Source: Callorhinchus milii
Taxonomy: Eukaryota
Assembly: GCF_018977255.1 (NCBI RefSeq)
Contig: NW_024704764.1
Span: 1,116,001 to 1,180,000, forward strand
DNA length: 64,000 nt
Direction of reading: 5' to 3'
Shown: positions 1-64,000 of the stretch, in pieces
Layout: the number at the start of each line of letters is the position of its first letter
Numbering within the stretch: the first letter of the stretch is position 1
Made by a program: the position numbers and the translations under genes
Notes under the pieces: model-generated
Told to the model about the DNA's origin: nothing
The model's database searches: none
What the model saw: the letters and a program-made list of their open reading frames with translations, nothing else

Positions 1-977
1 AATGTAGTAAAACAGTCGGTTCTGTTTAATGGCAGATATATTTTGCCGCCTACAGTTTGGACTGGGTTCCTCGGCATATTATTAACCATTTCGTAGATTT
101 TCATTCGGCTGCAGGCTGATGTAAAATAATTTTAGGTGGGGGGGTGGGGGGGGCGGTGGTTATTCAAAGCAATGTTCTGCTCAAATCAGAGGCAGGGTTA
201 TCGTTTCCCGTCTAGCTGAGAAATATGCCTTAGGAAATCGAAGCCTATTAAAATATTTTTCTTTAACAAAATATCCCAGGAGACTCGGAATGATTGTTAC
301 TATTTTAAGACATAATTCTATTTTTCTACACTGTCAGTTCATGCTCCAGAATTGCAACGCAATCGATTACTGATACCTTTATGCAGTGATTGGTAAAATA
401 GAATTCACCTTTCAATGCATAAAAGTAGAATTAAACAATCCTAGACTACGAGAAATGTTATCTTATCATATTTTTTAAATGAAAAGGCCAGATACAAACT
501 ATGGCAACTTTTAAGAAGGTATGTGTGTAGTTGAAAACTAAGAAGTCGAAAACTACAATAAGTAACCACAGCTTTCTCCGGTCATAAATCATGTTCCCAT
601 ATATCTTGTGGATAACACCCTAACCAAAAATGCTTTTGAAGTCGCTTACAACTTCAGATGTGTCAATAGTCATCAAACGTACGCTAAAACCAAACGTTTA
701 ACAGTTTTAAGATCTTTCCCAAAGTTTTAGGGGGAGAAGGCGTTTTCAGACGTATTTTCATCACCTTCTCAAATGGGACGGGGGTGGTGGTGGTGGTGGG
801 GGGGGGGTGTGTGGGGGGGGTGGTGGCACGTCTGTCTTAATCCGTTACACACACACACCACACGTTAGCAACAGTTCACTAAAAGCAAAGGAAAATCCAC
901 TCTCTGATGTCAAGCTATGACCCATTAATTATTGATTGCATTGGAATTCAGCGTTAGTTGCACATAAATTCACTTAC

Positions 978-1092
978 CTGTTGGATCACTGCATTGGAAC
1001 TATGGAAAAAGATCAGTGGATTTTGAAATTTACTCTCAGGTGTTTGGGTACACCAATAGGCGTATTTGCACCCCAGTGAAACAAGACGCATT
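978..1092 (-). other. Candidate non-coding 5' UTR exon of HoxB3
   Basis: Consensus donor CAG|GTAAGTG (exon end 978) and acceptor-like ttttctag (exon start 1092; alternative acceptor at 1130). Position is upstream of where HoxB3 must lie. Boundaries are inferred from motifs only. Confidence 0.35.
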
Positions 1093-4000
1093 CTAGAAAA
1101 TTCTGGGAATGTTATCCAATCATGAATTACCTGACAGGATTGAAATCAACTAGCAATCGTTGGGGGAAGGCATTTTAACTTTATATACCTCTTAGTTTTA
1201 ATATAATGGTGCGCAAAATTCAGACAGAAAACGCACGCGACCTGCTGTTGAATGTTTGTGAATGTTTTGCAAGTGCTACAAAAGAAACAAATAGAATCTC
1301 TTATAGAATATCAATCATGAAGCAAAGATAGATCGCTGCCAATAACCTAAGAATCCGAAAAACGTTCCGTGGAACATACATAAGGATATGGGTAAACGTG
1401 TCCAATTGGAACTGGCTTGTGCAATGCAACGAGAAAAGTGATGCCATATGAGTTCAGTGGAGGGCAGAATCAGGAGTTTCACTATCAGCCTTCGCCTAAA
1501 CTAAGATTAAATATGCAAAGGGACAGAAAGCAGTAAATGTTTGGTCTATTGCTATACACAATCACACGGATCCCATTCAGTGTTGACTGCGCTTATTAAA
1601 ATCCGTTTTCCAATGAGTTATTTCTGTAATTTGTTAACATAAAAAATCTCGATTCTTGCAAAACATTATTTTCGGAACATCACGTTTCAAAGTTAGGTGA
1701 CGAGTAAATGAAGTACCACCACCTCAACCAGTTTTATTCCCCACATTTCACAGTTTAAATAATGTCTCCTTTGGGACCGCATATGTTTCAATGTAGGGAG
1801 ATTGGAAATAGTTGAGATATTTTGACCAAAATCTGGATTACTGGAGGTGTTTGAGACCTTCTTTGGAAAATAACTATTGTGACAATCATAAAAAACGACA
1901 AGGTCATAAAATTTTAAGCGTGATTCTCTAGTGAACAGAAAAAGAGGAAATGGGTTTAATTTTTTTTGTTAGCATTTCAAGAGCAGAGGTTAGGGCCACA
2001 GCATTTTACTATTTTAGTCTTAGACTGCAAACATCCACAGGTCTCGGCAGAGCAGCAATATAATTTATTACACTTGTCTTTACTATAGCTAATTTGGTCA
2101 GTTGGCGAGAGGTGTTGAAACGCTATGACTTATAAATCGAGGAACTTTCACGGACTACTCTTTCACGTACCTCATTTAAATATATATGTATTTTTTTTAA
2201 AAAGTCAGATTCCATTTTACCATAACAAACACAACGCATATTGACCCAGGCATGTTACATCCATTCAACATAGTATTCCAAATGGTAATTTTCTACCGAA
2301 TTTATATTATTTAGTGATTTATATTATCGTGCGTCTCTCGTTTAATGTGTGAATTTTCTTTTGACTTTTTTTGTTCATTGTCTTTCTCCTTTAAGGGACA
2401 GCGTGAAGAGTTCCACAACTGCTCCCAGAAAATAAAAGGAGTTTTTATTTATAAATTTACGGGGTAAAGACTTTTCTGGGGTTGACGTAAAATGTCACTG
2501 TTTAAATATTAGGAAACATGAGTAGGTTGCACCGTGGTCCAATCCTCTGCTTCGTCATGGTTTGGTACAGTTCCCGGGGAGAAAAAGGTATTGTAATTTT
2601 TCATCAGTTTTAAATAGCCTTGCAAAGTCTACAAAGTATATGAGCTGAAAGAACGATCATGATTTATTATGGGGAGTATAATTACCTCTATATTAAATAA
2701 CCATCTTAGAAACATAACGCTTACTCTTGACTGCGTGGCTTCGTGCAAACGTGACAGTTCTCGTGACGCTAAAACATTAAAGTTTATCCCATCGGTTTAA
2801 AGGATGTCATCAACACTGATGAAAGGGGGAATTAGCAGGAGAAAACATATAGAGTGTAAGAGGGTGGAGCCGGCCACTACAAACCCTCACTCCTCGAATT
2901 CGTTCGCAATTTTTTAAAATATACTTTTCTACAATTGTATTCTTGTTTCATGCAGATGAATACAATCTATAGGAGAGAGAAAAAGAGACGGTGATCATTT
3001 AAACAAGAACTGGCATTTCTCGATCAGTGGTGCTGGAATAAAATTGGAAAATGTTCTGGTCAGTACTCTCTGCATGTTGTCTTTCGTCCTATCTGCGCTA
3101 TTGGGGGTTTGCACCCTTCAATATATTCGTTTTGGCTCCTCTCCTTGATTTCTATACAAAGCAGTGAACCGCTAGTTAAAGAGAAGCTGACGAACAAAGC
3201 GTTGAAGAGGTGGGGTTTTGTTCAGTGAATCTCTGCGCCATTGTCAGGGTTGTTTTATAGCACAGTTACGGTATTTAAATAAGAGAGGTGTAAATTCAAA
3301 GCAACAGAACAAACATCGTTGAAGGATTTAATTTTTTTGGAGTGAAAGAGCCTATTTTGCCTTTCCCTAGCCTAAATTATTGAATATATATATTTTTAAA
3401 TCGGATTCTGTAATGAGTGTCTGTTAACGAATGCCAACATGATCCATCTTCGCTGAGGGCATCGAGTCACATTATTTTTCCATTTTGGTTCTGGGACTTA
3501 TCAATTAATAAAGCCCCATTGAAACCAGGGTCAGACTTACAAGGAAATTTACACATCTCTGCTTTGGAAGCTGAGCAATATCCAATTGTGTTCATAGATC
3601 GATTTTCTAATGCTTTCTTTTTGTTGTTTTTTTTTGCTTTTCTCAGAAGCTTTTGGAAAATGAAGAAAATCGACATCTTCGAAGTTTGTCAATCTTTGAA
3701 GGAATTTTGTGGCTTCATACTGTGTTCTCATTTAAAGGACACAACTGCTATTCAGATTGAGAAAACACAGATATTACGTTGTGTTACTGACCAAAGTAGC
3801 CTTTTTCAATCAAGTTCTGTAGCTATTCTGTTTCACTCCATGCAAATATGTGTTTATTTACTGTATACATATAATATCTGCATACATAAGAGAACAGCAT
3901 CGTATATATCTTGTTGGTCAAAATTGTCCTGAACTAGCGTAATTACTATAACGTTTCATAAAATTCTATATCTATATATTTTTTGTTGAATCTTACTTTT

Positions 4001-4824
4001 GCTGAATAATATCTTAACCAATGAAAAATAATATTTTATACCTTTCACATCATCATAATTGTTAACTGATCTTAAGCAGCCCCTGAAAAGAAGAGGACAG
4101 TTGTGCTGACAAAGAATCCGAATCTACTGGAAGAGACGCGTGTATCAGTAGGGATAGTCCACGCCGACTGTAACCATTAATATTTAATGTCAATCAGTGG
4201 GTTATACTAATTTTACAACATAAAGGTTTGCACTAACGATCGGTGTTAAATGTTACGTTGCTATTAATGGCTTTAGCTTGACTGGCTGGCGTCCAATCAG
4301 AGAATAATAGAAGCGAGCCTTATAGAAGTCTGTTAGTCTTTGCTCATTTTCAAAATTGGGTTTACAATTCATTTCAGGTCACCCCAAGCACCTCCTTTAC
4401 TAGGTTTTTATTCCAATGAGACGTTCCGTTTTAAAGAATTCATACAAAACTCTCCATAATTGGTAATCACGGATACTGTAATTTAAGACCCCCAGCTATA
4501 GCTTTCATATTATCCTCTGATCTATTGCTACAAATCGCCCGCAATAATCAGCTCTGGGGAGAGTATTACAGTCCTTCCTCATTCCTGAATATCATCACTT
4601 GCACATCATTCTCAAAGCGTGATTTATAACACAGGCGAACATAAACAACACACAACTTACACACACAATGGCATCCATAGTGGCGCTGACATATTTTGCA
4701 ATAAATCAAGGTACAAAAGGGAAGAGGGAAAACGAGCAAATATCAATGAAAAATAAGGAAATAAACAAACGTAGCACCGCGGTAACTCGGAAAAGAAAAC
4801 TGAAGGAAAGAAAGACGCCATTCG

Positions 4825-5100
4825 TCAGATTTTATGGCAATCTTAAAAACATAAATAACACGCATAATATTTACATAGATGGACACGAGGCAGTGCGGTT
4901 GTACTTACAATAAACCAGCCCACGGTGTGTGCCTCTTCCCAAAATTGTTTTATTCCAGCCTCTCTTGTTATAGGCTTGTTTTTAAAAGGACAGTAGAGTT
5001 TCACGTCAGACACAGGGAAACCATGTCGGCGATTTACGGACGAATACATATCTATTCTGCAACAGCTGCATTAATTATTTAATGAGTCACGTGACTGAGG
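4825..5100 (-). promoter_or_regulatory. Probable HoxB3 distal promoter / HoxB4 late neural enhancer (CR3-like) with a candidate first non-coding exon
   Basis: Clustered TTTTATGG, CATTAATT and TTTAATGA Hox-type sites; palindromic AGTCACGTGACT E-box overlapping TGAGTCA (5083-5096); minus-strand donor ATT|GTAAGT at 4909. Lies between HoxB3 and HoxB4. Confidence 0.45.
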
Positions 5101-6943
5101 GGGAAGGGGGGGATTTCAAATTCATACTCCAAGGAGAAGACTGACCTTCCACTCGAAGAGCAGAGTTTCTTTAATAGCCTCCCTCTTAAACATAGTATTG
5201 GTGTGGCTCATTGTCTCTGTTTAAACAAAGGGGGCAACAGAGGATTTGTGGTAAGTTGGTTGGGGTTTAGGGACAAGTGTGAACATATAGGAACTAAATG
5301 TATTAAGTACATTGTGAGCTTCCAAAGTCCCATATTTCGCATCTTGATTCGGTTCTTCCAAGTCACAGCACATGCTTCTACATAGTATTGTGTTGTGCAA
5401 CGGGAACCGATTCATTATATGCACCAGAGTTGGAGTAATGCTGCCGGGTTATCGGATCCCTGCGTGCGTTGCACTAATGCATTTTATCGCAAGTTTAGTT
5501 TATCATTTCATTGACTTTCCTCTTCAACTTTTTAGTGGATTTGTGTAACTCCCGTCTGCTTCCTGCCTATGGCTTAGCTGCTGAGGCAATACAGTGCGAA
5601 GGCATTGTTTCATCCTCACAAGAGGAACCACACTTTACAGTCAGTCACACGGTCGCTTCTCCAATCTTTACAAAGCCAGCAACCAATCGCTAACTAACAC
5701 AAAGGTCATAGTAAAAATCCTCATCCTTCAGAACATATGCTTTCTGAAAGCAAAATTTGAATGAAATCCACGTTTAAAGGAGGGAGACTTTGTTCTCTAA
5801 GATCTCAGTTGTTTTAAGAGAACCGTGTCAGAGAGACAGTGTGTGTGTGTGTGTGTGCGGGAGTGGGGTGGGGGGGGGGGGGGGGGGGGAGGGATCTTAC
5901 ACTTATTTCTGGTGGCAATAATGTTAAAACAATAATCGTAATGGGAAACGTGTCCCCAGAAACCGATTCGACACAGTTGTACATACCTACAGTCGCGTTT
6001 CAACCTACAAATTGTGGCTGCTTCCCGAAACACAGGCGCCTAAGATCAATTGTGGCAACTTATGCGAAGAATAACGATTATTTCGTTGCAGAAATGAACC
6101 GAAACGTTATAGTAAACATCAATTTATCAATTAAGAATATTAAACTAATTATGCATGTTATATAAATATAATCATAAAAGTATTATTCCTGGGTGCGCCA
6201 TACTTACGTTAACACCTCGTTAATAATATTATGAAAAATAGTTTTTTTTTAAAAAGATCGATTTCGCTTATAGCATTAATGGCGGGAAGTGTAATGTAAG
6301 TACAAATTCCACTTACGAAAGGGAAAAGAATGTTACAGTATACAATATATTTCCAGATATTCATTTATATTTTAAAATTCAAATTTTCCGGCTTTTCTAC
6401 GCCGGAATGATCCTTTCGCTGCTTCGATTACATTTCTGTTACATAAAAATACAATTGATCTATCATAAAATGAGAACCAAGGAACGTAATGCATTTAACC
6501 TACGCCTCGGTTACACGCACCCTCTTCCAGAACTTGTACTTGATAATAATTGTTTATTTTTATTGTGGTAAAAGCAGTGTGTGTTTTACGGTTGGAAAAG
6601 TAAATCAAGCAGCAGCAATAAGGTTCCCATTTAAGCGTTCGAGTAAATTGCCACTGGTTAGCGAAGGCAGGTTAATATTAGCTCGCACATTTCACACACC
6701 ATATTTTTGCAAGGGGAATGTGATCCTTTCTTTATTTTTTTTTAAAAACGTACTGCATTTAAGAGGGAAATGCTGTGTTTGGAAAGAAACAAACCACATT
6801 TCCCATAACAACCTTACAACCAAGTAAAAGCGCCAACAATTCTACATTTTGCTCAGTCGTTTAGACAAAGTGAGGCAACGAGACAATGGCTCCGCTCCAT
6901 CCATTGTGTCTCCGATTTTAAGACACTTCACTTGAAGGTGTGT

Positions 6944-6974
<31 letters not shown>

Positions 6975-7311
6975 AGGGGGGGGGGGGGGAGAGCATTCAA
7001 CGTTTAACTTTATTTCATATTGATGATTTTTTTAAAGGAAGACCAACGATACGCAATCCCAGGGCGTGCATTGACTTACTTTTTCTTTAAATGCAAACTG
7101 AGATACTCGCACTCAGCAAAGGCTAACAAAACACAGCTACGTTGGAGTCAACGGAGCACAGATTTTTAGTCCAGTGAACGAGCGTTAACCCTGGTGTGTT
7201 TTATATCCTTGAGCATTGGGAATGTTCAGATAGAACAGAGTCCTGTCTTAAAGGTCAAGGGTTTCAGGGGTCAGACTGCTAGTATAAAAACAGCTAATCG
7301 GATAGAAAAGT

Positions 7312-7328
7312 TGCCCTCTCAATGAACC
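7312..7328 (-). promoter_or_regulatory. DR5 retinoic acid response element, likely the HoxB4 3' early neural enhancer (ENE) RARE
   Basis: Minus strand reads GGTTCA-ttgag-AGGGCA, about 2.7 kb 3' of the HoxB4 stop; extra AGGTCA/GGGTCA half-sites at 7252-7273. Confidence 0.7.
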
Positions 7329-10066
7329 TTTCTGCCCGGCACGATGACTGACCAACACAGGCACTGGTTTTATTTCAATGCAACGCTTTTTTAAAAAACG
7401 CTTTTTTTGAAATAAAAAACCGCCAAAAGATATTTAGCAACCCATAACTTTGAACCAGACTTTGCAATTGATGCATGTTACTGTGGGTTTGGAGATATTC
7501 CGAATCGGTGTAGCTTCACAGACAACTGGGTTAAGAGCATTCAAACAGTATGATGTCAGCCAAAATGATTTTTTTTCTGTTACCTTTAGTTTCACCATCT
7601 CCCGATCTCGAGAACTGAGCATTTTCACGATTTTTAATCATAGCTGAGAAAGAATCGTCCAAGCTGACTGACAAATCCCAGGCTGCCCACATATTTCTGA
7701 AGAAAACTGGAGGAGCTTCACTATTTTTCCCCGAGACGACCCGTCCAGATTTGCTGTTGAATAACAATGGGAGAAGTATTTAAAGAAAGAAGTGATTAAT
7801 GATTTCAAGTTAATTCTCGCATTTTCAGAAGTGCTCTGGCTACAAATAATGCCTGTGAACTTTAGTTCTATAGCCTGTATTCAGAGCCTTTGGGAACAAG
7901 CTTGTGGAAGGCTACAGGACTGACTGCCCAGTGACTGTGAGAATAAAGCAAACTGCACCTATTTCGGGGCAGTCAATGGACAACACTGGTTTACTTTATC
8001 ACCTTATAGCCTTTAAGATATTTACAATAATACTTCAGAACGAAAATGTTACATGTGCAAGATTTAAAATAAGCCTTCAAAAAGCCTGATTTTTTTTATT
8101 CCTGCCAGGATGATTACACGCACACACACAATAGTGTATATGGGGATTTCTTAGATAAGTATAAATAATCGAGTACAAATCTTTGCGTTGTCTTTAAAAG
8201 CAATCGTGGCTCATGTTTTCCTTCTTGTCTTTTTGCCACAATTGAATATGTAGATCCTTTTAGTGCGCTATTGAAATCGAAAACTTTACTAGTTGACGAT
8301 TTATCAAAAAGACCACATTTGCCCTATTATGATCAATAGTGCCTTCTGATTTACATTTGAAATGAAGGCTGACACGGTGGTGACTTTACAACAGTGTAGT
8401 GTTAAATGAAACGTTTGAACCAAAACGCTGGAACCTACAGCTCAAAATCCTTAAAGCATTGACTTATTGTAATGTATCAGAACATTGCACATCGATGTGC
8501 ATCTCAGCTGATAATTCTGGTTACTGATATTCTATATGGTGTGATTTTCCGCTCCCAGATTGTACATGCAATATGTTATACCAAAAGAAATTAAAATTAA
8601 CACAGAGCTTCATCTGACAAAAGAGGTCATTTGTCTCCTTGATTATCTATTTACTTGTCAAAGCCTGAACCATTAAACCATCGAATCCCTTTCTAATATA
8701 TAAACACGTACGCACAAAGGAAAGATACTTCAAAAATGGAACAAATGGATTCAACATCCAAACATTAGAGAAATCCAAAGATGCTAACGATGCACGTAAA
8801 GCTAAAGTTAATGAAAACACATAGTCAAATTAAACGGACAAACCTCCCTTCAAAAAAATCCTTTCTTTGTTTTTAAAAACAAACGTATTAAAATATCATG
8901 AGTCTGCACTGATGTACCAGCTGAGGAAACTTAACGTTGTAAGTCTAAATCTTGGTCATGTCTTAAGCTTCCCTTTTGCCATTTTTTTTGCAGAGTTAAT
9001 GTCCTTTGTTTCCGCCCCTCACCCCCCCCCGCCAACCCCCCTCCCCCACCCCCCCCCACCCCACCACCACCACCACCACCACACACACACACACACACAT
9101 AGATAGATAGACAGCATTGAGGTCTGAGATACACTTCGTTATGGTAAAATCTCATCCATTGATTGCAGTGTAAGAAAGACAAAGGAAAATATAGACCTTG
9201 AAAATTTTATTTAAATTATTAATATTTACACGTATTTTGGTTTGGATGACAGTCTACAGAACAATGTGAGGGCATAGACTGTTGACGATAAAACAGACCC
9301 CTATGGGCCCAATGTAGTGGCTGCTAAACTTCATAGCCTGGAATGTCATAAAGAGTGATGAGAAAACTAAAACAGCTTATCTATCTATCTTCCACCCTTG
9401 GCTTTCTGAAAAAGTACATTCTGTTAATACGACCAGAGACAAGTACTGTACATTTGCTGTACAAATCACATGCAATATTAAAAAAAACATTTTAAATAAC
9501 CTTGCTCTTAAAATTTATTCCTACATATGGTTTTGTGCATTTTTTTCAAAAAATCCAACCACACACGTTTTTATTGGCACCAAAAGAAATGCATTTGGGA
9601 GCTTGAGGAAATGGATCACACATGAAAATAATGTTCAAAAGAAAGTGTTCCAAGTGATGTCAAACTTTAAACCATGAGACCTATTTTTTTCCAAATCTTT
9701 GCTTCAGCTTTCTTGGTGCAGGCTTGTTTTGTGAGGAAGAGAAGACAGTTTGTCATCCTACGTTGACGAAACGGAGCCTCATTTATTAAAGTGTTCGTTT
9801 GCTGTCGAGGTAATCGTAGGCATAGGGTTCATCCTTTGTACCACCAAGTAAACATGACAAATGGGAAGCCTTTGGCATGATTAAAGATGAAACGAGAATT
9901 GATCTTTACCAGCCTCTTCTGAAAACTACTATCTACAATTGTACGTTCAATAGGAGGGGTGAAATCTGGATATTTACAGTTTAGACTTTGCCCCTTATAA
10001 ATAAACAGTGTCGCAGTTAAAATCCTATGTTTGTGTGCTTATATGAATTTCTTCCCACGTGGGCAG

Positions 10067-10389
10067 CTATAAACTGGCTGTTGGTCCATTTGCCTCATGA
10101 TTCTGAGAGGTTCCTTGTGAGTGATTATTTCCAGAAGCAGTCGATGAGCCTGTTGTAGACCTGATTTTGGTATTTGGCAACTTGTGATCTTTTTTCCATT
10201 TCATTCGCCTGTTCTGGAACCATATTTTAATCTGTCGTTCGGACAGGCAAAGATTATGAGCTATTTCCACCCTTCGCCTCCGGGTTAGGTACCGATTAAA
10301 ATGAAACTCCTTTTCCAGCTCTAGAACTTGCTGCCTGGTGTAAGCAGTGCGGGAGCGTTTCATTTCCCCTCCTTTGCAATTAGGGTTCA
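10067..10389 (-). CDS. HOXB4: HoxB4 exon 2 (homeodomain)
   Basis: [35 protein letters not shown]...[19 protein letters not shown] is diagnostic of paralog group 4; acceptor ttttgttcag at 10390-10391; TAG stop at 10067. Confidence 0.96.
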
Positions 10390-10640
10390 CTGAACAAAAA
10401 GCAACAACACAGAAAGAAATAACTGACTGAACAACTGACTGAACAACATCAACCTCATACGGAATAACAGGGTTGCATGGAAACATTAGCATTAGATCAA
10501 AAATTTAAGGGAAACGTAAAAAAAAGAAGTTCACATCTACACTATTATTAAAGACAAAAAAAGTAAGTGTTCAAAGAAAGCGATCTGTGCGGCTAGGATA
10601 CAACACATCAAAGGCGCATGGCCAGAAGTGTCTTCGTACA

Positions 10641-10670
10641 GCAATAAAAATTTATGGAGGATGTAATTAC
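10641..10670. promoter_or_regulatory. HB-1 homeodomain/Cdx-binding element of the Hox4 intron
   Basis: gcaataaaaatttatggaggatgtaattac matches the conserved TAATTA/CATAAA/TTTATT cluster known from Hox4 introns. Confidence 0.75.
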
Positions 10671-10776
10671 TAACCCCCAGATAGGCGATTGTAAATCTAA
10701 AGCATGACTATTACAATGGGTGCTTGCAATAGATCCCAGGCTTCCAGGTGGTAAAAAGCGAAGGCACACTACTCAC

Positions 10777-11184
10777 CGATGTTTATATGTACTTTCTTCA
10801 TCCATGGATAAACCACGGGCTCTTTGGAGCAAGAAGTGTTTTGGTTGCTGGTGACCTGACTGCAAGAGGGCGGTGGGCTTGGAGTCACCGGTTCACAGTG
10901 GTGCCCGCGTTTGGCTAAGTGGTCCTGCAGGCCGGTCTGCGATTGCCCGTGACCCCTGGGCGCCACGATTTGCTCGCCAGAGCCCTGGATGTTGCTGCAG
11001 GAGGAATAGCGTTGGTCAGCGCTGTACGCTGACCGTGGGTACATCGGCTCATGCTGAAACCCCGGCTCCCGCGCACGACTGTAGTATTCCGGAGACTGAC
11101 TTGGCAGGTAATCGCTCTGCAAATACTCTTCACACGGTGGAACTTCGGGTCCACATAGTTAGAGTTAATCAAAAACGAACTCAT
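10777..11184 (-). CDS. HOXB4: HoxB4 exon 1 (apparent 1-bp frameshift near 11140)
   Basis: MSSFLINSNYVDPKF in one frame, then (PP)CEEYLQSDYLPS...KEPVVYPWMKKVHINI in another; donor G|GTGAGT at 10777. Restoring one base gives a 243-aa protein. Confidence 0.9.
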
Positions 11185-11244
11185 GACCTTTAATATCTGA
11201 AATGCAAAATAACTCAAAAATGTTTTCCACCCAGTCGTTTTTTC

Positions 11245-11320
11245 CTGTTTCGTAAACCCTCCCACTTACTGTCAAGTGAACAAAGTTGGTGGTTCATGTG
11301 ACCCTGACAGCCAATGGCAG
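11245..11320 (-). promoter_or_regulatory. Conserved Hox4 proximal promoter / 5' UTR element
   Basis: cgtaaaccctcc..cttactgtcaagtgaacaaagtt..catgtgacc..gccaatggc, the block typical of Hox4 promoters with an overlapping NFY/YY1-type CCAATGGC site. Confidence 0.65.
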
Positions 11321-12684
11321 CTCCAGCTCCATTCCCGGATAAGGAAATAGAATCGGGCGTTGGATGCTCCGAGCGTCTCCTTTAAGCATTTTTTTGATTA
11401 CAAATATTAATGCTATTTTTTTAGAGAGAGAGAGAGAGAGAGAGAGCCCGGAACTTAGCAAAACCACACAAGTTTTTAAATAGGTTTTGCTCACGCCCTT
11501 GCCAGAAGTTCAATCGGGCTCACAATGCGACCACATTGTATAAGTATTTATCTTCTTTGTCAGTTCTCCGTTCAGATGGTTCTTTCATTCTTTCTGAGTC
11601 AAAAATCTTTTTTTTTTTTTAAAAATTATGTAAAATTATCTGATATGTTAGAAATTTCCGCAGCGTGATTCGTTTATTTTAATGTCGGGTGCAAAAAGCT
11701 CTGTGCAGGGCCGGAGGGTGGGGGTGGGGGGGGGGGGGGGGGGTGGCGCACGCACGGCTTGCCTGGCAAAGACGAATTGGGCTTCTTTGGATCAATAGAA
11801 AATTCATCAACTAATTCAGGGCGCCCAGTCAACAAAATTACATTTCGCAGTGCATTAGATGGACGATTTTCAACCAGGACAACTCTTGTTTAAACTAGTC
11901 TGCTCGCACCATTTAAACCCCCCGCACACTTATATAAGATCGAATCATTTCCCAGGTGACGATCACATCCAAGTCTAAACGAAGTTATGGATGTTCAATT
12001 AAGTAGATCACCATAAAGTGTGCGCGGAATGTGAATAGAGTCCGATCTTGTCCTATATTTAATCGGTTTTGTTGGTCGCAATTATACAGGGATCAATATA
12101 TCCAAATAATGCTAGACTATCCTTTTGCAAGCGCCTGGTCTTGGGCTCTCAGAGATGAATTTAAAAAGTGTCACAGACGATGGTTGTTGGTTTAATTTCA
12201 AATGTTAAATAAAAACCTGAGAAAAACTAAAAGAAATTTTAAAAACCCAGATTTCCATGTACGTTTATTGCAATTGTGAGATTTCAATACAATTCCGTGA
12301 AGTATTCAGCGAACGACATACATTTTACATGGAGCTGATACAATCAGCTTTGAAATGATTAATTTATAAAACATGCAAAACCTTTAGCTCTGACCTTTTC
12401 GAAACGGAGGAATGCGCGGGAATATCGAAAAAGGTAAATTACAGTCCATATTCAAGTGACGTAGTAAATGTAACACAACGGAGGATTAAGAGTTATTATA
12501 ACAAGATAACAGAGGGACGAGGATAGCACACCGTCACTGCGCATAATTTCACACGACAGAGACAGGTACCTGCATGCAGATGCTGCTTTTCTTTAAAACA
12601 TTAGCGATTTGTAGAAATAAAAAAACTGGATCTAAATGTTGTACGTTCTTCCGTTCTTCCGAAGGAATGTTGTAGCGTTTGTGT

Positions 12685-12768
12685 CGACTACATACTCCCC
12701 TAGATACGAATTTGCGACCACAATTTTGTCAACACAAATTCGGATCTACAGGGTATATATAGAGGACA
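12685..12768 (-). ncRNA. MIR10A: miR-10a precursor hairpin
   Basis: Mature UACCCUGUAGAUCCGAAUUUGUG at 12733-12755 and star arm CAAAUUCGUAUCUAGGGGAGUA at 12693-12714; canonical position between Hox4 and Hox5. Confidence 0.97.
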
Positions 12769-14314
12769 GGCAAGTCATAGTTTCAGCAGTTTTGTACTTC
12801 TGATATGATATAGAATCACCCCGGGACATTATTTGCATGGCAGGAATTTATAGACAGACAATTTGGAAGGAATTCCTTCCCGTATTTTATTGAGTAGAAC
12901 GCAATTCAATTAAGTTTCACGTCGAAATGTAAATGATACAGGTTGGTTAAGGTTTAAAAAAGACAGTTCTGATGTAAATATTTAGGAAGACTTTAGGAAA
13001 TTCAGCGCAGAGACTCACTTACTGGAGTTCCGTCCAATAACGGCTATAACAAGTTTAAAGCAGATGAGATGTGTGATGATTTGTAAAAGTTTGTTTGCGA
13101 CTGAAACCAGGGCAAAAAAAAAGTTGTTTTTGAATTTATTCAAACCTCCTGCACAGGAGCACTGGACGAGATTAGATATATGGAGTCTTTGGCCGTATAA
13201 CTCTGACAGTACATAAGAAAAAAACATGTTCCCTTCTTCGATATTCTTTTCTAAAAGAGTGTAACTATGGTTTACTGGGCTGATTTATAGTTCTGTGGCT
13301 TAGCGCCAATGGGAGCATGAATCGCCTCAACTCTTTTTTTTTAAAAAAAGGGAAATACATTTGAACCCATGGAATCGCCGTGGTAACTTCTTCACAACAT
13401 TTCGGAAACTTTGCCAGTTTCAAATCATTTACGGTTAAGAAGCATAATTGCCAACTGGCTTCAACCCGGTATGTTCATGGGAGGAGGATGCTGTTTACAA
13501 CAAGCGAAGTGGATCAAAAGACTCGAGTGGCAATAAATGTGAAAATACTGTAGGGTAGAAACATCAATCAGAGAGACGCTTTAAATCTCCGGCGAACCTA
13601 AATAGATTCTGTAATTTTTTTTGAAAAAAACTACCTTACTTCCAAGTCCATAGTAACCGTGTTTCGTGGCCTTAATTTTACGACGTAAGATAGCAATTCC
13701 GCAGCTAAAGTTAAGAATTTCATTGAAACTTTATGACTTTTCCCACAATAGAAAAAGCATTTTGAAAGGAATCGCAAGGTATTCTCAAAACACACACATG
13801 GGATGTATTTTTCGTTTTGTAAAATAGGGTCCTGGTGCTTTGTTTTTCTTACTGTAATAAAAATGTCGACATTTCGGAAGTTTGGAAGATAAATACATTT
13901 ACTGTCGCCTATCTGCTGTGCATTTCAAAGGCACCTCGCTGCAGATTGCTATCCTAACCGAGGATGCAAACGGCAGCAGGATGGGAGAGTTTGTGTTGGG
14001 GGGGGGGATTGGTGTCTTGCACCCTCCTGTTTATAACCCTTCTGAGTTATCTGGAGGTCTGGCACTGCAGCTAATTTTTCTTCAAAAAAACAAGCACATA
14101 ATCATAAGCAGACGTAATGACAAAACAACTGGTATAAATAGTAAAATGAAATAGTAAACCAATAAAATTAAATTGTCCAGAAAACACAGGATAAATTAAA
14201 CGATTAGTGATTTCAAAACCGCACCACAAATTGGTCCAAACTAGTTAATCCTTAGGATTTGGCTCATAAGGTTAAATCTGATTTGCTCACAAACACCAAT
14301 CCCTCTCCCACTCG

Positions 14315-14317
<3 letters not shown>

Positions 14318-14351
<34 letters not shown>
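14318..14351. repeat. (CT)n microsatellite
   Basis: Visible directly in the sequence. Confidence 0.9.
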
Positions 14352-14355
<4 letters not shown>

Positions 14356-14834
14356 ATCAATGTTCTCAGGTTAGTTCAAGGCTAAATGTGTCACAAAGTT
14401 GGTCTTACGTGATTCTTTAGTTTCCAGATTGCATTAAATCATATACATACCCTCACGAAAAACATCCTTTTCCCCCTTCCTCTACCAATCTTATTCTCAC
14501 AAACCAAGCAAACCACGATGCTTTTTTTTGGGGTTGTTCAAAAAAAATGAAAATCGAACAGAAAATACCAGCTTGAACATAAGCAAATTCGTTCTCCTTT
14601 GTTTTTTTTTAAAGCTCTGATAACATCTACTTAAAGAGTCAAGCTTTCCAGCAGCAGGCTATTTTTTTTCCTTAGGAAATGCATTGCAGCATTTAAGAAG
14701 TGGCCGAGGGGCGGCCCTACGAACATTCTGTTTTTCTCTCCCAGTTTTAGTATTAATCTAATACATTGACAGTCTTTGTTAAACACCCAGGCGTGTCATG
14801 CGTCCGAGTACATTTTAATATTTGTTAGACGCTG

Positions 14835-14851
14835 TGACCTGTGTTTCACCT
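14835..14851 (-). promoter_or_regulatory. DR5 RARE upstream of HoxB4 (B4U-like)
   Basis: Minus strand reads AGGTGA-aacac-AGGTCA, the architecture of Hox4 5' RAREs; about 3.7 kb 5' of the HoxB4 ATG. Confidence 0.75.
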
Positions 14852-17317
14852 CACTCTTGGACTCTCCCCTTCCACAAGTTCTATAGGGCGGATGGGTCTC
14901 TCAGTCATATTGAATTCTGCTCAGGTCATTACGTTCGAGAAAAATAGCAAGTCAGGGAGTTTACCCCAAACAGCATTAAGGCGCTGGATATTCTCTGAAG
15001 CATAGCATGTTCTGTGCTCCATTAGCATCAAATATTTATTACTGAACTCACTGCTTTGAATTTCGTAAGGTTACGACGCACCGGAGTCCGATTTGAATAA
15101 CAAAAGTAATACGTTTGTTTTTTTCCCCCTCTCACATGCTTTACCAAACATAAACCTCTGGTCGACGTTCCCTATTTCATAGCATTTTATTCTGTAGAAT
15201 TAATAAAAACGAATAAGGTGGACAGACAAGTCATCGATCCAATAAGAACTCCCAGCAATATATTTTAACGTCTTATTTAAAAAAGTACATTTTTAAAAAA
15301 TGGTTTGTGCCTAATGCACCAGATAATTTTATTATTACAAATAGAGTGTGAACTGCACTCCAAGCACCACCCCCACCACCCCACCACCACCATCGTACCC
15401 CCACCCCCACCCCCCCACCACCCCCCCCCCCCCCCTCCCATACACACACACACATACACATCCAGAAGTTGTCAGTAAATTATTCTACGAGCTTTTGTAC
15501 TGAAGATCCTCACTTTGCATTTGATTTTACTTTTCTTTGTTTCCTCGTGGGATATGAAAACTTCTTATTAGAAGCAAATCTGAGAACGGATTTGTAAAAA
15601 GCTTGGTGGTGCACCGTAAAAATAAACAAACAAAATAAGTCTTTCTGACATGACATGGTATGAAGTGCAATCGCAGGCGACGAATTGTGTGAGTTTAAAT
15701 GAATGGTTCTGTTCAGAGAAACGATTGAGGGAGGAAAGGTGTTTATCTACACCCATTGAATCCATTTTTATTAACTAAAGAGATGTAATTTATTGTCAAA
15801 TCAATAGGTTTTGTTCCAATCAAAGTATCCCATCCACGGTGTCAGCGAGAAATACGTATACGCTCCTGTTCCTTACTATTATTGTTGGTTCTATACCCCT
15901 CCCCAAATAACCTGCTAAAAGTTGCCATTAAAATAATGATCAATTGAAATTGCTGAAATCTCAGAAAAGTCTTCATATCAAATAGATTAGAAATGAAACC
16001 TTTTTTTAAAAAAATACTGAATTTACATGACTAATATTACAAAATGTATCTTTCAGTTAGGGTGTATTGCATTTAAACATGCTTTTTATAAAATACAAAT
16101 ATGAATCATAAGTCTGAAATGATGGGAAATATATTATCCCTTAGATCTTTCACCAGAAGGCACATGTAAAGCTAAAGCACTCATAATGCTTACACAACAT
16201 ATGATTATGGTTACTGAGCAATGCAATTTAAATCAATTAGTTTTCGAGTTATTCAGTAATTGAAAGGGAAGATTATGCATAGCTGCTGTGTTTGTAAAAG
16301 AAAAATCTATTGATTTCATGCTTATTTTATTTGAAGCTTCATTTTCTCTCAATATCAAATCCATACAAAATAAAAATTAGCTTTTCTTCCAGATATCCTC
16401 TGTCTAAATAGGTCCTTTGAAATACTTCATGAAGTTTGCTACTCAAATTTCCGGTTCAAATAAACACAAATAAGAGCCTGAACCTTTGTGCCAAGCAATT
16501 TTAAAGCAGAACAATCGAAACGCAAGCATACTTATCACACCATAACTATTCTACTCCTCCCAATAGATATTAAACAGGCTTTGTTTTAGTGATCAGAATG
16601 TTGAATGCTGTGTATTTCTTTTATTTTGGGGGAAGGAATGACAATTTCCTAGTAACACCTGGATTCAGATAATTAGCAAAATGATATTAGCCTAAGACTT
16701 GAAGGTAGAATGTCAGATATTTAATTTGAGGCCTACAGAAGATATCAGTTCAGCCTCACACTTATTTGTTTCTTTGATCATAATTGAATTGAACGTCCCT
16801 TAACTTTATAGCTTTTGACATTTAGGGAAGAAAGATGCTCAAGGGATTCAGAGCTGGATGTTAGGAGTAAAAATCTCAGAGCACGAAGAAGGAACAGCAA
16901 AGTGTTTCAGCTTTATATCCTGTGCCAGCATGAAGCCTATTTAGTTTAGCTTAACACTTAGTTTAATAATTATAAGCATCTCTTTCTAATCTCTTTGTGA
17001 ACGTAGGACCCTTTTTCTTCCTGTTTTAAATGTACATAACTGCAGTAATTCCCCCCCCCCCCACCCCCACCATGCAAATTTACATGTCAAATTCTCTAAA
17101 ATGCATTTTCCACCCCAAAGGGTGCAGGACACATTAGAGTTCGGTTCATATGGTGCGCATTACACTCATATATCGATGGATATTTACCGGTTACACAGTA
17201 TCTGCAAGATGACGATTTTAAATGAATCGTTCCTATTCCCACACACCTGAATCCTGAAATCTTTTCAAAATGAGAGCTGATTGCATCTGTGAGGGATTGC
17301 TTGCCTCCTGCATATGT

Positions 17318-17363
17318 GTTTTCATAGTCTTTTATAACCTGTTTTCATAGTCTTTTATAACCT
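17318..17363. repeat. Perfect 23-bp tandem duplication
   Basis: gttttcatagtcttttataacct occurs twice back to back. Confidence 0.95.
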
Positions 17364-20300
17364 ATACACAACCCCTTCCGTTGTGGGGCTGGTGATGTCT
17401 GTGTATTGTGCGCTGTGTTCTGTGAAAGAGATCAATTAATCCTCCCTGTTTTTGCACAGATTGAGATCAGGATAACTGGGTGCTCTTTCGACTTCTATCC
17501 CCCCCCTCACCACCCTCTCTCTCTCTCTTTCTCCTTATTTTACATATAATAAAGGCTGATCTTTATCATTAAGGTCAACCTCGTCCTCTAAGTCTTACCT
17601 CGGTATCATTTTCTCATCTGTGCCGATAGCCAAGATCATCCTTCTACCATTGGCATCGAGCTGAGTCTATCTATGCAGACAGCACCAAGTCACGCACGAC
17701 GTAAACTTTTGACCCTCAACTTTTTGACCCCACAGCTTTACCGGCTGTACTAACTAGCCCTCATGCACACATTCAACATCACAGTTTCCCAGACAGTAAT
17801 GCTGTACAGTTTTGTTTTCCCTCGAGGCTCGATTCTAACTCAGCTTTGTTTCACTTGAACACACATTTTAATTTTTTTTTCTCTGTAGATCCTCGAATGC
17901 CTTTAAAAGTTGGGTTTTAAGCCCTCGGGAATTTTTTTTTTTAATTTTTTTCTCTCTCTCTCTCTCTCTCACATTGGGGATCGACATTTCTTTTGAGGGA
18001 CTTTATTTCATTATCCGCCAAGAAAAAAAAACACACGAAAGGGTGAGTTTTGAAGAGACAGTCGACTAGATCACTGAGAAATTAATACCACATTAGTTGA
18101 CTTTGGGAGTTATCAAACGGTCGTCTCGGACAATGTTTTTCAAGGCACAACTGCAATAGTGAGGACGGCGGGCGCTATTCATAAGAAACGAGGTGTATAA
18201 TGGCTATGAACTTGGTCTGAAGCGAGCTCTGCTGGTGGGTCTCAGACTTGCATGTTAAACAGCTCCCTCGGATCTCTGTTACGGTCTCACTGTATCGTGG
18301 GTTTATTTCAAATGTTACTCTTCAATATCATGAAGGATTTTGGCAAAGCGCTGATAATTTGTCTCAATGTGGTTCGAATAGCCAACGTTGTTACGATACT
18401 CAGAAACGGAGTACAGGTAACACACGGCGCTCTCCAATGGTTCATGTTGTTTCAGCCACATCATTCGGGTTTGTGTTTGTCAGAGTTTAGGGTAATTTCA
18501 ATACCGTGAATATAATCTGTGAAAAATAATTTAAACAAAGTAACATGGTACAAATGGGAAATTACTTTGAATGCTACGAATATTACTGCAAAAATCAGTC
18601 CTGAGTATTCGTCAAGGTTTGATGAATCCAACGAAAATCTGTTCCCATCCCTCTTTATTGTGGAAGGGCTGATTCTCTACAGTGGAAATGTGAGACAATA
18701 AGATATCTCCCGGGTTTTGTGTTGTGAAACTTAAATCTGCTGCTTGTGAGGTAGAGAGAAGCAAGCAAATCTCCTTCTGAATCAACACAAATAATAAGTA
18801 ACTGAGTATCATTTAGGTTTTATTTTAAATAATCTTGATTTGGGGCGTTAAATGGGGATGTATCCAGATTAATGGTGCTGAGTGATTTGAGACCCCCACC
18901 TTACCTTATGTTATGTTTACTTAGACGATATGTATGCTATCTCTAGTGCATGTTTTAGAACGCAATATTCTCTAAGATCGGAATGTGCTTTATCTATAGT
19001 TTAAGCAATTAGATACAGCGATGTACCCAACACCTTTCTGAGCATGTGAGGTGCTTGTGTTCAATTCTTTCCTTTTCTCCTTAATTGCACACATACTGGG
19101 TCGCCGATTCATCCCACTGTCTATAACAGTACATCGTCAGATTACTTTTTTTAAATGAATAAACCCGCCTGTAGACAAAGAGAAGATATCACCTTTATAC
19201 TGCACAGTTAAAATTATAGGAATGTGTGTATAAGCTTATGAGGCACTCAGCACCAAATACATGGGTGCTAGTAGATTGGAATATATGGCACCTCTTTGAC
19301 GGCAGTTAAATTATTAATGTTGCTGTTCATTATTGATCCCGGCTATAAGCGTTTGTATTTGCGTCTATGTGCAGAAAGGAAGCGAGTGCCGATAACATGA
19401 GATAGATCGGTAATGGGAGTGAATGTCTGCTCGTGTTTCACAATTGATAATGAAATATTTACAAAGGTTTCCCGTTATGTATTGATAATTGCACCTCAAA
19501 TCCGTATTCATTGCAATAGACAACATTTGGACATATATATCATGTACACGCGAAACATTATACATATAAATGCACATATAAACATTATTTTATACCTGGC
19601 GTATATCTGTCATAATTAGTATCTCATACTTCTTTTAATATTTCTAAAATTATATAGCTTATTTTTATAATGATTCCCTCTAATTTACTACTATTAATCG
19701 AGAGTCAAAATAATGTACTTGGTGAACCTTCCAACTCTGCCCGAGAACACAAAGGTTGGTTGACCTGAAATTGACAATTTCTTTTTGGGGGGAAAAAAAG
19801 TTTACCTGATAGGATTTTTTTTCAAACCTCTAAATCCCTAAAATGTCATTGAAAATCCATACATAAAATATATATTTGGAAATCGTAAAAAAAAAGTGTA
19901 TTGATCGGTTCCCTTTTTTCCCCTCATTTTATACTCCAGAAAATCGAGGGACAGTCGCCCTACCAGCTGGATCAAACGGGAAATGAAGCGCAAGATTTCA
20001 CTCTTGTTTCCCCCCCCCCACCCCCCACCCCCACCCCTGCCCCCCATCCCACCCCCACCCCCCCCCCCCCCCCCCCCCCCCCCCACCCCCTCCCTCGTCA
20101 GCTCTGCGTTTTCCTGTTTACACTCTGGATCCGCCACAGCTATCAGCACAGAAGGGCAATCAAACGATGACAGAAAGAATCCGAATTTCTGAAAATCTTG
20201 AACTTGTAACATTGGCTTTCAAGGGCTCTCTCCAATATTGCACCGGAAACAGGAGCATTAAACAATTGACAGTCCGCCTCAGGATGAACCGATGGCCATG

Positions 20301-23300
20301 ACACAGCAATCATTGTTGCAGGGTGAGACACTTGACATTTCCCGATGAAACATGTCAAGGTATAATTTTCTTCTTACCTATCTAAATTTCTCTTTAGACC
20401 TGTTTAAGACTGCTCAAGTGATCTTACATGTGCTGTGTAAACGAACCCCCAAAACAAGCACAGTCATTCTATTAAAGTGACAGGAAGCCCCAGTACAGTA
20501 AGGATGGTATATTAATATGTTTTCTGTTTATAGGACAGGCGTAACAGTATTCAAACACTGTAACCTGCACCACATTACATTAATAAAATACTAACTACTG
20601 TATATCATTATGTTAGTCTTTGTTCTCCTTTTTGATAATGGTTACTGGTGGATCAAAATAAATCAGTATCGTACATTGAAGGATTAACAAGATGTGTAAC
20701 CCAAAGAAATTATTTAAAATTCTTTCGCCTTAACCTGTGTCTTCCTACTTCCCCAGAAAAATCATTCGTCCAAAATATTTGCAACTTTTTGTTTGTCACC
20801 TTTAAACAGCCACATTTGAAAACGATGGTAAATACAAAATCTAAATTCCCTTTATGTCAAAACCAAAGAAAATGTTAAAAGTAATATTAAAATCGTGACT
20901 TAAAATACAGAAAACATAATACATATGGTAATGCAGTTATTACCTCAGTGTACAATTCAAGAGCAAATATATTAGAGTGTAAAATACAGTCCATCACTAT
21001 TCACTTACTGTTTTTATGAAGTGATACGTTAATATACATAATAAAGGATAACATTGTTTCATTATAATGTTAAATTTGTGTATATATTCCAAGTCAGCAA
21101 AATAGTTTATTCACGAGAAACGCGTCGTTCAGCCCAAATCGTACTAATCACTAATTCGAAAGCAAAGGAAATAAAGGATAGAGAACAGAATATTACTGAA
21201 GACTATTTTAAATTTAGTTTCTATTATACACATGCTTATTTTGAACGCACGTTTTCACGAAATATTTTACTATTGACCTTTGCCGAAGGATGGAATAATC
21301 ACCTCTCTCTGTCCAAGATATAAACCTATTATTGCAGAGGAATTAAGTTGCGATAAAATACTGCAGATCACTTGTGGTAAATTTGACTTTAAAAATATTA
21401 TCCTCGACACATTGTGTATTAGAGGGTTTGGATAAAGTTTCAAATGTTGATAAACTACGGACATTTTTTAAAATAAATAAGCGGGTGTCCTTGAGTGTAT
21501 ACCGCTTCCTCAAAATATTAACTTCCTTTTAAAACTATATAACCAATGTGCATAATATTACGAGAATACACTTGGGACAGTTTTGCTTTTGTAATTCTTG
21601 ATGTACCTACACGAGTATTATTCCAGAAAGGGAAATCATTGTCAGTATTAGTTGAAAATAAGAAAAGCTAACGGAAAGCCCCAGAAACTCTATTCAAGTT
21701 AAAATCAACGCTTTGTGATCTCAATAAATCAACAATCAACTTTGTACCAAATTAAAACCATTCACTGCACTGATTCGAATACGTCCTCCTTTGCCACAGT
21801 TAAATAGTTAAAAGTACTTCGGTTGGTTTGACGTTATACCACCGCCACATGTCTAAAATGCGAAAGGAATGGAACGATCGCTCTTTACACTGCAAACGAA
21901 ATCTGGATCACGAAATAAGCTTTCAGGAAGGAATAAAATGACTGATTTGAAAAAAAATAAAAGGTCTAATTCCACCAAATTCCACCAAGGACAGGTTCCA
22001 GTCAGGATAGTGTATTAATACAAATATAAGAACTGCATTTATATAAATCTGACATATGCTTCTCGCAAGTTCGATGTTACACCGAAATAAAACATTAGGA
22101 ATATTTAATTATACACAGACAGAATAATCAATCATTATGAATGGGGCCCTATTAATCCAACCAACGGTTTCTTTACGTTTAGATTTCATTGGCGTTTTTT
22201 AAAAGAAAATCTGAACCATCGGCAATAGGATTCATTTAAACAGTGTTATAAGTGCAGTGCCCATTTTCAAACGTGAGAACCTCTGCTTAACTCGATAATC
22301 TTGCCAGGGCACACTTATGCTTAACATTTCAGCAGAACTTACTTTCACGAGTGTCGCTCCATTCTTCCAACTGTATCCAAGAGAGATTTGAGCCATACCT
22401 GGGTCTGCTAAGGAGACCCGCTGGATCCTCTGGAAGCCCAGTCACATTATAGTCTCACAATCTGCAAACCCAGCCAGATAAAGTTCAGCGTCACTAACAT
22501 TATACTGAATGTGAAATATATTGTACCTTGTCAACTCCCCAGAACCATAAAACTAACTTTAACGACCCCACGTGACTTTTCGGAGCCAGTAGGGGTATCT
22601 GCTCGCGGTTCGGGCGATTTTTACGATCTAACTTTGAGATAAATACCCAATTCAGTTGACATCCCAATGTCATACCGAGTTCTTGTATATGTAGTTTGTT
22701 ATATTCACAAGGGAACACGCACATTGCAGGATAGAACTCACATTTGCTGTTTGAATTATCAACTACACTACCTATAAGAAATGGACCTATTTGGTAAGTT
22801 GAGCTTAAACTAAACCTGTTACACAAAAGATGACTCTTAGAAACGTAAAGTTATTTAGACACATTTTAAGTGATACCTCTCGTTACTGTACAATTCTCCG
22901 AGGCCATAGCATAAAAACCTGCGATATCAGATGGTATATGTCAAATATAGGCAACAACAACAAAAAGAACTGTACAAAGTTGAAACCAGATACCCAAAGC
23001 AGGTAAAAGCTGAAAAACGCGATTAAGGAATATTTCAGCCAAATGGACAGCCGTTCTGAGGCCAGATGTCAAATACAGTGAAACAGCTGAATGTAGTTAA
23101 CCGTTTAAATTCATATACAAAGTCAACAGTTACAATTTAATGATGAGGCGTAAAATAACAATCTATGAGTATGTCAGTCTTTTTTGCAGTGCAAAGCAAC
23201 TCGGTAACGCAATTAATCGAAATCCATATTTAAATCGTTTTTTAAAAAGTTAGTATTTATGAAATACATATAGTAAATGAGTTGGGATAAAGCAGGTATG

Positions 23301-24233
23301 ATTTATTGTAAGTATCACCTATGATATTGTTTACTGTGCTAACGATACCTATTCCCCAGTCGCACCGGGATGCATTGTACTTTTGAGTACAGTGATACTA
23401 TGGCTTTTACACAGTCATTAGATTATACAATTAGAGGCCATGCACAGTTGTGAGAAACTTTTATTATACTTTGAATTAGGCTACAAACAAATACAAAAAA
23501 ACTTATTGGCAACATACTGTAAACAGCCAGACATTACTGTTGCCGATTTCCACAGAAAATATGCCATCCATCACTCTGCCTACTGCAGACTAGCTATAGG
23601 CAACATCATAAACTTTTTTCCCCTCATTATTTACAACCAATATAACTCACTAATAATCGTGTACAATCATCGCTGATTTTGAATCTATCCACTTATAATT
23701 ACACATGGTTACACTCTAAATGGAATTTCGGCTTATAGAGCTGCTTAAAAACACCGATAGCTTTAGGGTAGAAATTTACAAGTTTTTTTGCAAGGGTAGT
23801 GCAGGGACAAAAAAAACGTATTGGTAATATTAACTGGGGTGGGTTTACAGGAAGGGGGGAATCAAACTGTACACCTTGTGTCAATTATAAATAAGTTTTG
23901 CCATTTACAATCCACAAAACCATGCTACTTTTCAATAAAGCATCAACAGCTCACTGACAGAAACAGATGTAGGACAGAGACAAGCATTTAACGGCGTCAG
24001 AACAACACAACATATCCATCCTCCCCCCCCAAAAAAGTAAACGACAATATTTTGTTAGCAGTACCACAGAAAAGTTTTAAGTCGTCTTTAATATTTAACG
24101 ACATGCGGGTGGTGGTAGTGGAGGGGGGGGGGGGGGGGGGGGGGTGGTGTTGGGGGTGGGGGAGTGGGGTAGAGAAGAGCCTCGCTGTACAGTACTGGAG
24201 CATGGATTTTTTTTAAAATACTTTTTTTTATTA

Positions 24234-24484
24234 TCATGGTTGAAACGCGCTTCCTCCAGCGGTCATGCTCATGCTTTTGAGCTTGTTGTCCTTTTTCCAT
24301 TTCATTCTCCGGTTCTGGAACCAGATCTTGATCTGCCGTTCTGAGAGACAGAGTGCATGAGCAATCTCTATCCTCCGCCGCCGGGTTAGATATCTGTTGA
24401 AGTGGAACTCTTTTTCCAACTCCAAAGTCTGGAAACGAGTATAAGCGGTTCTTGCCCTTTTCCCATCCGGTCCACTCAAACCAT
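24234..24484 (-). CDS. HOXB5: HoxB5 exon 2 (homeodomain)
   Basis: [23 protein letters not shown]...[20 protein letters not shown]; acceptor taacag at 24485-24486. Confidence 0.96.
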
Positions 24485-25234
24485 CTGTTAATAAATAGAG
24501 GAATTTTATCCATGGTGTTACTCAATCTGTCCTCATTATAACCTTCTTTTTCAATAAGAACATAATTTTATATCTTGAAAACAGTTGTATCTAATTTTCA
24601 TGATATATATTGGTACTATTGTCTTCAATCTGAATTCCTATTAATTATCATTTGGGTTTTATTGTTTCAGTATCCTGTTTTCACCGCTCAGTTCCCAAAT
24701 ATCTGGAGCGCAGACATGCACACTCATAGATAGACACACACAAATGCAATCACTGTTTTTCTTAATTGGTTCGAAAATGCTGAGCAGACCCATAGAAAAC
24801 AGGACACAGCAATGTTGGCTATCCAGGATAGATGCTTACACCACTCTTTGTTATTCCAATGGTCGCGAATTGCTACTGGTAGCTGCCACACTGCAATATG
24901 TGGAGATACCGTATTGATGTTTAGAATTTATCAGCCTTAAAATGCGATCCTTTATTTTAAAGCACTTCGTTTTCACATTATTTGTTGGTCGAACTGGGCA
25001 TAATTACCCCCCCACCCCCACCCCCCCCCCCCCCCCCATGCACGTTGTAAAATGGTGGTCTTCAGATTCGAAATTTAAATTTAATTTGTGGAAAATCTAC
25101 AGTTAAGTTTCTATTTGCGCATTTTTTTAAAGAAAAAATGATATAATTTTTTTGGCGTACAGGTTGTAGAATCGGACGCCATGAATTACCTGGCGAAAGC
25201 GGTAGAGAGTGATAAACATAAAATAAATGTGTAC

Positions 25235-25766
25235 CCTGGCCAATGTGAAGCTTCCTCATCCAAGGGAATATTTGTGGCTGTTGATGTGCTGTTGTCGTCT
25301 GTGTTGATTCTTGCTGTGCCCTGAGATGGTTGCTGTTGGCTTGATTGCTCTCTTCGGCATCTGAGGATGCTCCGGCCTCGTCCATTTCTGTAAAATTACT
25401 TGCTGAACTGGAGGAGGTAGCCGGATCAGATGGAGAACCCTTGGCTCCGTGACTGTCCTTGCCGGAACAGGGTATGGGTTCTGGAGAGGAGAGGGTGCAG
25501 CTCGCTGTTTGCCTGAACCTGCTTTCTGTAGCTGGAGGATATCTTCGGGAGTTTTCTGTATTACCCACTCCAAAGTGGTTAGATGAGGGTGATCGGGTGA
25601 TGCTAAGGTCCATACCATTGTAGTTGTAGCCGTAAGTGCTTGAATGCATGGTGCCTGAGTCCCTGTATGGTCCGTTGTCGGAGCTGCTAGTCCCATAATT
25701 AAGTAACTGATAATCCGGGCCATTTTGATAGCGACCGGAGAATGAGTTTACAAAGTAAGAGCTCAT
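25235..25766 (-). CDS. HOXB5: HoxB5 exon 1
   Basis: [25 protein letters not shown]...PQIFPWMRKLHI; phase-1 donor G|GTACAC; spliced product 260 aa. Confidence 0.94.
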
Positions 25767-25789
25767 TTGGTTTTTTTGGGTTGATTTGT

Positions 25790-25975
25790 GGCTGTTAGTC
25801 GTTATAACCCAATGCTGCACGATTTATGATATATTAATGAATTATAGAAATGACTGTACTTCGTTCGCTTCTATGTATGCGGCCAAATATGGGGGGTGCG
25901 AGTCGAATCACGTGCTTTTGTTGACCAGTCGTAAATTCTCACTGATGACCTCAAGGGGTAATTCATGCTCTATGG
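25790..25975 (-). promoter_or_regulatory. Conserved Hox5 5' UTR / promoter block
   Basis: gcacgatttatga, ggccaaatatgg and cacgtgcttttgttgaccagtcgtaaattc motifs characteristic of Hox5 upstream regions. Confidence 0.65.
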
Positions 25976-26048
25976 TTACAAATGACGATCTGGGAAACGT
26001 TACGCCGTGTGAATGCGAGCGTCCAAATGGTGGCGCCAGGTTTGCAGC

Positions 26049-26066
26049 GTGCGCCACCTGCTGGGC
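26049..26066 (-). promoter_or_regulatory. CTCF motif between HoxB5 and HoxB6
   Basis: Minus strand CCCAGCAGGTGGCGCAC, a near-perfect CTCF core at the Hox5|6 position. Confidence 0.7.
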
Positions 26067-27757
26067 TCCGTCCGGATTACACCCATTAGGGTCATCGCCT
26101 GTCTATTCACATTGCTGTTCCCAATAACAATAATGCAGAAAACAGGCTCATCTTAAAAATTAACGACCGCAAATGTATAAGAATGTCAATCTTGTGTCGC
26201 TCGCTTGTTCGTGATGCGTTGAACCTTGGAACGATGAATTTGTTTTCTTTTTTTTTAAAAAAAATAGTCGAAAAAGAAATTCCCCGAAACTGCCCAACAT
26301 AAAACGGCAATTCAATTATCTTGCAATTGAATTGGAAATCACGTTTTATAGCTGCACTTGAAGTGGAGCAATTTATTTCGGTTTTTTTGACCAGATACAT
26401 TTAAATACAATTAAGTTGCTACCCTTGACCAGTCAGTGAAATACAAGCAGCCCCAGTGACTTCTGCCTTTTGCGTTTGCCGTCCGTGTGACTTCTCTTCT
26501 GCGTGTTGTTTTGCCAGTGCGTACACGGGTTGAATTTTCGTTCTGCAATGTGATAATATGTGGCAACACACCGCCCGTATTAAAACAAAGTTGTTCTGCA
26601 AAAAGAAACAAGAGTGTTCCACACACAGCGAGGGATTTAACGTCTAGAGCGTTAAAATTCGCATGTAAACACTTTCAGCTCCGCTCAGTGAAGCGGAGTG
26701 GTCTTCGTACAATGGTTTTCACTACGTATGTTTTGAATGAGGTTTTTTTTTCATAAAAAAAATGCACATTTGAACTTATTTACTCGGTGTACTGCCGAGC
26801 ATGGCGTACTTTGGTGGAACCATTCGTTTAGATTACAATTTAGATGAGAAATAAAGAAAATACGTCCCACAGTCACGGATCCTTTCCTGGTTTCGTACAG
26901 AAGTATTTTTATGGGATCTCTTATCGGGTCGGCTTGGGGCAATTCACCTTTATAGAGGGTTCAATAAATAACTGGAAGAGAGGCTTCAGCGTGAGGGGGA
27001 TGTGCTTCTAGACAGAAGGATTTTAAGGACAAATCTGCTGCAGAAGGAACTTTGTGGGTTTGGGGGAACTCACGAGGCTGTGACTCTATGGCGTTAAAAC
27101 TCCTTCTTAAAGATGTAGTTTTAACAAGACTGTGTCATCAATCGGTCGCGCTATTTTTTCGAGCCCGGGCGACGACTGTTACAGTGAAAATCATTACATC
27201 CTCAGATCGCTCGTCAAAGCTGGAACATCCTTCATTTATTTTACCACCACAATAATATCATTGTGAATTTCAAAGATCTGATTATGTTGAATATCAAACC
27301 AGCGAGCTATGTCTGTGATTTCAGACTCAGAAGCGGACCAAAAACCGATTACTGGGGTGAAACGTACATAAGTTTTGCATGGAAATGATAGCAATAAAGT
27401 AATTAAACGAGGAAAAGTGAAATGTTAGGAATTGTGACAGATTGACAAGAGAAACGATATTGCGGATTTAACAAGGTTTGCCCCTTGTCTCAGATAGCCT
27501 CGACTTTCCTGTGTGCCATGGTAGTTATATTGCAGGCTTTGAAAAATGCAAATGATTCGATTTTTGAAAACTTTATTGTCATTCCAGATAAGGGTGCATC
27601 AGATAAAGATTTATTAAACACGCTACAAACACAATAACCATTACTTTTTTTAAAAAAACCTGACTGAACTCTGAAAGACATTTTGAACTTTTCCTCTCAT
27701 TTTTCCCAAAATCCCATGGCAATATTTACAACTTATCTTAAATTATTTATACAATCG

Positions 27758-27761
<4 letters not shown>

Positions 27762-27795
<34 letters not shown>
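27762..27795. repeat. (CA)n microsatellite
   Basis: Visible directly; similar CA/GT tracts near 5839, 6948, 30113, 33938 and 56974. Confidence 0.9.
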
Positions 27796-27799
<4 letters not shown>

Positions 27800-28168
27800 T
27801 ATAGAATAAAGCAAATGTAGTGTTCACAGTGCACAAAACTCTTGTAATTAACTACCGAGCTGAAACCAGCGCAAAAACAAATCACAATATTGCAACACCT
27901 CAATTGAAATACAGAATTCATCGAATACTTCTATATTTATTAAAAACTGTGTGGCACCAGAGTGAAACAATGGTTGCCAGAGTCGAGCAAAGGAATGCAT
28001 AACTTTATATTGGAGCAATAGCATTATATAAAATCTTACAACAAATACTCAAATGTACAACTTCACGGGTGCGCAAAGGAAAACAAGATGTAAACTTTTT
28101 AATATTCATTATTTTTAAATAAAGAACCGCATAGCGTTCTTATTTTCCTTAACATTTCCTGTTTTTTT

Positions 28169-28645
<477 letters not shown>

Positions 28646-29034
28646 TCATGACTGTGGTCTATACGGTGAAGATGTTGAAAGCTATAGGCCTATTAGCTAT
28701 TCATTAAAACCTTTAGGAACAACGGTTCTGAATGCATCTTTCAATAGAGAACATTTATGTACATTAACATATTAATCTTATGTATCAGACTTTGGATTTT
28801 AATGAATTATTCAGAGTCTCTGAATATGCAGCTTTCATATAATGTGGAGCTGGTCAGAGTGAAATGGATTTTAATTCTAGTGAAATAAATTTAATATTTG
28901 ATGTTCATTTTCGAAGAAGTGTAATGAACGANTTTTTTTTGGTGCTCTCTCTGATTATGCTCAATCTAAACATGCAGACAGAGGTGGTGTTTTTTTACAC
29001 ACATAGAATTATGTAGTATGAAAACAAAACTCAC

Positions 29035-29467
29035 CCCCACTGGAGTTCATTCTTTGCATCCAGGGGTACACAGGCAACGAGTTCTTCTGGTCCTCCGCTT
29101 CCCCATATAAAATTCTGTTCTGTGTGCACTCGGTCTTGCGTTGGTCAGCGTTAAAGTGAGTTGCGTCCTCGAGTGAGTGGTACTTAGGGCTACTGGATGA
29201 TCCAGTACAGGAGGGTTCTTTTTCCCGGTAAAAAACGGGTGCCCCGTAATCACCGGGTGTCCGATTGCACCCATACGTACCGTTGGTTTGTTGATAGTAA
29301 GAGGGTGATGGGTAACTCTTGTCCTGCATGTTTGTAGCCCCATACGTAGCCGGGTAGTGCCTTAAAGGGTCATAACCGGAGGAACATAGCGGAATCTGCC
29401 CAAGGAAGGACTCTTGTCCACCAGCAAGAGTCACCGGGAAAGTAGAGTTCACAAAATACGAACTCAT
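29035..29467 (-). CDS. HOXB6: HoxB6 exon 1
   Basis: [24 protein letters not shown]...PVYPWMQRMNS; donor G|GTGAGT; spliced product 230 aa. Confidence 0.95.
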
Positions 29468-32400
29468 TTGTTGGCTGCGCTCTGTTATGATTTGTTGTGT
29501 ATTATTCCAACTGCCTGTGCTATTAGCAGTTAGCGAGATGGGTTTGATTCTGGATGGCCAAGTGCCAGAAAGGACAGCAGGAAATATAACCATCTGATCA
29601 TCGACTGACCAATGGCAATACTGTTTGATAGGAAAATAGCACCCATGAGGGTCTTAGCCATGAATCAGAGGCAATAGCACAAACCGCACATGTGATGGGG
29701 AAAAGTTCCAAACAGAAAAAAAGCAAATAAATACAACACAGTATCTTCAGATTTAACCTTTACTACCACGACTTTAACAAATATTGCAAAAGGCAACCAA
29801 ACGTATGGGTATTGTTTTCAAATAAATAAATGTGTACGCAACATTCAATCAGCCAGACAAGCACAGGGGACTGCAAAGCATCTCAAACTAAACAACAATA
29901 TGAAATAAATCCTCCTTTAGTATATAGGCATTCAAATAACACATTAAAATATTGAATACATTGTTACTTTCCTCCATTTTCAATCTCAAACCAGCATTAT
30001 AGCTCTTCAATTATTACACGGTATTCATTGTGTTTCACTTTCACTGATATTTTTGTTTTAGTGTCAATTCCTAATTATGCACGATCAACCGTTTCGTTTC
30101 CACGAGTATATGTGTGTTTGTGTGTTTGTGTGTGTGTGTGTGTGTGTTATTCAGTTCAACCTCAGAGTTCCTGAAAGTTCTTTCTTCTGTATGTGTTGCA
30201 GTTTCCACCGTTTTACTTTGATGCACGTGAAAATGGGACGGAAAAATACCAAGTTTTAATCGTTCAATTAGAACCACAAAACAAACGGAAAGAACTTTGC
30301 AACAAACAGAATCCTCCCTCGCCACCGGGGGGTAAAGCCGGAACTGCACAGAAACGGGCGCAATTTTACATGTAAGAGCCGGAATAATATCTGCAAAGGG
30401 TAAAGTTTGTCACGGGAAAATACGAAAGACAAAAACGAGAGAGAAACGCATAAAATGTTTCAAATTCACAAAGAAGGACTTGTCCTAAAGTGACTGCCTT
30501 ATAATAACAAGCGGCTGGGTCTAAACACGGCAAGAATGGTCTTCGCTGACAGAAGTATTGGAATTTTAAATGTGCTTTGCTTAGATCAGTGAGTACATTT
30601 GCAGACTTATTTCTTGTGTTAAAATGTATTGTATTAATTCCGAGGTTTATCCCACCGCAAAAAGTTCAATGATAGATACAACATTGTCTTCAGGAATGCA
30701 TGATGTGCAAATTAATACTTAGTTATGAAACACTGGACACATATAATGCTATTGCTCCAATATCTTATGTGATATTATGCTTAAACTATACATTTCCAAA
30801 CAAAAAAATGTGTGCACTGAAATATGTGTTTTTCCCTGCAGTCTATCTACTTTGATTCAAATCTCTGACAATTAGAGATATTTCGGTTATTTATGATTTT
30901 TTCCATATTATCAGATGAGCTGAATTTATCATGCTGCTTAATTGAAAATTGAGACAAATCTAGTTTATAGGTAGAATATTGTAGGATTTAAAATCAGGTG
31001 TAGTTTTAAAAACATTGACCTCCTCATTTTTTTAGCAAATCCCCCCAAAAATGCCACGATGATGGAATAGCTTTAGTATTTATACCCTGAAATGTTTCTA
31101 GAAGCTTGTTTTATTTATGAATGAGATTTGTGAGAAACGTGTTTCAGGAATGCGCCATTTCCTGGTTTTGAACATCTGTTTCAAAAATATCCTGAGCTAA
31201 TTATAGAGGGTTGCTAGATATTAAGATGCAGTTTTTGCTTGTCTGTTCGTTTCTATATGCCGACAGCTTTTATTGTTTTCCAAGATGTGGGTTTCAGTGG
31301 GAGGAAACAAAACAAATTGCTAAGGATTGCTGAATAAACTTTGGGAAGGGAGTCATTTTGAAAGGTGTCCCTCAGAATGGCTAACGGTGAACCTCCAGGA
31401 AGTATTGGCATTGTCTCAATCAATTTATAACAGTCCTACAGGTTAATCCTATTATTTTAAATCACCTTCGAAATTGCAAGAAATCTAGGAAATAATATTG
31501 CGTGAGAATGTAACCTATTTATCTATTGCAAGTCAGTAGAGTCATTAAAATCAATGGTATGTTGACAACTGTTTCCTTTTATCACTATTTGGATTTTGCA
31601 AAGAATACTATGTTTATCTTTACCTTTCCTATTGTTTTACACATATTTTAAATTTGTTATAAAGCACCTAATAAATCTGTTCTGTCTATTCACGTAATCT
31701 TCTTATTGGAGTGAAGCACAATTTGGTTTGTTGATTCAAAGAGGAAAATCAACAGAAATAGAGATATTCTGGGCAAAGAATGGATCCCAGGTATATAACC
31801 AGGTAGTATATTGCATTTTGAGATTATCGCATACGTTAATCAAAAAGGTCAGGAGCTGGTTACTTTACCAACGAATTTCACTATTTCCATTTGGACAAAT
31901 CCAAAAAAATGCTTTTGTTTGAGCTTCCATGGAAAAGTAAAATCCATTTTCTTTATGCAATATATTGCTCTGCGCTAAATCCTTTAATTGTATATTTTTA
32001 AAACTGGATATCCGCCGGAGAAATTGTGTTTATTGTCGCCAACGACATTTCCTGCTTTATATTCTGTGTACATTTCAGCAGCCCTTTGTTATTGACCAGA
32101 TATGAACTCCTTTATAGGAAAATATAGGAGGGTAAAATTAAGGGGATTAGGATTACTATGTGAAATGACTTACATACAACTAGATATATATAACCAAATG
32201 TTTAAAGGATTTGAACCTATAAGGCGCAATGGCAGTCAGGGAATACTGTACAATTCCCAATTGTGCAGGAATAAAACAATCCAGAGCTTGGTACAGATTT
32301 GCATACGTAAAGGCAAGAATTAGTCCACGAGAGAAATGTCTCCAAATGCATTTAAAATAACTCCACGCCAGCTTAGTTTTGATGCAACATTGAAATTCTT

Positions 32401-32843
32401 CAATGATGTCGGCAAATGATCATAGGTTGCAATGAGTTTGGGTATTTACTTTAACATGAATGGGATGGTGTTGAAACAAAGCATTCGGAAATAGAAACAG
32501 CAACCGCAACCTATCGTAGGAGTATTAGACACATTCCAACAGCGCGGTAAGGATCTCGGGGTCAGGATTATTATGGTGTGGTCTTTCAAAACAGACGGTA
32601 TATATATTATTGAAAAAAAAATTGAACCATAATAATCATTGCACGTGAAATAGGACAGAGTTGAAATGGGACAGAGCAAACACGTCAAAGGCACTGCTGA
32701 GAACCGCACGAACACAATAATTAATACAGCTGCAGATTTTCTAAAATTCCAAAGCCACAGTTCAGTTTGCAATGCACCCAAATAATTGTGGTTTTGAAGC
32801 GAATGCAGCCGAGCCTCTCATTTTCCAGCTCGTTCGACCTGGT

Positions 32844-32862
32844 TGAGCGCTAGGTGGCAACA
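32844..32862 (+). promoter_or_regulatory. CTCF-like motif between HoxB6 and HoxB7
   Basis: GAGCGCTAGGTGGCAAC resembles the CTCF core CCRSYAGRKGGCR. Confidence 0.45.
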
Positions 32863-33935
32863 GAGAACAAGGAATCCTTTCCTTTCTCTCCGACGCCCAC
32901 ACCCACCCCCCCACCCCCCCCACCTGATACATTAATATCATATTAATGCGAAGCTACTGGGCCTCTCCGTTGCTAAACACTCAGACCACAGTCAACTAAA
33001 CGCCATCTTATATGATCACAAGAGATATCATCCACTCTAGATGTAAACTGAAACCGTCTGAAGCGCTCCAATACAATAACCGCAAGAAATGATGAATGCC
33101 ACATTACAATCTGTATGCAATAATAGCACAAACATGTTTATCTCAATCAGAATCAATACAATAATCCAGATACCAGAAAAGGGAAATGCCACTATTTTAT
33201 CATAATTAGGGTACGTCTGTACGTCACCATGGGTGAGTTGCACCCTCCTAATTACTGGTATCTCTTGTTAAAATTGTTTACGTAATAAGTGGCCCCTGAG
33301 AAAAGATGAACATTATCGAACGCGTCTAACTTTACCATAATACCGAACGCAGTGATAGATTTGTCAACACATCACGGGAAGAGGGAATACATAATTATAC
33401 CACAGAGATGTCTGAAGGAACATAGCCTACCACCAAAAATCAATCCCAAAGCTACGCCTCTCATTAAAACTAACCAAATAACTTTCCACAGTGTGGTATT
33501 GTATGATTTTTGAATAAAATAATGCTCTTTCACTGACGTCAACAAGTCTCCTATTAATTCCTATACGTCTCCATAACTGAGTTTCGCCTTAAAATACCGA
33601 CAAGAAGAACAGAACCAAATATAAAACAAATGCTAATATTTGTCTTACCTTCTTAGGATCAGCTGCGACTTTTAAATCTTCTCTTCCCTCGTGTGGAAAG
33701 CAATTTTCTTCGCGGGCAATATTGTCCGGTTCTGATAGCTGTCGGCGGACCTGCTGCTGCCGCCGCCGCCGCAGATCGTTCGGGAGTTCTCGCGTCCGTC
33801 ATTTACGTTGGAAGTCAGGAACCGAATCTCTTTGAAAAATGATATCATCCACAGCATTGAAATTTGCGTTTCACCAGTCATCCCTGAAATCTCCTAGTCG
33901 GCAGTCAAGTCATAGATTGCAAAAGTATTATTGAC

Positions 33936-33968
<33 letters not shown>

Positions 33969-34080
33969 ACCTCTCATAGTAACTATGAAAGTTTTTTTTA
34001 AAAAAAAGCTGCAGAAGCCCTCAGGAGCACACAGATCCGACCCAAGGTGCAGTGGCCAAAAGAATGCTGCAATATACTCA

Positions 34081-34230
34081 CATGGGAAATCATAAAAAGT
34101 TCATGTTCACGGTTGCTATCCACATGACCGGCAGCGGCCAATGGAAGGACAGATCCACTCATAAAGTTCTATCACAAAGTTGTAAATTTTCATAAAACAA
34201 CAAGGAATTTATTGCGTTTCTTCATGACTA
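34081..34230. promoter_or_regulatory. Hox7-6 conserved non-coding element (four-cluster sequence) / distal promoter
   Basis: cataaaaagttcatgttcac, ggccaatgg and tcacaaagttgtaaattttcataaaacaacaaggaatttattgc, recognised as the block shared by Hox clusters 3' of Hox7/8. Confidence 0.7.
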
Positions 34231-36026
34231 CTAACAACAAGCCTCCTCGCCGCCATGTTTGTGCGTAAGGAAATTGCTTTTTTTTTAATATATATATCTC
34301 TCTATATAACAAAAAAGTTCCATTTCTTCCCTTACAAAAATGCCACCGTTTAAGTAAGTGGATTTCGATATTTTCTGCATCAAATGAATGAAACCGTCCT
34401 TCTCGGTGTATTCCCACGTTTTTGTCACCTCCTTTATGCGGCGCTGTAACTAAATGTTAATTATATTTTGTGGGAAAATATATAAGCAGTATATCGAATG
34501 TAATAGTGTTTTTCTTCATGTCCCCCTCACTGGCTTTACGCAGAATTATGCACGAACATGCTGCTTAGGTTTTCACGGAAATTAGTTATAAAATATATCT
34601 CAAGAGAGCAAATTACACGACTGAACGAAATTCGCCCGGGTTTATTCTACAAGGCGTAGTCTACTTTACTAAATAATGACAAAATGCACTTGTATCTGTT
34701 TAAATGCACTGATATTCACTTCGAAAGCCATAGAAACATCCCTTAATTTAGATTAAAATGTCGATTTTCTGAGTCAAGTTAGCACTGATCAAAAGAATTC
34801 ATACATTTTGAATCGCAGAGACTCGGGGATAATAATTGCATATGTTTCTAAAAGAGATTAATGCAGCATAAAATTACTTCAAATAAAAGCATGTTCATAA
34901 CAGATCTGATTCAATATCAACTATGGTTCTTTTGTGTTAATATGGCCTTCGCTCCTCTTCAGTTTATACCACAACGAGATCCTTTCTCGACCACCATAAC
35001 CACAAATAATTTTATTTGAAAAGAGCTCTTACCCTACAAATAAATCATTTAATTATTTTCATAAATTAGTCTTCCATACGTATAATTATATATCGACAGT
35101 AAATTGGGAAATGTTACCCGCCAGTACGTGCTTTGCTGCTCAGAGCCGACGCATTGATTTGTAACCAATTCGCTCCTTACAAACGTATCTTTATGTAGAA
35201 TTAAAGGAAACTTTACAATTGCATAAACCTTTTGGATATTTCCCATCTTTGAAGATATAACTTATGTACTATATATAGAGAGAGTGAGAGGGTGAGAGGG
35301 TGGGGTGAGGGTGGGGGGAGGGGGTGTGGGGAGAGAGAGAGATCAAGCGTTTGATATAATTGGGTTAATATAGATTCAGAGATAGAACTGATAACTGATT
35401 CTACTCATTTGGGTTACTTTAACTAAAGGGTATTGACCAGCAAAGGGGCCTGGAATCTTTTATTTCATTCGGGAATCGCTACTGCGGAGAAGGCATTTTG
35501 CATTTTGCGCAGAATATCAGCAAGGTTACAAGATGCGCAAGTAACGAAAAACAATCTAATTTTATTTATTCCACAAAAAAAGTTTACATCCTTCGTGATT
35601 AAGGAGCAAAAAAAAACAATTGAACACGCATCAAATTGGCCCATATTTAAATATGAAAATGTACACAGAAGTTACATTCAACAAACGCTTCCACCAAACC
35701 AGCATTATCTGTTCTATATATAACTATAACAAGAGTTTACAACATACACTTATTATTGATCTGTACACGACTCAATGGTTACATTAAGCTCCCTTTTCTT
35801 CTATACTCACTGACAAGAAATTACATCGATACAGTAACAAATATATAGTCACTGGATATATTTCATTTAAACAAACGGGCCTAAAGTAATGTATACAGTA
35901 ACAACCAAGTCACCACTGTGGGACGACAAATACACAGACAATATAGAACTGTAGTTGTACAATTTCAGTGGGTTATTCCACCTAATTTGTACAAAACAAA
36001 CTAAACATAAAAACACAGTTACATTT

Positions 36027-36034
36027 TAGGTAGT
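36027..36034 (-). promoter_or_regulatory. miR-196 8mer target site in the HoxB7 3' UTR
   Basis: mRNA reads ACUACCUA about 110 nt after the stop codon; Hox7 genes are established miR-196 targets. Confidence 0.7.
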
Positions 36035-36141
36035 ATTCTGTTTCAGTGTTAAGAAATGAAGAGTAAATCACTCCATTTAGTACAAGTCATTTAAGTTTCA
36101 GCCTCTTTTTTTCCTCAATATGTTTCATGGATCACTTTTCT

Positions 36142-36426
<285 letters not shown>

Positions 36427-37863
36427 TCATTCATAAAATAAGTTCTGTACAGTATTCGCTTGGAACGCGTTTTAATATTTTTTCCCAATTTTTAGCCAAA
36501 ATATATTGCCCTTGTCAAGAGCAATGAATCTGAAAAAAGCTAATTAGAATTAACATCAAGTTTACATTAACACCCCATACTGGAAGGTTAGTTAGCTGAT
36601 TTTGTGTACATGTGGGAGTGGGTTTTAACTGTTTGCGGAACAGATGTTAGAAACCGTTCTTCTCTAATAAAACTCCAAACGTGGCCCAGCCTTAAATTTC
36701 CAGTTTGAGTTTTTTTTTAAAAAGTAAAGGGTATCTGTGTTTGCGGTTTTTAAACAGAGGTATCTTATTGAAAGGTGGTCGTTATTCTACCCCTGAACTA
36801 GTTTCTGGGATTTTCTGAATTAATGCATGTAACCTGAAACTGACAGGTATCTTGGAACTGAGGCCCGCAATTGATTTTAGAACAAAATCACGTTGGTGCA
36901 TTGTGTCTATTTTTACCGCGAAGCACCGATGATTTCCAAATCTAACCAGTGCACGCATTGCGGCTTTGAAATTAAGGACAGGGCAACACTGTGTGGAAAT
37001 TGCCTCTGAGATTGCCTTGGACACACGAGCTGTGAAAATAGACAAATGGTGAAAAAGCCCTTTGTATTTTATACGGTACAAACCGCCACATGCGCTAACC
37101 TCAGCAATCAAAAAAAAACAAGGTTACACGTTGGCATTTAAACAAATACCATTTAAACCGATGCGTCTTTTTAAATATTTAATGGACGTTTTTCTGCACT
37201 TTTGCTGTTTCCATTTATCACGCGCTTGCTATTTATAATATGTTCTGTCCGACCCGTTCTCCCTCCCCCTCCTTTCCAACCCGTTTTCATTGCACCCAAT
37301 GGAGGAAGAAACTTAGAAATAAAGGCAAAAACTTCAACCCGGACAACCGTAAACCTGGGTTTAATGGAAATAAGGAAAGACAAGGAGTTGATTTAAACAG
37401 TTTAGACGTTATGGTTGCGCGGCTCGTCTGTGGGGGGAATAGTCACTGGGACGAGGTAGTCGACAATACAATAGTTTCCAGAGGAAACAATGTGTATTGC
37501 AGTCCACCTCGTCCTCGTCTCGGTGGTCTGATTTGTACAACTGAAAATGAACAACTTTCCAATTGTGTGGCTTTGTCTCTTATTTTGCTGTTTAAATCCC
37601 GACAGTTTTGCAGAGCGACCCACTGAAATATCCTACGGAAGCAAATTGATTGCTAGTGGAAGGGTGCATTGCATATTATTCCCCGCTGCCGCCCCCACCC
37701 CCACCCCCACACCCCCACGACCACCCCCCACCCCCCCACCCCCCCCCCCCCCCGCCAAAAAAAAACTTTTAGTGAGCGTCATAAATAAACACGACATCGC
37801 AAAATGCAATAAAGTAATTCACCGACCCCGCAAGAGTTTTTATTACGCGACTCTCTCACATAC

Positions 37864-38263
37864 CTGAGCTTTTCATCCAGGGATAGATCCGGAAGTTCTC
37901 GGACTGGGAGTCTGTGTCTCTCAGCTCTGACTTGCTGCAACTCTGCTTGTAAGAATCCCCAGCGCCGCACATCAGCGACGAGATATTTTGATCGAAAGAG
38001 GAACAGTGCATGTTAAAGGAGTTCGCGTTGAGCCCATAGGGCGACGTGTACATAGTCGGGGTCTGGTGGTGGATGCTGTTAGCCGAGCTGTACAGACCCG
38101 GCATGGTTGCTGCGAAGGATGCAGACCCCGAACCATAGCTCGGTCGCTGGGAGTTCGAAGCAAAAGCACAAGAAGTTGGTTCGGAAAACACCCCGGACGG
38201 AAAAACAGAAGTTCCAGCTGTATATTTGGAAAATAAAGCATTCGCATAATACAATGAACTCAT
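37864..38263 (-). CDS. HOXB7: HoxB7 exon 1
   Basis: [14 protein letters not shown]...[11 protein letters not shown]; donor G|GTATGT; spliced product 211 aa. Confidence 0.96.
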
Positions 38264-38299
38264 AATTTGGCCGGTGATTTGTGGGCCAGGACGTCTCAG

Positions 38300-38425
38300 T
38301 GTCGGTTTTACGAGGTACGGTGATATATTACGGAATTAGAGTCCAGATTTACACCGAAAGAACCCCCTTTTTCCTCCCGTTACACGTGATTTCAGCACGT
38401 GACGCGGCGGCCCAATGGGAGCGCG
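38300..38425 (-). promoter_or_regulatory. HoxB7 proximal promoter
   Basis: Two CACGTG E-boxes, CCAATGG, and TTTTACGA/GATTTACA Hox-type sites immediately upstream of the ATG. Confidence 0.55.
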
Positions 38426-38591
38426 GCTTCCCACTGCTTCTTTTTGGAATGATTAAAAAATTCTATAATTCCCCCAAAAAATCCTTCCACGCTTTCAATG
38501 ATGCTGATAACTCGCATTGGAACCGAAAGGGAGCCCGATTGAGTTTAAAAGCGGGATAGATTGATAAGTGCTTTGCAGCGGAATATATATG

Positions 38592-38622
<31 letters not shown>

Positions 38623-39429
38623 CGATTGGTTTTCTGTCGCCTCTGAGGAAACAATGCATTTGTCAAAAGAGCTTTTTGTTCGCTTACACTGTGACGTTGC
38701 GCGCACTACAACTTTAGATAATAGGTATCGTCAGGAGGAAACTGTTTTTTTTTCCCCCCGACCAATGGTTTTGCTTGTGTTTTTATAACACTGCCACAAT
38801 AATAATCATCATAATAGTAGTCACTACAAAACAAACACAAAATTATATCCATCTGAAATAACCTTGGAAGAGATTTGTGGTGAAGTTCTGTCTTTCTTAA
38901 GGGGAGATTATGAATGTGAATGAGTCAGGTAAATCGCAAACATGTTACTAGGTTACTCTGTAACGTGACGAAGGCTGATTGAATTAGATGGAGGAGCTGT
39001 GTTGGCCTTTTCATAAGCATTTCCAGCAACATGCCCAGCTATAAAGTATAGCCCTGTAACCAAGCCTGTGTAGCCAACACCTCCTCAGGTTTGGGCTTTT
39101 TTCGACCATCCATTAGATCCGCAGAAATTCCCTTTTTTTCAAAAAAAAGCCAGCAATTTCACAGTTACGTTTTCGCTTGTAAAGTTTATTGTGTCCTTTT
39201 CCGCCGCTTGCACGTTCAAACAACAGACCGACCTTATGTATAACAATAATGCAGCACCGGCCCTCCCCATAAAAGCAAGTAACGTGTACAGTAGACTTTT
39301 CTCACAGTTAAAATTTTAAGGATCACTTTTTTCCTTAAAAAACCTATCTCCACTTTGCACATCCCAACTGGAAACATTCTTATAAATACAGTACAGACGT
39401 AAACAATAACACAATCTAGAAAATCTAAA

Positions 39430-39451
39430 TAGGCAGCTTCATGTTGTTGGG
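39430..39451 (-). promoter_or_regulatory. Extended miR-196 complementary site in the HoxB8 3' UTR
   Basis: mRNA CCCAACAACAUGAAGCUGCCUA, one base different from the mammalian HOXB8 slicing site CCCAACAACAUGAAACUGCCUA. Confidence 0.92.
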
Positions 39452-39801
39452 TTGTTTTATTCTCTTTTAAGCTAATGATTATTAGCTGAAATAGTGCACA
39501 CTTGGCTTGAATATTCTAGAGCAGTCAAAGCATCAACACACACTAGCGCACGCTTCCCAAAAACTTCACATTAAACGATGTTACAAGAACCCACTTAAAA
39601 CAAATAGCATGTTACACTACGCAATGTTTACACCTGGTAAAAAGTTGAAATGTTCATTTACTCTACACCTCAATACATTTTCGTACAATATTTAGTATCA
39701 AACGGCAATCAATAAAATTTGTTCGGATTTCTCTTTTTAAAATCTGTCTACATCATTCTATTTATCACCACTTTTGTTAAATGTTTTGAGTTATTAGTTT
39801 A

Positions 39802-40085
39802 TTAATCTTTTTCTTCCTCTGGTTCTTCTTTACCCTCCTTCTCCTTCGGAGTCTCTTCTGATTCAGACTTGCTGCTTGGAAACTTGTCTTTGTTGTTCTC
39901 TTTCTTCCATTTCATTCGTCGGTTCTGGAACCAAATTTTGACTTGCCTCTCGGTCAGTCCCAGGGCGTGTGATACTTCGATCCGTCTTTTGCGGGTCAGG
40001 TAGGGATTGAACAAAAATTCCTTTTCAAGTTCTAGTGTCTGATAGCGGCTGTAGGTCTGTCTGCCTCTCCGCCTTCCTCCAGCTA
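39802..40085 (-). CDS. HOXB8: HoxB8 exon 2 (homeodomain)
   Basis: [47 protein letters not shown]...[13 protein letters not shown]; tandem acceptor CAG/TAG. Confidence 0.96.
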
Positions 40086-40484
40086 CTGGTAAATAAAGGG
40101 AGAAAAGAAATGCAAGGAGGAGGGGATAAGAGAGAGAACTGTATGAGGCTTTTGTAACTCTTATACGGAGGCTTCTGAAGCAGGATTCAAACGCTATTAA
40201 GCAGCATTCATCACCGTAGGTAAAATACCCCATAAAAGTGCAATAAAACTACAAATAGTACGCAATATAACACGTTTAAAATACGCCTACAGGATCATTA
40301 AAACTATAAAGTAATTCACGTGCCGAAGTTTAGAATCATAAAACAGTAAAAATTCGCAGTTTCCCTTATTGGCTCAGGAAATGCCCTTTCCGTGTGTTTT
40401 TTTAAACGCATTCCCCCCCCCCCCCCCCACCCCCTTTCTTGTTGTCTTCCCCTTTCCCTCTCGGATTCGGTTTTAAAACCTCAC

Positions 40485-40911
40485 CTTGCGGTCTCATCCA
40501 GGGAAAGAGCTGCGTTGGAGAGGAACTCTGCTCTGAATGCTCTGCCTCTTCTCCTAAGCTGTTGGCGGTTGATTTGCAATCGGAATATTGGATCAGGTCG
40601 GTCTCTTGTTGGGCGGCGAAAATTGGCTGTCTCTGCAAAGCATCGTAGCCGTAGAAATTGCCGGGATCCCCGTGACACGTCACGGCACATGGATTTTGTT
40701 GATACGCGGAGGTGGAGAGGGAAGATGCTCCATGGTGGTAAAACTCCTGAATCTGGCTTGGATGCTGGAAGCTTCCCCCGGTGCCGGGTCCATAAACCAC
40801 GGTGGGTCTGCCGCTGAGATCCGAAGTGAAGCCACAGTCATAATAACTGGGGCGCAAAGTCTCCCCACTTTTATACTTAGAAAACAGCGAATTCACAAAG
40901 TACGAGCTCAT
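40485..40911 (-). CDS. HOXB8: HoxB8 exon 1
   Basis: [28 protein letters not shown]...[12 protein letters not shown]; donor G|GTGAGG; spliced product 236 aa. Confidence 0.96.
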
Positions 40912-41754
40912 TGGGAAGAATTAAAAGTGTCTCTGTACAAAGGAAGCAACTTAGTGCTTTAGTGCACAGTCTATGAGGCGAACAAACAAAAACAAATGTT
41001 AAAATTACGCCTTCATCCTATTGATTGCCATATACAATGTTCTTGGATCACATCATTGTGGAGAGGTGCACCTCATAAACAGTTTTCTGTGATTTACTTC
41101 AGCCCAAATGAGTTGTTTCATATTTTGCAGTCTCTTTTCGTGATAATTTGCATTTATTACCTCAACCACGTCCTATTGGCTTCGCTTACTCCGTACGGAC
41201 ACCGCACCTCGTGAAAGAGGAATGGTGAGAGAGAGAGGGAATGAAAGAAAGATAGAGAGGGGGGAATATGCGGATTAATATATTCAACCATGTTCATTAC
41301 TGGGATATCAGCCGCTTTACAACAGATGAAATACATACGCCACCAAAAGATTGATTTGGGGAAGTATCCATGCTGTGTATATAAAGGATAGACAGTCAGA
41401 TGTTAATTTGTAGAGCATTTAATGAGAAATGCTTCTCTTTTAAAGGTCAGAGTTACATCAACAAGACGTGAAAGTACAGTAGCAAAACTGAAATCTAATT
41501 ACCATCAACTTCGGGTGTAATTGCTATATTTCGTCCAAGTTATTGCATTGTACCGCTTGTCCTATTGCTGTCTATCCCAATTATATCCCCCCAAAAACCC
41601 TCAAAATAAACATTTGTTCGCAGGGAAAGATGGTGTCTTCGTATTTAAGATTTTAATGATCCGTTTTCCTATTATTAATAAAGCTTTTAATCTGGTGCCA
41701 GGATGGACACTGGAACAAGTAAGAGTCATTTGAGAACTGTAGGAAAGAGATTAA

Positions 41755-41860
41755 GAAACTATAAAGCGCTATAAAACCACATCCTGTTATTGTTTATAAC
41801 ACACAGTGAACGGCAGTTAGGATTTTTACGAGACGCTGTGTGTAAAGCAGTAAAATATAG
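41755..41860. promoter_or_regulatory. Cdx/Hox site cluster upstream of HoxB8
   Basis: Repeated CTATAAA, TTTATAA, TTTTACGA and GTAAAA motifs within about 100 bp; Hoxb8 is known to have Cdx-responsive upstream enhancers. Confidence 0.4.
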
Positions 41861-44800
41861 GTTTCTAAAGTGGACTGACTGTTCCTGTTGGTGTTTTAAC
41901 GTTAAGAAATAAACGGAGAAAAGAAGGGCTTCTGAAATTACTACTGACTATTCGTTATTAAAAGACCAGTGAAACCACAGATTCGATCTCGTTAAATTAA
42001 TATTCTTCTTCTTCACTTCCACGCAGACGCAAAGGAATCTTGTTCAGGGAAGTATAAAGATTACCAATATCAGACTCATAGAACACAGAGCATATTGCAG
42101 TGAAGGAGTGCATGAGCTGACCATTATATCAATTCTCTCTCTCTCTCTCTCTGATACAAAGGTATACTCATATAGACTTTCATAAATTGTCAGAATTAAC
42201 AGTCGAAGCATGGTTATTTAAAATAGAATATTAAGTTGAGAAAAGTACTCCCAATTTGGGTTACTATTTACAAAGTAATTTCTTATTATTAAGCAACTAA
42301 CGGAACGCCATAATAATGAATTATAGTGATTCTATATTAATGACATTTTTAAAGTGTTAGGATTTATTTATGACATCTGGACACAAAGTATTCGATGCTA
42401 TCTGCACTATAGAACCCAGTAAAGTTTTTTAAAAATATTTTACTGTTGAACAACATTGCAACTTTTGACGCGTGTTTGAACGTATATTTGCGCGTAAGAT
42501 TTGTGGTTAACCTTTTAACCGTAGGAATCCACTCATTTGACTTATTCAAAGCATTTGGTTTATTCAGTGTAATCTTATTTTGTTCAAACATATCCAATGT
42601 ACACGTCTTTGTCATCAAACTAGCATAAATTAAACAACGAAAAGTTAGTTTTAAAAAATACCTGCATGCGATTACAGTAATTCAATGGGATTTATTCCAT
42701 ATGAGTTTAAAACCGTCTCTTGAAAATTGTACTGATATTTGAAACTTTAAAAATGTTATTACACATGTCTGAATGCCTGTAACATGTTTTAAGCGAAGAA
42801 TGGATCATTTTTGGACAAATACTCATGGTATTTGAAGTAATTATCCAAATATAGCACATAGCATGCATATGCATACCAAGTAATCTACATAAAATGAAAT
42901 TAACTTTATTATTTGGTACTATATAGGACCAAATAATAAAGTTATGACTATCTCTGCAAGAATATAGAAATAAATTAAATATTTGGGACTTTTGTTTGGG
43001 CAAATTTCCTTTTTTAATTAACTGTTTGAGTTACAGCATGTGACTGAGCACAAAACTGTTTGGGGATTGTGCAAAACAAATCGTTAGAAGTGAATTGTTG
43101 GCAACTGGAGTAAACTGATATGTATGATATATTTTTATTTGTCTCTGAAATTATATTAGTGTTAGTAAACGATTTACCTCAAACGCTCAGGTAATCGTGT
43201 TACAATGTAATTGTGTTTCAAAAAAAGTCTGCAAAACACTTTTCAAAACTTTCAAAATGAGTTCGATTCTATGGGAATATTTTTTTCAAATATTCTTTAA
43301 ATAATGTATTTTCTTGAATTTTAAAAAAAACACGATAAGGGTAAATCATATTGGACTTGGCTAAATCCTGAAATGGCCCAAATAAAATAAAGTATCTATG
43401 TTTACAGTTAATCAAACGATTAGACTTTGGATATTTATAAAATGGCATTTTACATTTCTGACCAATCATTTCAGTGACAGTATTAATATAGATATAACTA
43501 CAATTTAAAAAATGTTATTTTCCGAGCACGTTTTATTCTTACAAGTTACTTCCGTTGTCAGAGCATTTTAAGTGTTACTATTACGTACTTATTCAATTGA
43601 ATTTACCGGAAATAATATCACAAACAGCTTAGACATAGATGGTGATGCAAAGAGGATTTTTAAAAAATAAGTAAAGTGGTAAATAAATACAATATGGATG
43701 ATAACACTGAAATTGTTGGTGAAGACTTGTGCGGTTAAAATGACTGACTCCATTGCATTTGGTTAATTATTGGAAGATATCCGTACGGTTTAAAACAATT
43801 TCTTTTCGCAAAAGACAAGCGAGATGTACACCTTGCACCGCAAAGCTGACCAGTGAATATCCCACGTGATAGTTGGGTTGTTAGGTGGTGGAGAGGTGTT
43901 GTTGTTCGATGGTTGGAGAACCCATTTATTTAGAACCTCCATTCAACGGATTTCTTAGATGGGTGCTTCATCAGTAACTCCTTCATATATTCGCCCGCTT
44001 CTAAGGGTACATTTCCGCTTGTTGGAAATATTCAGATACGGTTGTGTTCCTTATTTCCCCCCACTTCCCCTCCTCCCACCAGCCCCCACTCCCACCCCCC
44101 CACCCCCCACCACACCCAACCCCCACCGCCCATAGAATGTTTAAACCAAATTGTGCAGATGCATTTGGCAGGTACATAGAGTCAACTTTTCGCACATTTC
44201 AGCATACAATATGCATGTTCACTTAAGGGCCTTGGGTTTCCATGTATTGTTGTCAAATGTATGCATCATCAGCATCACAGCAAAGTGATATTTAAAACTG
44301 CTGATGATTCATACTTCTTGATCTATATGTTTACAGAGTTGCTAATGTCAAAATGGATCAGGAGTTGCAGCCAAACTGAGGGCCAGACGTAATACATACA
44401 TATGTTTTTTTGAATGTGAAAGCTCCAGTTACTCAATTGAGGCACTATATATGCTTTAGTAAACAGAAGGCACAATAATTGAAATTAGTTTGGAAACTTT
44501 TCAGTGCTCCTAGATTTTTTTTCTGTGAAATCGAAAGTACCATGGTCAAACCATTTGAAATCTGAATTCTTCTCTGGCGTTGCATGTTTACTGCTGGACT
44601 TTAGGTGTAAACATGTAAAGACAGAAAGCGAAATGAGGCAATTTCTGTAAAAACTTAACGAGGAAAATGTATAGACTCATCGATATTATACGTGTGCACA
44701 GTAAATGTAATGCATAACAACCAGCAGCCAGTCTACATATAAGTCTCTGGATGTAAATACATCTATTCTATGCCTGTTGTTATTTTGATGCTCGTCGTGG

Positions 44801-46040
44801 TGATAGGGAGATGGAAAGATAATCCAATGACTGTAATGAATGGGAAATCTGAAATACTAGTGTTTTATTGTGCAGTTACTGAAATTCCAGATACTAACTC
44901 ACTCATGAATTAAATACAGAAAAGTAGAGAGGGCATGTACTAATTACATAAAATGTAACAGTGCTGACATAATTGAAATAGGCTGTATTCTTACTATTAC
45001 TTTGGCAAAATACCACTAATTTTGGCTTCTAAGGCAGTAACTCTTATTGAATGCGTCGGTCCTGCTCCAGTGTAATTCTTATTTAATGTAACTATTTTGT
45101 CCTTATCCACCTCTGTCTATTGTGAATTGCGTGACTCCAGCTTTGGACGGACAGAGGATGACTACTTTGACTGATCGTGTAAATCTTTTAATTTTTTTTC
45201 CCTAACAGATAGAAGCAATCCATAAAGCCTGGAGTGAAAAAGAATTCGCACAGATTGAAAACAAATCTAAGAAAATATTTCCAACAAATCACTTCCAGAA
45301 GTGGAAATGGTCTGAATGTCGCTACTGACAATAATCAGCAGCTGCGTATCAATGAATATCAATGCGAAACTACGTTGAAAGGTACGTTGAAATCTCAGAA
45401 ACGTACATTTTCATCTGTAAGATAAGCATTGCAGATTTTCTCTTTTTTTCAAGTTTCTTTACAACACTTAACTGCTTCCAATTAAATGTAGTGCATTATT
45501 TTCAACAGTATAAATAGGAATTGAATAAAATGCTAATGTTAAAGAGACTCTCAAATTGGTGAATTGCCATCTAATCTTTTTTCACAAACAGAAGTTGTGT
45601 GTTTGTATATTACTTATTTCGGAATTTCACACGACTGTATTTTCTGACCCAAATGTCATAGCTATTCCACAGTAACGGAAAGTGGTCCTCTATTCAGTTT
45701 TGACTGCATCCAGAATGGTTAAAATTTCGCGCGGCCCAAAAGATGGTCGTTTACCACTACTTATTTCGCGAAAGTAGTTCCAAATTAATATAAACAATAA
45801 CTTGGCGCAAAACGAGACGATCGCGGCCGTGAAGAATAATTGTTGAAACCTCTTTGCGAGGGCTTTGCTGAAAGCATAATGAGAATGCCAAAGGTTTAGT
45901 AAAACTGTGCCTTTATTTTATATTAATTTTGTGTGTTGCCCCCGGACTGGGTTGGCAAAGTAAAGGCAGCTGTGGCTGTAAGGCTTGGGTTTGAGATGAA
46001 GGGGCACAGTTGGCCGCCAGATCTGTGTTTAGTGGAACAA

Positions 46041-46059
46041 TACTGCCATCTACTGGCAA
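46041..46059 (-). promoter_or_regulatory. CTCF motif between HoxB8 and HoxB9
   Basis: Minus strand TTGCCAGTAGATGGCAGTA, a strong match to the CTCF consensus. Confidence 0.65.
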
Positions 46060-47910
46060 TACGAGGAAGTCATCTGCATTTCTTTTCCGAAAAAGGATGC
46101 AAAAAAAAGTACTGTATTAACAAATATGCGCAATAGAGCTATCAAACCCGCTATAAAGAATCCATTAGATGCAAAATGCAGCGAAGGGAAATGTTAGTTT
46201 CTCAATCTCAAATACGCTCACGGACAGTACCAATAAACCTCACGGTCCGTGCAATGGATCGCTAACATTCAATTCCTCGGGGGCAATAAACAGGAAGAAG
46301 AAAAAGAAGAGTGTGGTGGGGGGGGGGAAGCTTTGAGAATTCCATTGTCCCCACCTCCGAGTCTAAACAATTGAGCTTTCTGTGTGAGAATAAAGTCCCA
46401 AGGATTGGCGCAGGGTTGTAAACACAGTCAAAGCCTTCGCTCCAGACGTCTCGCCATACTCTGTATAGCTTTTTATTGCAGCAATTTCTGGCAGCCTGGA
46501 AAGGGTAGGCAGTGGAACAAAAGAGGGCGTCACTTGCTTTGGAGTCTAAAGCATTTTAGTTACACTGTAACACCACTGTCAGTTTTCCCTGAAAAACACA
46601 ATTGCTCTATATTTCCTTCGGAATAAAAAGCAACTTTATTTTCAAACATGCGGTGAGCACTTCTGACAGTGAATTTATTTGAATGTGTCCTGTAAGTTTC
46701 TCCTTTGGTGTATTTGTTTTACAGAGGCTCAATTTTAAACCTTCAGAAATGTATACCCTATAAACTTTTACAATGGCCATATTCTGTTATTGCAGTACAC
46801 CACCGTGAATTTCCTTTAATGACAGGCCACTTCCTAAGTCCTCCTCCGCAACTCGAGGCTTATTTTGACTTTCTTTTTGTGAGTGCATTTGCTACCTGTA
46901 ATATGAAGGCGAAACATTGCTACTCTAATGCTTCTAAATTGTTGCACGTAGGTTATTTTTAGAATCTAATCAGTGGATAATTCAGTCACCCTCACCCCTA
47001 TCGATTTGAAAACATCTGACTATCCAATTTTCCTGATAAGGATGTGTCAAAGCATCTAAATATAGATTATTTAATATAGCCAATAGAAATCCACACCAAC
47101 CCAATTCCACTTAAACCAGTTCTAAAGAAAAGTCTTTAAAAATCTCCGTACTGCATTGCCACCAATCGGAATTTTCTTTACAAGGGTCATTTTGAGCAAC
47201 ACAACAACGTCTCCCAGTGTTCACAAGAGAATCAATTGCACAACTTTCGTTTCCAGCACAAGTGAAATATGTTGCTTATTAATGAAGATTTACGCATACA
47301 TTTGAAGATGTACATGTTCTAAGTCTTTGGGCTCTCTGTTGCTTTCAATAAGCCAGCTAAATAAATTTCACCTAATACATTCTTGTTGGAGCGTCCTTGT
47401 GTAAAATTTGCCTTGATAAATTATCGAGGGCGGTTCAGCGACACTTCATATCTTAGAATTATTATTGTGATGCCATTTTCCACTATTTTATTTGCACAGT
47501 GTAGCAGTTGGGTGAAATAACTTTTCATGTCATTTGTTGTGAATCAAGTTGTAAGGAGCTGTACTACAACAAATATTTAGTTGTTCTGTTACATCATAGA
47601 TAGATCTACAATGATTATTATTATGTAATCAGCTCCAGATGGGCATTAATGTACAATAACGTTCCACACCAACTCACTCTGCGTAACTGGAGTCAGCAAA
47701 CTAGCTTTTGGATTTCTTTCGTTCACATTTTTTTTCTTTCTCTATTTTCAATGGGCTCATCCGAGCAATCTCGAAAGAGGACTTACTCAATCGTCCCTTT
47801 ATTTGGTGGGGGGGGGGGGACACGAGTGATTGCATGCTGAAAAGTTATACATGTTTATTGCAACAATATGAATTGCAAGTGATGTGCGGGGACTAGAATA
47901 TAATTTTAGC

Positions 47911-47977
47911 AAGAATAATAACAACTTGCATTTGCATAGCGCCCTTCATCATGGATAGCATCCCGGGGCGCTTTAAG
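47911..47977 (-). mobile_element. Decayed 3' tail of an L2/CR1-mobilised SINE or LINE
   Basis: aataataacaacttgcatttgcatagcgcccttc...tcccggggcgcttt resembles the tail acaacttgcatttatatagcgccttt...tcccaaggcgctt that I recall from shark SINE/L2 elements; not confirmed by a database search. Confidence 0.6.
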
Positions 47978-50351
47978 GCAGATTATAACAGAATTTGAAC
48001 CTTTTTCCTGAGTATAATTTCTGTCAAAGTTTTATACAGGAATTTATTGTGTATTTTGACTTTATTCAAATAACTGTGATACTTATGACCCATTGAGTGG
48101 ATAGCAATAAATAACATTTTATGATGTGTACTAAAACGTTCAAGAATAAAATATGCAGAGTGTAGAAGTGAACAGCAACAAAAAAGATCAGCTTAGGATT
48201 TTTGTAATATTTTGTTTTATGGCGAGTTAATTAATCCGTCAAAAGAACCCACAAATAATGGGTAACCCAGCCACGGAAATCCTTCTCGTAAAGACCCCCA
48301 GAAGAAATACAGGCAGCTTGCATATCAGTAATTGTTGCTTCCCTATGATGAAGGCAAGTTAACGAGTAAATCTGTTTAAAGTTTCTACAGAGCCAAGCCT
48401 TATTGTCTATCGATGTGGTATTGAGAATGTATTTCACTAATCAAGGTAACTCCGTTAAGATGGCTCCGTCCCAAATACAGGATCTCGATCCACCATACGA
48501 TAGGTTTGAGTTTAATTTATGTTTGTTCTCCTTGCACATATGTGAATGTATTTTTTTTTGCATTATATGCTATTGACAACCTGCATGTGAGTGTACTGTT
48601 AAGAGGTAGTTTATTGGTAAACCTAAGTGAACTTCAAGATAAGAAAATGACGGAATCGCTTTTTTCCTCTTTTGTACCTCTATGGCTGTTCTCTTAATAA
48701 TAGCGTTGTCGTTTGTCAACAGTGAAAGCTCAGTCTGGATTCAAGATAAACATTTGAATTCTTTGTTTCTAGTGAAACTGCAAACGTTATTTTGGTTTCC
48801 GCTTTCAAAATTGATCTTTATATTCCTTTAGAATGTGCGTTTAAGAGAAATGGAAACACAAACCCGCTTCAAATTATTATAACGGTGATGTCAAAAAACG
48901 ACAAGACAGACAGAAACTTTGGGAAGAACACTCCACGTGGAAATACGGTTTCCAGCTGTTCAACGGATTATTGTTCGCATATTCCTACCCCTGACCGATA
49001 GCGATTTTTTTTCCCGTGTGTGCAACAAAAAAAAACTGCCCTCGACCATGTGATACCATTTGGTGGGTTTCATTCATTTTTTTAAAAAAGAAATCACAAT
49101 GCAACTGTTTCACTGGAGGAAGGGCCCGGCTTTAATTTTGAACCTTGTGTGCGAAATGGAGTTTGCCGAAAGGAAAACACGGACATGTGAAAGCAATAAC
49201 GTGCAACCGATTGGAAATTTTCAGTTGGGCAGAGAGAACGAGGTACATTTCACGTTGGTCCGGAACGCTTCTGCTCTACACTTTCTCTATTGTGTCGCTC
49301 TGGTTTTGTCTCCCTCTTTTGTTCGCTTTGGCAGCCAATCACGACACGAGCCCCCTCCCCCAGGTTATCCTAAAACGGTATTTTATTTCTAAAATGTCAT
49401 CAACTTCTACGTTACAGATCGTTAAAGTTTCACTTTCACCACAAGTACACATGTGCCGACTACAATAAGTATTTTTTTTTGAAATTTTTTTTAAAAAAAT
49501 TAACCACACGGTTGCATTCTGACCGTAGTTTTACGAACTGGTAATATTGGGAAGAACACCCAATCGTGAAAGCTTCTAATTTAAACCTTAAGAGGTATCA
49601 TGTTGCACACCAGTACACACTTACACACAGCAGAACTAAGGATGAAAACTATATTACTGATTTAAATAGAAAGCACACTGTCCTCAAGCAGGTAAACGCC
49701 TAAGTCATAGAAATGAGATGTATGACTTGATAGAAAGACATTTTTCTTTTTTAAAAAAAATCGTTGTTCCGATACATAGAAATGGAACACTTCTTAAACA
49801 AAACATGAATTATAAACATCCTTTTTTTACACGTAAACAGGCGAAGATAAGTAATGTTAAATCATTTCTAAATCAAAAAAAATTAAAAATATATATTTCG
49901 TCCCTTTTTTTATATAAAAAAGATTATTTTCCAACACGTTAAGTCAGAAGGAATGAAGGAAGCGATGGATACTTGCAAGCGTTGCACAGATATTTTAATA
50001 ATTTATAAATAACCTTAAAGATTACCTAAAAAGAGCAGACGCGGCCAAAATAAAACAAGATCCTGTGTGCATGACTGGAATAGTTGGTCGGAATGAGAGG
50101 AAGTGGTATCCTTTAATATCCTGCAATAAAATCCTTTACACGTGACAGTATTCCCTGAATAAATGCAGTTAGATCAGTTCGAATTAAACTGCCGAATAGC
50201 TGGATGTTAAAACGAATCGTTCTGCCTGTGCAGCATTTCCCCCTAAGTTGCTCGAGGTCTCCACTCACTGCGCCTTAAAGGATGTATTGCATTGTGTGAC
50301 CGTTATTATTTCGCGAAAGGTTCAGTTTCCAGCAGAGGCGGTGACCGGGTC

Positions 50352-50584
50352 CTATTTCCCGTGCTCCTTGTTTAGTCTCTTCAGCTTCATTCTCCTGTTC
50401 TGAAACCATATTTTGACTTGTCTTTCAGTCAAGTTGAGAAGATGGGCCACCTCGTGCCTCCGGTCTCTGGTGAGGTACATATTGAATAGAAATTCTTTCT
50501 CGAGCTCCAAAGTCTGATATTTCGTATAAGGACATCTTTTCTTCCTTGTCGATCGAGCGTGCAACCAATTTGCCGAGGGATTAT
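50352..50584 (-). CDS. HOXB9: HoxB9 exon 2 (homeodomain)
   Basis: [46 protein letters not shown]...LNKEHGK; acceptor ctgcag at 50585-50586. Confidence 0.96.
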
Positions 50585-51244
50585 CTGCAGATTTGTATTT
50601 GGTGTGTGTGGGGGGGTGGGGGTGGGGGTGAGGGGTTGGTGGTTGGGTGGCGGCGGGGGGGGGGGGGGGGAGGAAGAGGGAAGAGCAGATTAAGAGAAAA
50701 AATAACGTTACAATCCTATGCATTTGCTATATTTTCAGATTGTTTCAATACGCAGCAGACCATTTACAGCCAGGAAGAGAAATAGCGAGGCTGTTTTGTT
50801 ACCGCTCAGTATGGCCGGCTACCAAATTTGTGATGTGTGAATTTTGTGAAAGTTTCTCCGGATGTTTGCGATGTAACAGTAAATTATCCAACCGCGTAAA
50901 AAAATACTTCACTTAAAGTCGTATGGTACCGGTTCCCACTCCTGTTCAAGATATAAACCACTAGATGCAGAATAGTGTTTGTTTATTGCCTCTTGGTGGA
51001 CAGAGTGGTAAAACAAAACTCATTAAACGTTTGCAGGTGGCTGTTTGTAAAGCCAATAAAATACAATTGCGGCACGTAAAATAACACGCAAGATAAAAGC
51101 GAATTAAATGCTTGCGGTTAAACTGGAAATAAATTATACTGTTTTATTAGGACCTGCTGCGGGCGTGTTTTTTTTTATATATGACGTTCGTTATCTATGC
51201 GCGTTCTGAAGGGGAGTATATCGTTCTCGAGGTTTGTAACTTAC

Positions 51245-51764
51245 TTTGATGTCTCGTCTCTTTGTCTTCGGTGGCTTCACATATGGTATTGTCTTCATAA
51301 TACGGCGCTTTGCTGGGATCGATGGCCTCGTTCTCCGAAGATTCACAGGTTATTTTTTGCAGCGGCACCAGTAACGTTTCCCCGCCAGCACCGACCAATG
51401 ACTCGGTTTTCAATGAATCCTGGCGGTTGGGAGCTATCCCCGGTACAGCCACGGTCCTGGGCGTAGGCTCCAGCCAAGACCGCATGTACCTGCCCTCCGA
51501 GGAGACGGGGTTAGTCTGGACGAAAGGATGGTACACTGCAGATGCATTGCCAGTGGTCTGCGGGTACAGAGGACTCCACGAGGTGCTGAATGCAGGAGAT
51601 TTAGGCTGAAAATTGCAAGCTGAGAAGTCGGGGTGCTCAGTAAGCCCCGTCTGTCTGGAGACTATATATTGCCCCGGAGTAAACTTGGTGGAAGATGTCT
51701 CCTCACTTTCATGACTTATAAGAGAATCTACATAATAATTGCTAATTGACCCAGAGATCGACAT
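51245..51764 (-). CDS. HOXB9: HoxB9 exon 1
   Basis: MSISGSISNYYVDSLISHESE...RYMRSWLEP; donor A|GTAAGT; spliced product 250 aa. Confidence 0.95.
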
Positions 51765-51864
51765 TTTCGAACATCGTACTCATTGGGAAATATACGTAAG
51801 GCTAGAAATTGTTCTCCCAACTTCTCAACCAACAAAGTAGAGTTAGCTGATATGTTGTGGGCTA

Positions 51865-51935
51865 TCTGCAAAACGATTGGTTAAAGTTTTCATGTGGCCG
51901 ACAGAGCGACAATAAAACGTAAATCAATCCGCAAA
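51865..51935 (-). promoter_or_regulatory. Conserved Hox9 promoter block
   Basis: CCAAT box, CATGTG E-box, CAATAAAA, and the PBX-HOX site TGATTTAC (51919-51926, minus strand). Confidence 0.6.
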
Positions 51936-54900
51936 GGGAGGGTTACACAATTAACATACATCCCACATTAAGAATCTTTTGATGATTATATCCGTATTCA
52001 TGCAACGAGAACACCAGCACACATATAAATATGACTATGTTTAAGAACACAAAAGCTTGTTTTAACTTTCAAATTCAGCATTTCAAGGAACTATTTTGCC
52101 CCCTAATTAATCTTCTCCTGTGTGGCACATTCCCACACCATGTCTCATAATTGTTCGCCTTATTATTTTAACAAGTTACATAAAAGAACATCAAATAGGA
52201 TTTTCGTAGTAGACAACTCTTAAAACTCGATGGGTGCTGTGGGCGCTGATAAGTTTACTCTCGAAGGCCAGGCGGTTTACATAGGCTCAGGCTTGAGGGA
52301 TTGCCAATAAACGCGTCAACTTTTCAGTTTCCAATAACCCGAAGGATCTAACGCTATGGAAGCAAAGTGCTCGCACGCTTGCGAATGTCTGAACTCTTAA
52401 GAACTTAACTTGTTATGAAAATAGACATCTCACAAATTAGAATAAACCAACTCGACTTTTTTTTAAAAAAAAACAAATTCCATTTGGGGCAGAAAATAAT
52501 TCGAACTGGAACCAGTTTTATTGGACAAAGCTCGATGTTCCAACCGCTAAACTTCTACAAAACAGCTTTGGTTTTTGCTCCCGAAAGAGGCAATGGGGAA
52601 AGAAAGCGAACGGCTCTGCTTGCGAAATCAAGTTTTACAAATTGTCTCCTTTTCAAAGCGGCGTTTCAAACAATCTTACAGAAGCTGAGAAGCCTGAGAA
52701 GAGAGTTTGCTTTTAAAAAATTATTCCAGTTGCAGAAAAAAATCATACGCATGGTTATAGTACGTCATTTGGAAAGAGTTGGAAATGCTGAACTTGGCTC
52801 ATCATATTTACGTTATCTCACCTAATGAAAGCGCCATCCTTTTCGGGAAGAATGAACACTGTTCAAGACATATTTGTGTGGCCATAAACACACACCTACT
52901 GGAAAATACTTTATGAATAGACCTCCCAAAGCACATCCGCGCTAATTCATAAAAGTAGACACAATATGGCGTGATTTACAAACAGATATAGAATCGAAAG
53001 CAGAATGTTGTTGAATATGTATGTGATCACAGTTCCTCCTTTGCATTAATTTATAGTATTTTTACAATAGGAATTTAGGAACTTAAATGACAAATTAAAA
53101 CTGGACACTAAACAGTAAGATTGAAACTCAATCGCCGTATATAAAAGAAAATGTGATTATTTTTCAAGTCGCAAAAGATTACCAAAGTTAATCAGCTAAA
53201 CTGAAGGTAAGAACAATGAATATTATCCTTATCGAGATTTCGGGTTAAGATTTATTTTGACTTAATGGGTTGGAAAATTAGAATCGTTTTATTCCACCAA
53301 CGAGGAATATGCCTTCTTTCATAAACTTTTCTTTTTAAATGAAAAAAGTATTAATGAAATAACTGTGTATCTTTGCATTTTAATTTTGGAGACCTCTATA
53401 ATTTTGGTTTCGCCCACAATATGCAGTCAATTCAGTAAGATTCCTGTTAGTATCAGCCGCCTATTTTAAAGTATAATAATTAAATTTATGTGACCAATGC
53501 ACTTCGCATCAGAGAAAATATATATTCGTATCCGAATACTTAGAATAACATTGAACTTTTTGAAGATTGCTTTTGCTTTAGATATTCTTCTTCAAACTTG
53601 CACGTCTTAAAACTATCTTTGATTTTTATATTTGTTTTTTTAAAAAAGAACGGGAAACTGCATTAGCCAAAGTGTTATGTAAACTAAACAGCGAGTATGC
53701 CTTGCTCTCTCTCTCTCTACATACTACTCACATAGCAATTTCTCCATGTTAGTATTCAGGAGTGACACAGTCTTCTTCAACATGTCTTCTGTGGTGTGGT
53801 ACATATGATGAAACCGTACAATTCATCACCTAAAGTGACCAGATTCAAAGGAATAATACGATAAATTCGTTTTATGCTGTTTAACTGTAAAACAATGCAA
53901 TTGTGTATATATATTGGCAATACCAAGAAAGCACGTTTTGATGAAACTAAAACGATCCTTAGGCGTACAATATTGTTCTGCATAATCATTTGAATTATAT
54001 TCATTCAATAAGTGCTTTGTAAGGCGGCTCACACTTCTTTGGGTCTATTTGATTTTCAGGAAATTCAATCTGCTGTGAGGGATTTTGTAAATGGTAAATT
54101 CCCGTTGTGCAACACAATCCAGAATAGAGATATTCATTTTATTTCGAATGTAATCTTATAAAGAAAGAGATGCGATAGTTCCTCCAGGTTTACTGGAGCT
54201 TGACTATTCGATCTCGGCCGTATCCTTGCCATTTTTGGGCAGTTTTAAACCAAGAAAGAAAGTAAAGCAATACATATGCTAAACCATAGTTAGAACATCG
54301 TCCATTGTATAGAAGTTTCACCGATATTCCAGTTAAACTTGCATTTGAAAGTGATTTAGCAATCGGCAACAATCGGTGGTTTTGTTGGTGAAAATATGAG
54401 TTAATTGTTGAAGGGCACATAATGCTGCAGCAAAAATGAGGTTCTGTTATTGGGTCAATATTGAAGAAGTGAACTTTCTGTACAATTCAAGGTAGCGAAG
54501 GTGAATTTTATTTTAGCGATAGGCAAATAGCACTGTAGTAATCCATACTAAAAATATAATTATCGGCCAGTGTTCCCGTTATAGCCTATAAAATATATTA
54601 CTGCACCAATGGGGTTTTACTGGGGTTATTTTTAAGGAAATTGTCGGATCATTTTTGAACTTCAACGATGTGGCTTTTTTTAAAAAAAACAATGCTTTTA
54701 AGGGGCAAATCCGTGTCAATAGAAAATGGCGAATGTCTCCTCCAGCGATTGGGTCATGAATAAGAGCAGTCCTGTCGGTCGGGGTCGCTGCAGTCTATTT
54801 AAGGTGGGACCGACACGTTTTGTTTCGAAGCGACAGTCTTGCCTCAGGCCTAACTCACAACAACGTGGGCCACCACTGAGTTTACACAAAACACCAGAGA

Positions 54901-56469
54901 CCGTTATCCACTAAATAGTCTCAGTGCTGTGACACTAAGACTATTCCCAACGCAAGGAAAGCATTTTCATGCGCACAGTGTGGCTCACTTCAAGAATCGA
55001 TGGACGGGAACGGATGGACAGGGAAAATAGCCAACCCCTGGTTAAATCAAAAGCATATTCCATATCACAAAGTAGATGGGCGATGGGCTGGAGTGCCGGA
55101 TAGCAAGAAAGTTTGGAATTTTCCTTTTTCCTGGATTCGATCAGTCGATTCGTCGGAATCCAAACTCGGTTGTGCGTGTGTTTGTGTGTGTGTTTGTGTC
55201 TGTGTGTGTTTTGAAAAGTGGCCCTATACCAAGTACTCAAGCGACGGAAATAACCATGTTGCAAGTAAACGAAATATTTACACTTTGGTCACTTTACAGG
55301 ATATAATTGAACCTAATATCCGGTGAAATTGTATGAAGGAAATCCTCACTTCCTGAGGAAGTGGATGAGTATAGCTGGGGTTCATGGAATACGTTTATTC
55401 AATTCGATTATTGCAGTTAGAAAATGGAATTTGTTCAATACGATTTATCCATTAAAGGGATTAATTGAAATGTACGAGCAATAGTTCCTCTAGCCAGGAC
55501 AGTGACATTTTGCATTAAAGCTTCTTTGGATGCATTGACAAGGCTATTTTTTAAAAAACACTTCTTCAGACTTGATGCAAATAGAAGCTTAAAACAGAAC
55601 AAACTAAAGACCTGTTGTTATGAGTTACCTTTCCTGTGGTCCTCATTCTCCTTTGGAACGCAAACCAGAGAGAGAGAGAGAGAGAGGTAGAGAAAGAGAG
55701 AGAAACAGAAAGCGAATTCATAAACGAAATTAACTTATAATCCAAAGAGCTACTCATTTTAGTTTGTCGGGTCATCCTCCCTTCTTCAAGACATTTCCTG
55801 TCCCTTTTCAAACACTTATTAACAATAAAAATCCTGGAATACTTAAATAGCAACACGCTATTTCGGTGGTATATTCTGTGAATATTGGTTAACATTCTTA
55901 AATAGTTATATTAATGAAATTTCTCTGTTCCTCTGTTCCTCTGTCTGTCTATTTATCTATCTTTCAATCAAAAAAAACGTGTATTACAAAAAAATGATTT
56001 ATAATTTATACACAGTATACTTTATGCAAATATACATTAAACAAAAGCAATTTTTTTTAGTAGTAAAGTATAAAGTTAAACCATTTTGCTATTGTATGGT
56101 TTGTACAGTAAATAAACTATATACATCTATAAATTCATACGCTGCTGTGCGCAATTGGCTGTCGCGTTTCGCCCACAAAATATACAGACAATTCACTTTA
56201 CAGTATACTCTGCGAAGCGCTTTGAAACGTCTCGAAGACATGATAAGGTGCTATACCAAATCCAAGGATTATTATTATTATATACAGACATATGTACAGA
56301 TCTATCTGTGCGTAGATTACGATAACATCAGCAGCTAGTATCCATACCAACCAGACCTAGCAAACTCACACAACAAAATTGGGCCTTTGTGAGCCACTGT
56401 AACAGCATTTCTTCTGGAGGGAAAGCAATCCACTTTCTAATTAAAATCCAACAAGTTTGCGATGAAAAT

Positions 56470-56553
56470 AACTGGAGTAATACAGGCAGTTTCTTGTCAC
56501 TGTGAACAAAGAGCAGCCCAACAACAGGAAACTACCTAAATCACACAACAGTT
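56470..56553 (-). ncRNA. MIR196: miR-196 precursor hairpin
   Basis: Mature UAGGUAGUUUCCUGUUGUUGGG at 56517-56538; 3p arm CAGUGACAAGAAACUGCCUGUA at 56481-56502 pairs with it; canonical position between Hox9 and Hox10. Confidence 0.96.
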
Positions 56554-56968
56554 GCATTTCACTTGCGCCAAAGATTGCACCTAATGAATGTAGTTTAGTC
56601 CCAATCGCAAACTAAAGACCATTTTGCTAAACGTTTTCTTTCGATCATAAAAACGTTCTATGGATTCTGAATTAAAAAGGACGAGTTATCACAAACTTCA
56701 AATTTGCAGTTGGTTCTATTCAACTATTTCAACTAGATGTTTTGCACATTGTTTATCTTACACTATTGGCCCTGTGAACGGGTGATCGAAATATTTTTTG
56801 AAAATGAAACAACCAATGTCACAGTTACCACAGTGATCTTTTAAAATTTTCATCTTCCATGTCAACCACGTGACTATTTAGCTCCCAAATTAAACCCAAA
56901 CCGCTATGAATGGTGCAAAAGTTCGCAAAGGAATTCAGCTGAATGCAGCCACAACGACATTCGTTTGC

Positions 56969-57000
<32 letters not shown>

Positions 57001-57194
57001 TAAAAAAAAGTCCTACCATTCCGTTCTTATCCTTTAAATGTGCTGCAGCCAAGTCTGAGCACCAGTTGGCCAAATCCGGCTTGAAGTTTGCAAAGCAAGT
57101 GTGGCATTTCCCTGATCTCAAAGTTGTGGTGCATGGCGTGCTGCTCCGAACCAAAGTGCCCAAACCCAACAGCTCCTACATGACAGCAACTCGC

Positions 57195-57340
57195 CAAACA
57201 TATTTACAAGCCATAAAATGTTATAAAAGCAGACGCGGTCGGCCATAATATACCGTCACTGCTCATAGTCAAATTACGACTGTCTAGATAGTATTTAAAT
57301 CACCCACACCGGAAATCAAATAAATTTAAACTACAGGCTT
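57195..57340. promoter_or_regulatory. Conserved element upstream of miR-196 (posterior Hox/Cdx sites)
   Basis: gccataaaa, ttataaaa, ggccataata and aaattacgactgtctaga cluster in the Hox10-Hox9 intergenic region. Confidence 0.5.
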
Positions 57341-60106
57341 TTTCTTTGGGATACGAAGCTTGTAGATTTCCCTTTCTTTTTTTTTCTCGCTCTTTTTTTT
57401 AACCATCAACTTGTCTATTTCAGGTCAATTTCACGGGTTCAAAATCAACCAACCACCATCCGTGATGTCCACGAGCCGGACTCCGATAAAGAAAAATCGC
57501 GGAATGAATGATCTTAATGAATTTTTAGAAGTTTTTTTGGGGGGGGGGTGAAACATCATGAAAGTCCAGACAATTGGAACTTATCTTTATTTATTTTAAA
57601 TCTGGATTTAACAGAGCCCTACAACGAGGCTAACGAATTAATACAACGACTTTAAGCCGTAAAAAAACCTATAACATGCCATACAAAACATTTAATACAC
57701 AATGTAAAATGAAAATATTTAATTTCAACTGTTATTGGTAGAATTACAGTGAGAATATTGTTGTCCACTATTTACACTGTGTCACTTCCATGGATGAGGG
57801 TTTCGTGGTTAGTTCAGTGTCATAGCAGTGAACAAGAAATGACGAGAAAATCAGGAATAGTCTTTGGTGTAATACGTTTGTTTCTTTAAAAATAAATAAT
57901 TTTTTTTTACATTTTTCGAAGTTCTAACATCTAGTGTAACAAACGTCTCCCTAATTCGGCACAGGAAAAGGCGAAGTAACGAAGAAACGATCAAGGTTTA
58001 ATAATCTTCAGACATTTTGAGAAACATGTATCACAGATACGTGATTTCTAAGTACAACACACATTTTAATTAGTATACAATATCTACTCAAGGTGAAAGT
58101 TTGCTGTAAGAGGTATAAACTGTGCACTCGCTTGTTTGGCAAACTCAGGTTAACCCTGACCACTATTTTCACATTTGGCTACAACCCCCCTCCCCCCCCC
58201 CCGCCCCCCCTACACCCACCCACCCTCCACCCGACCCCCACCCAAATTGGTTTCCACCTTAGAGAAAATGTTCTTCTGTTTCATCAGTCGAATTAGCTGG
58301 TGCACTTAGTTTGCGATTCTGTCACTGATATCACGTTAATTCCGCTTTCTGTCACTCTGTTCGTGCTAGCTTTGATAAGAAAACCTTCCATTGCAACTAT
58401 AACGTGGATTAGAAGGCGAAAATAAATCATTAGCTTAAGTCTGGAACTTGTGGATGAGGTCAGGGTGCAATTGGATCTCACCAAGATGTTGTTCCCCAGC
58501 ATTTTCCAAAGCGAAGCATATCTTTCAAAGTGGAACGAAGTGTCTGGGGTATTTATAGGCGTGGTGGGGGTGGTGAGGGGTTATAGACAAAGAGCAGGTT
58601 TTAATCATAAAAAGTTCATATTTACAGGCTATTTATGCAAATTGTGTGCCACTGGAGATGTGATCTGGAGGTGTCGATGTCAGGTGACGAATGATTTCAA
58701 TTACTTGATTTTAATCAACACATCGTACAAACGTCACCTGTTTAAGCAAAGTCCTGTATGTTCATGGCATCGCATTAAGATTTAGTCATCCGAGTTGACA
58801 TGTGTAATCCTCATTTTAAAAAATCCCTTAGGCATCCAACAGCTGTTGGTGTCTTCGTTGATATTTAGTGTAGTAACCACCTCAGGTTTTCACATAATCA
58901 TTTTAAGCAGAAACAAACTCAACATCTGTTGACCTCCAACAATGCAGTTCTACCTATCGAAGGCATTATTTTCGTAAACTCAGTTCCACCGTCCTTTGTG
59001 CACTGGAGCTATACTGGAAAGGTAATATCGACAATTTGGGGGTTGGTAGGGTGGGTGGGGCGTGTCCTAAAATGTCTCTTAAATATATTGAACACTGTGT
59101 GGAGAACAATACCCAATCCCACGTGCATTGAAGTAACAGAGAAATTCACGTTTTGACACTTTTGTAACAAAAGGATGATAAAATAATTCGCAGGGAATCT
59201 GTCATAGGAAGGAAGCGAGGGTTAGCAGTTATTGGTGAAGAGTAAAGCCAAGGACAACTATTATACAAAAGGTTTTCTTTGCTCTTTATCAGATCGTCTT
59301 CCATTTTACGAGGAAACTTGGATTTGCTTCAATAAACAATGGAATGGATCTATTCCAGGCTGACATTTCCCCACAAACAAGAAATATTCCCAATTTTATT
59401 CCCTAATACTCAAATTGCTCCACAACGAGTACAATGTTCGCGACATTTGTGACAAGCATGGTTGTTTCAACTGTTTCCTGCCCATTTATGTTTGTTGTTG
59501 CACGTTAATGACAAAAAAAATTAGGTGTACAAATGGCTTACTCTAGGACATAAACTAAGTATAAAATTGCTCTATTGTCCCGGCATAAACTCAAGTCGCA
59601 GATTTTAAAATGGTTATATTTCTAAGCGTAACATACACGTGTAACCAACTATGCGCCCATTTTAATCAAATGTAATTCAATCCAAATGCCACGAAAGGAG
59701 GACGATGAAAATATCATCCGAGCCAAATATTTGTTTTATCAAATGTTTTCGATTATTTTCCTTATAATTAGTTAATAGGACGCCTAAGTTAATTTATTTC
59801 ATTAATGCACGTCTGCACAGTTTCAGGGGACACTGTAGTTTTTATTTTATGTAGAGTTAACAAGCAAATCCCAAAAAATTGAGGTTGAGTTATTTTGAAC
59901 TTGCAACCTCTGGGCTCCATCTTGTTTCTTTCTCCTTCACCCTCCCCCACTCCCTACCACCCCGCTGGCTGAATGTTGTTCTAGGGACTAGACTTGTGAA
60001 CTTGCAGCTCTACTACCCCCCGGCCTGTCAATGTTGTTGTAGAGTCTAGACTTCTGCCAAAAAAAAACGAGTCGTTTGCATCTGCTATCCAATTAATAAG
60101 TGCTAA

Positions 60107-60378
60107 TCAGATTGGGAAACTGGTTGGCATTTCTCGAATTCTATTTTCCCTGCTCATCTTTTTCAGCTTCATTCTTCTGTTCTGAAACCAGATTTTGACT
60201 TGTCGGTCAGACAGATTCACGCCCCGGCTGATCTCCAGTCGGCGCTCTCGAGTCAAATACATGTTAAAGAGAAATTCCTTTTCCAGTTCCAGGGTCTGGT
60301 GTTTAGTGTATGGGCAGCGTTTCTTCCTTCCGCCCTTCGGAGTCAGCCAGTTTGTCGCATTCTCCGCCTTTGTGTGTT
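60107..60378 (-). CDS. HOXB10: HoxB10 exon 2 (homeodomain); exon 1 is beyond the right edge of the window
   Basis: [42 protein letters not shown]...[11 protein letters not shown] is diagnostic of paralog group 10; acceptor gattgacag at 60379-60380. Confidence 0.93.
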
Positions 60379-63300
60379 CTGTCAATCGGGAAAAACAAAT
60401 TGTCAAACGGACTGCCGAATAAAAGTGTTCTTTCTTTATTTAACCCCAACAGCATCGTGACCCGAGATTCAAAAGGGTCTCTCATTTGAGGAAATATTAG
60501 CGAACCATCCACGATTCTTCTTGGATCAAAACACAAACTGTAGACGGTGCTGGACCTCAAATTAGTGGAACCTATTTTTATTTTTCAATCGCGACGTTAG
60601 TTTCGTCCAGGAATCGAAGGGGAGAATTCACTTTGCGACAGGGCCAAAAGTTGCACACTTAGAACTTAATTCAGAATGTTTACGAAATACATGAAGACGG
60701 TGTAACTATATCAAAAGTTACTGATTTGCAATCTAATGCAATACAATATCGCTCGAAGAGAGCCTTTGTATAGCCTTATGACAGCAGCCCTCGAAGTGAA
60801 GTGATATATACATATATATATAATGGATAGAACGTGCCAGAATCATTGAACATGCTCTTTTACACACGACCTGCGCTGCCTAACAAAAGCAGGACTTTAG
60901 TATTATATATATATGTGTGTGTGTGTGTGTGCGCGCGCGCGCATAAAATAAACCTAAACTCATTTGTACTGAACCGGTTGGATTTATCAGCGAAACCACA
61001 TTGACATCTATTGTTATTCCTTTAATGAATAATATCCATTGGACAATCGCGTCACCTTCTTTTTCTAACTGGATGGATGCATTAGCAAATAGCTCTTCTA
61101 CACCCCCGAGTTGTCGGCCACGCACGCGACCGTTGTTCGTGACCAGGTTCCTCGCTTCCGAGCGCACAATAAGGCGCTCATGCACTGAATTGCACGAAGG
61201 TTATGATTTATACAGTAAAGGGATGTTGTCGTTTTGAAAGGAGAAGCGCACAGATACTTGGAGCTTTTTCTTTACGGGAGGGATTATCGATAGTGCCAAA
61301 CAGCTCCCCCCCCCCCCCCCCCGCTATTCATTCACCTTTTAATGGAAAGTTTTAACCACAGTCTTATCATTTTGCATTCCAACACGGTCAGAATGAAGTC
61401 CTTGTGTTCAACGAGTGATACACACTGAAAGCTGCAGTAACTGTCTCGCCACAGAAGTAATCAGACTTACACAGCGGTTGTTGTTTGTTAATTGTCAAAG
61501 GATTGTCAAGGAACTTTCACATGGGCGCGAAAAGTTGCATAAAAGCACCCCCCAAAAAAAACTATTTATGTGGAAGCGTTTAAGCAAAACACCAATCATT
61601 TCAAAAACGGTGAGGATTGTAAATGGTGTGAGAACAAAATCTCAAGATTTTAATTCATTGTCTATTAACCACTCGTCTGTGAAGGTTTTATGGTCACGCT
61701 TCAAATAAACTTTCATTGCTCGGTTGAGGTGAAAATTGACTGGAAATAAAGACGGTTGGGATGGAAAGCATTGGATCTGATTATTTTAATGGCTTTGATT
61801 ACAGTTTCAACAGGGGAAACTTTTAAAATTTTGAGGAGCAATGAAGAAATAATGTAATTGTTCTATGTTTACCTGAGACAACAATCCATTCTATATTCTT
61901 CATAAACTTAATTTTAAAAAATCGATCCTTATTGAGCTGAGGCACTCGCTTGCTGGAATAATATGTCCACCACAGTGGCTTTGTCCTGAAAACTTAACCG
62001 AACGTTTTCGCTTGTTACCATTGAATCAAAACACCAATACCGTTTGAGTTTATAGAAACAATAACATTTATATCTGATTGAAAAAAGAGAAATATTAATG
62101 GACATAAGTTGCCAGCAGAAGTCTGGATTAGATGGCTCAAGTAGAGAAAAATATCAGCTCAATGACTTGCTGTAATACTGTATGATTCTATGTTATAATA
62201 ATACTCCTACTCGTGTTCTTGTTAGAGGGAAACCACATTCCCAAATCATCACATTAAGTATAGTATTACGAAACCCTCGGTATCAAATGAAATCTGATAA
62301 TAATCTTTCTGTGCTTCAGTACAGCCCTTTAACCAATAAAGATTCACAATTATAACTGTATGTACCAGCTAATAAACAGGAGAGCTACTTTAATACTAGT
62401 TAATATTTCTACCCAGAAAATAAGGTACAAGGAACGTATTGTGATGCTCAAATTAATATTTTGTCTGAAAGGTCATACTTGCCATGTATTTCCTGATTAT
62501 ATGCTTCTTTCATTTTGGTCTCTAATCTTTCGAGAAAAAGGGGAAAAAATGTGTGATACGATAGTTGGATTGAATCCTGTCTACATTTACGGGTTCTTTG
62601 TTTGTATTTGTTGTGCTATTTATTCTTTGTTTACTTTCTACAATTTAATTGAGCAACCCCTTAGATCAATAGGAACACTATTTGTTGAGGTCATTGCAGT
62701 GTGGCCTTGGACCCAATACTTTTCAAACGCAGTAAATGGCAAAAGAAGGCGAAATGGAGAGAAGCAAGACTGGAATGGAATAAGCGATAACAAACCACTT
62801 TGTGGCTTAGTTTGAGTAATGAAACGTAAATCAAAAATGTACCTTTAAACAGCTTGCTAATGATTAATCGGCTAAGTTTTTTTTAAGCAGCTGCTTGCTG
62901 CTTTATACTACAATAATTATTTGATAGAAGCAAAATCTAGACACATAAAATAGGTTAGCAGCAGTTCTCTCAGTCATTGCAGTGTCTGAAAGGTACGATT
63001 TCAATTTTGAATCCAACCTAAAGTCTAACTGCACTTTAGTAGTCTCGCCACAGATAAATGAAGACATGAAGGTATGAATGAAGAAAAAAAAACTTTTGTT
63101 CAAATCATTGGCAAACAAAGAGTAACGTAGTTTAATACTTCTAGGTATTGTTCTTCCCTAGTACTGAGGAATAAATTGAATAACGTATACATATCTTTTA
63201 AATCCACTGCATTATATATCAGATACTGTATTGATTTTAAAAAAGTGTTGAATCGTACGCAATGCATGTGTTGCAAAGACACTTGGTATTGCATGATCTG

Positions 63301-64000
63301 TCAGAGGATGTACTTAAGTTCGTGAGAAACGTCTTCATGCCAAACAGCAAAGAATAAGTCAGTGTTTTTGCACACTGGAGGATTCAAACCAGAATTTGCA
63401 GTATTTGTATGAGAAATTCAGACCTGGCCCATCTATTTGACCATCCGATAGAGTCCATAAATCCAATGCCATTTAACCTGAAATTGCGATGGAATGAATC
63501 TGAATCTCGTGTAGGCACCATTCAAGTATGGGATTAATGCAGTGCGTATTCAGGCAACATATATCTTAAACGAAAACAGCATTTGGAATGCAATAACTTC
63601 TCTTGCAGAATAGGAGAATATTTGCCTCGGGGAGTATTTATTAATTGTCTGAATAGTGTCGCCCAAGAGATATAATAAATCTCCAGAAAATTATACTCTT
63701 AAGTTAAAATATATCACAAATGTTCACATTATGCCTGAACCTCCCTGCCTCATATTTACGGTTGGGTTACTTGGTTCGTGAGCTGAACACTCGGTAACAA
63801 TCTACAATTAAATGAAAGAAGTATAATATCTAGATATTATCTTATTCATTGCATCATCTCAGCTAAACTGTTACCAAACATACGCATAGCAGGGAATAAT
63901 CAACTGTGAGGGAGTAGGGTAATTTACAAAGAAATTGGCAACTTCAGAATATTTGAACTTTGCAACTTGTTTTTCGAAAAATAGTGCTGGGAAATTATTG

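Follow-up and report, generated by a model that had tools for sequence, protein, structure and literature searches.

HoxB4 codes for a homeodomain transcription factor in which the hexapeptide YPWM serves as a cofactor-binding motif. The Callorhinchus milii protein has been deposited (P0001 in our collection; 243 aa; UniRef100_C7B9E2, ACU32558.1 in GenBank, XP_007902560.1 in RefSeq). In this species, the elephant shark, four Hox clusters with 45 genes have been sequenced (excerpt of a review, PMC5054437), and in the catshark HoxB4, a protein with the short start considered below, is expressed in embryos (excerpt of PMC9026449). The elasmobranch HoxB4 proteins form a cluster of 20 (e.g., Scyliorhinus canicula CBL59351.1, Heterodontus, Leucoraja, Rhincodon), and the four that were aligned are 82-84% identical to the elephant shark protein. 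They resemble it in starting, in all entries listed, at the second Met of the M-x-M-S-S motif, but differ in length (241-244 aa, one of 238 aa) and in substitutions that include EEYLQSD against EEYSQNN and GGEMKR against GGEPKR. The HoxB4 proteins of coelacanth (Latimeria, P0004), reedfish (Erpetoichthys, P0005) and lungfish (Protopterus, P0010) as well as the stingray HoxA4 (P0009) also share MSSFLINSNY, KFPPCEEY, YPWM and the homeodomain, but they retain two extra N-terminal residues (M-x-M-S-S). In our homologue search (proteins of 213-2000 aa; best 120 of 300 matches listed), KFPPCEEY was found in 117 and M-x-M-S-S in 108 of the 120 homologues listed. The two points at which the DNA studied here departs from these motifs are thus genuine departures from the family.

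The DNA analysed (the window) is a stretch of 64,000 nucleotides of the C. milii genome, whose minus strand carries seven homeoboxes of a Hox cluster. The homeobox at about 10363-10184 is the one of HoxB4: YPWM ends exon 1 and the homeodomain follows in exon 2, the best match is HoxB4 (the top eight matches are all so named), the gene lies 3' of a group-5 gene in a collinear cluster, and the group-4 N-terminus MSS..KFPPCEEY is present once the read-supported base described below is counted. Six more homeoboxes are located upstream of HoxB4 on the same strand; we take them to be HoxB5 to HoxB10, on the basis of motifs and their order. The first exons labelled HoxB5-B8 are open from the ATG through the hexapeptide, and that of HoxB9 is open for 189 aa, so the segment displays neither local decay nor a series of coding errors.

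Features of the HoxB4 gene in the window (position 1 is the first letter of the window)
Feature	Position	Strand	Basis
AAG replacing the first ATG of M-x-M-S-S, within the 5' leader	11188..11190	minus	five same-species runs agree; deposited protein begins two codons later
Putative start codon of the 243-aa HoxB4 (M-S-S-F; G at -3)	11182..11184	minus	P0001 begins here; window 11184-11143 translates to its residues 1-14
Missing-base site: T run two long, three in the reads (Phe15 codon)	11140..11142	minus	A inserted behind plus-strand 11140 in X1, X2, X3, X5, X18
HoxB4 exon 1, coding part	10777..11184	minus	11140-10778 equals P0001 residues 16-136, 100% identity
In-frame Met within exon 1 (residue 48 of P0001)	11042..11044	minus	translation
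Shifted-frame stop codon (89-aa product), relevant only if the deletion is real	10915..10917	minus	translation
YPWM hexapeptide motif	10799..10810	minus	sequence and homologue alignment
GT-AG intron, 387 nt	10390..10776	minus	skipped by an X5 contig; junction fits I136-V137-N138 of P0001
HoxB4 exon 2, coding part and stop; homeodomain about 10363-10184	10067..10389	minus	10387-10070 equals P0001 residues 138-243; PF00046 listed for P0001

As written in the window, exon 1 is broken. The original prediction, made from the letters of the window, had described a 1-bp deletion in the KFPPCEEY motif and the replacement of the usual first ATG by AAG, and its description of the text was confirmed: the minus strand reads AAG TTC CAC CGT GTG AAG at 11145-11128 and AAG GTC ATG at 11190-11182, translation from ATG 11184 stops after 89 aa, this stop is 138 nt ahead of the donor at 10777, and ATG 11044 shares its frame with the downstream part carrying YPWM. 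The frame of ATG 11184 yields MSSFLINSNYVDPKF and then diverges from HoxB4; the PPCEEY...YPWM continuation is found in a different frame beginning at 11140. Apart from this break, both HoxB4 exons translate free of further stops or shifts.

The window was compared with independent sequencing data. Among the 24 public runs that matched it, 12 are labelled as the same species (up to 0.91 of sampled words). Eight of the 24 were aligned, namely five same-species runs (X1, X2, X3, X5, X7) and X17, X18 and X20; X17 and X20, from other organisms, gave no aligned contig. All four same-species runs covering the site have an A inserted behind plus-strand position 11140, with the depth of the inserted base equal to the total depth (X1 9.28/9.28, X2 9.87/9.87, X3 8.85/8.85, X5 12.3/12.3); these values refer to contigs, which drop rare variants, and not to reads of the window's own animal. 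The runs represent four samples from two studies (X1, X2 and X3 from P1, X5 from P2), whereas X7 has a gap in its cover between 10890 and 11156 and was used for the AAG only, not for 11140. The inserted base is also present in X18, which comes from a related species (5.46/5.46). It turns TT of the minus strand into TTT and thereby restores Phe15. In X2, a single contig extends over 10560-11420, and its sole gap relative to the window is the missing base, besides one substitution. The base is likewise present in the X5 contig lacking the intron (10390-10776, with CT..AC ends on the plus strand); the short side of this skip has 29 letters, just below the 31-letter threshold, and X5, like X7, is only guessed to be RNA, no matching run being recorded as such. 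The deletion had been placed at about 11139-11141 and the lost base had been taken for a C, which we reject because the reads show a T in the TTT run.

The deposited protein leads to the same result. P0001 equals the window translation at residues 1-14, 16-136 and 138-243, i.e., at each of the 241 residues encoded by the window outside the break (F at 15) and the splice junction (V), with the MSSF start included and the 121 residues past the break matching at 100%. The difference is confined to Phe15, which is in frame in P0001, while the window is one base short of that codon. Since the base is present in independent runs and the deposited protein is intact, the gene is intact in the species; by inference, the window's own animal also has the base. 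The window's form was found in none of the four covering same-species runs, and the lesion is a homopolymer indel contradicted by independent reads and by the deposits. The suggestion of a null or truncated HoxB4 allele subject to nonsense-mediated decay (NMD) thus gained no support, as runs and deposited protein are intact.

Furthermore, exon 1 of X18 differs from the window by 17 substitutions in 313 letters. Of these, 12 affect third codon positions when read in the intact frame, and 10 are synonymous; the only other gap of X18 there is an in-frame one of 3 nt. Small as this sample is, the pattern is compatible with purifying selection, and neither further disablements nor relaxed selection were apparent in it.

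We regard it as almost certain that the frameshifted HoxB4 is an ordinary HoxB4 gene with a one-base consensus under-call in a short homopolymer, and that its first ATG is truly AAG, the loss being likely ancestral to cartilaginous fishes. One T of the three-T run would have been lost during consensus calling of the window. With the base restored, exon 1 spliced to exon 2 would encode the 243-aa protein with the MSSF start, KFPPCEEY, YPWM and the homeodomain, and re-initiation at 11044 is not needed as an explanation.

The 1-bp deletion might instead be a real allele of the assembled animal, rare or private to it and probably heterozygous, leading to NMD or to an 89-aa product without homeodomain. 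A stop located more than 50-55 nt before a junction triggers decay, and at 138 nt the allele would be null by this rule; if real, it would be a natural NMD-sensitive null of a core Hox gene, segregating in a wild chimaera at a frequency too low for it to show up in the four other samples. In line with this, the data in favour of the extra base come from contigs of other samples, and at 10232 and 11360 the window departs from the runs by what looks like allelic variation. Nevertheless, such an allele is very improbable, as no contig of the four covering runs has the window's form at 11140 and the base depth equals the total depth everywhere. Besides, the lesion shortens a homopolymer, and homopolymer-length errors are the commonest residual errors in long-read bacterial assemblies (10.1101/2021.10.14.464465, in the portion of the text available). 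The window's only N, at 28932, also adjoins a T run, in an intron of the gene labelled HoxB6, which hints at homopolymer consensus trouble. Described homopolymer errors (PMC12007338; 10.1101/2021.10.14.464465; excerpts of both) resemble the present case in that a single base is lost from a run, is absent as a loss from independent data, and breaks a conserved gene. They differ in that the run here has just three bases, shorter than the most error-prone runs, which limits the under-call reading. Far less probable still, to the point of being negligible, is a fixed HoxB4 pseudogene, or a gene surviving by re-initiation at Met48, with the lost ATG and the frameshift as steps of one decay. The window text taken by itself would allow it, but the reads of four samples from two studies carry the base and the deposited protein is intact, which refutes it; moreover, the short start is common to 16 elasmobranch entries, the divergence of X18 is biased to synonymous sites, and both exons are without an additional stop or shift. 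We found no evidence that Met48 is used as a start.

At 11188-11190 (minus strand), all five same-species runs (X1, X2, X3, X5, X7) are identical to the window, for which reason a second consensus error was rejected here: the species truly has AAG where the first ATG would be. A local consensus error, originally considered the most likely cause, therefore stands for the 1-bp deletion (four of four covering runs, the related species, the deposited protein) but not for the AAG; likewise, the proposed read check at 11100-11200, performed with contigs, returned the extra base, whereas ATG GTC ATG did not appear. As the runs agree with AAG and the second Met is the first residue of the deposited protein, the deletion and the AAG are independent oddities. 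The codons upstream of the start are CAG ATA TTA AAG GTC (Q-I-L-K-V), in register with Q-K-L-M-I before the MSS of extended HoxC4 entries, so that AAG occupies the position of the first Met. There is no in-frame upstream ATG in the window: going upstream, the reading frame meets a stop after ~29 codons, none of which codes for Met.

A comparison with HoxB4 of other chondrichthyans, as had been recommended, revealed the second-Met start in all 17 entries examined, which are proteins and not DNA. These entries (chimaera, sharks, skates and rays) begin with M-S-S or, once, M-N-S. They comprise the chimaera and 16 elasmobranch entries, two being isoforms of one species and 15 of the 20 cluster members being listed. 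All but one isoform of the 16 are otherwise full-length Hox4 proteins; the shark and ray starts are annotated protein starts, and X18 ends at 11185, short of the AAG. HoxB5-B8 in the window start directly at M-S-S. Among the 120 matches listed, six of the nine that start with MSS are not chondrichthyan HoxB4, so such starts arise elsewhere too, by loss or by annotation.

We conclude that the AAG is not a lesion and is likely harmless. Translation would begin six bases downstream, at the conserved second Met (11184), and the protein would be shorter by two residues. The loss would be tolerated since the conserved MSSF start is still provided by the second ATG, which has G at -3. Judged from the sequences compared, this N-terminal loss is likely chondrichthyan-wide and probably goes back to a single event in the ancestor of cartilaginous fishes. 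Alternatively, the AAG could be lineage-specific, with sharks and rays retaining the upstream ATG and being merely annotated from the second Met. The elasmobranch comparison is indeed one of protein annotation, and the bony-vertebrate entries P0031, P0076 and P0084 start at MSS too, which may be an annotation choice. We consider this unlikely, however, as all 17 chondrichthyan entries, from several sources, concur. In the same collection, stingray HoxA4 (P0009) starts with MTMSS and 27 of the 120 listed matches are annotated from still further upstream, which argues against a general annotation bias to the second Met.

The false frameshift could make gene-loss screens or automatic annotation call HoxB4 broken, and the assembly needs correction or a flag at this site. 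The biological import is slight. The one genuine oddity is the loss of the first ATG, which is probably old and of minor interest; shortening the start by two residues seems to be a minor trait that cartilaginous fishes have in common, and it suggests that M-x-M can do without its first Met. A literature search (titles and abstract openings) retrieved no paper dealing with the N-terminus or the start codon of chondrichthyan HoxB4, a weak hint that the short start is perhaps unremarked so far.

Several minor observations were made. P0003 (Mobula birostris isoform X1, predicted) joins HoxB4 exon 1 to a tail without homeodomain and is probably a product of annotation or intron read-through. At 10471, in the intron, the window has G and all three covering runs (X1, X3, X5) have T; the G is due either to another consensus error or to an unsampled allele. 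At 10232 and 11360, the same-species runs disagree among themselves, so these appear to be polymorphisms; the former affects the third position of a homeobox Gln codon.

Upstream of HoxB4, the minus strand has short open reading frames at 11389-11214, out of the HoxB4 frame, starting at ATG 11332 (12 aa, in a frame that is already open from ATG 11389) and at ATG 11297 (27 aa). Both finish ahead of the HoxB4 start codon and might tune translation. Contigs of the guessed-RNA runs X5 and X7, which belong to different studies, end at 11371-11374, whereas those of X1 and X3 continue to 11410; this is a weak hint of a transcript 5' end there, with a leader of about 190 nt. Motifs at about 11320-11295 and 10670-10640 (minus strand) resemble the CCAAT/YY1 and E-box sites of the Hoxb4 promoter and the conserved Hox4 intron element, respectively.

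At the other end of the window, 60400-64000 (minus strand) contains no open reading frame of at least 120 aa and no recognisable first exon for the homeobox labelled HoxB10; this exon probably lies past the window end, implying an intron of over 3.6 kb. Homeodomain residues that may be unusual are TRFQ in the gene labelled HoxB5 (about 24480, minus strand) and VAHLL and KLKRLNK in the gene labelled HoxB9 (about 50480-50360, minus strand).
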